64,000 nt of DNA from Promethearchaeota archaeon (GCA_016840085.1 JAEOTA010000073.1:32001-96000), one strand, 5' to 3'; counted from the stretch's first letter, positions 1 to 64,000 are shown. The notes: a model not told the origin generated them from the letters alone. Numbers and translations: made by a program.

Positions 1-83
1 AACTTGAGGAGTTCCTAATTTAAGAAAATTTAACGGGTTTCCAAATAAAGACTCTACAATTTCTATACTTTTACTTTTCAAAC

Positions 84-479
84 TTACTCATCCTCCTTTT
101 TTTCATTTTTATCTTTTTCCTCTTCATAGAGAGGATCTATAAATTGATTAACAATATTTTTACCATTTTTGGTAAGCTCTACCCCATAAGAGACTTTAAG
201 TTTTCCACCTCCTCCTATTCCATTAATTCTAGTTCCTTTACCTTTTGGTATTTCCGTTTCCAATAATTCTTCCGTATGAGTTTTTACTATTCCACCTCGT
301 TTAAGCGCATTTAAATGATAATTTACATTTTGTTTTTGAATTCCAATATTATCTGCAATTTCAGTGGGTCTTTGAGGACTTTCTGAGAGCTGTCTAAGAA
401 TATCTGCTCTTACAGGGCTTCTAAATACAAGTCCAACTTTTTCAAAAATGGGGTTTTTCTTTTCTTTTTTTTTAACCAT
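84..479 (-). CDS. ArsR/SmtB-like winged-helix transcriptional regulator
   Basis: SPVRADILRQL...PTEIADNIGIQKQNVNYHLNALKRGGIV is an ArsR-type HTH pattern. Confidence 0.8.
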   Translation of the reverse strand: MVKKKEKKNPIFEKVGLVFRSPVRADILRQLSESPQRPTEIADNIGIQKQNVNYHLNALKRGGIVKTHTEELLETEIPKGKGTRINGIGGGGKLKVSYGVELTKNGKNIVNQFIDPLYEEEKDKNEKKEDE

Positions 480-490
480 GTTTTTTTCAC

Positions 491-543
491 ATAAAATGTT
501 TTTTTATGGTAAAAGCTTTTTTTACTGTAAAACATATATTAAC
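491..543. promoter_or_regulatory. Three tandem imperfect palindromes (RTAAA-N7-TTWAY, 18-bp period), candidate autoregulatory operators of the ArsR-like gene
   Basis: ATAAA-atgtttt-TTTAT 491-507, GTAAA-agctttt-TTTAC 509-525, GTAAA-acatata-TTAAC 527-543; lie between a minus-strand TATA-like TTTATATA (549-556) and the start codon at 479. Confidence 0.5.
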
Positions 544-670
544 ATACATATATAAATGTTTGCATCAAATATCATGAGATCACTTTTATTTAAGGGAAAA
601 CACAAAAAAGCCAACTTTTATGAATAATTAAGAAATAAAAAATGGTTCAAATCTTTTTTTCAATTCAATT

Positions 671-1156
671 TTAGTTTCTTAGAGTAGCAATAATTTTTTC
701 CTCGTCCAATAGGAAATCAATACTACTAATAGGATCTGGTAAAGCTACATCCGCATTTAGAATACTATTTACAGCAGCCCCTTCACTTCCGATAATTATT
801 ATCCCTAAAACAGCATTTTTTAACATTAAAGAGTCATTATTTCCATTACCGATTGCTACAGTGTTCTCTTTTCCTAATCTTATCAATTCATAATTTTTAG
901 CTTCTGATTCATTAGTTGTATCAATTCTATCGGCTCTAATTTTTATATAGGAAACGCCTAAATCATGGGCAATTTCCTCTAAGTTACCCCTCGTGTCTGC
1001 AGAGATCAAATAAACATCATATTCTTCCTTCAGCCTCTTAAATTTCTCTTTTACATCCATTGATATCTTTCCATCGAATTGAATTGTTCCATTTAAATCG
1101 AATAAAACATTCTTAAGACGTAAAACCCCATAACTCGGAACTAAAATTTCTTTCAT
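671..1156 (-). CDS. HAD-superfamily hydrolase, soluble P-type ATPase-like
   Basis: Motif I FDLNGT, motif II ISAD, motif IV IGNGNND; no TM segments. Confidence 0.8.
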   Translation of the reverse strand: MKEILVPSYGVLRLKNVLFDLNGTIQFDGKISMDVKEKFKRLKEEYDVYLISADTRGNLEEIAHDLGVSYIKIRADRIDTTNESEAKNYELIRLGKENTVAIGNGNNDSLMLKNAVLGIIIIGSEGAAVNSILNADVALPDPISSIDFLLDEEKIIATLRN

Positions 1157-1572
1157 GACATGTAAAAGAAAGAATGATTAATTATAAATTCCATATTTAT
1201 GAGTATATTTAATTAAATCATGCATAATTTTGAGTTGGATAAATAAAAGGGGATAATGAAAGAATTAAAAAAATACTCAAGAATAATAGATATACACCTA
1301 ATAAAGATTTCATTTTAATTAGAATTTACATCAAATAATTTTAATTTGTTATCAAATAAGACATATTTGTATATATCTCTAAATCTTCTAAAAGAGTTCT
1401 ATTAAATAATTTGGCTTATATTAGCATTTTCTCCGGAGAAGAACCTACAGTATAATTTAATGAGTTTATAGAGAAAGATTAAATATCAAACTATTGAATT
1501 GATATTAAAAGCAAATTATCGTTCACAAATTTATTATTCATAATATTTAAAAAATTCAAGAGGTCACTTGAA

Positions 1573-2832
1573 ATGGTTGATATTAGTAATATAAAGAATA
1601 TCTCAATAGTAGGAACTGGGTTTATGGGATATGGAATTGCACATGTAGCTTTACTCGCTGGTTTTGATAAGGTTATTATACATGATATTAAAATGGAATC
1701 ATTAGATAAAGCAACAGAACAAATTGAGATTGGCATTAAAAGATGTGAAGAATTAGGAAAATTAAGTGAAGGTCTTACCGCAGAAATTCTTATGTCAAGA
1801 TTGGTTAAAGAACTGGATTTGAAGAGAGCTATAGAAAACACTGATTTTATAATTGAAGCTGTTCCGGAAAGATTGGGCCTTAAGCGAGAGGTATATAAGA
1901 AATTAGGTGAATATGCTCCTAAAAACACCATTATAGCATCAAATACTTCTTTTATGGACATATCTGAATTAGGAAAAGCTTCAGGAAGGTCAGAAAAAGT
2001 TGTTGGGATGCATTTTTTACCTCCCATAATTGCTAGTAGGGTCATTGAGGTAACTAAAGGTGAAAAAACTTCAAATGAATCTATGGATATCTGTGCGGCA
2101 GTTGGAGAGACACTACCCTGTATAAGTGGTGATAGATATATAGCACGTATTGAAAAATGGAGGCCGGGATTTATATTAAATCGATTACTTTGTACTGTTG
2201 GTCTTTATTTTAGCTGGGTTGCTGAGCAGGCAATTGACAAAGGTATTCCTTGGGAACAGGTAGATGCGGATGTTGCTGTTGGTGAAGATTCTATGGGACT
2301 ATGTGAAACCTGGGACTATATAGGTTTAGATGTGGCGTATGATTCTATGAATTATCTAAAAGATACACTTTCTCCAGATTTCACTGCAGGTGAAGTATTT
2401 ACTCAAAAATATGAAGAAGGAAATTTTGGTGCTAAGACAGGAAAGGGATTTTATGAATGGCCTAAGAAAGGACGATATTTCCTTGAGTGGACTAAGGAAG
2501 GAAGACCTAAAGTAGATAGGTCAAAAAAAGCAGGTCTAATGGATTTAGAGACTATCATCGCACTTGAAATAAACGAAGGTTGTAAACTTATAGAAGAAGG
2601 TGTTGTATCAGGATATAAAGTTATTGACGACGTAATGTATATTGGATCACGAGAACAGTGGCCTGGACCATTTGCTGCAGGAAAAAGAAATTATAAAAAT
2701 CTATGTGTTATATTAGAAGATTTAGCAGAGAAGACAGGTAAAAATTATTTTAAGCCGTGTGATTTAATGAAATCTGGTGATTTTCTTAAGATGAGAAGAT
2801 CAACCCCTAAAGCTCCAACCCCGCATGGGTAA
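1573..2832 (+). CDS. 3-hydroxyacyl-CoA dehydrogenase
   Basis: GTGFMGYGIA Rossmann motif, IEAVPE, ASNTS, GMHF, PGFILNR, GAKTGKGFY; duplicated C-terminal domain. Confidence 0.92.
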   Translation: MVDISNIKNISIVGTGFMGYGIAHVALLAGFDKVIIHDIKMESLDKATEQIEIGIKRCEELGKLSEGLTAEILMSRLVKELDLKRAIENTDFIIEAVPERLGLKREVYKKLGEYAPKNTIIASNTSFMDISELGKASGRSEKVVGMHFLPPIIASRVIEVTKGEKTSNESMDICAAVGETLPCISGDRYIARIEKWRPGFILNRLLCTVGLYFSWVAEQAIDKGIPWEQVDADVAVGEDSMGLCETWDYIGLDVAYDSMNYLKDTLSPDFTAGEVFTQKYEEGNFGAKTGKGFYEWPKKGRYFLEWTKEGRPKVDRSKKAGLMDLETIIALEINEGCKLIEEGVVSGYKVIDDVMYIGSREQWPGPFAAGKRNYKNLCVILEDLAEKTGKNYFKPCDLMKSGDFLKMRRSTPKAPTPHG

Positions 2833-2882
2833 AAAAGGGTATAAGTAAATTTAAAATTACATTTCTTCTTTTTTTGATTTTA

Positions 2883-4055
2883 TTAATCTTTGAATTTATA
2901 GCTTTTTTCAAGTAGTTTATAAATTTCGTCGAAATTAGCGACTTTAGGATGTAATGTGAAATTTCGCAGTTTTATTGAATCTTGAGCTATGGCTTCAAAG
3001 AGGTTTTTAGGTACATGTTTTTCTTCTAGGTCCATCCACATTCCAATTTCCTTAAGGAAGGAATCCATTTCGTCACAAGCTTTCTCGGCAGCAACTTCAT
3101 CAGTTTCGTTTTCTAAATCAGGATTAAAGAGACGACCTATAGTAGCATATTTCGAAATAGCATACTTCCATGTGAATCGGTTAACTTCAGGGTACATAAT
3201 TGCGAGACTTTCCCCATGCATTATATTGGGAACATGTCCTCCAATAGCCATACCTATTCCATGAGGGAGAGTAGTACCAATAGTAGTAATTGAAAGCCCT
3301 CCAAGCATTGCTGCATATGCAAGCGCCTCTCTTGCTTCTCTATTCGTCCCATCCTTAACTGCAATTGGTAGATATTTGATAACTTTTTTAAGTGAATCTA
3401 ATGTATAGAGATCGATAAATTCTGATGCATTTTTATTTAAATAACTTTCAAATGAATGGCAAAAAGCATCCCAACCTGTTGAAGCTGTAATATGAGGTGG
3501 AACTGTCATTGTAAGTTCAGGATCAATAATACTAACACGTGGCATTAGGGCCCAGTCAGCAAGTGCAGATTTAAATTTTTCGTCTGGATGCTTCAAAACC
3601 GCCATATTTGTAATTTCGGAACCTGTACCTCCAGTAGTTGGAACTGCTATGATTGGAAGAATTTTTTTACTCTGAACTCGTTTCTCTCCCAATCGATAAT
3701 CCCATATATCCCCTTCATGAGTTGCGCCAACAGCAATAGCTTTTGCAGTATCCATACTTGAGCCACCCCCTACTCCTAAAACGATGTTAATCTCATTTTC
3801 AGCAGCCATTTTAGAACCTTCATTTATACATTCGGTTGTGGGGTTAGGGATAACTCCATCAAAATGGAATATTTCTACTCCCGCTTCATTACACAATCTT
3901 TTAACTTTCTCAAACGCAGGTTCAAGAGCAGGAAATGGTTTAACTGTTACCAATAAACATCTTTTACCATTTCTAGCAACAATTTTACCTATTTCATTCA
4001 CACGACCCCATCCAAAACTAACACGGGTTGGCAAATAGAAATTAAAATTTTTCAT
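2883..4055 (-). CDS. Iron-containing alcohol dehydrogenase
   Basis: GVGGGSSMDTAKA, PTTGGTGSE, DAFCHSFESY, HG...HG metal ligands. Confidence 0.92.
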   Translation of the reverse strand: MKNFNFYLPTRVSFGWGRVNEIGKIVARNGKRCLLVTVKPFPALEPAFEKVKRLCNEAGVEIFHFDGVIPNPTTECINEGSKMAAENEINIVLGVGGGSSMDTAKAIAVGATHEGDIWDYRLGEKRVQSKKILPIIAVPTTGGTGSEITNMAVLKHPDEKFKSALADWALMPRVSIIDPELTMTVPPHITASTGWDAFCHSFESYLNKNASEFIDLYTLDSLKKVIKYLPIAVKDGTNREAREALAYAAMLGGLSITTIGTTLPHGIGMAIGGHVPNIMHGESLAIMYPEVNRFTWKYAISKYATIGRLFNPDLENETDEVAAEKACDEMDSFLKEIGMWMDLEEKHVPKNLFEAIAQDSIKLRNFTLHPKVANFDEIYKLLEKSYKFKD

Positions 4056-4066
4056 ATTTAATCTTC

Positions 4067-5404
4067 CTACTTAATTTTATATTGACTTTTTAGGAAATTA
4101 ACAATATAATCTTTAACTTTATCACGGTCAGGTAAGCTAGCTACCATACCGTATATAGCAGCGTCTCCATCGGAAGATTTTCTGGGATTTTCAACAACTT
4201 CTTTAACAGTATCTCTAAGATCTGTTAAGAATGTATTCACAATCTCAGCATGGTGAGGATTCACCATCATGTGTAAAGCATTAGGGAATTGTATTCTATC
4301 TAAATGCCATCCTTTCTTATCCAGTACATCTCCCAATTGATAAATATCAATCTTATCGGATGTAAAAGAAAACACACTTATCACGGGATTCCCTATAATA
4401 TATAATTCTGGAATCTGATTAATTCCTTCAATTAATCTTTTTGAAGCATCCATGACGATTTTCGCTAAATTCATATACCCGTCAAAGCCTAGAGCCTTCA
4501 TAGCAGCCCATGCTGCGGCTATTGCTCCTCCAGGACGAGTACCTCTCATCGATGGAGAAATATAGATACCTCCCGACCAATCGGTATACACCGAAAATTG
4601 ATGTTTCCAAACACGTTCTTTTCGATATAGTATGGTAGATGCACCTTTTGCTCCATACCCATATTTATGAACATCTGCACTGATTGACGTTACACCAGGG
4701 ACAGAAAAATCAAAATCAGGAATTTCATAGCCAAGTTTCTTAGCAAAGGGTAGCATAAATCCTCCAAGGCATGCATCAACATGTAATCCGATACCATGTT
4801 CTTGAGCAATAGTGCCAAGTTCTGATATAGGATCTACCACCCCCCTCGGGAAATCACATGCCGAACCGACCATCATTATAGTATTGCTGTTTAATGCCCT
4901 TTCCATAGCTTTTATATCTGCTCGATGGGTCTCTTCATCTACGGGTACTCGAACAGATTTTACTTTAAAATAATCTGCTCCTTTATCAAAAGCAGGATGA
5001 GCTGAACTTGGTAACACCATCTCTGGTTCTCTTATATCTGGAAACTTTTTTTCCGCCCAATCTCTATATGTCTTTATAGCCATTAAAATGCTTTCAGTGC
5101 CTCCAGAAGTCATGCTCCCACAGCATCTTTTATCTCCATTAAATAAATCAACTGCCATTGAAATAACTTCTGTTTCGAATTTCTTTAGACTTGGAAAGGC
5201 CATCGGGCTTAAAGCGTTCTTAGAAAAAAACATGGTATATGCTTTTTTGAGCAGTTCTGTATGTTTGTCCGTAGCATGATACACCAAGCTCCAAACCTTA
5301 CCATCTCTCCAGTTGATATCATCTTTCCGAATGTCTTCTATTTGTTTAAAGAGTTCATTTTCAGGAATCCCCTTTTCTGGTAATACAACCTTAGGTCTAG
5401 CCAT
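4067..5404 (-). CDS. PLP-dependent group II decarboxylase family, sphingosine-1-phosphate lyase-like
   Basis: TSGGTESILMA, AHPAFDK, HVDACLGGF, SISADVHKYGY (PLP Lys), WSGGIYISPSMRGTRPGG, C-terminal AAIYGM. Confidence 0.85.
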   Translation of the reverse strand: MARPKVVLPEKGIPENELFKQIEDIRKDDINWRDGKVWSLVYHATDKHTELLKKAYTMFFSKNALSPMAFPSLKKFETEVISMAVDLFNGDKRCCGSMTSGGTESILMAIKTYRDWAEKKFPDIREPEMVLPSSAHPAFDKGADYFKVKSVRVPVDEETHRADIKAMERALNSNTIMMVGSACDFPRGVVDPISELGTIAQEHGIGLHVDACLGGFMLPFAKKLGYEIPDFDFSVPGVTSISADVHKYGYGAKGASTILYRKERVWKHQFSVYTDWSGGIYISPSMRGTRPGGAIAAAWAAMKALGFDGYMNLAKIVMDASKRLIEGINQIPELYIIGNPVISVFSFTSDKIDIYQLGDVLDKKGWHLDRIQFPNALHMMVNPHHAEIVNTFLTDLRDTVKEVVENPRKSSDGDAAIYGMVASLPDRDKVKDYIVNFLKSQYKIK

Positions 5405-5603
5405 TTTAATTCACAAAATAATGTTATGTTTTCAAAATTTGTTAAGTTTTTCTTAGAGAAAAGAATAGAAATAATTAAAAATTAACAGTTTCTAATAGAA
5501 AATGACTAAAATGTAAATGCTTAAATAATAAAAAATGAAATTATAACTTACTTAGAAATCTAATTACAAAAAAGTAGAAAAATTAAAAAGAGGGTAAAAA
5601 AAT

Positions 5604-5927
5604 ATGGCATATATAGTTGTTTATACACGTTGGCCAAGCGATGTGATACCTGAAATTGTTAAAAAAGCTATTGAAGTTGCAAGAAAATTTCCAGAGGATG
5701 AGTCTCTAGGAGAATCAGTAGTACCTAATGCTGTAAAGGGTACTTTGGACGGTATAACCACATTGAGTGTTACATTGGTAAAAGAAGGGAAACTTGAAGA
5801 AGGTCTGAGACGTGCTATGGCTACCTTAGCTATGTACGCATCTATCCCTGGATTTGAATATTCAATAGAAACTTGGGCAACTCTAGAAGAAGCTTATGGT
5901 GCGATAGGGCAAAAACCGCCTGAATAA
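5604..5927 (+). CDS. Small hypothetical protein
   Basis: 107 aa ORF with upstream GAGGG RBS-like site and downstream T-tract; function not recognised. Confidence 0.7.
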   Translation: MAYIVVYTRWPSDVIPEIVKKAIEVARKFPEDESLGESVVPNAVKGTLDGITTLSVTLVKEGKLEEGLRRAMATLAMYASIPGFEYSIETWATLEEAYGAIGQKPPE

Positions 5928-6022
5928 TTAAGTATTTTAAAAACTTTTAAATTCAATTTTTTTTTTATATTAAAAATTTGATAGCGAATAATTTAAAAAT
6001 ATAAATAGTATTCATACTATAT

Positions 6023-6508
6023 TTGCAATTGATGGTTTATGAGGATTTTCCCTATGAGCTAGCATCAAATAATCCAATTAAGGAATATGTAGAAGTACGA
6101 CCGAGTAAAATTCATGGTTTAGGGTTATTTGCTAAGAAATTTATTCCAAAAGGGACCATACTGTGGCATGCACGCCCTCAAGATGTCATAGTAATTACAA
6201 AGGATCAGTTTCTAACACTTGAATCTTCTCATAAATCTCTTACAACAACTAATATAATAGAAATTATACTTAGATATTCTTATTATGTAGTGGATCTTGA
6301 TTCTCTAATCTTTTGTGTGGATAATTTTAGATTCATAAATCATTCACCTAATGCAAACATCGGTGCTCCTGAAGATCAAAATGAATTTTGTGCGATAGCA
6401 CTACACAAGATTCAACGGGGAGAAGAATTAACAGAGGACTATACAAAATACCCTATTTGCTACTGGTTAGAGAATTATAAAGATAATTTTAATCCTTGTT
6501 GTTGGTAG
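6023..6508 (+). CDS. SET-domain protein (putative lysine methyltransferase); start may be ATG 6032
   Basis: SKIHGLGLFAKKFIPKG, RFINHSPNAN, GEELTEDY SET signature motifs; C-terminal Cys residues. Confidence 0.88.
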   Translation: MQLMVYEDFPYELASNNPIKEYVEVRPSKIHGLGLFAKKFIPKGTILWHARPQDVIVITKDQFLTLESSHKSLTTTNIIEIILRYSYYVVDLDSLIFCVDNFRFINHSPNANIGAPEDQNEFCAIALHKIQRGEELTEDYTKYPICYWLENYKDNFNPCCW

Positions 6509-6543
6509 GACCTCTTCTTGAAAAATTATTTCTTTTATATTAA

Positions 6544-6675
6544 TGTTAAATATTTTTAACAAGTATTTATAAAAATTCAATGTTAAATATTAGAAAAGAG
6601 GATTATAGGTCCTTAATTCATGGTCTATCGTAAGATCGAAACATTTAAATACTTATGTTAAGTTTATTTAACATA
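6544..6675. promoter_or_regulatory. Two copies of palindrome TGTTAA-N6-TTAACA flanking a TATA-like box upstream of the ABC/bPH-XRE cluster
   Basis: TGTTAA-atattt-TTAACA 6544-6561; TATGTTAA-gtttat-TTAACATA 6654-6675, just downstream of TTTAAATA 6644-6651; half-site at 6581. Confidence 0.55.
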
Positions 6676-6704
6676 GTAAAATAACTTTTTAATATAATAC
6701 ACAA

Positions 6705-7541
6705 ATGTCGAATAAAATAGAAAGAATTGCTATAAAGACCACCAATCTTGTGAAAAAGTTTGGAAATGTAATTGCTGTAAATAATTTAAATCTTAAAATT
6801 CCTTATGGTTGTACATATGGCTTACTTGGACCAAATGGGGCAGGAAAAACTACAACTGTTCGAATATTAAATTCAATTATATCACCTACAGCTGGTACAG
6901 CTAAAGTAGGTGGTTTTGATGTTATTACTCAAAGTACAGACGTTAAATTGAATTGTGGTTTCTTACCTGAATCTCCTGGGTTATATCAAAAATTAACAGC
7001 AAAAGAATTTTTAAAATTCATTGGTGAGCTGTATTATTTACCTAAAGAGGTAATTTCCGCTCGTATTGAAGAATTACTTGATATATTTGATTTAGAGGGT
7101 CGAGAAAATGATCTTTTGGAGGGATACTCTCGAGGAATGAAGCAAAAGATTTGTCTTTGTGCCGCACTAATTCAAGATCCTCAGATAATTTTTTTAGATG
7201 AGCCCACATCTAATCTTGATCCTGCTGCTGCCCGTATGGTCAAAGACCTCATTTTAGATCTCGTTAATAAAGCAGATAAAACCATTTTCATCTGTACCCA
7301 CCTTCTTGATGCTGCAGAGGAACTTTGTGACGTCATAGGCATCATTGATAAAGGTGTCTTAAAATTGGAAGGGAGCCCAAAAGATATCATTAAATCTCAA
7401 AATGCTAGTGATTTGGAAGACGCATATTTAAAAATTATGGGAGCAGTTCATATTGAAGATCTATTAGCATGGAGAGAAGAGGTCCCTAATTCAGTTAACC
7501 CTCGGAAAAATTCAAAAAAAAGAAAAAAAGCGAGAGGATAA
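6705..7541 (+). CDS. ABC-2 type exporter ATP-binding subunit
   Basis: Walker A GPNGAGKT, signature YSRGMKQK, Walker B IIFLDEP, H-loop. Confidence 0.95.
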   Translation: MSNKIERIAIKTTNLVKKFGNVIAVNNLNLKIPYGCTYGLLGPNGAGKTTTVRILNSIISPTAGTAKVGGFDVITQSTDVKLNCGFLPESPGLYQKLTAKEFLKFIGELYYLPKEVISARIEELLDIFDLEGRENDLLEGYSRGMKQKICLCAALIQDPQIIFLDEPTSNLDPAAARMVKDLILDLVNKADKTIFICTHLLDAAEELCDVIGIIDKGVLKLEGSPKDIIKSQNASDLEDAYLKIMGAVHIEDLLAWREEVPNSVNPRKNSKKRKKARG

Positions 7542-7550
7542 ATTGAAAAG

Positions 7551-9227
7551 ATGACTCTTACATCAACAAGTTTAGAAGGCCCAAAACTAAGGGAAGATTT
7601 GCTTTTTGAAGCATTCCCTGTAAAAAAGAAAGCTCTATGGAAAAAAATTGCTAAGAATGAAATTTTATTAAAGACATATCGCTTCAGAAATCATCGCACT
7701 TTGTTTTTTATCTCTCTCTATTCGTTTCTTTTCATATGGACATTCTTCTTATGTCCTCTTATGATGGATAATTTATTACCTAAAGCAGAAGTGCAAGCGA
7801 ATTCTCTTTTCAGACCCATTGTCGCAATGATTATTGAGTATGTGATGATGATATTTTTCTTTATAATATTAATGTATCCATTAAATATTGTATATAGGAA
7901 AGCTGAAATTGGTTTCAAAGAAATTTTAATTTCCTCACCTGTAAAAGCTGGTGATATTTTCATCGGTGAATTTTTAGGAAAGCTGCCGATTTACAGTGTT
8001 TTCATATTAATATTTGGTCCAATATTAATAGGTTTGTTCAATCCTTTAATTAATCTTACGTTGCTTCAATTTATGTTTATTTATTTGTCATTATTTGGTA
8101 TGGTGATATTATCTACACTGATAGGCTCTATTATTGCATCCTTTCTCGAACACAAAATCGCTAAGAGTGAAAAGGCGCGTGATTTTGGTAAATCAGTCAT
8201 AATGATCATCGCGATTGTTATGGTGGTTATAATGTACTCGATGCAGTTTCTTTTTAATTATCTTATTGAAAATCCTGAAACTAAAAACTGGTTTATGTTT
8301 TATCCATCATTTTGGTACTCAAATATCATATTATTTGTAATTGATTCAGCTTTAATAGAACAGTATGTATTAAACATATTGACCAGTTCTGTCTTGGCCA
8401 TTGGAGTTCTTTTTTTACTTTTATATATATCCATGAAGAAAGCAGACTCATTTTATACATTGGAGGGGAGCATAGAAAAGATTTCAACAAAAATAATAGA
8501 AGATAACAAATTTTATCGCATGATTGGTAAATTAACAGGAAAAAAATGGGGCGGGTTAATTGTTATTCATTTGAAAAACTATTTCAGAAAGAGAGAAAAC
8601 ATCTTAAAACTTGTATACATAGGAGGGGTAGCATCGTTAATGGCTTTAATGGTTTTATTTACTTCCGAAGAAAATTTGTCTAATGAGATAATGAGTGTTT
8701 GGATTGTAATAACTGTGGGCATGATGTTTAGTCTGATGATTGGGAGTTTTATTTTTGTCGATTCAAAGGACATTTTATGGGTATTTAAACGATCTCCACG
8801 AGGTATAAAGGGAATAGTCTACTCATACATCATGGCACTCTTCATCATTAATATTCTATTGATAATTCCGATATCTATCGTTCATGGAATAATTTACAAA
8901 TTTGACTTAGTACAGGGAATCATACATGCACTCCTATTATTAATTTTTTGTTCACTCGCGGTGACGGAAGCTGTAGGAATTCAATGTATTAATCCCTCAT
9001 TTGAAGAGAAAGGGCGAACGATGTCTGGCAATATCGCATTTGGATTTATTATTCATTTTAGTGTTATTATTGGGATAATGGTTCTATTAATTGAATTAAA
9101 TATATTAGAGTTTGTGAATCAAGGATTTATCAAATTGATATTTATCGGTCCAATAATCCTTATACATATTACATTAGCTTTTCTAATATTCTATTATGGC
9201 ATGCGAAAATTAGATAAATTGGAGTAA
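7551..9227 (+). CDS. ABC exporter permease (about 12-14 TM, duplicated ABC-2-like halves)
   Basis: Highly hydrophobic; EILISSPVKAGDIFIGEFLG ABC-2 permease-like motif; starts 9 bp after the ATPase. Confidence 0.8.
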   Translation: MTLTSTSLEGPKLREDLLFEAFPVKKKALWKKIAKNEILLKTYRFRNHRTLFFISLYSFLFIWTFFLCPLMMDNLLPKAEVQANSLFRPIVAMIIEYVMMIFFFIILMYPLNIVYRKAEIGFKEILISSPVKAGDIFIGEFLGKLPIYSVFILIFGPILIGLFNPLINLTLLQFMFIYLSLFGMVILSTLIGSIIASFLEHKIAKSEKARDFGKSVIMIIAIVMVVIMYSMQFLFNYLIENPETKNWFMFYPSFWYSNIILFVIDSALIEQYVLNILTSSVLAIGVLFLLLYISMKKADSFYTLEGSIEKISTKIIEDNKFYRMIGKLTGKKWGGLIVIHLKNYFRKRENILKLVYIGGVASLMALMVLFTSEENLSNEIMSVWIVITVGMMFSLMIGSFIFVDSKDILWVFKRSPRGIKGIVYSYIMALFIINILLIIPISIVHGIIYKFDLVQGIIHALLLLIFCSLAVTEAVGIQCINPSFEEKGRTMSGNIAFGFIIHFSVIIGIMVLLIELNILEFVNQGFIKLIFIGPIILIHITLAFLIFYYGMRKLDKLE

Positions 9228-9358
9228 TAGGTAATTAATACATAAATTTTTTTAAAATAAAATCTACCCAAAAATAGAATGAAAATAGCAGAAATTAATT
9301 TTAATATTAAATCTATAAAAATCATTTAAAAAAACAAAAAAGAGGTAATGAAAATAAA

Positions 9359-10216
9359 ATGGAAAATAAGATTATTGACAAATCTTCTTACGGGGGAACC
9401 ATCTCTAAAGATTATAGATCTAAAGAAATGTTGAAATCAGCCATTAATTTTTTCCTAATCTGTACAGGAATTACATTAATTGCTTGGTTCGCAACAGTAA
9501 TGGTGTTAACGGATGGTTTAGAAAATCCAATATATATACCGATAATAGTCTATGTATGGGTTGTAGTGTTTGCTTTTGTAATACCATTTTCTTTCTTTAT
9601 GATCATTGAATATCTATACCTTACAGCATATCTAAATGCATTTTCGTATAAAATAAAAGAAAACACCATTGTTCTCCGTCATGGGGTTTTTACTAAGAAA
9701 AAAGCGACCATTCCTTATACGCGAATCCAAAACATTAACATTGTAAATGGCGTGTTTGACAGGATGTTCAAGACATATACAGTCAAAATTGAAACTGCTG
9801 GTGCGGCAGCGGCAGCTGCGAGTGCCCAACATGGGGTTGCGAAACCTGAGGGATATATTCCAGGACTAAAAGATCCAAACATAATTGGAAGAAAAATTAA
9901 GGAGATGATGACAAAATATTCACAAGTACCAAGCGGTTTAGAAGACAAGATCTTTAAACCTGAAGAGCTGGCATTCGACAATTTCATTAGTTATATTATG
10001 TCAAAAATGCGAGAGGGTGAAAATCTTCAAACTTCCATAAGAGACAGACGTGAACAAATCAATAAATCCGCAGCGGAATTAGCAGAAGAAGTTGGAGTAC
10101 CACTTCAAACGATCAAGTATTTGGAAGAAGGAAAATATAATCCAAGCTTAGCTTTAGCATATAAAATTGCGCAAGTATTGAATTGTTCTGTTGAAGATTT
10201 GTTTAAAATTATTTAA
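9359..10216 (+). CDS. Membrane protein: 2 TM + bacterial PH (bPH_2, YdbS-like) domain + C-terminal XRE HTH
   Basis: HGVFTKKKATIPYTRIQNINIVNGVFDRMFKTYTVKIETAG (bPH_2); AAELAEEVGVPLQTIKYLEEGKYNPSLALAYKIAQVLNCSVEDLF (HTH_3). Confidence 0.85.
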   Translation: MENKIIDKSSYGGTISKDYRSKEMLKSAINFFLICTGITLIAWFATVMVLTDGLENPIYIPIIVYVWVVVFAFVIPFSFFMIIEYLYLTAYLNAFSYKIKENTIVLRHGVFTKKKATIPYTRIQNINIVNGVFDRMFKTYTVKIETAGAAAAAASAQHGVAKPEGYIPGLKDPNIIGRKIKEMMTKYSQVPSGLEDKIFKPEELAFDNFISYIMSKMREGENLQTSIRDRREQINKSAAELAEEVGVPLQTIKYLEEGKYNPSLALAYKIAQVLNCSVEDLFKII

Positions 10217-10283
10217 TTGTATTACAATTTTTTTTCTTATTTTTTCGGATTAGTTTAATCATAATAAAATGATGTGAAGAAAG

Positions 10284-11183
10284 ATTAGTGATGAAGAAAT
10301 TATATATGAAAGTTCTATTTCAAGAGATTATAGAAAAAAAGAACTTCTTAAGACTGGGAGTACATTAGCGATTAAAGACCTTATAATATGCATTGGAGTG
10401 TTCGTAATATTCGTCGTTAGTAACTATGTAATTGCAAACTCTAAAGTTGAATATGAAAGAATAGAAGCATTAGAGACTCGGGAAAACTTAATAATCATTT
10501 TACCATGGCTCATAACAATTGCTATAATATTTATTGACGGTTTAGTTTTAATCACCTATTTTATTTACTTATCAACCTATGTATCCAACTTTTCTTACAG
10601 AATCACAAATTCTTCTCTTACTCTCTCTTTTGGAGTATTTGATAAGAGACAAGTAACTATTCCTTTCAACCGGATTCAGAATATTTGTATCGTACAAGGT
10701 GTGTTTGATAGATTATTTAAAACATACACATTTAATATTGAAACAGCGGGAGGCGGAGGTACCGTCCGAAAGATCTATTCTTATGGACACGCAATTAGAA
10801 TTGGTTATCGTCCAGAAGGTTACATCCCAGGTTTAAAAGATCCATCAATCCTCAAAAATAAGATAACTGAAATGATGACACGTTTTTCCCAAATTCCAAG
10901 TGGAATGGAAGATAAGTTATTAAAACCTGAAGATCTAGCTTTTGACAACTTCACTAGTGATCTTCTTTCTAGGATGCTAGAAGCAGATGAGATAAAATCA
11001 AAGTTGAAAGAGATTAGAGAAAATAAAGGATTATCGCATATCGAATTAGCTAAAATAGTTAAATGCTCAATAGATGCGATTTTATAATTAGAGGAAGGCT
11101 CCTTTAACCCCAGTGTGGTGTTAGCTATTAATATAGCAAAAGCATTGAATTGTAAGATAAAAGATATTTTCGAATTGAAATAG
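10284..11183 (+). pseudogene. Paralogous TM-bPH_2-XRE fusion with in-frame TAA at 11085-11087 inside the HTH and no canonical start
   Basis: Frame is open from 10278 (ISDEEIIYESSISRDYRKKELLK matches paralog TISKDYRSKEMLK); after the TAA the same frame reads LEEGSFNPSVVLAINIAKALNCKIKDIFELK to TAG 11181-11183. Confidence 0.75.
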
Positions 11184-11238
11184 GAATTAACTTTAATATA
11201 AAATGAGTTGGTGAGAAGCCCTGAAATTCAAAAAGAAA

Positions 11239-11628
11239 ATGGTTTCAAGAATAAAAGAGCTTAGAGAAGCTCTAGATATTCCCCAGCTGGAGCTTGCAAG
11301 CAGGGTTGGGGTATCTCGCCAAACTATTTATTATTTAGAAAAAGGTACTTACAATCCCAAACTCACTTTATCATTTAAATTAAAAGATGAATTAAATACA
11401 TCAATAGAAGAATTATTCAAATTTGAACCCATCATACATGATATCATAGGTAATAAAACATTAGATGAGTTAGAAACAATCCATAAGAAATATGGCATTG
11501 AAATAGAGCGATTGCAGCATCTAAGAGATGTAGATGAATCAGATTTGCTTGTAGAATTTACAATGGAGGAGTTAAAGACAATTTCAAAAGCTTTAAGAAT
11601 GAAATTTGAAGATTTATTTGAAGATTAA
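11239..11628 (+). CDS. XRE-family HTH regulator with a degenerate second HTH-like C-terminal module
   Basis: RIKELRE...QLELASRVGVSRQTIYYLEKGTYNPKLTLSFKL; C-terminus ends ISKALRMKFEDLF. Confidence 0.88.
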   Translation: MVSRIKELREALDIPQLELASRVGVSRQTIYYLEKGTYNPKLTLSFKLKDELNTSIEELFKFEPIIHDIIGNKTLDELETIHKKYGIEIERLQHLRDVDESDLLVEFTMEELKTISKALRMKFEDLFED

Positions 11629-11887
11629 ACGTTTTTATCCACTTTATTCTAATTCTGTATAATTCAAAAAAATCAGGATAAGGTTTTCCATCGATATTTA
11701 TGGTATGGGTAGGAATTACCTCAGGTTCTTCAAGATTAAAGGTCTTAACCTTTAACTGTATAATGGATTTCATAATAATTCTATTGTGAGGAGGAAAGAA
11801 TTTAGTTAACGAAATTATTTTTGCATCGAATTAAATTTAACTAGAAAAATAAAGGATAATAAAGAAAAAAATAGGATTATGATTAGT

Positions 11888-13163
11888 TTATTTATATTTT
11901 AATCGTCGATAAACCAAGATTGAAGACACACCAATAACTGCAGTAACCAAATATATTAAATTATATCCTAGTATTTTAGCTTCACGTCTTCCAGGTGTAA
12001 TTTCAACTTCAATTTTATGATTATTGGAAAATGTATTACCAAAATTATTATAAGCAACCACTATAAAATAATACTCACCATTTGAATATCCACTTAATGG
12101 AAGTGAAAGTGAATCAATTTCTTCTTCAAGTAAAATTAAACTATCATTAATCTCTGTGATAGAATTGGAATATTGATAAATAGAATAATTGTTTGCTCCA
12201 CTTGAACTTGTCCATGTCAAGGTAAAATTTCCATCATTATCAGGAGTTTCTGCGTCTGAGGATAAAGTAAATGAACTCGGTGCTGTAGGCGGAGGTATTG
12301 CTACAGTAAGTTTAATACAATTTGAAGTTCTATTACCATAATTATTAAAAGCAGCACCAATAAAGTAATAAGTACCATTCGAATATCCAGAGATAGGGAA
12401 TGGTGAGGTTACGTTCTGATCTGCAAGTAATATTAAGCTATCATTAATTTCTGTGATAAAACTAGAATATTGATAAATAGAATAATTGTTTGCTCCACTT
12501 GAACTTGTCCATGTTAAGTCAAAGTTTCCATCTGTATCTAAGGAGCCTGAATCGCAAGTTAATGTAAATATTCCAGGATACTCAATAGAGTATTTCCCTA
12601 CAAAAATATCATATATTCCCATAGTGTACGTACGATTATAACCTGTTATATAAATTCTATCTGAAGAATCAATATACATATCTTGCCACCAGTATTGATA
12701 TATAGAGTTATTTGCCCAAGTTTTATCCCATAATAAATCTCCAGAGGTACTATATTTTAATATGCTTACGTTATGAAATAGTGTGTGAACACATACATAT
12801 ATTTTATCTAAAGAGTCGATACCTATACTCCATGCCTCATCATCCACCTTTGTTCTCCATGTTCTATTCCATTTCCAATTACCATCACTATCATATTTCA
12901 CAAGGAAATCCAGTGACATATATATCTCCATTTAGTTCATTTACCGCAATACCTCGTCCATATTCATTATCTCCATTATCATATGATTTATTCCAGTCTT
13001 GAATAAATGAAAGTTTAAGTTTATCAGAATCAGATTGATCATTTTCTTTGTTTTTGGAAGTATCATCATGTTTGGATAGGAAGTCATTATTAAGATAACT
13101 ATTAATCAATGGTAATAAAAGTAGAAGAAAAACAATAACAAGTGTGTATTTTTTAATCCTCAT
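11888..13163 (-). pseudogene. Frameshifted surface protein: signal peptide, SBBP-like beta-propeller repeats, two FN3/Ig-like repeats, Loki-CTERM-like anchor
   Basis: ORF 12891-13163 (signal peptide...GDIYVTG) joins ORF 11888-12931 (FLVKYDSDG...) across a frame break at ~12908; tail ILGYNLIYLVTAVIGVSSILVYRRLKYK. Confidence 0.75.
12168..12514. repeat. Intragenic direct repeat, 297-bp period, with a 50-bp identical core
   Basis: 12168-12217 is identical to 12465-12514; encodes TWTSSSGANNYSIYQY twice. Confidence 0.85.
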
Positions 13164-13477
13164 TTATAAATCACTTAGTTTTTATCTTCTAATTAGTTTA
13201 TTAAATAGATTTACTAAGATAAGATTTCTAGAAAATGGTTATTTAAATATTTAACTTATGATTTTATAGATCTATTGGTAAAAATATATAAAGCACACTC
13301 ATTCACTCATTACGAGTACAGGGTTTTTCACTATTTGTGATGGCAGGTTTCTATATCGTAGCAAATCAAACTTATTTAAGCTAAATTCCTATCGAATTCA
13401 AATGTAATACAATAGGAAGCCAAATTGACGATCATTTCCTTAAAAAATACCTTATATGCAGGATTATAAATTAAATT

Positions 13478-14086
13478 TTACTTTTTCCCTTTTTTCCTTT
13501 TATATATTAAATATCTCTTATAAATTAACACTCCGAAACTCAGAATTATCATTATTGTAAAAATGATTAAAATCCCGATATTTTGAAAATCTGTACCTAT
13601 AAGAACACCATGAATATATGCGAGAAGTAAGGCTATATAGTTTAAGGAATGTATTAACCTCCAATTTTTTTTAATTTTCATCCGTAAAAGTGCTCCTATA
13701 ACTGCAATATAAATTAAAATGAGTGCTAATCTGCCCCCTAACGACCAAAAACCATACCAAGAGCCAAATTCTGGCAAAAAAACAGCAATATCTAACACAG
13801 AAATTGCGAATACTACTGGATGGAGTGTGACTAATATCAGCCCCATGATTGAATAGATATGATGTATCTTAACAAACGGTTTTCCAAAAATCTTGTATAA
13901 TTGAACCACAAAAGGAATCATCATAGTCGCTATGAACATTGATGTAAACCCAAATAGCGCACCAAATCTAATGATGAAATTAAATGCATCTGGAAAAGGG
14001 GTTAAAAGGAATAATACTAAGATAAGAATGTATAGGAATATAGTGGGTATAATTATGTATATAGCTTCTTTTTTAGGTGGCGGCAT
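13478..14086 (-). CDS. Ferric-reductase-like (MsrQ-like) heme-binding membrane protein
   Basis: 6 TM; His pairs KIHH/LHP and WRLIHSLNY/YIHG. Confidence 0.75.
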   Translation of the reverse strand: MPPPKKEAIYIIIPTIFLYILILVLFLLTPFPDAFNFIIRFGALFGFTSMFIATMMIPFVVQLYKIFGKPFVKIHHIYSIMGLILVTLHPVVFAISVLDIAVFLPEFGSWYGFWSLGGRLALILIYIAVIGALLRMKIKKNWRLIHSLNYIALLLAYIHGVLIGTDFQNIGILIIFTIMIILSFGVLIYKRYLIYKRKKGKK

Positions 14087-14281
14087 AATTTAGGATCTAT
14101 TCAGGAATTATTAAATTTTAGTTTTATAATTTAAAAATTATTTTTAAAATTTGTAGGTGTTGAATATTATTAGGATTTCATTGTAATATCTCTGCTAGAA
14201 CACATTTCTTCGTGAAAGAAGGGTTTTACGAATTCTAAAAAAAATTGAGAGCAAAATTTCATTTAATGCGAGTAATCTTAA

Positions 14282-14500
14282 TCAATAACGCTTTTTCATC
14301 CAAATTATATATTGTATTCTTGTAACTAATAGAATACCACTAAGTAATAATGCTATGCCGATAGACATTAATAAGGGTGATGCTTTTTCTGGTGAGTTTA
14401 AATAGTTAAAAATCCAAATTAACAACAATACGATGGCTATAACTATTAATAATAACCCAATATTTCTTATTTTCTTATCAAGTCTATCTAATTCTTCCAT
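14282..14500 (-). CDS. Small 2-TM membrane protein
   Basis: 72 aa, two hydrophobic helices. Confidence 0.6.
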   Translation of the reverse strand: MEELDRLDKKIRNIGLLLIVIAIVLLLIWIFNYLNSPEKASPLLMSIGIALLLSGILLVTRIQYIIWMKKRY

Positions 14501-14645
14501 ATTATCTTAAAAACAAAAAAATAATAATTAATATTAGTCTAAATAACTGTGATCAATAATTATTTTTATATTTGATTAGCATATCTATTAATTTCCTATT
14601 TTTATGAATGAAATTTCAGAATGGAAAAATCCTTTATTTGATCTT

Positions 14646-16019
14646 TTATAAATGCTTTTGAAGATTTGAAATCTTTTTCTCCAATTTTCTAATTCTGGAT
14701 TCATTTCCATTCAGGTTTTCAACATCTTCAAGAATTTTTAATCCTTGTTTATAATAATTAATCGCATTAATATAGTCCTTTTTTTTTTCTGCTTTTTCTC
14801 CAGCTCCCAAAACATATTCTAATTCTAATTCTTTAATCCTTTTATCAAGTTCTAAAACCATGAATGAAATTCTGCCAATATCTTGTTCGAGATCAAAACC
14901 AGTGGCTAAATAAAGAGCTTTTTCATATTCTCTTTGTGCTTCCTTATACACTGAAGATCGTTCAGCAGTCTCAGCCTTTCTAATAAATTGATTCATTAAT
15001 TTTTGTGCTTCTTCTACATTCAATTCCTTAGCTCTTTCTTTCAATTCATTTATTGCATCTTCATTAGCTATTATCGTAGAGATTAACTCATTATTAGCAA
15101 TTCTGGTTGCTCGTATTTCTTGAAAATTTTTAACTCTATCTTCAGCAGTTTCAATTGTAGTAGGAATGATTACATTTTGTTCAAGAAGTTGATAAATTTC
15201 ATATAATATGACATTTGAGTCAATATTAACTATTTTTTGAACTTTATTGAGTAAATTATTAATAAAAAAGACAGATTTTGAAGCTAAAAATTCATTTGCA
15301 AAATCTATTATTGCTTTTTGGATGGGATTTTTTTTTATTTTTTCTAGTGTACCTGGTAAAAATGTGTGTGTGAGAACCATAGGAAATACTAATTTAATAT
15401 TAAAGGTATCTATTATAAAATCTATAGTCCTTCCAAAACCAAGCTTTCCTGTTTTTATATAATTTTCAATATTATCTCGATATCTATTCTCATAATCGCT
15501 TATAAATTCCGTCACAAGAGTTTTCAGACTCTCAGAAGCTTTATGATCTAATACTAAACAAGTCCTAATGAATTGCCCATTTTTAAGTAAAATATTAAAA
15601 TTCTCATATTGAAATTCATAAAATTGATAGTTATTTTGATGATTTAAACTACCATTCGAAACATTACTTGTTTCTGAAAATGATATATTTGCTTGTATAA
15701 ATCCTGTTAACAATTCTATATTTACACCTGCTCCTGAAATTGGATAACTAACGATAGATAAACCAGAACCAATAGCTAATAATACTATATGTTTTAAGTT
15801 TAAAACATCCAAAAATTTCTGCCATATTAATTCTTGAGACATCCGAAGTCGTTTTTCTTCAGAATCAATTAATGTGATTTTTATATTTTGGCTAAGATCT
15901 AATCCTAATTTTTCAAGCTGATTTTTGACACATTCCATGCAGAAATCTGGATATTTATCACAATTCTTTTTATCCAGTCCACAATCAAATCCTAATCGAT
16001 TAAGCTGAAAATATACCAT
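14646..16019 (-). CDS. Asgard-type protein: N-terminal Cys cluster, longin-like domain, winged-helix-like segment, TPR/MIT-like helical tail
   Basis: CGLDKKNCDKYPDFCMEC; SGLSIVSY...LLTGFIQANISF; KKDYINAINYYKQGLKI. Confidence 0.65.
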   Translation of the reverse strand: MVYFQLNRLGFDCGLDKKNCDKYPDFCMECVKNQLEKLGLDLSQNIKITLIDSEEKRLRMSQELIWQKFLDVLNLKHIVLLAIGSGLSIVSYPISGAGVNIELLTGFIQANISFSETSNVSNGSLNHQNNYQFYEFQYENFNILLKNGQFIRTCLVLDHKASESLKTLVTEFISDYENRYRDNIENYIKTGKLGFGRTIDFIIDTFNIKLVFPMVLTHTFLPGTLEKIKKNPIQKAIIDFANEFLASKSVFFINNLLNKVQKIVNIDSNVILYEIYQLLEQNVIIPTTIETAEDRVKNFQEIRATRIANNELISTIIANEDAINELKERAKELNVEEAQKLMNQFIRKAETAERSSVYKEAQREYEKALYLATGFDLEQDIGRISFMVLELDKRIKELELEYVLGAGEKAEKKKDYINAINYYKQGLKILEDVENLNGNESRIRKLEKKISNLQKHL

Positions 16020-16435
16020 TAAAATCGAATATTTTTTTATATTTACTATTTCGTTATTAGTTTATTTAAAGTATTAAGGGTTCAAGTAGTATTTTTCAAA
16101 ATCCTCCATTAAATATAAGATTAATTTACAATTTTTATAACTTTTAAAATCTCTTAGTTTATGTGATGATATAACGAAAATTCTACGTTAAGAAAATATA
16201 AATTTAAAAATAAAGCTGTAGTAGTCCCTATAAAGTTTGATATTGCTAGTCTAAATTATATAAATTCATGAATCATCCCTTGAGTTTTAGCACTTTGATT
16301 AAATATTTCTTATTAAAGGTTTCTAAAACTTCTTAATTTATCAATATAGTAAGGGCCTCTGGAATTGTTTTTAGAATAATTTACGTTATTGTAATTAAAA
16401 AAATTTTTAATTAGCTTTTAATTTAAGCACTCAGA

Positions 16436-16828
16436 ATGCCGGATTTTGAAAAAGTAAAAGAGAATTATCAACCTCTTGAAGTTACTGCTAATTTTTTTGT
16501 ATTATATAAGGATGAATCTACTTGGTTAGAGGGATGGATTTCCTTGGAAGATTCATTTGAAGAGTTTCTTTCAATTATTCAAGGTGAACTTGAATATTCA
16601 TGGGATTTGCAATATGTTGACATGAGTGATTATATCACTTTCCATATAGACCTTCAAGATAAGAATAAATTGAAGGAAATAAAAAATAATAAAGAGCTTA
16701 AGAGTGTAAGACAACTTGAAGAAATCTTTCTAGTGGTTTTGCATAAAGAGATTAAATATCGTATTATTGAGAATCTCCCAGTTGTATTTGAATGGTTTAT
16801 GGAAACTTATGATCCAAGAGCAATCTAA
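16436..16828 (+). CDS. Hypothetical protein (acidic)
   Basis: 130 aa ORF filling an intergenic gap; no motif recognised. Confidence 0.65.
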   Translation: MPDFEKVKENYQPLEVTANFFVLYKDESTWLEGWISLEDSFEEFLSIIQGELEYSWDLQYVDMSDYITFHIDLQDKNKLKEIKNNKELKSVRQLEEIFLVVLHKEIKYRIIENLPVVFEWFMETYDPRAI

Positions 16829-16885
16829 ATTACAATTTACATGCCTACTAATGCTTTACTAAAATAAACTAGTTGATTATAACAA

Positions 16886-17422
16886 TTATTTTCTAGAGAT
16901 TTTATACATTTCTGAAGTTAATTTCTTGAATACATCATTAACACTTATACCTGTTTTAGCACTTGTTTCATAATATGCACACGCATCTAAATGCTGTCTT
17001 AAACTATCAGAATCTTGATCAGTTATTAGTTTTTCTTCAGAGTTAACTAAATCGAGTTTATTTCCCACTAAGACATTCGGTAAAAAGCCGATTGAATTCT
17101 CTACTTCTTTTTTCCATCCAACAATATCTTCAAATGTGTTTTTTCTTGATAAATCAAACACATATACTATACCTTTCGCACCTTTATAAAACACATGTCT
17201 TACCCATTTAAAATGCTCCTGGCCCGCTAAATCCCATATTTGCAAAGTTATTAAATTCTTAACATTTGGGATTTTAAGGTGTTTTACAAAAAAATGGGAA
17301 CCAATTGTAGATGTTACATTAGGGTTAAATCTCTTATCTAAATATTGGTGAAGTAGAGTTGTTTTGCCTACTCCAAAATTACCAACAATACAAATTTTAT
17401 AAAAAAAACTTGGTACTCCCAT
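16886..17422 (-). CDS. Rab-like small GTPase
   Basis: G1 GNFGVGKT, G2 STIG, G3 WDLAGQ, G4 NKLD, G5 SAK; RabF-like IGSHF, LQIW, FYKGA; no C-terminal Cys. Confidence 0.95.
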   Translation of the reverse strand: MGVPSFFYKICIVGNFGVGKTTLLHQYLDKRFNPNVTSTIGSHFFVKHLKIPNVKNLITLQIWDLAGQEHFKWVRHVFYKGAKGIVYVFDLSRKNTFEDIVGWKKEVENSIGFLPNVLVGNKLDLVNSEEKLITDQDSDSLRQHLDACAYYETSAKTGISVNDVFKKLTSEMYKISRK

Positions 17423-17940
17423 TTTTTATATTATTAAACTGTGATTTTAATAAATCATAATTTTTAAGTATATATTCTTATCTTTTGCTTTTAGAATTTG
17501 GTAATAAATGATAAATAATTTAAATTTTTTCTTTCTTAATCTTTCACATTTCTTTTTTTTTTTTGGATTTCTTAAATATTAGTTTGTAATGTCAAAATAT
17601 AATAAAGAAATACTAAAATTTAAAAAAAACGATCAAATATGTAAAGATAGGGGCATCTGCTCCACAATAATTAATTATCCGGGAAAAAGTTTTTAAATTG
17701 GATGTGGAATCTATTTTTGGGCATTTTAGAATAGATATTTACTATAATAGAAAACAAGAATAGGTTAAAAGTTCCCAAAGTAAATCATGATACAATTAGA
17801 CCAAGCGTAGATGAAATGTCGAAGGTTAAATATATTTTGGAAGATGCAGGATTGAAGAAAGTAAGAGTTCAAAGATCTAAAGGTCATAGTGGACTATGAG
17901 ACTAGAAGATTTATAAACAAGAAAAATTAAAATGTAGATC

Positions 17941-20025
17941 ATGTCACCAATTAATAATTTTTATAAAAAAATCAATTCTGAACTTGTATTATTAACAATA
18001 ATATTTCTTTTCTTCTTTCAATTGATCTCAGATTTCGTTGAAGCTGTATATATGTTAGAGCTTTTAAAACTAGCAATGGATGAAAAAGCACTCGCAATGG
18101 CATTTTTTTTATCACCCTTTGTTCTTTTAATTTTTAAGAATAAAATTCCAAATTATTTTCTTGAAATTGTAGCTGTTATAATAGTTTTTACCCGTGTGAT
18201 TAATCCTTTAATAGATACAGCATACAAAATTATTTGTGCAGGATTCGGAGTAGGTGCTTTTATGCTTTTCTTTCCTGTGTATTTTTCAGAAAGTTTCAAG
18301 GAAGATGGAGAAAAAGTGAGTTTGAGGTTGGGCGTAGCGCTAGCTTTAGCTGTTTTACTTTCAATTACATTTAGAGCACTTAATTCAACGATCGATATTT
18401 CTACATATAATTATTTTCAATTTATTGGGTGGATTCTAGCAGGGATTGCTATTCTCTCAATAATAGGTCGACTAAAAACCAAAAGTAATGGAGAATTTAC
18501 ATATCCTACTAGTGAGCAAAAAAATGTTTCTACAGGAGAGCTAAAATTGGAGGAAAGAAAAGGTTCAAAAATGATATATCCATTAGTTTTAGGACTTACA
18601 AGTGCATTAATTATAAATTACTTTGCTTTTAGTAGTCCAACTGTCATTTCAAGATGGACTGGAGGAAATTATATAGCGATTACAATTGTTGTAGCTGTAA
18701 TGATTTCTTTATCTATATTAGTCTTAACTATGAAACCTGAAATCATTAAGAAGTTAAAACCTTGGATGTTGTGGCTTTGGAATATTTTTTTCATAATTTC
18801 AGTTGTTTTAACTATTGCAGTGCATACATTTCCATTTCCTGCTAATCCTGATTCAGCTCCTGTTATTATAGATCATCCAGCTCCTTGGTTTTATTACATC
18901 CCATTAGGTGTAATGATAATATCATTACCGATAGTTTTTATTGATGTTATTTGCTTATCTAGAGAAGTTATTGAGCAACGTGCGAGTCCATCTAAATTAG
19001 GTAAAGCATTTGGATTAGGAGGTTTATTCATTCTCCTCATGTCATTGATACTAATTTTCACATATGTTTGGGGATATGTAGATCCTGTGAGTCCAATCTT
19101 TCGTAATTTATTCTGGCTTCCATTTTTGTTAGTTGTTATAACAATTCCTACTAAAGGAATATTTCGCAAAAATTCATTAAAATTCACAGCATTATTTTCA
19201 AGTCGCAATGAAAAATTAGTGATAGGTGGATTCTTGGCAATCTTATTACTTGGTACTACAATATCTGTATCTCTTTATGAACCTTATCGTAAATATCCTG
19301 AAGGAGGAACCATAACGTCCCTTAAAATTCTTACATATAACGTCCAACAAGGCGTTAATATGAGTGGTGAAAAGAATTATGATAAACAATTGGCTCTTAT
19401 TAAAGAAGTGAGTCCGGATATTATAGGTTTAATAGAGTGTGACGTCGCGAGACTTTCTGGTGGAAATACAGATATTGTACGTTATTTCGTCAACCGATTA
19501 ACAGGATTAAACTACTTTTCATTTTATGGGCCTAAAACAGTTACAGGAACATATGGGGCTGCTGTATTGTCCAAATATCCAATTATTAGGGGAAAAACAA
19601 TTTTTACGTATAGTGACGAAGATGAAATTGGTACTACTGAGGTTAAAATTAAAGTGGATGGTATAATCTTCAATGTATATATAAACCATCCTTCTGGAAG
19701 TGATGATGTTAAACTAGCTCATATGGAAACACTGATGGATCGCATAGAAGGGAAAGATTATGTAATCTCAATGGGAGATTTCAATACTCGAGAAGGTTCA
19801 CTTTATTATAATATGTCAGTTGCTGTATTGCAGGATGTTTGGTTAACAAAATGGCCAACAGGAATAGATAATAATGGTGTTGGGGTGGATAAACTGCGTG
19901 AAGTATTCGATCAGGATAGAATCGATCATATATTTGTATCTAATAATTTTAATATCACAATGGCACGATACATTTTAGACCCACAGTCTGATCACCCCGC
20001 ACTATGGGCAGTTATTGAGTGGTAA
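17941..20025 (+). CDS. Polytopic membrane protein with C-terminal EEP (endonuclease/exonuclease/phosphatase) domain, CWH43/PGAP2IP-like
   Basis: About 12 TM, then LTYNV, GLIECD, YGAAVLSKYPI, MGDFN, RIDHIF, SDHPAL. Confidence 0.8.
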   Translation: MSPINNFYKKINSELVLLTIIFLFFFQLISDFVEAVYMLELLKLAMDEKALAMAFFLSPFVLLIFKNKIPNYFLEIVAVIIVFTRVINPLIDTAYKIICAGFGVGAFMLFFPVYFSESFKEDGEKVSLRLGVALALAVLLSITFRALNSTIDISTYNYFQFIGWILAGIAILSIIGRLKTKSNGEFTYPTSEQKNVSTGELKLEERKGSKMIYPLVLGLTSALIINYFAFSSPTVISRWTGGNYIAITIVVAVMISLSILVLTMKPEIIKKLKPWMLWLWNIFFIISVVLTIAVHTFPFPANPDSAPVIIDHPAPWFYYIPLGVMIISLPIVFIDVICLSREVIEQRASPSKLGKAFGLGGLFILLMSLILIFTYVWGYVDPVSPIFRNLFWLPFLLVVITIPTKGIFRKNSLKFTALFSSRNEKLVIGGFLAILLLGTTISVSLYEPYRKYPEGGTITSLKILTYNVQQGVNMSGEKNYDKQLALIKEVSPDIIGLIECDVARLSGGNTDIVRYFVNRLTGLNYFSFYGPKTVTGTYGAAVLSKYPIIRGKTIFTYSDEDEIGTTEVKIKVDGIIFNVYINHPSGSDDVKLAHMETLMDRIEGKDYVISMGDFNTREGSLYYNMSVAVLQDVWLTKWPTGIDNNGVGVDKLREVFDQDRIDHIFVSNNFNITMARYILDPQSDHPALWAVIEW

Positions 20026-20084
20026 AGTTATCTGGTTAAGTTCTTATAAAATTAATTAATAATCATTACTTTTTTTTTAAATAT

Positions 20085-20771
20085 ATGAATATGGATTCAT
20101 CGTTTGAAATTAATATCGTATTTGATGATAAATGTCCTAAACCTGGATTTTTACCTGGTTTTGGATTCTCTGTGTTGATATATAACCATTTCACAGAAAA
20201 TTTCTCTTTATTTGATACAGGCGGGAATGGGAATATTTTAATCCATAATATTGAACAATTTAATGTGAATACTTCAGCTATAAAAAATGTTATAATTTCA
20301 CATAATCATCATGACCACGCAGGAGGTTTAGATAAAATACTTCAAATTAATCCTAATATAGAGATTTATGTGCCTATAGCTCATGTGAAGTCTTATTTAA
20401 GAAGATATTCAGGGTATAAAGTTCATGGATTCTCTGAATTAAAAGAAATAGAAAAAAATTTTATGATTTCAGGTGAAATCAAAGGAAATTTTATCTCAGA
20501 ACAAGCAGTTTTCTTAAAAACTATCCATGATGAATTAATTATACTAGTAGGATGCTCACATCCAGGAGTAGAGCAGTTTATATTGATAGCTCAAAAACTC
20601 GGAAATATAAAAGCCATTATTGGAGGATTTCATGGTTTTCGAAAGCTCTCATATTTAGAAAACATTGATTTTATCGGTGCGTGCCATTGTACACAGCATT
20701 TAAAATTAATTAAAGAGACATTTCCCGACCAATTTAAACGCATCTGCCTTGGAGATAATTATCTCTTTTGA
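20085..20771 (+). CDS. Metallo-beta-lactamase fold hydrolase (COG1237-like)
   Basis: LFDTG, ISHNHHDHAGG, VGCSHPG, IGGFH, CHCT. Confidence 0.85.
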   Translation: MNMDSSFEINIVFDDKCPKPGFLPGFGFSVLIYNHFTENFSLFDTGGNGNILIHNIEQFNVNTSAIKNVIISHNHHDHAGGLDKILQINPNIEIYVPIAHVKSYLRRYSGYKVHGFSELKEIEKNFMISGEIKGNFISEQAVFLKTIHDELIILVGCSHPGVEQFILIAQKLGNIKAIIGGFHGFRKLSYLENIDFIGACHCTQHLKLIKETFPDQFKRICLGDNYLF

Positions 20772-20794
20772 ATATACTGAATCTTTACTAGTAA

Positions 20795-20828
20795 ATATGA
20801 GGAAGTAATTTTTTTCTTCCACTCATAT
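20795..20828. terminator. Imperfect hairpin downstream of the MBL gene
   Basis: ATATGA-GGAAG...CTTCC-ac-TCATAT with a T-rich loop. Confidence 0.35.
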
Positions 20829-21139
20829 CTATTTCATATTCCTTTTTGAATTCAAGAAAAAGTTTTTTAAGTTTAAAGTCTATTATCTCTTTTTTTTTCA
20901 TCTTTATTATATTAGGAGCTTTTGCCTTTGAATTTGAGACTTTTGAAATTAGAATAAAGATATTGCATACTAGAATTTATATGCAGATTATTAATTTAGG
21001 GTTTTTGGCTTAGAAATTCTCTACATCATCCTTTAGTATAAATTGTTTAAAGAGTATTTTTAGATAAATTAGGGATGACTAAAAAGTTTAAAAATAATGA
21101 AGAATAATATATTTAATAAGAATATTTAGGTGAAAAAGT

Positions 21140-21700
21140 ATGGAATTATTTCCTGCCTTATCAATTGGATGGCTTAATGGTTGGATTTTTCAAGTAATAT
21201 TCTTTACTTTATTTGGGATCTTTTTATTAATTTGTTCAAAGGAGGTAATTTCACGGCTTTATGATGAAGTTGGATGGACTAAATTGCAGAAAACCTTATC
21301 TAAAATCGCGAAAATATTTGGTTTAATTACTCTTCTATTATTTATTTTTACTCCGTTGAATATTGGCTCTATTGAGTTTATTGTTGGAACTGCTCTAATA
21401 ATTATTGGAACAATAGGATTTCTTATAGCGCTTATCAATTTTAAAAATTCACCGCTTAATAAACCAATAACTATTGGATTATATAAATTATCTCGTAATC
21501 CGCAATTAATGATGATGTATTTGTTATCAATAGGAAATTGTTTAGCAATTGGTTCTTGGACTGCATTTTTCACCTTTGGTTTATCAATTTTATTTGGTCA
21601 CTTTCGAATTTTAGGAGAAGAAAAAAGGCTTACGGAGCAGTATGGTGAATCATATTTAAAATATAAGAAAAAAGTTGCCCGATATTTTATATTTTTTTAA
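21140..21700 (+). CDS. ICMT/PEMT (Ste14-like) membrane methyltransferase, copy 1
   Basis: ITIGLYKLSRNPQ, EEKRLTEQYGESYLKYKKKVARY. Confidence 0.85.
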   Translation: MELFPALSIGWLNGWIFQVIFFTLFGIFLLICSKEVISRLYDEVGWTKLQKTLSKIAKIFGLITLLLFIFTPLNIGSIEFIVGTALIIIGTIGFLIALINFKNSPLNKPITIGLYKLSRNPQLMMMYLLSIGNCLAIGSWTAFFTFGLSILFGHFRILGEEKRLTEQYGESYLKYKKKVARYFIFF

Positions 21701-21717
21701 AAAAAAGAGATGAAAAT

Positions 21718-22278
21718 ATGGAATTAGTAACCAGATTTGGAATAGGATGGTTAAATGGTTGGCTTCCTTTAGTAATTTATGTTTCGATACAAACTATTAT
21801 AACATTTACATGCCCAAAAGAAGTAAGAACAAGATTAATCGATAGGAAAGGATGGACAAAAACACAAATAGCCATGACAGCAATAGGGAAATCATTTACT
21901 CTTATAAATATTATTTTATTATTTCTTTCACCATTAAAATTTGGTTCTGTTGAATTTATTATCGGAATTATTTTATATTTTATAGGAATAATAGCTTTGA
22001 GTATTGCTATAATTAACTTTAAAAATGCACCTTTAGGAAAACCAATCACTACTGGATTTTATAAAATATCCCGTAATCCACAATTAATTAGTATTTATAT
22101 TATTTTTCTTGGACATATACTTATGATAGGGTCATGGATATCGCTAATTATACTTCTAGTTTCGATTTCCGGATCACATTTTAGTATTTTAGGAGAAGAA
22201 AAAAGACTTAAAAATCAATATGGTGAATCATATCTAAAATATAAGAAAAAAGTTCCACGATATTTTATATTTTTTTAG
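21718..22278 (+). CDS. ICMT/PEMT (Ste14-like) membrane methyltransferase, copy 2
   Basis: ITTGFYKISRNPQ, EEKRLKNQYGESYLKYKKKVPRY; same length (186 aa) as copy 1. Confidence 0.85.
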   Translation: MELVTRFGIGWLNGWLPLVIYVSIQTIITFTCPKEVRTRLIDRKGWTKTQIAMTAIGKSFTLINIILLFLSPLKFGSVEFIIGIILYFIGIIALSIAIINFKNAPLGKPITTGFYKISRNPQLISIYIIFLGHILMIGSWISLIILLVSISGSHFSILGEEKRLKNQYGESYLKYKKKVPRYFIFF

Positions 22279-22326
22279 AATAGGAAAAAAAGTAAATCTT
22301 CAAATTAAAATTAGTGAATATACATA

Positions 22327-22938
22327 ATGGAAACAATATTTATAAAAAATTTTTTTATTATTTCGATATTTTTATTTCTAATTGGTTTTTTTTGGCCTCT
22401 TATTATAGTAAAAAAAAGTGGAAAAAACCCTCATGGTACTCATAAAGGAGCTTCTGTTTTAACCAGGCTTAGTTCTGTGTCTATATTTTTATGGTTAGGT
22501 TTTATTATTTCCTATATATTTTTTAATTATATATTAGAGAGATTTTTACGATTTGAATTCTTGTCTAATGACTTTTTGGTTTTAACTGGTATGATTATTA
22601 TATCAATAGGTTTTATATTTGAAATACTAGGAATTCTAGCACTTGGGATTAACTTTAGGATTGAATTGCCCACAGATGATACGGAACTTATTACTTCAGG
22701 AATTTATAGAGTGATGAGAAATCCTATTGTTTTTGGAATTTTTTTACTCGTTATTGGGTCGTTTTTAATTATACCAACGGGAATTACACTATTAATAGGG
22801 ATATTCAATATCTTTACCTTTAATTCAAAAGCTATTGCTGAAGAAAAATATTTGCTTAGTAAATTTGGTGAGGATTATAGAAATTATAAGAATTCAGTAG
22901 GAAGATATCTACCATTTAGGATAGCAAAAAAAATTTAA
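22327..22938 (+). CDS. ICMT/PEMT (Ste14-like) membrane methyltransferase, copy 3 (divergent)
   Basis: LITSGIYRVMRNPI, EEKYLLSKFGEDYRNYKNSVGRY. Confidence 0.85.
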   Translation: METIFIKNFFIISIFLFLIGFFWPLIIVKKSGKNPHGTHKGASVLTRLSSVSIFLWLGFIISYIFFNYILERFLRFEFLSNDFLVLTGMIIISIGFIFEILGILALGINFRIELPTDDTELITSGIYRVMRNPIVFGIFLLVIGSFLIIPTGITLLIGIFNIFTFNSKAIAEEKYLLSKFGEDYRNYKNSVGRYLPFRIAKKI

Positions 22939-22969
22939 AATACTATTTTGAAATTATGGTGGTGAAATT

Positions 22970-23896
22970 ATGAAAATTCTAATATATGGTGCGGGGGTAT
23001 TAGGTAGTCTTTATACTGCGAAGTTATCTGAATTTGGTTATGATGTTTCGATATTAGCTCGAGGACAGCGTTTAAAAGATATTAACACTCATGGAATTGT
23101 ATTGAATAACATATTAAGTAAAGAGAAAACTACTACAGAGGTAAAAACTGTTGAAAGTTTAAAACCAGATGATTTTTATGATTTGGTAATAGTGATTATG
23201 AGAAAAAATCAAGTTGAATCAATTTTGCCAATTTTAGCTAATAACAAAAACACTCCTACAATTCTATTTTTAGGTAATAACGCTAAAGGGGCTAAAGAAT
23301 ATATTGAAGCTTTAGGTCCTGATCGCGTATTATTAGGATTTCCCGGAGCAGGAGGGTATTTTGAAGATCATGAGATTCGATGCTTATTTTCAAAGAAAAA
23401 CAAAATAACAATTGGTGAACCTAGTTGTGAGCTAACACCACGTATAAAAGAACTTAAATCTGTATTCGAAAAAGCAAAATTAAAAGTAGATATTAATGAA
23501 AATGTCGATGCATGGTTAAAAACACATGTAGCTTTTGTTATTCCATTAGTTTGTGCTCTTTACAAGTGTGATACTGATATTTATCTATTAGCTGAGAATA
23601 AGGATGCACTTAAATTATTTATTCATGGTTTTAAAGAAGCGCTTGTAGCATTAAATAAGTTGAATATTCCTATATTACCCAATAGAATGAGAAAAATAGG
23701 GAAAATACCTGAATGGTTATTGCTCTTTTTAATGAAAAAAAGATTTAAAACTGAATTAGCCAAAATTGCAATTGAGGGTCATGCTCGAGTTGCGCGAGAC
23801 GAGATGAGTTACCTGGGAAAAGAGCTTAAAGAACTAATAGACTCATCTGGAAGATCTACTCCACATCTCGATAAACTTTTTAGCTATTTACTATAA
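22970..23896 (+). CDS. Ketopantoate reductase (PanE/ApbA) family oxidoreductase
   Basis: MKILIYGAGVLGS, LARGQR, LFLGNN, AWLKTH. Confidence 0.8.
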   Translation: MKILIYGAGVLGSLYTAKLSEFGYDVSILARGQRLKDINTHGIVLNNILSKEKTTTEVKTVESLKPDDFYDLVIVIMRKNQVESILPILANNKNTPTILFLGNNAKGAKEYIEALGPDRVLLGFPGAGGYFEDHEIRCLFSKKNKITIGEPSCELTPRIKELKSVFEKAKLKVDINENVDAWLKTHVAFVIPLVCALYKCDTDIYLLAENKDALKLFIHGFKEALVALNKLNIPILPNRMRKIGKIPEWLLLFLMKKRFKTELAKIAIEGHARVARDEMSYLGKELKELIDSSGRSTPHLDKLFSYLL

Positions 23897-24053
23897 GAAT
23901 CATGAAATTTTTGATTCTATAAATTGATATCAATTTATGCTTAATTTTTTTATTTATATTTTAGCGAACTCTTGGGATTTTATAATCCAAACAAAGAAAT
24001 GTATAGATTTTCATTTTACTATAATTATAATAGACAAAAATAATAAGGCGAAA

Positions 24054-25295
24054 TTAGTGTTCTCCTCTATTAACATTTCGTGAAATATATGTTAGAAGAG
24101 CTAGAACAATAAGCCCAAAAATCATAATAAATACATGTATTGAGTATAAATATATTTCAACGGCGTATCCTGCTATGATAGGAGTTAAACCAAAGCCAAT
24201 CCCTACTAAAACTTCATTGATGGTTGAATATTTAGTGGAATTTTCCGCAGTTCCGTATTCTAGCATAATTTTCATGCAAGTTCCATGAATTAAACCTAAG
24301 AAAAGACCTACAAAAGCTGTTATTATTGAAATATACCATATGTTTCCAAGGAGAACAAAACTAAATGCAACTATGGGAACTGTTATCAAGCCTATGAGTG
24401 ATGCTATTTTTCTATTATAGATATTCATTGAATTAATCCATGTTAAGCCAACGAGTTGCATTGATTGTAGCCCGCATTGTACAAGATATGATAAATAGGA
24501 GGGACTCCCAAAAGCCTTCAAAAGAATAGGATAGCCAAAAATAAAAACTGATTTTGAGGTTGCTAAAAACATTATACCTATCCATGAAAATAATATTGGG
24601 TATATAATCATAGGGGTATGCGAATTAATCAACATATCCTGTTTGATATCTAAGTGAGAAATGGGATCTTCTGTTTGAAATTTTGTGATTTCGATTGAGA
24701 TAGGGTCTGATGATTCTTTTTTTATGAAAAAACTTATAGGAATTAATAGAAAGGATAATAACCAAGATATAACCATGGCAAAATAATCACTCCATGTAAA
24801 AGCCCAGACAAAACCAACAAGAAGACCACTTATAAAACCAACATTCCAAGAGAAATTAAAATTTTTAAAATTTTTCTTAGATCTTTCAACACTACTTATT
24901 TGTTGCCACTTACTTAATATATTCATACAATTTGGCCAGAAAATTCCCAATGATAACCCCAATAGTACGCGACATAAAATTAAAAACCATAGTTCAGGGA
25001 TAAGTATTTGAGCCCCTGTTAAAATTGGGGTAAGTATAGAAGATAAAATAAGCGAATTCCGAATTCCGAGCTTCGAAGTGATTACTTGCCCTAATACAGG
25101 AGCAAAGATATAAGATACAGCGCCCGCTGAAGATATAAAACCTAGAGTGCTCTCATGGACATCCATAACAAAATAAAGATAATTTTGAAGAGCTCTTTCA
25201 AAAATAGAAACATAAAACAACCTTACAAACGAAAGCATAAATACTGGCCAAACACGATAACTTTGTGATGAGTTTGGTTTATTTGATAAAGCCAT
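24054..25295 (-). CDS. MFS transporter
   Basis: 12-TM pattern, CRVLLGLSLG, central hydrophilic loop. Confidence 0.85.
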   Translation of the reverse strand: MALSNKPNSSQSYRVWPVFMLSFVRLFYVSIFERALQNYLYFVMDVHESTLGFISSAGAVSYIFAPVLGQVITSKLGIRNSLILSSILTPILTGAQILIPELWFLILCRVLLGLSLGIFWPNCMNILSKWQQISSVERSKKNFKNFNFSWNVGFISGLLVGFVWAFTWSDYFAMVISWLLSFLLIPISFFIKKESSDPISIEITKFQTEDPISHLDIKQDMLINSHTPMIIYPILFSWIGIMFLATSKSVFIFGYPILLKAFGSPSYLSYLVQCGLQSMQLVGLTWINSMNIYNRKIASLIGLITVPIVAFSFVLLGNIWYISIITAFVGLFLGLIHGTCMKIMLEYGTAENSTKYSTINEVLVGIGFGLTPIIAGYAVEIYLYSIHVFIMIFGLIVLALLTYISRNVNRGEH

Positions 25296-25457
25296 AGTAT
25301 TATACCTTCACCTATTTTGCAGTGAAATAATACTTTCCTCAAATAGTTTGTTAAATTTATAAAACAATATTTAAGGTATTTAAATTCGATCTGGAATACA
25401 ATTTTTTAATATTAACAAAAAATAGAATAAATTATCAATATTTTTTCTACCAATAAT

Positions 25458-25928
25458 ATGCCAGATACTAATTTTACGTCTCTAAAGATTAATCTTATTG
25501 AACAAACAAATAATTTAATAGCCAGCTATGAGAAAAAAGCAGAATGTGGAATATTTTTTACATTGAATGAAGATAAATCCCCTTTAGATATTATTGGTGT
25601 ATTAGATTTTTTGAAGTATAAGATTAAAAAATGGGGAAATACAAACATATTTAGCTATATTGGTAATTTGTTTGAAGATAGTACTGTTCTTGTTGTTGGA
25701 GCACGTGATAATGAGGAAGCAAAAAGCATAATCATATATATGTTATTATCTAAGATTCTGTCTAAAAATAACAAAATTGATGATTTTTTAGAAAATCAAG
25801 GTTCTTATAATGATCTTGAGCAATTTTTAAACACTGAATTTACTAAAAATATAAAAATTGGTTATCCTATTGCCCCACATTTGGAAAAAAAGTTAAAAGA
25901 GCATTTAGAAAAATTGATTATGAGTTAA
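25458..25928 (+). CDS. Hypothetical protein
   Basis: 156 aa ORF, no motif recognised. Confidence 0.65.
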   Translation: MPDTNFTSLKINLIEQTNNLIASYEKKAECGIFFTLNEDKSPLDIIGVLDFLKYKIKKWGNTNIFSYIGNLFEDSTVLVVGARDNEEAKSIIIYMLLSKILSKNNKIDDFLENQGSYNDLEQFLNTEFTKNIKIGYPIAPHLEKKLKEHLEKLIMS

Positions 25929-26046
25929 AAGATAGTAAATTTCTTTTTTTTTGCTATTATATCATAAACCTTATATCAATGAAATACTTAAAAATCACAA
26001 TTGGTACAGTTTATTCTAATGTACTCAATTTGTTTAGGTTTTTTCA

Positions 26047-26301
26047 ATGGTAAAAGGTACTGTGAAGTGGTTTAATAGCAAGAAAGGCTTTGGATTTATT
26101 ACACCTGAGGATGAATCAGGGGATATCTTTGTGCATTATACCGCCATTAAAGCCGAAGGTGGGGCGTTTAAGGTGATTTATGAAGGAGATATTGTTGAAT
26201 TCGAAATTACTCAAGGAAAAAAAGGGCCCCAAGCAAGTGATGTAGTGATAGTTGAAGAGGGACCTCGAACTAATATCCGTGGCCGAAAATCGTTTTATTA
26301 A
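26047..26301 (+). CDS. cspA: Cold-shock domain protein
   Basis: [15 protein letters not shown] (RNP1), DIFVHY (RNP2), KGPQASDV. Confidence 0.93.
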
Positions 26302-26504
26302 TAAATTAATTTATTAGTAAAAAAAAAAGAATCAGAAAGTTTAATATTAAGGAATTTTGAAAGATTAAAATATATGGGAGAGGGAATTACTAAATTTCTA
26401 ATTAACATAATTTTACATCTTACAGATTCCCTTTTTTTTATTTTATTGGGGGAGAGTAAAAAAAAAAATAATTTCTTAAACAGATAAGAAAGAAACTAAT
26501 TTCT

Positions 26505-27305
26505 TCATAATATTTTTGCGTTAAGATAATTATCCATAGATTTTCTGCGAAGACTCTTTGTATATTGCATATTTAACTCTCCAGGTATGAATATAACTTC
26601 TCCATTTTTTACTGCGTCTAATGATAAAGAAACAACATCTTCTGCATTCATCCAATTTTCCTTAGGAAACCAATTACGTTGAAAACCCTGCATTGATTCT
26701 GTGTCATGAAACTCTGAATATGTGAAACCGGGACAGAGGCTTTGAATATAAATCCCTTTGCCTTTTATCCTTTCTTTTATAAGTTCAGAAAATACTGTAA
26801 CTGCTGATTTAGTTGTAGTATACATCACACTCATTGGACTTCTGTGTATAGCTGCTGTAGAAGATGTATTAATTATAACACCTCTTTTTCTTTTTATCAT
26901 ACCAGGAAGAGCAGCATGGCAGAACATCACTGTGCTTGTGAAGTGGACATTAATCATATCAATATGTCGTTTTAAATCTATTTGTAAAAACGTATTCGTA
27001 ATTCCGAACCCCGCATTGTTTATCAGCACATCAAGATTATCAATTTCTAAGATTTTAGCGACTACCTTCTCATTATCATCCATATTTGATAAATTAGCTA
27101 CAAACACTTCAGCATTAACTAAAAATTTTTCTTGTAATTCTTTACTCAGAGTATCAAGTTTATTTTTCCTTCTAGCTACTAAAACTAAATCAAAACCTTG
27201 TGCTGCCAATTGATGAGCAAATTCAGCTCCTATTCCTGATGATGCTCCTGTAATTAAAGCAATTCCTAGATTTTCCCATTCCATAAAATTTTCTTTAACT
27301 TTCAT
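26505..27305 (-). CDS. Short-chain dehydrogenase/reductase
   Basis: TGASSGIG, INNAGFG, YTTTK catalytic motif, CPGFT. Confidence 0.93.
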   Translation of the reverse strand: MKVKENFMEWENLGIALITGASSGIGAEFAHQLAAQGFDLVLVARRKNKLDTLSKELQEKFLVNAEVFVANLSNMDDNEKVVAKILEIDNLDVLINNAGFGITNTFLQIDLKRHIDMINVHFTSTVMFCHAALPGMIKRKRGVIINTSSTAAIHRSPMSVMYTTTKSAVTVFSELIKERIKGKGIYIQSLCPGFTYSEFHDTESMQGFQRNWFPKENWMNAEDVVSLSLDAVKNGEVIFIPGELNMQYTKSLRRKSMDNYLNAKIL

Positions 27306-27428
27306 AATTTAGACACTTCTAGAAAGAGTTATCTAATAAATTAGGGATAATATAAAAAAAAGAATTAGAAATTTAGATTTTATGGAAATTTGACACGTAT
27401 TCCTTTTATATTTTTTCTACTGAATATT

Positions 27429-28289
27429 TCACCATTTGTCGTATTTTGCCTCTCTTTTTTCGAGAGTTGCACTAATACCCTCAAGAATATCTGCTGAATT
27501 TGAGCAGACTACTTGCGTTCTATTTTCTAATTTAATAGCTGCTTCAAGCGAGGAAGCATCAACATTCATATTTAAGGCATCTTTTGTGAGTCTTATTCCT
27601 AAGGGACTTTTGTTTAAAATTTGTTTTGCCATATTTAGTGTCTCGCTAAGAAGCTTATCATCAGTAACTACTTTTGATACAAGTCCAATTGTATCTGCCT
27701 CTTTAGCATCTATTATTCTTCCTGTATACATGAATTCTGCAGCTCTTGAAAACCCAATTAATCTTGGAAGCCAATAAGAACTCCCACAATCTGCTCCAGA
27801 CACCCCTATTCTTATAAATGCGTTGCAAAATTTAGCACTTTCTCCAGCAATCCTTATATCCGCCGCGAGAGCGAATGCTAAACCACCTCCATAAGCAGGA
27901 CCTTTTACTGCAGCAATGACTGGTTGCGGGATTTTCCTAAGTTGTACCATCATTTGAGAGATTAATTTTTGCACTATAACAGATCTTTTCATTTTATCAT
28001 CTGTGAGTAAATATTTAGATTTCCTATATTCTTCTGGTATTTTTCTCTTATTAATACTTTGAAAATCTTTTAAATCAAGACCAGAAGAAAATGCACGACC
28101 TTCTCCAACTAAAATTAAAACACGTATATCTAAATTATTTTCTAATGTCTTGAGATAATCTAACATCTCCTCAGTGAATTGTAGATTAATCGCATTTAAT
28201 CTCTCTGGTCTGTTGAATGTAAGAATTGCGATTCCATCTTCTCTTTCACTAACCTTTATAGTTTCATAAACTTGCATTTTGCACTCCAT
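27429..28289 (-). CDS. Enoyl-CoA hydratase/isomerase (crotonase family)
   Basis: FNRPERLNAI, FSSGLDLK, AVKGPAYGGGLAFALAADIR. Confidence 0.92.
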   Translation of the reverse strand: MECKMQVYETIKVSEREDGIAILTFNRPERLNAINLQFTEEMLDYLKTLENNLDIRVLILVGEGRAFSSGLDLKDFQSINKRKIPEEYRKSKYLLTDDKMKRSVIVQKLISQMMVQLRKIPQPVIAAVKGPAYGGGLAFALAADIRIAGESAKFCNAFIRIGVSGADCGSSYWLPRLIGFSRAAEFMYTGRIIDAKEADTIGLVSKVVTDDKLLSETLNMAKQILNKSPLGIRLTKDALNMNVDASSLEAAIKLENRTQVVCSNSADILEGISATLEKREAKYDKW

Positions 28290-28446
28290 CCATTTTAATA
28301 TTTTGTCTCGAATATTTTAATTTAAGATTACTATATAATAATTAATTTTTTCGAAAATATAGAAATAGAAAGTAACATACAACAAAAACTTAGTAAGAAT
28401 ATAAAAAACATATATAAATTAAAAAAAAAATTTATTTATTATTAAA

Positions 28447-29682
28447 TTAAAAGATAGTTTGTAGCATAGCTGCTTCGATCTCGATCATACCTATATTGAA
28501 TTTATCCTTTAACAATAGTTTTTTATATTTAGAAATATCACGTTTACTTGTCATAAGTGAGTGGAATACACCAGCATTTTGCATTGTATTAATGAGCATA
28601 TAACCCATAATTGTAGAATCCTTGAAAAACATTTTCTTATAAATATTATTATGAATATATCTTATTTCCTCACCTTCGTATATTCCATCTGAAACAATAG
28701 GTCTTCCAAAAACCTTGATAAGGGTTTGATTTCCAGATCCTGAATATTCCATCTTTTTTCCAGCCATATTGTAACCTGCAATTGAACCTTGTACTAAAGC
28801 ATTTTGCCATAATAAAATAGAACCTCTTTTTCCAGTTATAATATCTAAGGATTCGGCTATATCTCCTGCTGCATAAACATCAGGTATGTTTGTTTCAAGA
28901 TATTCGTTTACAATAATTCCTGAATTTGTTTTTATTCCACTATCTTTTATAACGTCTAAATTTGGTTTAACTCCAGTTGCAATTATAATCATATCGGCAT
29001 CTAAAGCAGATTTATCAGTAAGCTTAACACTTTCAACTTTCTTCTTTCCAGAAATCTTGGTAATCTCATTTTCTATTCTTACATCAACGCCATGTTCCCG
29101 GAGATTACTTTTCACAATTGTGCTCATCTCTTCATCTAGCATGCAGGGCAAAATTCTATCTGAAGTTTCTATGATTGTAACATTTATATCATGTTTCTTT
29201 AGCCCTTCAGCAGCATCAAGCCCTATAAAGCCTCCTCCAAGAACAAGTGCATTTTTTACTTCTTGTGTTTTAAGCCAATTATGTATATTGTCAGTATCAG
29301 TTAGTGTTTTGAAGGTGAACACACCATTCATATCTAGACCCTTCATGGATGGTAAATCCACATGACCGCCTGCTGCTATCAGGAGTTTATCATAATCAAT
29401 AGATTCATTACCAACTATAACTTTCTTGTCATTAGGTTGGATGTTTTTCACATTATTACCCAATAGTGGGGTGACATTCATCCGATCGTAGAAATCTTCT
29501 CCTTTCCAGAAGGTTATATCTCGCTTATTTTCATCAGCTAGATAATATAAGAGAAGACAAGCAGAATATGGTGGAAGATCTTCATTTGAGATCATTAAAA
29601 TCTCAGATTCTTGATCATATTTCCTTATTGCTTCTACTGCACTTACACCTGCTCCCCCAGTACCAATTATCACATGTCGCAT
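28447..29682 (-). CDS. FAD/NAD(P)-dependent oxidoreductase (FNOR; NirB/NADH oxidase-like) in the CODH operon
   Basis: GTGGAG, GGGFIG, TNIPDVYAAGD; directly downstream of cooS with AGGTGA RBS. Confidence 0.88.
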   Translation of the reverse strand: MRHVIIGTGGAGVSAVEAIRKYDQESEILMISNEDLPPYSACLLLYYLADENKRDITFWKGEDFYDRMNVTPLLGNNVKNIQPNDKKVIVGNESIDYDKLLIAAGGHVDLPSMKGLDMNGVFTFKTLTDTDNIHNWLKTQEVKNALVLGGGFIGLDAAEGLKKHDINVTIIETSDRILPCMLDEEMSTIVKSNLREHGVDVRIENEITKISGKKKVESVKLTDKSALDADMIIIATGVKPNLDVIKDSGIKTNSGIIVNEYLETNIPDVYAAGDIAESLDIITGKRGSILLWQNALVQGSIAGYNMAGKKMEYSGSGNQTLIKVFGRPIVSDGIYEGEEIRYIHNNIYKKMFFKDSTIMGYMLINTMQNAGVFHSLMTSKRDISKYKKLLLKDKFNIGMIEIEAAMLQTIF

Positions 29683-29712
29683 TTTTTTTTCTCACCTTCT
29701 TTACATAGAATA

Positions 29713-31626
29713 TTATATAGGTGCTGCAATTGGTGGTTGTGTTAATCCAAGTGCTTTTCGTTTCTCTTCAATATGGTTAATTATCAAATCAGCTTCTTTT
29801 TCAGGATCCGGCTCCACAGCAAAAGTAGCTCCAACAACATCATTAAGTCCTTGAGTAAGAAGCGAAGTAACATTTTTGCTTCCTAGTACTGGAGGTATAG
29901 CGCCAAGAACAGTGTATATACCAGAAGCGACAACATAACTTCCTATACTAACTGCTTTTTCTGACATCCACTCTGGTGCTGCGCCTGCTACTGGTAAATC
30001 ACTAATATCAACATTTAGAGCTTTTGCAATAGCCGCAGCAACATTCAGAATCCTGCTACAATCTACACAAGATCCCATATGTAGCACAGGTGGAATACCC
30101 AAAGCTTTAGCAATTTCTTTTAACCCTTCACCGGCTTGGTCTGCTGCTTCTGGAACCAATAAACCTGCTTTACCACAGGCAATAGCAGAACAACCAGTCT
30201 CAACAACTAAAATATCATTTTCAATTAACTTCTTGGCAAGCGTCACATGATTATAATCATGCTTTATTTTTGGATTATTGCATCCTACAAGGGCCGCAAT
30301 TCCTCTTATCTTACCTTCTTTAATGGCATCAATGAGAGGTTCGACAGTTCCTCCAAGAGCCTTAATAATAGCTTCAGTAGAAAATCCGCCCATTAATTTA
30401 ACAGGATTTTTAGGTATATTCACTCGATCAGGGTTTCTATTTTCAAAATTTTCAACAGCTTCTTTAACTATATTCTTTCCAATCTCATATGCACGCTCTG
30501 GTTCAAATTCCATATGCATGGCTCCTTGCATTTTTGCTTTAGGGGAGGTAGTTATTAATTTAGTATGATAACAGCTAGCTGTAGAGGATAGGGCAGGCAT
30601 GAGACATTGATAATCAATAACCATAGCTTCAATAGCACCAGTAATTAGTGCAAGCTCTTGTACTAAGAAATTACCAGCAATAGGAATTCCTTTTCTCATT
30701 AAGAGTTCATTTGCTGTACAACAAATTCCAGCAATATTAATTCCATTAGCTCCTTTTTGCTTTGCTAACTCAATCATTTCAGAATCTCTACATGCATCTA
30801 CAACCATTTCAGATAGCACTGGATTATGCCCATGTACAATAATATTTACCATATCTTCCTTTAACACACCAAGGTTTACTAAACTTTCTTTTGGTTCTGG
30901 AGTTCCAAATAGTATGTCACTAAATTCTGTAGCTACCATGGATCCACCCCAACCATCGCTAAGTGATGCTCTAAGACCATGCAATAATATATTCGCATAA
31001 TCTGCACCGACACCAATATGAGTACGATGCATGATTTCAACTATTTCTCTATCAATACTTCTTGGCCAAATGCCAACATTTTTCCATAAATCTTTCCTTT
31101 TATCTGGCACTCGTTCAGCAAATTGGATTGTGTTTTTCATCATTCCAAATTCGTCCATTGCTTTTTCAGCTAATTCCTTTGCAATATCTTCTTTAGCTCT
31201 ACCATCTAAAACAACACCATATTCTTGAGCTATTCGTTTTAATTTCTCTTCGTCAGTAATTTGATATCCTAATGTTTTACCTTCAGCAGTTAAATGAAGA
31301 ACTTCAACTATATCTCTCCCATGATCTGAGTGGGCAGCAGCTCCAGCAGCAATCATTCTTGCTAGATTTCTAGCTACAATTATATCTGAATCAGCACCAC
31401 ATACCCCTCGAGTTGGTTCATTTCCAAAAGGATCAATTCTACAGGGCCCCATTGCACAATTTCGACAACAAATTCCTAGTAATCCATAACCACATTGAGG
31501 TTCTTGAGATTCTAATCTGTCCCAAGCCGTATCGATATGTTCTTCTGCTGCTTTTTCTAAGATTTGTTGAGCAGTTGTATCTATTGTTTTTTCAAAAATT
31601 TCTTCTTTCATCATTTTTATTTTCAC
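29713..31626 (-). CDS. cooS: Anaerobic Ni,Fe carbon monoxide dehydrogenase catalytic subunit; start may be ATG 31614
   Basis: D/B-cluster CGYGLLGICCRNCAMGPC...VCG; C-cluster ligands HGHNP, ICCTANE, DYQC, GCNN, TGC, GSCVD; MSEK. Confidence 0.97.
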   Translation of the reverse strand: MKIKMMKEEIFEKTIDTTAQQILEKAAEEHIDTAWDRLESQEPQCGYGLLGICCRNCAMGPCRIDPFGNEPTRGVCGADSDIIVARNLARMIAAGAAAHSDHGRDIVEVLHLTAEGKTLGYQITDEEKLKRIAQEYGVVLDGRAKEDIAKELAEKAMDEFGMMKNTIQFAERVPDKRKDLWKNVGIWPRSIDREIVEIMHRTHIGVGADYANILLHGLRASLSDGWGGSMVATEFSDILFGTPEPKESLVNLGVLKEDMVNIIVHGHNPVLSEMVVDACRDSEMIELAKQKGANGINIAGICCTANELLMRKGIPIAGNFLVQELALITGAIEAMVIDYQCLMPALSSTASCYHTKLITTSPKAKMQGAMHMEFEPERAYEIGKNIVKEAVENFENRNPDRVNIPKNPVKLMGGFSTEAIIKALGGTVEPLIDAIKEGKIRGIAALVGCNNPKIKHDYNHVTLAKKLIENDILVVETGCSAIACGKAGLLVPEAADQAGEGLKEIAKALGIPPVLHMGSCVDCSRILNVAAAIAKALNVDISDLPVAGAAPEWMSEKAVSIGSYVVASGIYTVLGAIPPVLGSKNVTSLLTQGLNDVVGATFAVEPDPEKEADLIINHIEEKRKALGLTQPPIAAPI

Positions 31627-32231
31627 CTACCTACTTTTGTCATAGAGAGAGCCAAATCACGCCATAATTTGACTAATTCAGGGACTTTTGCTTCAATTTG
31701 CATTTCTGCTGCAAATTGTGTGGCTATTTTAGCCATATCTTTTCTTTCTTCTTTGATAATTTCATTGATATCTCCATATACAAGCGCTCCAGTTTTACAA
31801 GCGTCTACGCAAGCTGGGTTTAAATCATTACTAATACGTTCAAAACAATTATCGCATTTATGAGCCACATCACGATCTATGGAAACACGCCAAGATGGAT
31901 TAAATGTAATAGCATCAAAAGGGCAGACAATAGCACACATACCACATTCGATACATTTCTCTTCATTAATAAGAACGGTGTTTGTATCTTTATCTTTGGT
32001 TATAGCTCCAGAAGGACAAACTTGTATACAAGGTGTTGGATCACAATGTGTACATTTACCAGGGTAAGCCATTATTCCAAAGGTAGGCATTACATGAATT
32101 TTCGGATTAGGCAATGGTTCTTCAGAAATTGCGGTATAAAGATTTTTTGTTTTAGAATGTTCTATTGTACAAGCAATTTCACAATGTTTACATCCAATAC
32201 AATTTTCGGGTCTTATAAAAACAGATTTCAT
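31623..32231 (-). CDS. cooF: 4Fe-4S ferredoxin-like electron transfer protein
   Basis: CIGCKHCEIAC, CTHCDPTPCIQVCP, CIECGMCAIVCP, KCDNC...PACVDAC; adjacent to cooS. Confidence 0.9.
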   Translation of the reverse strand: MKSVFIRPENCIGCKHCEIACTIEHSKTKNLYTAISEEPLPNPKIHVMPTFGIMAYPGKCTHCDPTPCIQVCPSGAITKDKDTNTVLINEEKCIECGMCAIVCPFDAITFNPSWRVSIDRDVAHKCDNCFERISNDLNPACVDACKTGALVYGDINEIIKEERKDMAKIATQFAAEMQIEAKVPELVKLWRDLALSMTKVGR

Positions 32232-32456
32232 TTATAGACTCCCTCTTTTTAATTATTTTTTTCTTTCTAATTTCTTTTGCAAAATTTTTAGTTAAATTTC
32301 TCGATTCCTAAAAAAGATAACACTCTATAAAAATATATGGAGATGAAAGTTTTTCCGTCCCTCTGGACTATCGATATTAAACATATAACCTATTTTTATA
32401 TATTGATATTTTTTATAGCTTCTTAAAGAGTCTTATTAAAAAAAAAGAATGATCAA

Positions 32457-33140
32457 ATGCTAGTCTCAAGAAATTATTTATTAATGATACTTGATGAGGA
32501 AAAAGGAAAGATTTACTCTCGGGCTTCGGCAGCAAAAGATCTTGGATTAATAGGAGCAATGATGATGGATTTATATCTCCGTGGTAAAATCTTGATTGAA
32601 AGAAAAAAAATTAGAATTATAGATCCAACCTCAACTGGGGATGAGTATCTAGATGATATATTGGAAATCTTAAAAAGTTCAAAAAAAATTCGGAAGTTAA
32701 ATAGATGGATTGATAGAATTTCAAGAAGGTATAAAACATATTATTATGCCTTTTTTAAACGATTAGAGAAGCAAGAAATTCTGAAAATAGAAGTTAAAAA
32801 GACTTTTAAGATTTTTGAAACAAAAAGATTTTATTTACAAAGACCAGAAGTAAAAATGGTAATTCTGGAACAGATACAGAATACAATTGTTAATAATCTA
32901 AGTCCTAGTATTGATTTATTATGCTTATTAAGCTTAATAGAAGTCAGTGGGTTAATAAAAGTATATATAGCAAAAGAATTTCGTAAGCAAGTTAGAATGC
33001 GGATAGAGGAGCTAATTTATACCGAGAATTTGAATCCAAGAGATCAAGAAATGATAATAAGCATAACAAAAGCTATAAAAGATACAATAGCTGCTAGACA
33101 AGCTGCTGTAACTGTTGTCGTTACTGCTGCTGCGGTTTAA
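32457..33140 (+). CDS. GPP34 (GOLPH3/Vps74) family protein
   Basis: LLMILDEEKG...LGLIGAMMMDLYLRGKI...DPTSTGDEYLDDIL...RLEKQEIL; Ala/Val-rich C-terminal tail. Confidence 0.8.
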   Translation: MLVSRNYLLMILDEEKGKIYSRASAAKDLGLIGAMMMDLYLRGKILIERKKIRIIDPTSTGDEYLDDILEILKSSKKIRKLNRWIDRISRRYKTYYYAFFKRLEKQEILKIEVKKTFKIFETKRFYLQRPEVKMVILEQIQNTIVNNLSPSIDLLCLLSLIEVSGLIKVYIAKEFRKQVRMRIEELIYTENLNPRDQEMIISITKAIKDTIAARQAAVTVVVTAAAV

Positions 33141-33237
33141 GCTTAATTGTATACTAACTTCCAGAAATCTTAAAAACTCTAAGTTCTTAATGTAATAATA
33201 AACTGATTTTAAAATGATTATACTTTAGATATAATAG

Positions 33238-34311
33238 ATGCCCAAGGTTCAAGGAAACAAATTAATAATTGAAAATCAGACAGTTTTTTTTAAATCGTCT
33301 GAAGATATGTCAGAGTTAGATGATGAATCAATTGATCTTATTATAACTTCACCTCCTTATAACCGAGGAAAGACATATTCCTCTGATTTTGGTGAGTTCC
33401 ATAATGATAGTATGGAAGACAGCGAATATTTCTCATTTTTAACTGAAGTATGGAAAGAATGTTATAGAGTTGCTAAGAAGCATGCTATTTTTTTTCTTAA
33501 TATTGGTGATTCTGCCAATGATCAAGGAAAGTCTGAAAAAGTAGCCTTATCAGCTGAGAAGGCTTCATGGATACGACTACAAGATATAATCTGGATTAAA
33601 ACTTTTTTAGGAAGAGGGCATTATACACCTACTGGAGGTTCTAGACGTTTAAACAATATTTGGGAGCATTTGTATCTTTTCGTTAAAAATAAGAAAGATT
33701 ATGAAATAGATCCAAAAGCAATTGGAATTCCATATGCAGATAAATCAAATATTGGAAGATACTCTGATTCAGATTTAAGAGACGCTGGTAATGTATGGCT
33801 AATCGGTTATGAAAAGACTACAGGTGCTACAATTAAAAAAGGCCACGAGGCACCCTTTCCAATTGGTCTTCCTTATAGATGTATTAATTTGGTTCCTAAT
33901 GTTAAAACTGTTTTAGATCCATTTGGAGGAACATGTTCAACTTTAGCTGCTTGTCTCAAATTAGGAGTAAAAGGTTATGCTTATGAAAAATATCCTCGAA
34001 TTAAGGTTATAGAATCAAGAATTTTAGAAGGAAAAGAATATCAAGAAAGTACAGAAAGTCTAATTCCACATTTAGAATTATCTATAAAATTATTGGTAGA
34101 ATTAACTTCAAAGACATATAATGAATTACCTAAAATAAAAAGTAAAGTTGAGTATAATATTTATAGTATACTAAATGAAGTTTTAAAGAACTTAAATTAT
34201 AGTAGTCCACTTAAATTAAGTCTAGAAAAAAGAATAAAATCTTTTGAACATTCTCTAAATAGCAAAAGGCAACAAGAAAAAAGATATAAACAAAAAAAAC
34301 TAACAAATTAA
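33238..34311 (+). CDS. Orphan beta-class DNA amino-methyltransferase (probably N4-cytosine)
   Basis: Motif IV TSPPY precedes motif I LDPFGGTCST; HEAPFP; no adjacent endonuclease. Confidence 0.88.
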   Translation: MPKVQGNKLIIENQTVFFKSSEDMSELDDESIDLIITSPPYNRGKTYSSDFGEFHNDSMEDSEYFSFLTEVWKECYRVAKKHAIFFLNIGDSANDQGKSEKVALSAEKASWIRLQDIIWIKTFLGRGHYTPTGGSRRLNNIWEHLYLFVKNKKDYEIDPKAIGIPYADKSNIGRYSDSDLRDAGNVWLIGYEKTTGATIKKGHEAPFPIGLPYRCINLVPNVKTVLDPFGGTCSTLAACLKLGVKGYAYEKYPRIKVIESRILEGKEYQESTESLIPHLELSIKLLVELTSKTYNELPKIKSKVEYNIYSILNEVLKNLNYSSPLKLSLEKRIKSFEHSLNSKRQQEKRYKQKKLTN

Positions 34312-34340
34312 TAAAAAATTCAATAAATTTAATTTTGAAT

Positions 34341-34922
34341 TTATTCTTTCTTATAGTTTTTTCCTACAGTAAAAGCATTTTCAATAAATTCTCCGACTTT
34401 CCAGTATTTATTCCGTGAATATACGAAGGGTTTCAGTTTTGTGATATCTGGTAATTCTTCGGTTAAATAATAATCATCGGCATAAGCACCCTCTACCTTT
34501 CCTATAAAAAGATCATGTCCTTCCTCAATATCAACTATTTCTTTTATTTTAATCGTTTTAACAACTTTACACTCAAGATTTAAGGGAGCATGCGTAATCA
34601 TTGGGGCTGTTTTAAGTTCTCCGTAAAAAACATCAAACACTTCTGATTTATCTACTTCTTTACCTGAAGTTATACCACAATAATCAGTAACTTCAACCAT
34701 ACCTTCCGAAGGGGTATTCACACTAAAGGTTCCATTCTCTCTGATACCACGATTTGTATAATGAGTTTCATAAGAAGAAATTGCAATTAATGGAAGTTTG
34801 GATTCTACCATTCCAACATATGCTAAAGTCTCAAAATTGGGTTTACCATTCACATTTGCTCCAATAAGAACGACGGGCATAGGAAACAAATAAACTCCGA
34901 GACGAATTTTATTTTTTGTCAT
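34341..34922 (-). CDS. Flavin reductase-like FMN-binding protein
   Basis: PMPVVLIG, GKPN, HYTNRGI, FSVNTP, APLNLEC, HDLFIG. Confidence 0.9.
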   Translation of the reverse strand: MTKNKIRLGVYLFPMPVVLIGANVNGKPNFETLAYVGMVESKLPLIAISSYETHYTNRGIRENGTFSVNTPSEGMVEVTDYCGITSGKEVDKSEVFDVFYGELKTAPMITHAPLNLECKVVKTIKIKEIVDIEEGHDLFIGKVEGAYADDYYLTEELPDITKLKPFVYSRNKYWKVGEFIENAFTVGKNYKKE

Positions 34923-35078
34923 TTTAACACCTATAAAATTCTATGGATTAAAATATTTGAATTATACTATTTATAGCTTTATTTTTTAATTTATATGTGT
35001 GTCTTTTCATCGAATTGTGATGATTTGAAATGAGGTAGAGAGTATTTGATTCTTCCAAAATTTATTCAAATTTAGAAC

Positions 35079-36599
35079 TTATTTGGTAAAAGTTTCTCCG
35101 TCTTTTAAGACCATGACATTATCAAAGTTTTCATTAAACCAACTAGGATTATCGGTGTGTACTGGTATTATTATATCCGGATCTATAGTTTCGATTGTTT
35201 TTATTAGATCAGATTTAGACGCATGTCCAGAAGCATGATAACCTCTAGTAAATTGAGGTTTTAATTTGCCATCCTCTTCGATAACTTCAAAACCAAGAAT
35301 ATTAAAGCCAAAATTAGAAAGCCAATTATTTAACCGTATAAAATCAAATTCAGATTCTTCTTCGAATGCTTCACTGGAAGAATAGAGGTAGGTACCTCCA
35401 ACTGGTTTTACATCTAATAGATTTTTTAAATCAAAAAGTGAAAAACATACAATATAATTGTCAGGAGTTTTTGAAATATCTAATGAATCAACATAATTAA
35501 AATCAATCTCTTCACTTAGAACTCGACTCTCCCAATAAGGTTTAGTAGTTTTTAATTCATCATATACGAAAATATCACTCGCTCTATCCATTCCATCAAC
35601 TTTTTTGAGGGCATTTAGTAAATATGCTTCTTTAGCGGTTATTATTAAATTTCTTCCTGTTTTTTTAGCGATTGATTGAAAAGTTTCTAGTCTTTCTAAA
35701 TTTCTACTAGTAAAATCTGCAATCATTAAGCCTTTAGATTCTTCAACAGCTTCAAGACAATTTTCATAGACGGTCTCCTCAGATTCATTTATATCTTCAC
35801 GAGCAGCACGAGTACCTTCTATTATCAAAATTGAAGCTTCTTTTGCTTTGTTAATGAATGTTTTACTCATTTCTCCTTTTTTACCATGAAGACGAAAATC
35901 ACCTGTGTATGCCAAAGTTGTATCACCAGAAATAAGGTAACCTGTTGCACCAAATATGGAATGATCAACATCGTAACCCTTTATTTCAAAACAAGATGTA
36001 AGTTTATCTAAATTTTGAATCGTTCCTTTTTCTAATTGTTTATTTCGCTTAACACATATAGACAAAAATTCTGCTACTGATTCAGAAAAATTATCTACAC
36101 TAATGAAATTTCTACTTATTAATTTGTTTTTGTCTGTTTTTACAATTCGACCATCTCTTTTAGTGAATCTTGGTGAAAAATAAGCAACATCAGAACCAAG
36201 CTTACCTCTAGAGATATCTAAGATACCTTTTAGCAATATTATAGTAGTGGGAGATGCTACAATTGGAAATTCTTTCTTGAGTAATCCAATATTTCCGAAA
36301 TGATCAAGGTGTGCATGACTAAGAAGAATCGCATTTACGTTCAAAGAGGGAAATGAAGCCATATTTAAATCAGAAGGAATAATATCTGGTCTGTAAATGT
36401 TTAATTTAGGGATTAGGTTCAGACTAATAAGGTCATAGATTCCTCTTGAAGTTCTCCAAGTTAAAAAATCTTTAAAATAATGTTCGTATTTTTTGAAATT
36501 CATTCCAAAATCAAGGAATATTCCCTCTCCACTTTCTTCTAAATATATTTTATTTCCTCCGATTGTATTACTTCCATCATAAATAGTTATTGAGGTCAT
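35079..36599 (-). CDS. Beta-CASP metallo-beta-lactamase ribonuclease (RNase J-like)
   Basis: IGGN, LDFG, SHAHLDH, VDHS, YTGDFR, IEGT, HASGHA, PVHT. Confidence 0.85.
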   Translation of the reverse strand: MTSITIYDGSNTIGGNKIYLEESGEGIFLDFGMNFKKYEHYFKDFLTWRTSRGIYDLISLNLIPKLNIYRPDIIPSDLNMASFPSLNVNAILLSHAHLDHFGNIGLLKKEFPIVASPTTIILLKGILDISRGKLGSDVAYFSPRFTKRDGRIVKTDKNKLISRNFISVDNFSESVAEFLSICVKRNKQLEKGTIQNLDKLTSCFEIKGYDVDHSIFGATGYLISGDTTLAYTGDFRLHGKKGEMSKTFINKAKEASILIIEGTRAAREDINESEETVYENCLEAVEESKGLMIADFTSRNLERLETFQSIAKKTGRNLIITAKEAYLLNALKKVDGMDRASDIFVYDELKTTKPYWESRVLSEEIDFNYVDSLDISKTPDNYIVCFSLFDLKNLLDVKPVGGTYLYSSSEAFEEESEFDFIRLNNWLSNFGFNILGFEVIEEDGKLKPQFTRGYHASGHASKSDLIKTIETIDPDIIIPVHTDNPSWFNENFDNVMVLKDGETFTK

Positions 36600-36769
36600 T
36601 TAACTCAAAAATAATTCGTATTATTTTCTTTACGTTTTATTATATTTAATTATATTTTAAAAGATATTAGAAAAAATCATTTCATTCAATCTGCTTTGTA
36701 TTATATTAATTTAAATGCATTTAATTTAGAAAGAAATACTTTAAATAAGAATAACACAAAATAGGAAAC

Positions 36770-38035
36770 ATGAATACTATTCCGAATAATAATATTGGCC
36801 ATGATAAAACTCAGAAGATTGCAAAGGATTCCCCAAGTTCTTCAAAGATTCTTGAATCAATAATTTATTTATTGTTTCTGTTAGGTCCTTTGACTGGAAA
36901 TGTTATTAATGTCTTGTTCCATGTACTTTCCCAAGAGTTCCATGTAAGTACCGAAGATATTTTAATTGCCATTCCAGCGTTTATGTTTCCATTTGCGATA
37001 ACTCAACTTTTCTCTGGTTCAATTTCTGATATTAAAGGTCGAATTCCAGTATTAATTTTAGGATTAGCTTTGTTTGGAATAGCAATGATTTTAGCAGCCT
37101 TATCAATTAATTTAGCGATGTACGCTATTGCCAATGTATTGGGAGGAATAGGATTTGGTTTTATCAATCCAATCTTGATTGCATTAATGACAGATATAAC
37201 CACACCACCAAATATTCCAAAAAAGATGGGATATCTTGGAGCAAGTGCAGCTCTTGGTGTTGGTTTAGGTCCTTTTATTGCTTCTCAAATGATTTTAATA
37301 GGTTGGCGGTCAATTTATATATTATTTATTATTATAACCTTTTCCTGTCTAATTTATTTTATAATAGCAAAAAAGCCTCCTCAAAAAATACCAGAAGAAT
37401 CAGGAATTCGTGTTTTACTAACACAACTATCAGTAGAGTGGCGTCGTGCAGTAGTTATTTTAATGATATTATCTGCATTTCTAATTGCATACACCTATAT
37501 TGCAATAAACATATGGACTTCAAGAGAGCTTGCGGGCATTGTTGAAGAAAGTTTTACAGGGGTAATTTTAGGTTTAGGAGGAGTTGGAGGGGCGATAATG
37601 GGGGCTTTAACAGGATTCTTAATTAAAAAGAAGAGTGTAAAGATGCCTTTTATAATAGGTTCAGTATTATTATTAAGCTCATTAGCAATCTTATTAACAA
37701 TTGGTGATATAACTCGTTCAGAAGTCTTTATCATTTTAGCAATAGGATGGATAGTAGCAGGATTGTCAGGAGGCATTCTATTTCCATTAGTAACATATTA
37801 TAGTCAAGTACTCTCACCAGAAAGACGAGGTGCTCTTGCTGGTTCGGTTACAGCAAGCTATTTTGTAGGAATTGCATTAGTTCCAATAATTTTAGTACCT
37901 TTTTCTGATAATTTTGGAATTACAGGAGTTTATTTAGCAATTTTAGTGATATCATTGGTTTTCATAATGGTATTTGGATTGTTATACCTATCGGCTAAAA
38001 GCTTACTTTTAGAAAGAGGTAAATCTATACATTAA
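36770..38035 (+). CDS. MFS transporter (drug:H+ antiporter-like)
   Basis: Motif A GSISDIKGR; 12 TM. Confidence 0.9.
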   Translation: MNTIPNNNIGHDKTQKIAKDSPSSSKILESIIYLLFLLGPLTGNVINVLFHVLSQEFHVSTEDILIAIPAFMFPFAITQLFSGSISDIKGRIPVLILGLALFGIAMILAALSINLAMYAIANVLGGIGFGFINPILIALMTDITTPPNIPKKMGYLGASAALGVGLGPFIASQMILIGWRSIYILFIIITFSCLIYFIIAKKPPQKIPEESGIRVLLTQLSVEWRRAVVILMILSAFLIAYTYIAINIWTSRELAGIVEESFTGVILGLGGVGGAIMGALTGFLIKKKSVKMPFIIGSVLLLSSLAILLTIGDITRSEVFIILAIGWIVAGLSGGILFPLVTYYSQVLSPERRGALAGSVTASYFVGIALVPIILVPFSDNFGITGVYLAILVISLVFIMVFGLLYLSAKSLLLERGKSIH

Positions 38036-38241
38036 TCCTATTATCACTTTAAAATTTATCTTTAATGCTTTTTCCTTTTATAGCTAATTATTCTTTTTCA
38101 TTAGTTCTACATTCTTTATCAAGTTCTTTTTATAACTCATAATCAGAAATATTGTTATCATTCACATGGATAAAAGAATAATAAGAAAATGTAAAATCTG
38201 TTATATATCAGATTGAATTAAATAGTTATAAATTATAAAGT

Positions 38242-38568
38242 CTAAGCTTTTATCATTGTCAGCATCATTTTAAACGGTTTTAAAGCTTTTAGAGCATGTG
38301 GTTCATTTGCTGGCATTAAAATCATTTGTCCTTGTACTAAGATGAATTTTTCATTGGATATAGTAATTTCAACTTTTCCATCGAATACATAAACTAATGC
38401 ATCAAAAGGAGCTGTGTGTTCACTTAAACCTTCACCCTCATCAAAAGAAAACAGGGTAACTATACCAACATTCTTATCAATTAAAGTTCTGCTAACAACA
38501 GAGCCTTTCTGGTAATCTAACATATTCTCTAAAGTTGAAACTTGAGTTAAATCATTTTTTTCACTCAT
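38242..38568 (-). CDS. Cupin domain protein
   Basis: LSEHTAPFDALV...GQMILMPANEPHAL. Confidence 0.9.
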   Translation of the reverse strand: MSEKNDLTQVSTLENMLDYQKGSVVSRTLIDKNVGIVTLFSFDEGEGLSEHTAPFDALVYVFDGKVEITISNEKFILVQGQMILMPANEPHALKALKPFKMMLTMIKA

Positions 38569-38735
38569 ACAGTCTTCACTTCATTAGGATAAATTTTATT
38601 AACTTTAATAGAGAAAAATGCTATATAAGGTTAAACTAGAACATGTTAACAAGAACGAAGATTTTCCTAATATAAATTAGAAAAGGTGAAACAAAGCAAG
38701 AAAATTAATTAAAAATATTTAAAGCATCAGGAAGA

Positions 38736-39302
38736 TTATTCAAATGTTGAACTTAATCTCCATTCTCTCCCGCAGGAACCACATTTGTATTTCTTTCCAT
38801 ACATACGGGGATAATCACAAATCAGATGAGTTCTATCTACTATTTCATGTATTTGCATTTTATTGGTGTTTCCACAAATAGGACATTCTCTTCGAGAAGC
38901 TCCCTCTACTATTGGTTTTTTAGCAAAATCAGGAGGAGCTTTTTCAAAAAGAAATTCTTTCATCTCCTTTAAAGGTGTTTCAATTGTTCTTTCTTTCTCC
39001 ATTTCCTCAAATTGAGAATCTAAGATTATCGGTTTTACTTCCTTCTTTACGTCTTTAAATATTTTAGTAGGTTTCTCAACTTCTTTTAGAGGTTTAACTG
39101 AAATGGTTGTCTTAGCTTCAATTTCTGTAGGCTTTTCTCTTAGAGTCGTGTCTGCTTTTTCTACATGAGTAATCTTTTCTTGCAATAAAGAATTTTCCTG
39201 CTCTAATTTGGCAATTCTCAATTTTAAGTTTTGATTCTCATACTTCAATCTCTCAATTTTTTTTTTATATTCTACATGAGATTTTTCCTTGATTTCAGTC
39301 AT
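38736..39302 (-). CDS. Coiled-coil protein with C-terminal zinc ribbon
   Basis: Heptad-rich N-terminus; CPICG...CGSCG. Confidence 0.75.
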   Translation of the reverse strand: MTEIKEKSHVEYKKKIERLKYENQNLKLRIAKLEQENSLLQEKITHVEKADTTLREKPTEIEAKTTISVKPLKEVEKPTKIFKDVKKEVKPIILDSQFEEMEKERTIETPLKEMKEFLFEKAPPDFAKKPIVEGASRRECPICGNTNKMQIHEIVDRTHLICDYPRMYGKKYKCGSCGREWRLSSTFE

Positions 39303-39504
39303 TATAATTATCTTTGCAATTTTTAATTTTTTTTAAGTTGTTAAATATATATTAAATTTCTTTTATCAAAATAATAGAGCTCAAATTAAAAAACTTAAGG
39401 AAATTTAAATAAACAAATATTTAAAAACAAGTACGAGGATTCGAGAACTCAATTCTAAAAAAAGATTTTTAAGTTTTCAATTTATTTATTTTTATATTAT
39501 TAGT

Positions 39505-40389
39505 ATGTACTTTTGGGAGAGTGTAATGAAATTATATAATATTAGCGAAAAAGGAGAATTAAATGAATTAGATGAATTAGATTTTGAGGAAATCGATGTT
39601 TATCTTGTTGATGATGAGGAAAGAAATACAATATATATTTGGGTAGGACTTAAGGTACCTCAAGATAAAAAGGATATCACAGCGGATATTGCAAGAAAAA
39701 TAGATAAAGAACGTGGAGGATCAGCAAAAATACTAATTATGAAGCAAAAAAGAGAATATGGTTCATTTTTAGCTATGATGCATGATCTCAGAAGAGGTCG
39801 AATTCCAGGTAAGACAATCGAGCGAAGACCAGAACTTGTTTTGAAGAAACCATCAGAACTTATTCAACCTTCTATCAAAAAAGAACCCGAAAAAGATAAA
39901 AAACTTGCTCACGCTTTTATCCCAATCGAATCCGTTAAAGAGTATAAAGCTCTAAGTGAAATAAAAATTACACCTGAGATGCGAATAGAAAAATGGTTAA
40001 CACAACTCAAAAAATATAGAAGTTTTAAGCCAGAAAAAGCAATTGAAGAAGAAAGAGAACAAGAGGAACTAGAAAAATTAGTGAAACCAGAAGTACTGGA
40101 AGAACCCGAAGAATTGAAGGAGACTGACTTAAAAAATCAGGTTAAAGAAGCTGCTTATTATCTTTCTCAGAATGGATACACCTATGATGAACTTTGCTGG
40201 TTATTAGCAGAATTAATCCAGAAAACGAACCTTGAAATGCCTTCAATTGAAGATATAAGAGAAAAAGCAGAAGAAGTGTTTAATTCAGGTTGTAATTACG
40301 ATGAGCTCTGTTGGCTCATCTCGGAGATGGACATACTAACTAGAGAAAGCTTACTTGAAGAAAAGAAGCGAAAGATGTTTCAATACTAG
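39505..40389 (+). CDS. Single gelsolin-domain protein with duplicated helical C-terminal domain (1DGelX-like); start may be ATG 39526
   Basis: DVYLVDD...TIYIWVG...ARKIDKE...EYGSFL gelsolin repeat; repeats VKEAAYYLSQ..YDELCWLLAE and IREKAEEVFN..YDELCWLISE. Confidence 0.75.
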   Translation: MYFWESVMKLYNISEKGELNELDELDFEEIDVYLVDDEERNTIYIWVGLKVPQDKKDITADIARKIDKERGGSAKILIMKQKREYGSFLAMMHDLRRGRIPGKTIERRPELVLKKPSELIQPSIKKEPEKDKKLAHAFIPIESVKEYKALSEIKITPEMRIEKWLTQLKKYRSFKPEKAIEEEREQEELEKLVKPEVLEEPEELKETDLKNQVKEAAYYLSQNGYTYDELCWLLAELIQKTNLEMPSIEDIREKAEEVFNSGCNYDELCWLISEMDILTRESLLEEKKRKMFQY

Positions 40390-40540
40390 AATTTGTTGTA
40401 AGTATAAGGTAACAAAATAAAATTTTTCTTAAAATTAGAATTTTAAACAAGCAAATTCTATCTTATTTAGTAAAAGCCATATTTTTAAATACATATATAT
40501 ATTTATTTAAAGATAAAATCTACAAAAAGAGGTAATAATA

Positions 40541-41158
40541 TTGGCAAATAATGAAGAATTAAGTGATGAAGTATTTTGGAAAAACAAGATTAAAGAACAT
40601 TGGAAAACATTTGCGATCATGATTGCAGCTGGAATTTGTGTGATGATCGGTGCACTATTAGTAGTGATTTGGTTTATTGAAACCTCTACTCTTGGTGGCA
40701 TGGGTGAATGGACTTTCAATGATTGGACGTTAAACTATGTTGTTGGTTTCATTATCTTGATAATTTTATGGGAGCTATTGTTTGTGGGTATTCCAACGGG
40801 ATTATTTTTTGGCATTGGTGGGTATTTATGGTGGCGTAGATTACCTGATGAAGAGAAGCAAGAATTTAAAGATCGAGATAAAAAAGAAAAGGAACATAAA
40901 GGTTTAAAAACGGGTGGAGGCGGTGGTGGATTTGGACTCGTTATGTTTATTGCTTTCTGCATGTATGTAGCAATTGATGGGAAATATAACACTAAATTCG
41001 GTGCTCTCAATCAATTCGGTGATCCCATTATGCCATATAGTTATTTCATTTATTCTTGGTTGCTAACATTTATGTGGATGATAATAGTTCTTGGTATTCC
41101 AGCGGGAATAGTTCTTCTAATTGTATATTTTACAGTTTGGAGAAAAAAAACAGTATAA
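40541..41158 (+). CDS. Hypothetical 4-TM membrane protein
   Basis: Four hydrophobic helices, Gly-rich loop, GAGG RBS before TTG. Confidence 0.7.
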   Translation: MANNEELSDEVFWKNKIKEHWKTFAIMIAAGICVMIGALLVVIWFIETSTLGGMGEWTFNDWTLNYVVGFIILIILWELLFVGIPTGLFFGIGGYLWWRRLPDEEKQEFKDRDKKEKEHKGLKTGGGGGGFGLVMFIAFCMYVAIDGKYNTKFGALNQFGDPIMPYSYFIYSWLLTFMWMIIVLGIPAGIVLLIVYFTVWRKKTV

Positions 41159-41227
41159 AAAATAATTTTTTTTCTTTTTCTTAAATCTAGTAATAACTTC
41201 AAATTAAAGAAAGTAGTAATGAAAGAT

Positions 41228-43528
41228 TTATTCTATAATTGGCTGAAATATGTTTTTTTCTATTAAATCCATAATGCTATCAATATCTTTTGGTGAACAT
41301 GTTTTTTCAGGCAATAATGATGCTATATAAAAATAATTTTTCTTAGTTTGCTTCATAAATAAGAGTGCTTTATTGATATAAATTCTTTCTTCCTGTTTGA
41401 TTTTAATTTTTTCTGAACTTGCTTTTGTAGCTAATTTAAGTGGATATATAAATGTTATATTAAGATGCTCTCGCAACAATCCTTCTATTCCTTTAAAGGC
41501 TTTAATATCTCCGTTGAACTCATCTACTAGATTACCGTATTCTTTATAAATATCATAAGCTAAGTCTTCTAATGAATACAAAAAATTTTTTGAGGGAGAT
41601 TCACTCATAATCAAAATTAATCTAAGATTTACAAATTCTGTCATTAAAACAATTGAATTTGCATAATCTAGTTTGATAGTTTGAGACCGATCGTCAACTT
41701 TAATTAACTCAATTCCAAACTGGTGAATTGCCTGTAAAAATCCTGATATGAGTGTACCGTTCATCTCTTTTCCTGTGAATTTTTGTTCATACACATTTAA
41801 TCCTGATTTCTTATCAGCGACCATAAGGTAATCCAGATTTAAAATATCCATGCATTTTTTAAAGATTTTTTGCGCTTCCTCTGCACGTTTAATTCTCAAA
41901 GATCTAACTAATCTGTATGAAACAAAACCCGTTAATGTTGCGCCTACTGAAGCCACTACAATTAATATGATTAACCATGGATTTATAGGAGCTCGAGATG
42001 TAGGTTCCGAGGGAGGTGCCTCAGGAATAGAAATTGAGAATACTTGAGATTGAACACCCGCATCTGTATTATTATTCCAATAAACTTTAGCAATATAAGT
42101 TCCATTAAGGTAAGTTGATGGTATATCGAATGTAAAAACTATTTCTTCAGAGATAACTTTTTTTACTTCGATAATTTTAGAAAAACCTAACGTATTAATT
42201 AATACAAATGTAAGATTGCCTTGTATAATTGGGGGTTTAACAGAAAATTGCATTTGTTTTTCTATCTCCCATTCAGTATTTGGAAAAATTAAATTAAAAT
42301 TAAAATTGGGAGAATTTGCTGTAATTTTCCACTCTGCTCCTTCTTTTATTGTGCTATTAGTTATGATAATGAAGTGATTTGCTTCATTTATGTTTACATT
42401 TGAAGTTATATTCTCCCATCCCTCTCCTAACTTTCTAAATACTGCTAAATTATTCCAATTTCGTGGATAATCAAATTTAACGGAAGTATCACCGTTATAT
42501 CTAGTAATCATAGGAGTAAGGGTCCATTCATTATTTATATTCTCTTCAACTAAAACAACACCGTTTGATAAAAAGATATTATCTAAATTAATAGTATAAT
42601 TTAAATTGAAATTTAATTCTACTGAAAGGTTATTGTTGATTGGGAGAGTAAGAATTGCCTCATCAAGGGAATATGATAAGCCTGAATGATTTAGATGTCC
42701 TGTACCCATGATGGGGCCATCCCAAACTTTATGAGATTCCCCATGTATTTCTACTGTTAAATTAATACTCTCTGGATTATAAGTTGTATCTGTCTTTTGA
42801 ATTAATTTATGTAAAAAAACTCTATTTTGTTCACCAGTTTGCCATGATCCACTTTTATATTCCCAACTAAATAAATCAGGATATTTAGGATTAAAATCAT
42901 TATTAAACCAGCGATAATAGGGCTGTGGAGCCTGACCTATCTTAGTACCATTTAAAACTAAACAATAATTTCCAATAGGGAGATTAATAGGAGATGGAAA
43001 AATTTGCTTATACCAATTGAGATTTGGGGTGACATTAATTTCAATTTGGGAATCAGGTATTATGTTAGTAGGTTCTTGTAAGATTGAGCTATAATTATTT
43101 AATTGCACAAAAATTCCTGTAAACATAGTAGGAGCTCTGTGGATGTACATTTCAACACCATAAAGAGTTGTAGGTTTAGAAATATTGATTTGTACTGCTA
43201 AACCGTGACAAAATTTATCAACAGTTAAAACAGATGTGTCATTGTTTTCTATTGTATTAATTTCACGTTCTAGTTTTATATCAGTAAAATTTAACTCAAT
43301 ATCAGTAATAGTCCAATTTGAACTAGGAATATCGATATTTATTGAACTTATATTAGATTTTTTGTCATTTAATTCTAAGAATTCATTCATTTCAAATTTT
43401 GAATTAATTGGTAAGGAATCACCATTTACTTGAGCGTGAGATAGATTTACGATTTGAAATAGGCTTAATAGTAAAATTGAAGTAAAAATAGCAGTGAGAC
43501 CAAAAATTTTTCTATTTGTTTTTATCAC
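41228..43528 (-). CDS. Receptor-like protein: signal peptide, large extracellular domain, single TM, cytoplasmic longin-like module
   Basis: N-terminal hydrophobic leader, many N-x-S/T sequons, Pro-rich stalk, TM WLIILIVVASVGATLTGFVSY, SGLNVYEQ...LISGFLQAIHQF. Confidence 0.75.
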   Translation of the reverse strand: MIKTNRKIFGLTAIFTSILLLSLFQIVNLSHAQVNGDSLPINSKFEMNEFLELNDKKSNISSINIDIPSSNWTITDIELNFTDIKLEREINTIENNDTSVLTVDKFCHGLAVQINISKPTTLYGVEMYIHRAPTMFTGIFVQLNNYSSILQEPTNIIPDSQIEINVTPNLNWYKQIFPSPINLPIGNYCLVLNGTKIGQAPQPYYRWFNNDFNPKYPDLFSWEYKSGSWQTGEQNRVFLHKLIQKTDTTYNPESINLTVEIHGESHKVWDGPIMGTGHLNHSGLSYSLDEAILTLPINNNLSVELNFNLNYTINLDNIFLSNGVVLVEENINNEWTLTPMITRYNGDTSVKFDYPRNWNNLAVFRKLGEGWENITSNVNINEANHFIIITNSTIKEGAEWKITANSPNFNFNLIFPNTEWEIEKQMQFSVKPPIIQGNLTFVLINTLGFSKIIEVKKVISEEIVFTFDIPSTYLNGTYIAKVYWNNNTDAGVQSQVFSISIPEAPPSEPTSRAPINPWLIILIVVASVGATLTGFVSYRLVRSLRIKRAEEAQKIFKKCMDILNLDYLMVADKKSGLNVYEQKFTGKEMNGTLISGFLQAIHQFGIELIKVDDRSQTIKLDYANSIVLMTEFVNLRLILIMSESPSKNFLYSLEDLAYDIYKEYGNLVDEFNGDIKAFKGIEGLLREHLNITFIYPLKLATKASSEKIKIKQEERIYINKALLFMKQTKKNYFYIASLLPEKTCSPKDIDSIMDLIEKNIFQPIIE

Positions 43529-43620
43529 TTTTCCATCAATACTACTTTTATTATATATAATTATACCAAATTGTCTCCTTTTATTTCACACAACCAATTA
43601 TGGAATTAATTAGAGTGAAA

Positions 43621-43862
43621 AAATATAAATGATTATTTTATAATTTATTGAAATTGTAACCTATAGTTTTTGTCTTATCTAATATATTCTTTATAGGTCT
43701 CTCTATAAAGAAATTTATACTATTTATATTTTTGTCAAGTGAACAAATATAAATGATTATTTTATAATTTATTGAAATTGTAACCTATAATTTTTGTCTT
43801 ATCTAATATATTCTTTATAGACATCTCTATAAAGAAATTTATACTATTTATATTTTTGTCAA
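43621..43862. repeat. 118-bp tandem direct repeat (124-bp period), each copy with a 10-bp-arm palindrome
   Basis: 43621-43738 vs 43745-43862, 4 mismatches, 3 of them in the spacer of TTCTTTATAG-N6-CTATAAAGAA. Confidence 0.9.
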
Positions 43863-44083
43863 AAAAATAAAAAAATTCATAACTAAAATTCTTCAAGTAA
43901 ATTGAAGAATTATTGGTGTTTAGTGAATTCAATTCAAATTTAAACTTAAGTTATATTCAAATAACTAGATCTATGTATTGCTTCTCAATGGATTAAGATT
44001 AATATTTTATTATAGGTTTAACCTTTTTTAATTTAGCAATATAGATCTATTAAATAAATTATTCTATTGTAAAGTGAAATAAA

Positions 44084-45370
44084 ATGATAAGAAGAACAAC
44101 TGAAGGGATGCGAGATTGGTTTGGTATGTTTCCATCAGTGACATTTGGTGCTGGAAAATGCCATTTGATAGGCAGCATGGCTAATACAGGTGTAATTGAA
44201 ACTAAAGACGGACTTGTAATATTTGATCTCCCTATAAAACAATTTGCAGAAAGAACGTTCAGAGAAGTTAGAAAACGCACAAATAAACAGGTGAAATACA
44301 TAATATATTCTCATGGTCATTTTGATCATGCATTTGGGTTTGCACCTTTTATAGAAGAGATTAAGGAGAAAGGGTGGGAAATACCGCAAATAATTGCCCA
44401 TGAAAATTGTATAAAACGATTTGAAAAATACAAAATGCTAGATAACTATCATAATTGGATAAATAAGATGCAATTCGCTTCCGTAGCAGGAAGAAGACAA
44501 GGACTCCTTGTTACTGCTCTTGAAACCTTAGAACCTACTATAATTCTTAAAGGTAATGAAGATTCCTATTTTTTTAAGTTAGGGGATATAAATTTTGAGA
44601 TATATCATGATAAAGGAGAAACTGATGATTCAATTTGGCTATGGGTTCCTGAGAAGAAGACCATCTGCACGGGAGATTTATTTATATCCTCATTTCCCAA
44701 TATTGGTAATCCCTATAAAGTTCAACGTTACCCTAAAGGCTGGGCTATAGCGATGGAAAAAATGATGGAAAAAGAACCTGAATATTTAGCTCCGGGTCAT
44801 GGTCCTTTAATTGAAGGTAAAGAAAAGGTTAGGGACTCATTATTAATTACAGCTGAAGCTATGCATTTTGTTCATGATGAGGTGGTGAAAAGATTAAATG
44901 AAGGGAAATGGTTTGAGCAAATATTTCATGAAATGATGGAAATCTTTCCTGATAAATTCAAGGACCATGAGATGTTGAGACCTATGTATGGATGTTATCG
45001 CTTTGCTATACATGCAGCTTATCGTCTTTATCATGGTTGGTATAATAGTGGAAACCCTACTGATCTTTTCCCATCAAAGTCAAAGGATATTGCAAAAGAA
45101 TTTCTGAAAATTAATTCTGAAGAAAAGTATCTAGACCATGCAAAAAGAATTTATAATGAAGGAAAATTACAATTAGCCCTTCATATCCTTGATGTAATAG
45201 TTAATGGTAGAGATAATACAAATAATAATATTCTTTTAGAAGCGTTGAAATTGAAATTTGAAATTTTAAGACAAAAATCGAATGAGGAAACATCATTTAT
45301 TGCTGCCAATATTATAGATAATGCTGCTCTTCAAATTAAAAATAGAATAAAAGAAAAGGAAAAAAAATAG
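44084..45370 (+). CDS. Alkyl sulfatase-like MBL hydrolase (SdsA1/BDS1 family) with dimerisation domain
   Basis: YSHGHFDH, GETDD, TGDLF...FPN, PGHG, YHGWY..GNPTDL. Confidence 0.82.
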   Translation: MIRRTTEGMRDWFGMFPSVTFGAGKCHLIGSMANTGVIETKDGLVIFDLPIKQFAERTFREVRKRTNKQVKYIIYSHGHFDHAFGFAPFIEEIKEKGWEIPQIIAHENCIKRFEKYKMLDNYHNWINKMQFASVAGRRQGLLVTALETLEPTIILKGNEDSYFFKLGDINFEIYHDKGETDDSIWLWVPEKKTICTGDLFISSFPNIGNPYKVQRYPKGWAIAMEKMMEKEPEYLAPGHGPLIEGKEKVRDSLLITAEAMHFVHDEVVKRLNEGKWFEQIFHEMMEIFPDKFKDHEMLRPMYGCYRFAIHAAYRLYHGWYNSGNPTDLFPSKSKDIAKEFLKINSEEKYLDHAKRIYNEGKLQLALHILDVIVNGRDNTNNNILLEALKLKFEILRQKSNEETSFIAANIIDNAALQIKNRIKEKEKK

Positions 45371-45399
45371 AAGTATTTTTATATTTTTTTATTTTACAA

Positions 45400-46710
45400 T
45401 TAGCGTTCTTTTGGCATTGCTGTTATTGTTTTATCTTCAGGTTCAGGTATAAATTGAAGTACAATAAAAACGCCGATAAATGCAATTAAACTTAAAAGCA
45501 TTCCCATACCTAATGCATGGAGTGATACTAAAGGATTAGCTAACCTTTCTGCAGATGTTGTATAGGGATTTAGAGCATCAGAAATCATTCCTACCATAAA
45601 ACCTCCAAAACTTGCACCTCGTGCCATTGAAAAAATGATTGAATTAGCAGAAGCTCTAATTTCAGTATCATATAATTCAGAAGACCATACTCCAAAAATT
45701 CCATGCAAAGCAAAACCAATTGTAATAACTCCAGCTGCGATAATAATAATTATGAAATTAAAATATGGAAACGCAAATATAGCAAATAATACTCCCCCCG
45801 TAATACCAATTATATTGTCTACTAAAAATGCTTTTTTCCTACCAATATAATCACTTAATAAACCAAACGAAAATAACATGACAGCAGCAATTACCATATA
45901 AATTAACATAATTATCAAAGCAGTACTTGCTGGATCTGAAAAACCGGCATTTGTAAAGAGATACTCGAAAAACACTGGTGCAAAATCTACTAACGTGTGA
46001 TAGGCCATCTCTGCAAACCAGAAAAGTAACGTTAATAAAATAGTTAATTTTAGCCATTTTTTACCAAAAACTTCTTTTATCCTTAGTTTTTGTTTTTTCT
46101 GTTGTTCTTTAATAGTTTTATCATATTCAGACCAGATCTCTGATTCTGGTAAGGCAACCCAAAATAAAATGAGAAATGGAATAGGGAATAGAGCTGTAAG
46201 AAAACAATATTGCCAGCCTAGTGGTCCAATGATTAATGTTGTAACTATCGCGGCAATATAACCTATTACAAAAGTGGAGTGAACTAAGCCACCAGCAGCA
46301 CCCCTCTTTTGTGATGAAAAATACTCGGAAATTATAGAGAATGAAATCCCCCAACTTACACCAAGTCCAGATAACATTCTTAATAGGGCAAAAAGAATAA
46401 AACCATTTCTAGGGACAAATGCGGTGGAAGCAGAAAAAATAGCATCCCACGCTATCGAAAGTATTAATGCTTTTTTGCGTCCAAATCTGTCACCTAACTC
46501 ACCAAATAATATTGCTCCTGGCACTGTACAAACGAATTGTAATGAAATCACTAATCCTATGGCGGCATCTCCCACATTAAAGTAAGTTTTTATTCTTTGA
46601 GCAAGTGTACTTATTAGAACAAGTGAGTAGCCATCATGCATCCAGGCAATTATCGCAGCTAAAACAACAACTAACATAATACCTTTCGAATAAGATTTTT
46701 CTTCACTCAT
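45400..46710 (-). CDS. MFS transporter (aromatic acid/sugar porter-like)
   Basis: GELGDRFGRK, SDYIGRK, SELYDTEIRA. Confidence 0.9.
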   Translation of the reverse strand: MSEEKSYSKGIMLVVVLAAIIAWMHDGYSLVLISTLAQRIKTYFNVGDAAIGLVISLQFVCTVPGAILFGELGDRFGRKKALILSIAWDAIFSASTAFVPRNGFILFALLRMLSGLGVSWGISFSIISEYFSSQKRGAAGGLVHSTFVIGYIAAIVTTLIIGPLGWQYCFLTALFPIPFLILFWVALPESEIWSEYDKTIKEQQKKQKLRIKEVFGKKWLKLTILLTLLFWFAEMAYHTLVDFAPVFFEYLFTNAGFSDPASTALIIMLIYMVIAAVMLFSFGLLSDYIGRKKAFLVDNIIGITGGVLFAIFAFPYFNFIIIIIAAGVITIGFALHGIFGVWSSELYDTEIRASANSIIFSMARGASFGGFMVGMISDALNPYTTSAERLANPLVSLHALGMGMLLSLIAFIGVFIVLQFIPEPEDKTITAMPKER

Positions 46711-46791
46711 TTAAAAGCTCCTCTTTATTGAAAATTATTATATTGAATAGTTAAATATAACCTCTTCATATATTTAAAATTATAAAAAAAT

Positions 46792-48339
46792 CTATGTTGC
46801 AGCAATTCTTTTCGGATATTTTGTTTGGACCTTTAGATTTTCTCGTAATAACGTATTTACAAGTTCAAATCGTTTTTTTCTAAAATCTTTATCATTCCAT
46901 AAATTATTTAATTCAAATGGATCATTTTTACGGTCAAAAATGTCTCCGAAATCATCTAAACCTTTATAAATAGTTAATTTATGATCTTTAGTTATCAGAT
47001 GTCGCAATCTTACATTGAGTATTCCAACCTCCTCATCATTTTCAATTAAACAATAGTCTCTTGGTTGAATTTCAAGATTTTCAGGTTCTTTTAAAACAGG
47101 AGTCATATCATACCCTTGCATATCAGATGGTTGATGGTGTTCCTTTATTCCTAATATTTTTAAGAGAGTTTTAGGATAATCAATAGAACTCATTAAGGCA
47201 TCTGTAATTCCTGGTTTTGTAAGTTTTGGTACTTTCCATATCATAGGTACATGAAATACTCCCATGTAAGTGGATGGTCCCTTGAAAAGCATACCATGTT
47301 CACCCATTAAATCACCATGATCACTAGTATAAACTACTATAGTATTATCCGCATATCCAAATTTTTCTAAAGCCGCTAAAATCTGTCCGATACTGTCATC
47401 AATTAATGAAAGGGTTCCATACGTATAAGCAATAAATTTTTTTGCCTCTTCTTCTGTTGTTTCTCTTAACATAGCTCCTGGCATTACATTAATATATGGT
47501 GCTAAGTACGGATGATTTCGCAAATTCTCAAGGTTATTAAAAGATTTAGGTAATTCGATTTCATCAGGTTTGTACATATCCTTATATTTTCCAGGAGGCC
47601 AAACTGGTTGATGTGGGTCAGGAAAAGAACAATGAACATAAAATGGTTTATTACCATAATCTCCATTCATATGTCTTTCTAAAAAGGCAATAGTTCGTTC
47701 TGTTACATAAGCACTGGAATAGAGCTCTACTGGTAATTCATGTTGAGTAAAAACAGAAAAAAACTTATCAATGTTTTTCCATCTTTCTCGCATTCTTTTA
47801 GCATGTTGGGAGGATCTTTCCTCTAACCAATCCATATAATGACCACATAAACATGCTCCATGGCCTAATACCATTTCGACTTCTCGATATCCATAATATG
47901 GAATTGGAAACTTTTCTAATACAGGATAATCCCCTTCTTGAGGGAACACCCAATCTTGAAAGTGTTCAGAAGATTTGGGATAAGGTTTATTTGGTGCTAC
48001 ATTAAATTGATGATGCAATTTTCCAAATGCAGCAGTGTGCCACCCTCTTTTATTAAGAGTCTGAGTAATGGTCGGGATATTTTTAGATAAAATCATTCCA
48101 TTACTTCGCACTCCATGGACATTAGGATATAATCCCGTTAATAATGTTGCTCTATTCGGCATACACATAGGATTTGTGCAGAATGAATTAATGAAATGTA
48201 CACCTTCATTCGATAATCTGTCAAGATTTGGCGTTTTTAACACAGGATTTCCTGAGCACCCCATATGGTCATATCTTTGTTGGTCAGTTATTATAAATAA
48301 AACATTCATTCTTTCACTCATAATAGCCAAGAATCTCAT
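46792..48339 (-). CDS. Formylglycine-dependent (Cys-type) sulfatase; start may be ATG 48321
   Basis: IITDQQR, CMPNRATLLTG (CxPxR), GKLH, DPH, SDHG. Confidence 0.93.
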   Translation of the reverse strand: MRFLAIMSERMNVLFIITDQQRYDHMGCSGNPVLKTPNLDRLSNEGVHFINSFCTNPMCMPNRATLLTGLYPNVHGVRSNGMILSKNIPTITQTLNKRGWHTAAFGKLHHQFNVAPNKPYPKSSEHFQDWVFPQEGDYPVLEKFPIPYYGYREVEMVLGHGACLCGHYMDWLEERSSQHAKRMRERWKNIDKFFSVFTQHELPVELYSSAYVTERTIAFLERHMNGDYGNKPFYVHCSFPDPHQPVWPPGKYKDMYKPDEIELPKSFNNLENLRNHPYLAPYINVMPGAMLRETTEEEAKKFIAYTYGTLSLIDDSIGQILAALEKFGYADNTIVVYTSDHGDLMGEHGMLFKGPSTYMGVFHVPMIWKVPKLTKPGITDALMSSIDYPKTLLKILGIKEHHQPSDMQGYDMTPVLKEPENLEIQPRDYCLIENDEEVGILNVRLRHLITKDHKLTIYKGLDDFGDIFDRKNDPFELNNLWNDKDFRKKRFELVNTLLRENLKVQTKYPKRIAAT

Positions 48340-48374
48340 TTATGTTTTAAATTAATATTATAATTACAAACTGG

Positions 48375-49910
48375 TTATGTGCCTGCTATTCTTTTAGGAT
48401 AATAACTTTGAGCTTTAAGATTTTCTTGTAATAATTTATTAACGAGTTCAAATCGCTTATTTCTGAAATTTTTATCATACCATAAATTATTCAATTCATA
48501 AGGATCAATTTTACGGTCATAAATGTCACCGAAATCATTTAAACTTTCATAAATCGTTAATTTATAATCCTCAGTAATAAGGTGTCGTAATCTAGCTTCA
48601 AGAGGACCTACTTCCTCATCATTTTCAATGAAGACACAATCTCTTACTTTCTTATTAGGATCCTTTAAGATTTGAGTAACATCACATCCTTGCATATCAA
48701 AAGGGTGGCGTCTTTCCTTTATTCCAAGAAGATTTAAAATTGTTTTTGGGTAATCAATAGAACTTACTAATGAATCTGATACGCCTCCTGGTTTTGTTAA
48801 TCCTGGTACCTTCCATATTAGGGGGAGTTGTAAAATACCATTAAAAGGACAGGGTCCTTTAAATAAAAGACCATGGTCTCCCATTAAATCTCCATGATCA
48901 CTCATAAAAATAACGATTGTATTATCCGAATATCCTAATTTTCCTAATGCCGCTAAAATCTGACCTATACTATAATCTACATATGTTATTGCGGCATAAG
49001 TTAATGCTGTAATTTTGCGAATTTCCTCCTCATTTGATTCGCGTAAAAAAGCTTTTTTAAATGGGGGATGTTTTAAATGATAACCTAAAAATTCATGATT
49101 GTACAAATTGTTTATATCATCAAAATTAGCGGGTAACTCTATATCTTCTGGTTTATACATATCTTGAAATTCATCAGGTGGGTATAATGGATAATGAGGA
49201 TCTGGAAATGAACAATGCAAATAAAATGGTTTATTCCCATATTTTCCTTGAGAATGTCTTTCGAGGAAGGCTAATGTCCTTTCCTTAACCCATGTAGTAC
49301 TATATAGCTCTGTGGGTATAGGTTCACAGAAAAGACTAAATAGATTATCATAATTTTGAACTCTAATCTTCATTTCTTCAGCAATTTTTGGAGCTTTTTC
49401 TTCTAACCATTGTATATAATGTCCAGCACATACAGTACCATTTCCAGAGATCAGCTCAACTTCCTCATACCCATAATAAGGTGATGGAAAGTTTCCTCTA
49501 ACAGGGTAACTTTTATCTTTTTTTAAAGCCCAATCAGTTAAACACTCTGCAGATCTATTTTTATGTTTAAATGGACCTAGCCAATATTGATGATGTACTT
49601 TTCCAATTGCCTTTGTATACCATCCTTTTTTCTTAAGAGTTTGAATAATTGTAGGAATATCTTGCCGTAGATTTATCCCATTACTTCTTACTCCATGTAC
49701 ATTTGGATACACTCCTGTAATCAAAGTTGCTCTATTGGGCATACAAATAGGATTAGTACAGAAGTGATTGGTAAATCTAACACCTTCTTTAGCTAATTTA
49801 TCAAGGTTAGGTGTTTTCACAACCGGATTACCCGCACAACTCATATGGTCGGCGCGTTGGGCATCCGTTATGATGAATAATACATTCATTTTTTCGCTCA
49901 TATAAATCAA
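48375..49910 (-). CDS. Formylglycine-dependent (Cys-type) sulfatase, paralog
   Basis: IITDAQR, CMPNRATLITG, GKVH, DPH, SDHG. Confidence 0.93.
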   Translation of the reverse strand: MIYMSEKMNVLFIITDAQRADHMSCAGNPVVKTPNLDKLAKEGVRFTNHFCTNPICMPNRATLITGVYPNVHGVRSNGINLRQDIPTIIQTLKKKGWYTKAIGKVHHQYWLGPFKHKNRSAECLTDWALKKDKSYPVRGNFPSPYYGYEEVELISGNGTVCAGHYIQWLEEKAPKIAEEMKIRVQNYDNLFSLFCEPIPTELYSTTWVKERTLAFLERHSQGKYGNKPFYLHCSFPDPHYPLYPPDEFQDMYKPEDIELPANFDDINNLYNHEFLGYHLKHPPFKKAFLRESNEEEIRKITALTYAAITYVDYSIGQILAALGKLGYSDNTIVIFMSDHGDLMGDHGLLFKGPCPFNGILQLPLIWKVPGLTKPGGVSDSLVSSIDYPKTILNLLGIKERRHPFDMQGCDVTQILKDPNKKVRDCVFIENDEEVGPLEARLRHLITEDYKLTIYESLNDFGDIYDRKIDPYELNNLWYDKNFRNKRFELVNKLLQENLKAQSYYPKRIAGT

Positions 49911-49963
49911 ACAATAGAATTGTATGAAATTTAAATACTAAAAACATTCTTTCTTGTATCAAA

Positions 49964-51067
49964 TTAATCATTTATATGTTTTTCTGTTATGTAAATATTT
50001 CTTTTTTCAAGTTCCTTTTTCATTTGTTCAATATTTAGATCGGGGCAACCTTCTGGTGGGAATACACCATAAGATTTAATATCTTTATTAAGAATCATTT
50101 GAGTTATTATGGAAGCAGGTATTGAGGTTAGTTTAGCAACTGGTCCAATAACTGTATATGATAAGTGCAAATCTTTCTGATTTTTTGAACCGATAACATC
50201 ACTCCTAAAAGATGAAAGTATTTCTCTTTCTTCAACATTACCAGTTATAAGAGGAAAAATTCTCAAAAAGAATTTTACAACTAATTTCATAATTTTTATA
50301 TCTTTTATCAAAATTAGCCTATCAAGGATTTTTGTTAAGAGAATATCTGATTCTGGTAAAACACCACCCTTACAGATCGCTTCATTTGTATCTATATATC
50401 GAGGGATGGTTACAGGTTCAGGGTGACCAACGTAATACAAAGGGATCGATCCTAATGGTTTAGGAAATTCTACAACCTCTCTATCTGTTAGAGCTTTAAT
50501 ATTAACCCATTTTCCGTTGATAAATTGTGGAACTTTCCCCATTGCAATATGAGCCCAATGTGCGAGTTGTCCAAAACCAATTGTTTCCCCAGTATCCTCA
50601 AACCATAAAATTCTTACAGAACTAACTTTACCTAATTGATCTGCGCCCATCTTTGCCATAATATTTGTCAGTCCCGCAGATGCTCCAGAGTTAATAAAGA
50701 AAGTTAAATTTTCACGCTCAACAATCTTATTCTTATTCAAGAACATCAAGGTTGCATCATGGTCATCGCATATATCAACATAATTTATTCCTGCTTGAAT
50801 AGTAGCTTTTGGGATCCAATCACCGAACATATAATATGGACCAATATTGTTGACGACTACTTCATAATTCTTAAGCACTTCTACTAAACTATCAAAATCC
50901 ATAACGTCTAATTTCTGAAATGATGCTCTGCTTCCTAATTTCTTTGCAAGGTGTTTCCCTTCTGACTCTCTTATATCCGCTAAAACAACATCAAAACCAC
51001 TCTTAACAAGATCTAAGGCAATATACCTCCCTATCTCTCCACATGCGCCTAAAATAATGATACTCAT
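49964..51067 (-). CDS. Saccharopine dehydrogenase-like NAD(P)-binding oxidoreductase
   Basis: GACGEIG, NNIGPY, NYVDICDD, GASAGLTN, HPEPVT, GVFPPE. Confidence 0.82.
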   Translation of the reverse strand: MSIIILGACGEIGRYIALDLVKSGFDVVLADIRESEGKHLAKKLGSRASFQKLDVMDFDSLVEVLKNYEVVVNNIGPYYMFGDWIPKATIQAGINYVDICDDHDATLMFLNKNKIVERENLTFFINSGASAGLTNIMAKMGADQLGKVSSVRILWFEDTGETIGFGQLAHWAHIAMGKVPQFINGKWVNIKALTDREVVEFPKPLGSIPLYYVGHPEPVTIPRYIDTNEAICKGGVLPESDILLTKILDRLILIKDIKIMKLVVKFFLRIFPLITGNVEEREILSSFRSDVIGSKNQKDLHLSYTVIGPVAKLTSIPASIITQMILNKDIKSYGVFPPEGCPDLNIEQMKKELEKRNIYITEKHIND

Positions 51068-51468
51068 TTTTTTACCTCAATATTATTTTTCTTCAATATT
51101 ATACCTTGTTTAACCAATAATATGAATATAAATATTGACCATAACAAATCATAAGGAAGGGCAATTAATAGAATTATAAAGAATTCAGGGTAAATAAGCA
51201 GACTTAATATTCCACATACAATCATTATAATGCGAATAAGAATATTTACAAGTGGAATAATTGCATATTTCTCTACATCCCTTGATGAATAAATCAATAA
51301 AATCCCATAACCAAACAAGAAAACTCCTGCCATTTGTGTAAAAATAGGGATGATTTCAAACCCTACTTGTTCAAGATAAAAATCTAATACCATAAATAAC
51401 AATCCTATGACAATTTCGACAACTCCACCAAAAATTAATAGAATTTTTAGAATTTTATGAGAATTCAT
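51064..51468 (-). CDS. Hypothetical 4-TM membrane protein
   Basis: Hydrophobic; 4-bp overlap with the downstream gene. Confidence 0.7.
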   Translation of the reverse strand: MNSHKILKILLIFGGVVEIVIGLLFMVLDFYLEQVGFEIIPIFTQMAGVFLFGYGILLIYSSRDVEKYAIIPLVNILIRIIMIVCGILSLLIYPEFFIILLIALPYDLLWSIFIFILLVKQGIILKKNNIEVKK

Positions 51469-51603
51469 AATTTTTTATTAATTACTCTTACTTTTTAACA
51501 ATTTTTAAAGGAATAATCAATGCATTTAAATTCTTAATAAATTATTAAAAAAGTAATTAAATATTCATGATTATATCGTTAAAACTTTATTAAGCAAAAT
51601 TGG

Positions 51604-52941
51604 ATGATGGAAATTCATACTAACAATAAGTTAAAACAAAATTTGATTTCAATATTTTTTATACTCATCCTAATTCATCTTTCATTCTCTATTAAAGGGT
51701 ATAATTTTAAATCTCAGGAATTAATTACTAAGGATCTAAAATGTTCAAGTAGTATTAGAGGAAAAAGCATAATTCTTATGATTGGTGATGGAATGGGTTT
51801 TGAACAATTAAAGCTTGCAAGATGGGTTGAAATTGGTAAAGATGATCGATTTTCAATGGAGAAATTACCATTCCACCTCAATGTAACGACAAATAGTTCT
51901 GATAATTTAATAACAGATTCTGCTGCTGCTGCGACCGCAATGGCGACTGGTAACAAAACAAATAATGGGATGCTTGCTATTTCACCGTTATTAGAACCTT
52001 TGGAAACGATTCTTGAAATTGCCCATCAGCTCGGAAAATCTACTGGAATTATAACTACTACTGCATTAACTCATGCAACTCCTGCTGCTTTTATGACTCA
52101 TGTAAAATCTAGATATAATACATCAGAGATATCTCGACAGATTGTAGAAAATTCAAATGTTAGTATTTTATTAGGAGGAGGGAAAGATTACTTTTCAGCA
52201 TCGCAATTATTGCAGTTAGAAATGAAAGGATACCATTTATTGGAGAATCGTTCTCAACTTATTAGTACAAATTATAGTAATCTTATTGGATTATTCGCAC
52301 CTACCCATCTACCTTACGAAATTGAAAGGAATCCAGAGATTAGTCCATCATTGTCTGATATGACGATAAAAGCTTTAGAAATACTTTCTCAAGATCCTGA
52401 GGGCTTTTTTCTACTAGTTGAGGGGGGAAGAATCGATCATGGCGGACATAAGAATAATAAAACTAATGTAGCTTTAGAAACAATTGAATTTCATTATGCT
52501 GTAAATACAGCTATCTCATACTCTAAGACAAATGGTAATGTTTTATTATTAATAACTTCTGATCATGAAACAGGTGGTTTAACGATTTTAAATGATACAT
52601 TAACCAATAATATCCCCACATCCAATAAAAACGCTGAAGAAAATAGATTAATAAGAATTGAAAGGATTAATAATATCTCTGTTAGTTGGACTACTACATG
52701 TCATACTAATCAGGATGTACCCTTTTTTGGATATAGAACAGATTTCTATGGACTTAATAATCTATCTATCATTGATAATACTGAGCTTTTTAATATAATG
52801 AAAGCTTATTTCTCTATTACACTTGTTAATGATTCAAATTCTTTAATTGAACTAATAATAGGTGTAGTAATAGCAGGTTTTACAACTACAATATTTGTAA
52901 TAATCTATTTATGGAAAAAAAAGAAAAAATTAAGAGGTTAG
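51604..52941 (+). CDS. phoA: Alkaline phosphatase with signal sequence and C-terminal membrane anchor
   Basis: IGDGMG, TDSAAAATA (catalytic Ser), HATPA, EGGRIDHGGH, SDHETGG, HT. Confidence 0.92.
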   Translation: MMEIHTNNKLKQNLISIFFILILIHLSFSIKGYNFKSQELITKDLKCSSSIRGKSIILMIGDGMGFEQLKLARWVEIGKDDRFSMEKLPFHLNVTTNSSDNLITDSAAAATAMATGNKTNNGMLAISPLLEPLETILEIAHQLGKSTGIITTTALTHATPAAFMTHVKSRYNTSEISRQIVENSNVSILLGGGKDYFSASQLLQLEMKGYHLLENRSQLISTNYSNLIGLFAPTHLPYEIERNPEISPSLSDMTIKALEILSQDPEGFFLLVEGGRIDHGGHKNNKTNVALETIEFHYAVNTAISYSKTNGNVLLLITSDHETGGLTILNDTLTNNIPTSNKNAEENRLIRIERINNISVSWTTTCHTNQDVPFFGYRTDFYGLNNLSIIDNTELFNIMKAYFSITLVNDSNSLIELIIGVVIAGFTTTIFVIIYLWKKKKKLRG

Positions 52942-53538
52942 CTTCTTAAGCAAATAAGCAAAATTTTTCCCTAGATTTTGAAAAGTTTCTATCCCTTCTT
53001 CGTCATTCTCGAAATATTCTGGATCTGATACCTTTGGGTTTACCCCTAGATTCCAATAGCTGGAGCCAACGATGAACATCTGATTAATTCCAAAGAAATA
53101 ATTAATACTCGAATAAACATGGGTGGCACCTGCTCGTCTTACAGAGACTACGGCAGCACCAGCTTTATGTTTTAAAAGGTCACCATTAACTTTACTAACA
53201 AGTCCAGCCCTCTCGATCAAAGCTTTCATTCTTGCTGTAGTGTCTGCAAAGTATGTTGGTGATCCTAATATTATTCCATCAGCTTCAAGCATTTTTTCTA
53301 GATACTCATTTAATTTATCTGTTTTGACTGCACATCTCTTATCTTGATTCTGTGCGCAACGATAACAAGAAATGCATCCTTGTATTTTGTCCATACCAAT
53401 CCAAACATATTCACATTCAATTCCTGCAGCCTTTAATTCATCCATTACAATATTTAGGCATTTATAGGTAACACCCTCTGGTCTAGGACTGCCATTAAAT
53501 AGTACAACTTTCATATTTATTAACCAAGTATTTTTCAA
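52930..53538 (-). CDS. Iron-sulfur flavoprotein / NADPH-dependent FMN reductase family
   Basis: NGSPR, GCISCYRC...C, LGSPTYF, RRAG. Confidence 0.88.
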   Translation of the reverse strand: MKNTWLINMKVVLFNGSPRPEGVTYKCLNIVMDELKAAGIECEYVWIGMDKIQGCISCYRCAQNQDKRCAVKTDKLNEYLEKMLEADGIILGSPTYFADTTARMKALIERAGLVSKVNGDLLKHKAGAAVVSVRRAGATHVYSSINYFFGINQMFIVGSSYWNLGVNPKVSDPEYFENDEEGIETFQNLGKNFAYLLKKLTS

Positions 53539-53608
53539 TAATTATTTTAAGGCTTATAATCTTTTATTCAATATTTTATTAATTAAAAATTTCGAAGAGG
53601 ATACTAAA

Positions 53609-54172
53609 TTGGTAATGTTTTATTGGTTTGTTTGGATTGTAGGGAGTTTGATTTGTTTAATCATATATGTCTTATATAGAATGGATTTTTTAGATAAATT
53701 CTATTGGAACTTATTTTGGATTGGATTTTTCCTTGGATTATGTTGGGAGTTACCATTGTCGCTTGCAAATGTAATGAATATATACCCCCCTGCTAGATTT
53801 ATAACTCCAGTTCCATTACCAGAACCTTTTTCGTTTTTAATTATATCAATAACCCATAGTTTTTGGGATGGGGGCTTATTTTTACTTGGGGTATTGTTTG
53901 TTAACTTATTGTGTAAAGCACCTTATTTTGAAAAATTTAAAGCATGTGAGCTTAGTATTCTGATCATTTATGGGCAGATATCGGAATTGATTGTGGAACT
54001 AATAAGTACTCTTAGTAATGGATGGGTATATAATGTATATTGGTGGAATCCTCGGTTATTTATCTTTAATGGACATAATATTACCTTATTACCTCAGATA
54101 ATCTGGTTAATTGCTCCAGTTATATTTTATTTTCTTGCTATTAAACTAAAATCCACGTTTTCAAACATTTAA
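53609..54172 (+). CDS. Hypothetical membrane protein
   Basis: About 5 TM, WELP / HSFWD motifs. Confidence 0.7.
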   Translation: MVMFYWFVWIVGSLICLIIYVLYRMDFLDKFYWNLFWIGFFLGLCWELPLSLANVMNIYPPARFITPVPLPEPFSFLIISITHSFWDGGLFLLGVLFVNLLCKAPYFEKFKACELSILIIYGQISELIVELISTLSNGWVYNVYWWNPRLFIFNGHNITLLPQIIWLIAPVIFYFLAIKLKSTFSNI

Positions 54173-54212
54173 TTACTTATGTTTAAACAAATAAAATTAA
54201 AAAAAAAAGAGT

Positions 54213-54947
54213 TTATTTATTTCTTAGAAAAAGTTTTTCCATCCATTGCGGTAATATAAAGCCACCATAAAACTCAATTGAGCTTGATATCAATATGAGT
54301 CTTGCTATTATTAAGATTGCAATTGATATGCCGCTTAAAATTTCTAATAATGAACCAATTACAAAAGATAAGAAAGCAGCAAGCAGTAATTTTCCTTTTA
54401 ATTTGATCTCAGGAGTATCAGACTTTAATGATTCACGTGCAAACAAGATTCCAGACACCAAAACAAGGATTACAAGAAAAATCTGGTAAATAGTTACAAA
54501 TAATTCATATTCAGCGTCAACTGGACTTGTTACTGTCCCTACTAAATTATAATCAGTAAAAAGCAATGTAAATAATGCAATTTCAAATAGTACTCCACTA
54601 ATGCCAACTATTAATAAAATAGTTTTTTTCTTATCCCTATAGAGGAGATCTGTGAAAGCATCCATCCAAATAAAGGCTGTAATTGGAAGTGGGACAGCAC
54701 CGATTATAAAATAATATGGAGGAGCAGACATATAACCATCTCCGCCTGTTATGAGGGCAACTAAAAAAGAAGAGGAACTCGCATACCACGATGAGACAAT
54801 ACCAAGCCAAACAAGTCCTACAAGTAGTACTGTTCTGTTTTTGGATTTAGGATATTTCGAGAGAATTATAAAGCCTATTATTACAGAAATAACAGCAAAT
54901 ATTAGACTAAACACTCCGTTTAAAATATGATCTGGAGTTAGTACCAT
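54213..54947 (-). CDS. Seven-TM membrane protein of unknown function
   Basis: Seven hydrophobic segments in 244 aa, no soluble domain. Confidence 0.7.
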   Translation of the reverse strand: MVLTPDHILNGVFSLIFAVISVIIGFIILSKYPKSKNRTVLLVGLVWLGIVSSWYASSSSFLVALITGGDGYMSAPPYYFIIGAVPLPITAFIWMDAFTDLLYRDKKKTILLIVGISGVLFEIALFTLLFTDYNLVGTVTSPVDAEYELFVTIYQIFLVILVLVSGILFARESLKSDTPEIKLKGKLLLAAFLSFVIGSLLEILSGISIAILIIARLILISSSIEFYGGFILPQWMEKLFLRNK

Positions 54948-55072
54948 ATTTATTTACCTTTTTTTTAATATTGGAAAAATTAAGTTTACTAAATAAAATT
55001 AAACAAGGAAAAAATAAATAATCTTATATCACGCATCTATTAATTATATATAAAGGAAGATAACTAAAATCT

Positions 55073-56326
55073 TTGAGTCTAACTATGGATAATCTCCCTG
55101 AGTTACTTGCCCCCGTTCAAGATTGGAATTCCTTAAAACTAATTGGTGGTTTGACTGATGCGATATATTTTGGGGTAAAAGATTACAATATGAGGTTAAA
55201 AGCAAAAAATTTTGATAGGAATGATTTGAAAAAAGTAGCTGAACTTTGTCATAGTCAAAAATCGCCTATAAAAGTATATTTAGCTACAAATATTTTAATT
55301 TATGACTCAGAATTACAAGATTTAGAAAATTTGATATCTGAAGCTAAAGATGCTGGAATTGATGCCGTTATTGCTCACGATCTAGCAACGATTCAAATTG
55401 CTAAACGAAATAATATTGATTTTCATGTATCAACACAAGTGAATGTTTCCAATATAGAATCGGCTAAGTTCTATGAAGAACTTGGTGCTGGTAGGATAAT
55501 ATTAGCAAGAGAATTATCACTTAAGCAAATTAATTTGATAAAACATCTGTTAAATAAAACTAAAATTGAATGCTTTGTGCACGGCTCAATGTGTACTTCA
55601 ATTTCAGGGAGATGCTATTTTTCAGCCACAATTTGTGACTCAGAAGAATATTCTGCTAATCGAGGTAATTGTGTTCAACCTTGTCGAAGAGAATGGAGAG
55701 TATTTGATGATGCGAATAATGAATTTATTTATGATGGGCAAATGTTTTTAAATTCAAAGGATCTCTGTATGATCGAATATATACCCGAGCTTATTAACGC
55801 CAATATTGATGCTTTTAAGATTGAAGGAAGAATGAAAGATCCCATTTATGTTAAAACTGTTACTGAATGTTATAGAGAAGCAATTGATAGCTATTTCAAT
55901 GAAACTTACACTCAAGAAAAAGTAAGATATTGGCTAGAACGGTTATCAAAAGTATATAATAGAGGTTTTCATACAGGGTTTTATTTTAAAAAACCTACAA
56001 TTGAAGATGTTGAATTAAATAAAAGAGGAAATGTTTCTCACTATAAAAAACACTATTTAGGGAAAATTCTCTCGTATGATAAAAATAGCAAATCTGCAAA
56101 TGTTTTACTAGAAAGTTTAGAACACCCTTTAAAATTAGGGGATGAAATCATTATCACAGGAGAGAATCGTTATTACATTGAGACGATAAGAAAAATGATA
56201 TATAAGGGTGAGAAAATCAAGAGTATTGTGAGAAAGAGCTATAGCGATCCCGTAAGAATTAATTTACGTTTAAATAAAGAAGTTGAACCGAACGATAAAG
56301 TTTATATCATTTCGAAAAAAAAATAA
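55073..56326 (+). CDS. Peptidase U32 family protein (TrhP/RlhA-like Fe-S hydroxylation protein)
   Basis: [45 protein letters not shown]. Confidence 0.9.
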
Positions 56327-56337
56327 TTAGATTTATT

Positions 56338-57012
56338 ATGAATTTCGAGGAGAAAAAAAAGAGACTAGTTGAAAGCCTGAAAAATCGAGATATTTTATCT
56401 AAGCCAAAAGTAATTCAGGCTATGTTAACTGTTCCAAGGCATAAATTCGTACCTAAAGATGCAGAATCTTCGGCTTATATGGATACTCCTCTATTAATTG
56501 GAGCAGGACAAACAATTAGTGCTCCTCACATGAATGCTATGATGTGTGAATATCTTGAATTAAAAGAAGGAGACAAAGTTTTAGAGATCGGAACAGGGTC
56601 TGGATATCATGCTGCTTTATGTGCTGAATTAGTTGCCCCAAAAGATTCAAAAAATCCGGGTCATGTATATACAATTGAACGACATTTAAAACTAGTGAAA
56701 AATGCAAAAAAGAGCCTTAAAGAATCAGATTATGAAAATATTGTAACGGTAATTCATGGAGATGGCACATTAGGATACCCAGAACAAGCTCCTTTTGATA
56801 AGATATTAGTAACTGCTGCTTCTCCTAAGAAAATTCCCCCACCATTGCAAGAACAATTAAAAGATGGTGGTATCCTTTGTATTCCTGCAGGATCCCATAG
56901 CTTTGGGCAAAATCTTTATATCATTAAGAAACATGGAAAGGATTTTGATAGAACCAGAATAACAGGGGTGAGATTTGTTCCGTTAATAGGGAAATATGGT
57001 TTTGAAACCTAA
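56338..57012 (+). CDS. pcm: Protein-L-isoaspartate O-methyltransferase
   Basis: [41 protein letters not shown]. Confidence 0.95.
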
Positions 57013-57130
57013 GCTTAAAAAAATAATTGATGATCTAATTCTTAAGATTGAAATTCATTCAAATATTTAAGAATTTATATAAAATTTTGAAGTATTATCA
57101 ATTAATATTAATTCAGAGTCTGAAATAGGA

Positions 57131-59044
57131 ATGACAATAATAAAAAAGAATTTAAACTCTACCTTTCCAGATGCTACAATTTTAGATATCGATCTTACAA
57201 ATAAACAAATATCTAAAAGAACACTTTCTGGAGAAGTTTATAGATTATATCCAGGAGGTTCTGCTTTAGGAGTATATTTAATGTTACAAGAGATGAAACC
57301 TAGAACTGATCCTTATGCTCCAGATAATTTGCTTATCTTTTCTGTATCACCTTTTACTGGTTTACCTATTAGTGGTACAAGTCGGTTGACAATTTCAACT
57401 AAAAGTCCATTAACGGGTGGTTGTGGAGATAGTCAAGCAGGTGGAGATTTTCCTGCTTATTTAAAAGCTAATGGGTATGATGCAATAATATTTCGCGGTA
57501 AATCAGAACGACCCTCTTACGTGTATATCGATAGAGAAAAAGTTGAACTTAAGGATGGAAAGAATATTTGGGGAAAAATAACTGGAGAAGCTGAAGATAT
57601 TATAAGAAATGAAATTGGAAATGATAAAATTGAAATAGCTCAAATAGGTCCTGCTGGTGAAAATTTAGTTAAGTATGCATGTGTTATGAATAAAAACACA
57701 AGAGCAAATGGTAGAAATGGGACTGGAGCAGTAATGGGATCTAAGAATTTGAAAGCTGTTGTAGTCCAAAGGCAAAAAACAATAAATCCATATGATAAAG
57801 AAGGATTTAGTTCACTAATTAAATCTCCTGAGATGAAAGCTAGAATAAAAGGATTTGCTGATGGTTTTGGTTTACATGGTACCGCTGCTAGTGTAGTTCC
57901 CATGAATAAAAGTGGTTTTCTTCCTACTAAAAATTATTTGGAGGGATATATGGAAGACGCAATTAAAATTGACGGGAAAACAATGAGTGAATCAAAATTC
58001 TTTAAAGGAAGAGAGACATGTTATGCGTGTTCAGTAAGGTGTAAAAGAGTTATTTATATTCCTGGAAAGGTTGATCCTAAATATGGTGGTCCTGAATATG
58101 AAACTCTTGCCACTTTTGGTTCTTATTGTGGAGTATCTGATTTAGAGACTATTTGTATCTGTAACCAACTATGCAATATGTATGGCCTTGATACCATTTC
58201 TACAGGAGCATCTATCGCATTTGCCATGGAATGCTATGAAAAAGGGATTTTATCCAAGCACAATACTGATGGGCTAGAATTAAATTTTGGGAATCATGAT
58301 TCTCTCCCAATTCTAGTAGGAAAAATTGCTAAAAGAGAAGGAATAGGAGATCTTCTTGCAGAAGGTAGTAAAAGACTCGCAGATCATTTAGGTGGTGAAG
58401 CAAAATCTTTATTTATGGGAGTAAAGGGGCAAGAACTTCCTGCTCATATGCCCCAATTAAAACCTGGTTTGGGGATTATTTATACTGTAAACCCCTTTGG
58501 TGCTGATCATATGATAGCTGAACATGATACAATGATAGCTATTCCAGGAGAACCGTTTAAAAGACGCACGGATATCGTTGGTGGTTATAAACATTATCAA
58601 GTTCCAACAGTTTTAGATGAAAATAAAATTCACTATATGTTTGATGGTCAGTGTTTTAATTCAATGATTAATTCCTTAAGTCTTTGCGCATTTGTATGGG
58701 GTTTTACTTGGCAACTATATGGCCCCTCTGAAATCATAAAATTATGCAAATATGGATTAGGATGGGATACAGACATTAAAGAACTATTAGAAATTGGAGA
58801 ACGTTGTTTTAATATGATGAGATATTTTAATGCAAGAGAAGGATTTACAAAAGATGACGACAAGTTGCCTGAACGTGTTTTCAATCCTGTCCCCGAAGGA
58901 CCTGGAAAAGGGGTCGGTATAAATAAAGAAGATTTTTATAATGCCCAAGAAATGTATTATAAAATGGCAGGATGGGACGAAAAAACAGGTAATCCTACTG
59001 AAGATACAATAAAAAGACTAAAATTAGATTGGTTACTTGACTAA
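57131..59044 (+). CDS. Aldehyde:ferredoxin oxidoreductase family (W/Mo-pterin)
   Basis: KSPLTG, IGPAGEN, GAVMGSKNLKA, CYACSVRC, GPEYET, GLDTIS, LCAF. Confidence 0.93.
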   Translation: MTIIKKNLNSTFPDATILDIDLTNKQISKRTLSGEVYRLYPGGSALGVYLMLQEMKPRTDPYAPDNLLIFSVSPFTGLPISGTSRLTISTKSPLTGGCGDSQAGGDFPAYLKANGYDAIIFRGKSERPSYVYIDREKVELKDGKNIWGKITGEAEDIIRNEIGNDKIEIAQIGPAGENLVKYACVMNKNTRANGRNGTGAVMGSKNLKAVVVQRQKTINPYDKEGFSSLIKSPEMKARIKGFADGFGLHGTAASVVPMNKSGFLPTKNYLEGYMEDAIKIDGKTMSESKFFKGRETCYACSVRCKRVIYIPGKVDPKYGGPEYETLATFGSYCGVSDLETICICNQLCNMYGLDTISTGASIAFAMECYEKGILSKHNTDGLELNFGNHDSLPILVGKIAKREGIGDLLAEGSKRLADHLGGEAKSLFMGVKGQELPAHMPQLKPGLGIIYTVNPFGADHMIAEHDTMIAIPGEPFKRRTDIVGGYKHYQVPTVLDENKIHYMFDGQCFNSMINSLSLCAFVWGFTWQLYGPSEIIKLCKYGLGWDTDIKELLEIGERCFNMMRYFNAREGFTKDDDKLPERVFNPVPEGPGKGVGINKEDFYNAQEMYYKMAGWDEKTGNPTEDTIKRLKLDWLLD

Positions 59045-59048
59045 ATTA

Positions 59049-59186
59049 TTAACTTTCAATTTTTTTTTCAAATTTTTTTTGCTTTAAAAGACTCCGTACT
59101 AGTTTTACATAATTAGATCTTTTTATGTATTCTTTTAAATTATCATCACAACAATTCCAACTTATACAATCCTCAGAACAACTCAT
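59049..59186 (-). CDS. Putative 45-aa Cys-rich small protein (below ORF-track cutoff)
   Basis: MSCSEDCISWNCCDDNLKEYIKRSNYVKLVRSLLKQKKFEKKIES, translated by hand. Confidence 0.4.
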   Translation of the reverse strand: MSCSEDCISWNCCDDNLKEYIKRSNYVKLVRSLLKQKKFEKKIES

Positions 59187-59380
59187 GACTTTAATAGTTT
59201 GAATTATTTATTTTGGAAATTTACTATTATATCCTCAATTTTAATGAATAAAATAACCTATATTAAAGTAATATTTATAGAAATAGAAATTAGTATTGTA
59301 AAATAGATAAATTTTATAATTTAATAGTTATTCAAGATTATATTTCATAAGTTATTATGAAAACTTAAAAGAAATAGAGA

Positions 59381-59524
59381 TTAATCCTTCAAATACTTTT
59401 TTAGTTTTTTATCTATAAGTTTTTTTCTTATATTTTTAATGTGTTCGTTATTTTTAATATCACGTTTTAAAGTTTTGCTATTATATGTCCAACCATTTCG
59501 TTTTCCGTTACCATTAGAACCCAT
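59381..59524 (-). CDS. Putative 47-aa basic small protein (below ORF-track cutoff)
   Basis: MGSNGNGKRNGWTYNSKTLKRDIKNNEHIKNIRKKLIDKKLKKYLKD, translated by hand; TATA-like TTTAAATA about 60 bp upstream. Confidence 0.4.
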   Translation of the reverse strand: MGSNGNGKRNGWTYNSKTLKRDIKNNEHIKNIRKKLIDKKLKKYLKD

Positions 59525-59654
59525 AATTCAAAAGACCGATGCAATTATAGTGATCTTATTTTTTATTAGACCGTTAATATATTTAAAAGTGCTTTAAATC
59601 GACAAAATTCTTACGGTTATCTAAAAAAATTTAATTTTTAATAAAGTATTAATA

Positions 59655-61829
59655 TTAAAAAATCTTTAATTTGAGATGAATTTCTAATTTTTTTTCAAGT
59701 TTAAAAAGAGGAGTGATGTTTATTCCTTGGTATATCTTTTTATATCCCTCTTCTGTATAGGCATAGGCGATTATTGGAAATTTAATAATTTTACTGGAGT
59801 TTAAGTCCCCCGAAATTGACAATTCAAGGTTTAAATCATAAGTTTCATCATATGCTTTAAAATGATCACCATCATATTGAAAGGGTTCTAATATATCTTC
59901 TTCGATCTCATCTTTAAATGTAACTTGTTTGCTCTCCCATTGGAATTTATTTGTGTCCCCATTGAAGAAAAATGGAATGTCGACTGCAATTTTCAAATTT
60001 TTGATTATATGTTTTAACATATCTTCCTTTCCGGAAATTTCCTCAAAAATCAATCTTATAACAACCTCAATCTCGTTGTCTTCTACATATATATCTTTAG
60101 TTATACGTGCTGGATTTTTTTCATCGGATTCTGTATCTTTTATATTTCCAATACGTTCCATTTCTATTATGGCCATCTCTCCTTCTTTTTCACTGCTAGT
60201 AATCCGAAAATCTTTATCTACGAAATCTCCAAATTCATAGTAATCATCTGTTTGAAGTTGCTCTAAAGTTACATCATCATGTAAAAATCTCAAACGTAAC
60301 ATGTTCCTTTTGAATCTATCAACCAACACATCTTTTGTTTCAAGCTTTTTACTTTCATGATAAGCTTCAGGCCATCTTGTTAATGTATTAAGTAAATTAT
60401 ACGATTTAGGTTTATAATCAAATTCAAAAACCGTTCCACCATCACTAGGATTGATATAAAGATTAAGTAAATTTGATTCAATTATAAATTCTGTTTTGCT
60501 ATCCTTATTGAAATCAAGTGGAGTTATATAGACATAAGATTTTAAATCTGGATTAATTAGAGAATTGATATCATCTATAATTTTTTCAGCATTTATCAGA
60601 TGGGTATAAACAGAAAACCGTAAAAATTGTAAATAAACCCCTCCAAATAAACCATGCCAATAACAATCATTACATTGAGCTTTGTATATTTCATCCCATG
60701 CTTCGTTAATTTTTTCTAAAATTTTAGAAATAAGATTTTCATCCTCAATTTTTAATAGACTTTCTTCTGTAGAAATTAGTGCATTTCTAACGTGAAGCAT
60801 TTTTTTATGCATATTATTAGACTCAGGATATTTTACAAGAAAATATCTCCAAAATCCTCCCTTTAAGAATTGATATGTTTCTTTCTTTTCTTCATCATCT
60901 TTGAGAGATTTCCTTATTCTTTTAAAATTTTTGCGAATTTGAGTAGGTAAGACCCATTCTTCCATCTTATCATAGCTAGCAGTAGGGAGATATATTAAAT
61001 CTTTTGCTGGAAATTTTTCCATGTATTCTGTAAGGGTTATAGATTTTATCCATCTATTCTTTCTGATTTGTTCAAAAAAAGCAGGGATAAATGGCTTTCC
61101 TTCGTCTCCATCTTCATGACCATAACCATCAATATAACAAATTTGATGCGTTGTGCCCCATACGCCCATCTTTTCGGCGTCAGATATTAAAAGAGCAATT
61201 CTATCTCCTTCCATATCAGCTAGTTTCTCTAAATAGTCGATGGAGTAATATGTGGGTTTCCAAGGCGTCAGATATCTCAAATCTTCATTAATGGAAAATA
61301 TTCGTAATGTTTTTCCCTCGTCCTCAGTAGTATAGGAATAAAGTGTATCATCTTCCGTTATTCCCGTCGATCTAAAGTGATTATCATCAACAATAACATA
61401 TTTTAACCCCGCATCATTTAGAAATGAAGGATAATCTGGTTCCCATACCCGTTCCGATAACCAAGCTCCTTTTACATCTAAATCGAATTCTTTTTTAATA
61501 AAATCAGATAATTTTTTTATTTGTGCAATTTTATCTCTATAGGGAATGATAGCAAAGATTGGCTCATAATACCCTCCACTGATTATTTCTATTTGTCCCC
61601 TTTTTGCTATAGTTTTTAATTTTTCTATAAATTCAGGCTTATTATTTAAAAACCATTCTAATAAATTCCCTGAAAAGTGTAAGGTGAACTTGATATCAGA
61701 AAACTTGTATATATTATCAATTAAAGGTTCATATGACTTTTTGTATACGTCTTCTATGACGTGATGAAAATTATCTACTGGTTGATGAAAGTGAAAGATA
61801 ATAGGCAAATGAATACTTTTTTCACTCAT
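59655..61829 (-). CDS. GH57 4-alpha-glucanotransferase / alpha-amylase
   Basis: HFHQP, GGYYEP, WLSERVW (nucleophile Glu), SDAEKMG (acid/base Asp), QCNDCYWHG, C-terminal beta domain. Confidence 0.92.
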   Translation of the reverse strand: MSEKSIHLPIIFHFHQPVDNFHHVIEDVYKKSYEPLIDNIYKFSDIKFTLHFSGNLLEWFLNNKPEFIEKLKTIAKRGQIEIISGGYYEPIFAIIPYRDKIAQIKKLSDFIKKEFDLDVKGAWLSERVWEPDYPSFLNDAGLKYVIVDDNHFRSTGITEDDTLYSYTTEDEGKTLRIFSINEDLRYLTPWKPTYYSIDYLEKLADMEGDRIALLISDAEKMGVWGTTHQICYIDGYGHEDGDEGKPFIPAFFEQIRKNRWIKSITLTEYMEKFPAKDLIYLPTASYDKMEEWVLPTQIRKNFKRIRKSLKDDEEKKETYQFLKGGFWRYFLVKYPESNNMHKKMLHVRNALISTEESLLKIEDENLISKILEKINEAWDEIYKAQCNDCYWHGLFGGVYLQFLRFSVYTHLINAEKIIDDINSLINPDLKSYVYITPLDFNKDSKTEFIIESNLLNLYINPSDGGTVFEFDYKPKSYNLLNTLTRWPEAYHESKKLETKDVLVDRFKRNMLRLRFLHDDVTLEQLQTDDYYEFGDFVDKDFRITSSEKEGEMAIIEMERIGNIKDTESDEKNPARITKDIYVEDNEIEVVIRLIFEEISGKEDMLKHIIKNLKIAVDIPFFFNGDTNKFQWESKQVTFKDEIEEDILEPFQYDGDHFKAYDETYDLNLELSISGDLNSSKIIKFPIIAYAYTEEGYKKIYQGINITPLFKLEKKLEIHLKLKIF

Positions 61830-61869
61830 ATTAATGATTCCACTTTTTTGCTCATTGGTTAAATATTAG

Positions 61870-61896
61870 TAATAATAATAATAATAATAATAATAA
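61870..61896. repeat. (TAA)9 trinucleotide microsatellite in a 95-bp divergent intergenic region
   Basis: taataataataataataataataataa between the GH57 and kinase start codons. Confidence 0.9.
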
Positions 61897-61924
61897 AATA
61901 TAATTTCTACTTTATAGATTTTGA

Positions 61925-63652
61925 ATGGTTTTTATGAGTAATTATTTTGATAAAAATTTGATTCAAGGAATTTATAATTCGAATGAGTTTAAAGGGTGGC
62001 TTCTCTCAAGAAGATGGTCGGGGCTAAGTTTGGTATCAAACTTAGAATTTAATATATCTATTGATTATTATAAAATCATTGCCAACAGGATATTTCTAAC
62101 TATTATTAAGATTGAGGGTCATGAATTTTCTAAAACTTATTTTCTCCCTCTAATATATTACGAAAAAATTGAGAATATTCTAGAACCCACTGAAAAAACA
62201 AGAGAAAATATTATAAAACTAACAGAAAATACCTTCAGCAAAAAAATGGCTATTACTATTGAAAATGAACAAAAGGTAATAACACTTAATTTATTGGAAG
62301 CAGAATTTTGTCTTTACTTTTGGAAGCATATGTTATTCGATAGTAATATTTCTGAAAAGTTTCCATCTATGAACTTAGAGTTAACACTCTATACAAAACA
62401 ATTCGAAGATGAAATCAACATGAAAAAGGTCCAAAATTTAATAGAAGCAGGGTTATACACTGATAGATATGAATTTTCAATTCAGCAATTAGGAAAAGGA
62501 AACACAACTAACATACTATTTTTACTAAGTATTTCCAATAGGAGAAACCCTAATCAAAAACCAATTTCATATGTCTTGAAATCTTATAAAGATTACTCTG
62601 TAAGCTTAGAACCGTCTACCTTATTTGTACTCGTCAAAAATAAATTTCCTAATGCACCAAAGATATATGGTACAATAAAAGTGCAAGAAAAAGAAACTAT
62701 TGGAATTATCGAAAATGTACCAAATATTGGAAATTTAGGTGATATATATTGGAGTGAAATAAATACCATGATCAATAATGTGTTTAAAAATGTCAATGAC
62801 AATTATTCCCTATATAGTGATAAAGCAAACATTTCGAAATTAATAAAAGAGAATTGCACAGAAACGTTAAAAGTATCAACTGAAATTGGGGATTATATTA
62901 AAAATTTACATGCATTTTTAATTATACCAGAACAAGCAGAATATAATTCAGAATCCGTGGAAAGTTCTGTTTATCTTAAAGATTATACAGAAAAACTCAA
63001 CGCTATTATCTCAGAATTGTTAAATTACATGACTCAACAGCCAGAAAGCGCATTTTTTAATTTACCAAAAATTAGTTCCATCTTAATTGATATTAAAGAT
63101 ATTATTGAAAGATTTCGTGCTGAGTTTGAAAAATCAAAAATCACAATCCAACCAGTTCATCAAGATTTACATATGGAACAAATTCTTTATAATAAAATTG
63201 ATAATCAATATAATTTCTACTTTATAGATTTTGAAGGAGATCCACAACTTTCTTTAGAAGAAAAAAAGGGAAAATTCCCTGTTGAAAAAGATTTAGCTTC
63301 TTTTCTAAGAGCATTAAGCTATATAAAATTTAATACTTTGCTTAAATTTATCGAGAATAAAATTATTCGAAAAGGTAGATATGAAGTGCCTGAAGAGATT
63401 CTTTATAATCTATACTTCAGAAGAGCTGCGAGACCTTTAAATAAAGTTCTAGATATAGTTCTGGATGTTTTAAACACGTGGGAGATCAAATTAATGGGTA
63501 AAATCTTGAAAAATCTAAATCTAAGTTATATCTTAATCACATATTTCTATATTGAAAGAGCATTACACGAATTAAATTATGAAATCCTCTTTCGACCTCA
63601 TAAAATAATTGTTCCTGTATTAGGGTTAAAAGAAATTGTGGATAAAAGCTAA
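61925..63652 (+). CDS. Maltokinase (Mak/Pep2)-like APH-fold sugar kinase
   Basis: WLLSRRW cap, HQDLHMEQIL catalytic loop, IDFEGDP, KDLASFLRALSY, ERALHELNYEILFRP. Confidence 0.78.
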   Translation: MVFMSNYFDKNLIQGIYNSNEFKGWLLSRRWSGLSLVSNLEFNISIDYYKIIANRIFLTIIKIEGHEFSKTYFLPLIYYEKIENILEPTEKTRENIIKLTENTFSKKMAITIENEQKVITLNLLEAEFCLYFWKHMLFDSNISEKFPSMNLELTLYTKQFEDEINMKKVQNLIEAGLYTDRYEFSIQQLGKGNTTNILFLLSISNRRNPNQKPISYVLKSYKDYSVSLEPSTLFVLVKNKFPNAPKIYGTIKVQEKETIGIIENVPNIGNLGDIYWSEINTMINNVFKNVNDNYSLYSDKANISKLIKENCTETLKVSTEIGDYIKNLHAFLIIPEQAEYNSESVESSVYLKDYTEKLNAIISELLNYMTQQPESAFFNLPKISSILIDIKDIIERFRAEFEKSKITIQPVHQDLHMEQILYNKIDNQYNFYFIDFEGDPQLSLEEKKGKFPVEKDLASFLRALSYIKFNTLLKFIENKIIRKGRYEVPEEILYNLYFRRAARPLNKVLDIVLDVLNTWEIKLMGKILKNLNLSYILITYFYIERALHELNYEILFRPHKIIVPVLGLKEIVDKS

Positions 63653-63671
63653 ATTTTTTTCTTTACTTTAC

Positions 63672-64000
63672 TTAATCAACTTCTTCTTCAGGTATTTTGG
63701 CAAATTCAAAGGAAAAATGTGAAGATGATATTTCTACGGGCTGAACCTCTTTCAGATAGGCACTCTTAATTTTACTTTGATCATCGATTTTAGATGTGGT
63801 CCAATTTGCGTTAAATTCGCCTTTGTTAAATAATCTCCAGATGAAACCTTCAACAAATTTTTGAGGACCAAATTTATTATCTATTAATATATGATTATTT
63901 TCACCAATAAATTTACGAAAAAATCCAAGATTATCACATAAATCTAATTTATAATCAATATCATCCAATTTGCCATAGATTCTTGCGCAATCATTTATTA
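63672..64000 (-). CDS. Hypothetical protein, 5' end truncated by the window edge
   Basis: Frame stays open upstream of TTG 63968 (INDCARIYGK) to the end of the window. Confidence 0.6.
   Translation of the reverse strand, partial: INDCARIYGKLDDIDYKLDLCDNLGFFRKFIGENNHILIDNKFGPQKFVEGFIWRLFNKGEFNANWTTSKIDDQSKIKSAYLKEVQPVEISSSHFSFEFAKIPEEEVD

Follow-up and report, generated by a model that had tools for sequence, protein, structure and literature searches.

A membrane-anchored bPH_2-XRE fusion, a soluble XRE protein and paired promoter palindromes at an ABC exporter locus of a Promethearchaeota archaeon

The window analyzed here is a stretch of 64,000 nucleotides from a Promethearchaeota archaeon (GCA_016840085.1, JAEOTA010000073.1:32001-96000), and all features described below lie on its plus strand. 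The first gene of the locus (6705..7541) encodes a DrrA/ABC-2-like ABC transporter ATPase (PF00005, 93 bits), which scores 245 bits against TIGR01188 (drrA), under the 312-bit cut-off. The second gene (7551..9227) encodes a 558-residue ABC exporter permease with 12 transmembrane (TM) helices (ABC2_membrane_3 32.1 bits, cut-off 31.6). This permease has no NCBIfam match; its Atlas neighbours are 12TM_1/ABC_tran_2 clusters, and the source genome contains five paralogs. Downstream follow a membrane fusion, fus1 (9359..10216), a diverged duplicate, fus2 (10269..11184), and a soluble XRE protein (11239..11628). Pfam matches and coordinates bear out the co-oriented series of ATPase, permease, fusion and soluble XRE protein described in the original prediction, but not the two intact fusions included in it. 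A T5 run directly 3' of the last stop codon (11632..11636) is a possible archaeal terminator. Additional T runs are located 3' of the permease gene (T7, 9247-9253) and 3' of fus1 (T8, 10228-10235, with T6 at 10240-10245), and the T7 and T8 runs point to possible transcription of the regulators apart from the exporter.

The fus1 protein has the architecture 2TM-bPH_2-linker-XRE HTH, with scores of 63.8 bits for bPH_2 (PF03703, cut-off 22) and 53.1 bits for HTH_3 (cut-off 23). In the AF2 model (mean pLDDT 80), helices TM1 (residues 18-50) and TM2 (62-94), both with pLDDT values of 85-95, form a membrane hairpin that leads directly into the bPH_2 domain (residues ~95-188). The PH region comprises strands at 96-146 and 165-170 and a helix at 173-188; its sole PH match in a Foldseek search with the fus1 model was weak (3dcx, E 1e-2). 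Just ~10 residues of the hairpin lie outside the membrane. Its N- and C-terminal flanks read as Lys/Arg-rich segments, so that the positive-inside rule predicts an N-in/C-in topology with a cytoplasmic HTH. The HTH spans residues 222-285 (227-281 in the AF2 model). It has a five-helix fold, matches CylR2 and DR_2454 with TM-scores of 0.84-0.89 (AF2 model, Foldseek) and shares 46-47% sequence identity with CylR2 (TM-score ~0.87), the closest relative of solved structure (phmmer E 3e-9). Its recognition helix is derived (GVPLQTIKY), and the helix-2 Gln is absent (SAAE...). The LE.G..NP wing motif noted in the HTHs of this locus turned out to be a signature of a subfamily that includes CylR2 and is not peculiar to the locus.

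The prediction of a linker shared by the fusions holds for residues ~189-216, which are strongly conserved, whereas the preceding PEGYIPGL... stretch up to ~188 forms the last PH strand and the C-terminal helix of the AF2 model. In the family alignment the linker residues F199, F206, D207, F209, Y212 and K216 are invariant even where a soluble partner is absent; the linker is therefore not there solely for docking the soluble protein. Other membrane-tethered transcription factors are released by cleavage, and the linker (PSGLEDKIFKPEE...) could similarly be cut upon a signal, freeing the HTH from the membrane. Its invariance at several positions despite low model confidence (pLDDT < 50 at 191-193) would fit such regulated proteolysis, as would copies in four genomes that stop exactly after PSGL. 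However, those truncated copies also carry frameshifts and deletions and so look decayed rather than functional, and no conserved protease gene adjoins the module in the neighbourhoods examined. Proteolytic release is thus considered very unlikely.

The fus2 gene retains a bPH_2 match of 62 bits but is interrupted by a TGA at codon 3 (10275-10277) and a TAA within the HTH (11085-11087). Its longest uninterrupted ORF (10398-11087) is missing half of TM1 as well as the wing of the HTH, and its terminal branch in the family tree is 1.2 long, compared with a median of 0.17. Given both in-frame stops and the degeneration of its recognition helix, fus2 is best regarded as a decaying duplicate, probably a pseudogene, and not as the second intact 2TM-bPH_2-XRE paralog that had been proposed. 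No second fusion copy was seen at any other locus examined.

The soluble XRE protein (HTH_3 55.3 bits; AF2 pLDDT 85) comprises two domains. Residues 1-62 form a canonical CylR2-like HTH with the recognition helix GVSRQTIYY and the helix-2 Gln (PQ...). This domain aligns with DR_2454 with a Z score of 12.2 and rmsd of 1.2 over 62 residues, and its fold aligns with SinR (1b0n) with a Z score of 10.4. Both domains have five helices in the AF2 model; the second (residues 65-118) is HTH-like but degenerate, and the C-terminal half passes the HTH_3 threshold in the orthologs at loci L069 (35.0 bits) and L070 (33.5 bits). The soluble partner of one related family is as small as CylR2, at 64-69 residues.

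Two exact TGTTAA-N6-TTAACA palindromes are present where the original prediction placed them. The candidate distal operator O1 (6544..6561) precedes the TATA box by 100 nt, and the candidate proximal operator O2 (6656..6673) begins 4 nt after TTTAAATA, over the expected transcription start. The intervening segment 6637..6651 reads as a BRE-like CGAAAC followed by TTTAAATA (6644-6651), which we take to be an archaeal BRE/TATA element from general knowledge of archaeal promoters; a 'cgaaacaTTTAAATA' block is conserved in the promoters of relatives. O1 and O2 are the only exact TGTTAA-N6-TTAACA sequences in the 64-kb window. The relaxed pattern TGTWAA-N6-TTWACA occurs 10 times in the 4.68-Mb genome, with ~12 expected by chance; O1/O2 is the sole pair adjoining a TATA box, and no further paired sites were found genome-wide. 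The two sites are judged non-random because of their position in the promoter, which is conserved in relatives. In the 10-kb loci of 40 relatives, nearly all sites with at most one mismatch are found 60-215 nt in front of the first gene of the group. A distal site of this quality is found in 23 of 31 same-family promoters, mostly at a distance of 51-131 nt from the TATA box. In 9 of the 31, a site with at most two mismatches comes 3-5 nt after a TATA box (shuffle control: mean 0.26, maximum 3), and most of the remaining promoters have a proximal variant with the half-site spacing one base shorter. As anticipated for orthologous loci, most close relatives have the palindromes at the corresponding place in the promoter, irrespective of gene order. 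Distant relatives carry different palindromes at the equivalent position.

The canonical DNA-contact set was defined as the helix-2 Gln together with Ser/Thr-Arg-Gln-Thr opening the recognition helix, as in CylR2, and was tabulated for 51 loci, 43 with a soluble XRE protein and 8 without. In the source genome the set is kept by the soluble XRE protein alone and is absent from fus1 and fus2. The soluble protein carries [ST]RQ[TM][IV] and the helix-2 Gln at all 43 loci that encode one, while the fusion at the same loci lacks the Ser/Thr-Arg pair in 40 cases and the Gln in 36. Where the soluble XRE protein is missing, the HTH of the fusion is canonical (8/8 loci) and the palindromes are still present. 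The recognition helix also covaries with the operator, which together with the conserved palindromes gives indirect support only for specific operator binding. SRQTINY pairs with GTCAA-type palindromes, both where the fusion carries it (L067, L081) and where the soluble protein does (L064, L085-87, L071). TGTWAA or ATGTAA types are accompanied by [ST]RQTI[YSLI]Y helices, which belong to the soluble protein at L069 and in the window's family and to the fusion at L068, L089 and L090. An exception is L084, where a soluble SRQTVSY helix accompanies TGTCAA sites.

These residues bear on which protein binds the promoter. The fusion itself might bind the palindromes and tether the promoter to the membrane, with the soluble XRE protein acting as co-repressor, competitor or binder of one of the two sites. 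The derived HTH of the fusion is nearly invariant in the family (GVP[LIV]QTI[NK]Y) and is therefore functional and could bind DNA, at the same or another site; it retains the Gln-Thr-Ile of the canonical helix, and it differs among lineages whose operators differ too. Partner-less relatives evidently function in this way, and the one-base difference in half-site spacing between O1 and O2 at many loci would allow for two binders. Nonetheless, the contact residues that most partnered fusions have lost are present in every HTH of the set that must bind DNA alone, and identical operator types track identical soluble helices while the fusion helices differ (L071 versus L085-87). Direct binding by the partnered fusion is therefore held to be possible but rather unlikely. 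The original prediction left open whether a PH oligomer holds the HTH or traps the soluble XRE protein at the membrane, and trapping fits better, as the soluble protein keeps the contact residues that the fusion has lost.

Full-length copies of the fusion were found only in the Lokiarchaeum-type class, which includes the cultured Ca. Lokiarchaeum ossiferum; the other strong bPH_2 matches in a library of 1.84 billion proteins are bPH-only or multi-bPH proteins. Within the clade the fusion forms at least 410 clusters at 90% identity, and throughout the class the module is stably present in one or a few copies. XRE HTHs are common in anti-virus defence and toxin-antitoxin-type cassettes, in which they would here control a membrane effector, and the HTHs gave weak PADLOC matches to capH, RmrA and control-protein models. 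These matches span the generic HTH only, and neither the bPH part nor the permease has any PADLOC match; together with the stability of the module in the class, this makes a defence role highly improbable.

The constant core of the module is the adjacent gene pair of fusion and soluble XRE protein. An ABC ATPase is encoded on the same strand within 4 kb at 22 of the 51 loci, in at least six separate clades, compared with a background rate of ~4%. Two ATPase groups are involved, the orthologs of the window's ATPase (78-84% identical to it) and a very different group (34-38%), and both are followed by 12-TM permeases of 540-590 residues. The distant family to which Ca. L. ossiferum belongs likewise has a 12TM_1-type permease after the ATPase (12TM_1 35.3, cut-off 33.2, for the L. 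ossiferum counterpart). The ABC-first order is confined to the window and its nearest relative (L045), which also has the palindromes in front, and in either order the exporter lies behind the operator-bearing promoter. The expected synteny with ABC genes is thus recurrent, but a constant gene order is not found. An alternative is that the module regulates only itself and that the exporter is a passenger that landed behind the promoter in this lineage, neither the physiological target nor the origin of the signal. The exporter is missing at 29 of the 51 loci, other neighbours of the gene pair are unrelated (primase, Ada/MGMT, short-chain dehydrogenases), and none of six examinable promoters of unlinked exporter paralogs in five relatives carries a palindrome. 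All of this would suit a passenger, as would the restricted ABC-first order. Against it stand the recurrent adjacency in several clades against the ~4% background, the involvement of two such different ATPase groups and the placement of the exporter behind the operator in both orders, so that a mere passenger appears distinctly unlikely.

The reading preferred here, given a probability of about one half, is that the soluble XRE protein represses at the palindromes and that the membrane fusion feeds in the signal, probably through pairing with that protein. The soluble protein would occupy O1 and O2 as a repressor, an action suggested only by the position of the sites, and occupancy of O2 would keep the transcription machinery from assembling at the TATA box and start site. 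The fusion, having lost the contact residues, would pair with the soluble protein and retain or free it at the membrane upon a membrane or exporter cue. Since the promoter directly drives this exporter in the source genome, the output would be exporter expression. In the partner-less relatives a fusion with a canonical HTH would do both jobs as a membrane-bound one-component regulator. Several observations weigh against the preferred reading: over half of the loci have no exporter, the derived HTH of the fusion is conserved as a functional domain that could bind DNA, L084 breaks the helix-to-site rule, the linker invariants persist without a partner, and the T7/T8 runs hint at a separate regulator transcript. 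Of the tethered sensing and transcription module first proposed to control an exporter, the conserved pair with its own operator stands, but the exporter is not a constant part. More tentatively, the system may be a kinase-free relay from membrane to promoter, with three XRE-type domains on two proteins, in which a repurposed HTH docks a CylR2-like repressor and the partner-less relatives represent the ancestral direct DNA binder. The bPH hairpin, nearly devoid of an external loop, could then sense only within the membrane or via a partner such as the 12-TM exporter, and exporter or membrane state would be coupled to transcription in Asgard archaea.

How Asgard archaea regulate their genes in response to signals is almost entirely unexplored. 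A literature search yielded no description of the fusion or the module, in line with the suggestion that the fusion is undescribed, but it is not rare in its clade. The module appears to be a so far undescribed variant of membrane-linked, kinase-free regulation. It offers defined proteins, a predicted operator consisting of a pair of 18-bp sites beside a TATA box and an ABC exporter as output, and it comes in natural variants with one or two proteins and with several combinations of operator and helix. Three copies occur in the cultured Ca. Lokiarchaeum ossiferum, which makes the module experimentally testable. If the preferred reading is correct, it would be the first role in transcription control for bPH_2 membrane proteins, the function of which is poorly understood even in Bacillota. 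It would also show how a duplicated DNA-binding domain can become a signalling module.

Bacterial PH domains are known from structural studies to form ring-shaped oligomers. YdbS shares the 2TM plus bPH_2 build of the fusion, and DdE and DdF, encoded upstream of the ABC genes ddHIJ, are required for enterocin DD14 export (PMC8657885), which provides a precedent for a functional tie between bPH proteins and ABC exporters. The similarity of these Bacillota proteins (YdbS/YdbT, DdE/DdF) to the fusion is limited to the bPH_2 domain, and they lack a DNA-binding domain. The CylR1/CylR2 pair of the Enterococcus faecalis cytolysin system is related through CylR2, the nearest sequence relative of solved structure of the HTHs described here, and through the CylR2-sized soluble partner of the related family. 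CylR1 is described as small and predicted to have three transmembrane helices, with mention of neither a PH domain nor an HTH (PMC3709268). The membrane partner here is a 2TM-bPH_2 protein with an HTH of its own, the soluble partner in the source genome has a second, degenerate HTH, and the setting is archaeal, the promoter having a TATA box. The arrangement can also be likened to SinR/SinI-type pairs, in which the antagonist of an XRE repressor arose by duplication of part of that repressor; in the present case a complete HTH fused to a membrane protein would be the antagonist domain, and no SinR-type C-terminal hook is evident. BcrR, ToxR and CadC are membrane-bound one-component regulators, and BcrR, which is of the XRE type, controls an ABC exporter operon. 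ArnR and ArnR1 of Sulfolobus are likewise membrane-bound one-component regulators (PMC6396743). The fusion resembles all of these in combining a membrane anchor and a DNA-binding-type domain in one polypeptide, and its partner-less relatives fit their class. It differs in its reversed domain order (N-terminal anchor, C-terminal HTH), in its bPH_2 domain as sensor or anchor, and in that the anchored HTH lost the canonical contacts whereas the soluble paralog kept them. Judged by these residues, it is doubtful that the anchored HTH of the source genome's fusion itself binds the target promoter, whereas that of the partner-less relatives likely does.

Five plus-strand reading frames span positions 6705–11628 of the window. 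The first encodes an ABC ATPase (6705–7541; PF00005) and the second (7551–9227) a permease of 558 residues, which has a marginal match to ABC2_membrane_3 and Atlas neighbours of the 12TM_1 type. Downstream lie fus1 (9359–10216), an intact 285-residue fusion comprising a 2TM hairpin, a bPH_2 domain (residues 94–151), a linker and an XRE HTH (HTH_3, residues 227–281); fus2, a second bPH_2 frame; and a 129-residue soluble XRE protein (11239–11628). The original prediction counted two intact fusion paralogs, but the stop codons of fus2 had been read through. Read from its ancestral start at 10269, fus2 carries TGA at codon 3 and TAA within the HTH, where the ...KYLEEG... motif has its Tyr, and the first start codon after the TGA is a GTG halfway through TM1. 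fus2 also has a degenerate recognition helix, its branch in the family tree measures 1.2 against a median of 0.17, and a second fusion copy was seen at none of the other loci examined. We read fus2 as a decaying duplicate. Stop-codon recoding was rejected because neighbouring genes end with TAA, TAG and TGA and one of the internal stops is itself TAA.

The surrounding sequence holds further features. At 11221–11241, CTG-AAA-TTC-AAA-AAG-AAA precedes the ATG of the soluble XRE gene, and the soluble XRE proteins of relatives begin with M/L-KFKKK; the window has apparently lost this ancestral start, and its protein begins six codons later. A SET-domain protein (6023–6508; PF00856, 49.9 bits) is encoded directly 5' of the regulated promoter and is equally placed in the nearest relative, L045, where it is 75% identical. 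On the minus strand, 11888–12931 encodes a 347-residue protein with two ~90-residue repeats (DGNF.LTWTSSSGANNYSIYQYS...) and, at its C terminus, a hydrophobic anchor; this probable surface protein could be assigned to no clear Pfam family.

A word-indexed search returned at least 410 fusion clusters (90% identity). Each of the top 120 has both domains and a length of 237–294 residues, and the named clusters among them derive from Lokiarchaeota, Promethearchaeota or Hodarchaeota MAGs and are annotated 'PH domain-containing protein'. A 400-genome scan of the phylum found the full-length fusion in the family of the window (88 of 134 genomes with a match), in three additional families within its order and in a single family elsewhere in its class, and only partial, bPH-only or HTH-only matches in the other families. 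In a profile search of 1.84 billion representatives, ~25 clusters at 50% identity among the best 150 of 40,016 hits are full-length, and multi-bPH proteins come after them; the named full-length clusters within these 150 all belong to Lokiarchaeota or Promethearchaeota, including Ca. Lokiarchaeum ossiferum, which carries three of the compared loci (L065, L066 and L090). In the Atlas, the neighbour that has both domains is exclusively (100%) archaeal. The fusion had originally not been recognised as described, and a literature search likewise found no published account of it. The bPH-XRE module is clade-specific and uncharacterised, and well suited to experiment.

Some relatives retain decayed fusion copies: L052, L053 and L096 (genomes G241, G240 and G252, respectively) and L095 (contig C46 of G229). 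All four have TAA at the identical codon, that of the Glu in PSGL-E-DKIF, and in three the combination of a frameshift and a deletion places the soluble XRE tail directly behind the start of the fusion HTH. The genome scan matched nothing but the decayed copy in G240, G241 and G252.

The AF2 model of the fusion (63 sequences, mean pLDDT 80) contains two long helices, 18–50 and 62–94, joined by a ~10-residue connection, then a β sandwich (96–146, with a further strand at 165–170) capped by a helix (173–188), a low-confidence stretch (189–203), a helix (204–216) and a five-helix HTH whose closest structures are CylR2 and DR_2454. Basic residues before TM1 and after TM2 would place both termini in the cytoplasm by the positive-inside rule. 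The linker residues F199, F206, D207, F209, Y212 and K216 are invariant in alignment A1, even in lineages that have no soluble partner. The soluble XRE is modeled as two five-helix domains (pLDDT 85). The first aligns to XRE structures with Z scores of 10–12, the fold-search matches covering mainly residues 1–63 and barely the C-terminal domain. The second is degenerate in the window and recognizable in two distant orthologs, where HTH_3 scores 35.0 and 33.5 bits; BLASTP of the two halves of the protein detected no internal repeat. The ortholog Pfam hits and the five-helix model suggest that the second half is homologous to an HTH.

The ATPase gene is preceded by a 196-nt spacer that contains two exact TGTTAA-N6-TTAACA palindromes on the plus strand, the distal O1 (6544–6561) and the proximal O2 (6656–6673), and between them a BRE-like CGAAAC with the TATA box TTTAAATA (6637–6651). 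O2 begins four bases after TTTAAATA, and the ATPase ATG lies 31 nt beyond it. Archaeal repressors classically bind just behind the TATA box, overlapping the expected transcription start, and an O2-type site would occupy this position. O1 and O2 are the sole exact copies in the window. Across the 4.68-Mb assembly a looser palindrome pattern occurs 10 times against ~12 expected by chance, and the genome-wide scan found no pair at a TATA box besides O1/O2 that would point to further regulon members. The number of palindromes is unremarkable; their position and conservation carry the weight. A scan for bacterial-type promoters and terminators was uninformative, the host being archaeal. A T7 run follows the permease gene, T8 and T6 runs follow fus1, and TATA-like A/T blocks precede fus1 and the soluble XRE gene; the regulators may therefore be transcribed separately from their own promoters, in which case operator control in the window genome could be limited to the exporter.

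The predicted conservation of the palindromes at orthologous promoters was borne out in same-family relatives. In the 10-kb loci compared, matches with at most one mismatch lie almost only 60–215 nt 5' of the head gene, the first behind the operator-bearing promoter. A site with at most two mismatches starts 3–5 nt past TTTAAATA in 9 of 31 same-family promoters, compared with 0.26 on average and never more than 3 in shuffled sequences, and most of the remaining promoters carry a variant one base shorter between half-sites, e.g. ATGTAA-N7-TTACAT. The distal site is present with at most one mismatch in 23 of the 31, mostly 51–131 nt from the TATA box. In the window and its nearest relative the sites stand in front of the ATPase, not of the fusion. 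Distant lineages have other palindromes at the equivalent position, often in two or three copies: TGCAACC-N3-GGTTGCA, GTGTCAA-N6-TTGACAC, TGTCAAGT-N2-ACTTGACA, AAAGCTAAG-N4-CTTAGCTTT, ATGTAAAGT-N2-ACTTTACAT and GAATGTAAA-N6-TTTACATTC.

Additional elements occur at individual loci. In L036–L038 and L046–L049 a long leader (~130 nt) separates O2 from the fusion start and contains a conserved block, TGATCATTTTTTAAATCGATTGG, and an extra TTAACA half-site ~25 nt before the ATG, both missing from the short leader of the window; they could represent a second promoter or another binding site. In L085, L086 and L087, four to six CATATG/CCATAT-type repeats lie just before a TATA-like box in the interval that separates the short XRE gene from the ABC ATPase, ~60–130 nt 5' of the ATPase start, and related TCCATA-N8-TATGGA palindromes lie 5' of the fusion in L067 and L081. 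These repeats could form a second operator.

Two proteins of the module are candidates for binding the operator. In the HTH residue table, the CylR2-type residues (Gln opening helix 2, and [ST]RQ[TM][IV] opening the recognition helix) are present in the soluble partner at all 43 partner-bearing loci; at these loci the Ser/Thr-Arg pair is missing from 40 of the fusions and the Gln from 36. At partner-less loci the fusion HTH itself has the canonical residues (8/8), and the palindromes are still there; one such locus is L090 of Ca. L. ossiferum, with ATGTAAG-N6-CTTACAT sites. Identical canonical helices accompany the same operator type on either protein: SRQTINY pairs with GTCAA-type sites and [ST]RQTI[YSLI]Y with TGTWAA or ATGTAA sites, with one exception, L084. 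Covariation of the fusion helix with the operator could itself speak for DNA binding by the fusion; this argument was demoted, and the ranking of binders changed, because the canonical helix tracks the operator better. Nevertheless, the derived recognition helix of the fusion is almost invariant within the family and must therefore be used for something, and the fusion may bind the palindromes as well. Read most economically, these residue patterns make the soluble XRE the operator-binding repressor of the window genome. On this reading the fusion HTH would have taken on a new role, most likely pairing with the soluble XRE, and the partner-less relatives would be direct membrane-bound regulators.

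The soluble XRE gene follows the fusion by ~20–140 nt in about four fifths of the 56 loci fetched, and encodes 122–143 residues in the window's family and nearest kin and 64–69 in another family. An ABC ATPase lies within 4 kb on the same strand in 22 of 51 distinct loci, compared with ~4% expected by chance from the 52 ABC ATPase loci of the window genome, and the family tree requires at least six separate origins or losses of this linkage. The remaining neighbours are unrelated (primase subunits, Ada/MGMT, dehydrogenases). Ten relatives in the window's family have the order fusion, soluble XRE, ATPase, permease, with A-rich gaps of ~45–120 nt and no operator before the ATPase; the exporter-first order occurs only in the window and its nearest relative (fusion 88% identical). 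Fusion/ABC adjacency, the synteny originally put forward for checking, recurs, but neither the exporter nor the gene order is constant. The linked ATPase of the distant family to which Ca. L. ossiferum belongs shares just 34–38% identity with that of the window and is likewise followed by a 12-TM permease of 572 or 591 residues, one copy of which (Ca. L. ossiferum, L100) reaches the Pfam 12TM_1 threshold. Palindromes were found at none of six examinable promoters of unlinked exporter paralogs in five relatives. Taken together, these comparisons make the exporter an optional, though recurrent, cargo of the regulated promoter. The window genome encodes four further 12-TM permease paralogs, 33–50% identical (contigs C44, C19, with two copies, and C51). 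The gene group of L064 and L065 (Ca. L. ossiferum) has an insertion between its short XRE and ABC ATPase genes, encoding a 702–718-residue protein whose beta-lactamase/transpeptidase-like domain scores 180 bits against PF00144.

The hairpin of the fusion exposes only ~10 residues, so little extracellular sensing would be possible, and the cue might come from the state of the membrane or from an adjacent membrane protein, for which the exporter is a candidate. DdE and DdF, encoded 5' of the ABC transporter genes ddHIJ, are needed for export of enterocin DD14 (PMC8657885), which by analogy offers a precedent for cooperation between a bPH_2 membrane protein and an ABC exporter. The nearest functional analogue of the bPH-XRE module is CylR1/CylR2, a kinase-free pair of a suspected membrane protein and a small HTH repressor (PMC3709268); the membrane partner here differs in kind and has an HTH of its own. 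Relatives that lack the partner resemble membrane-bound one-component regulators such as ArnR (PMC6396743), but have a bPH_2 anchor and the reversed domain order.
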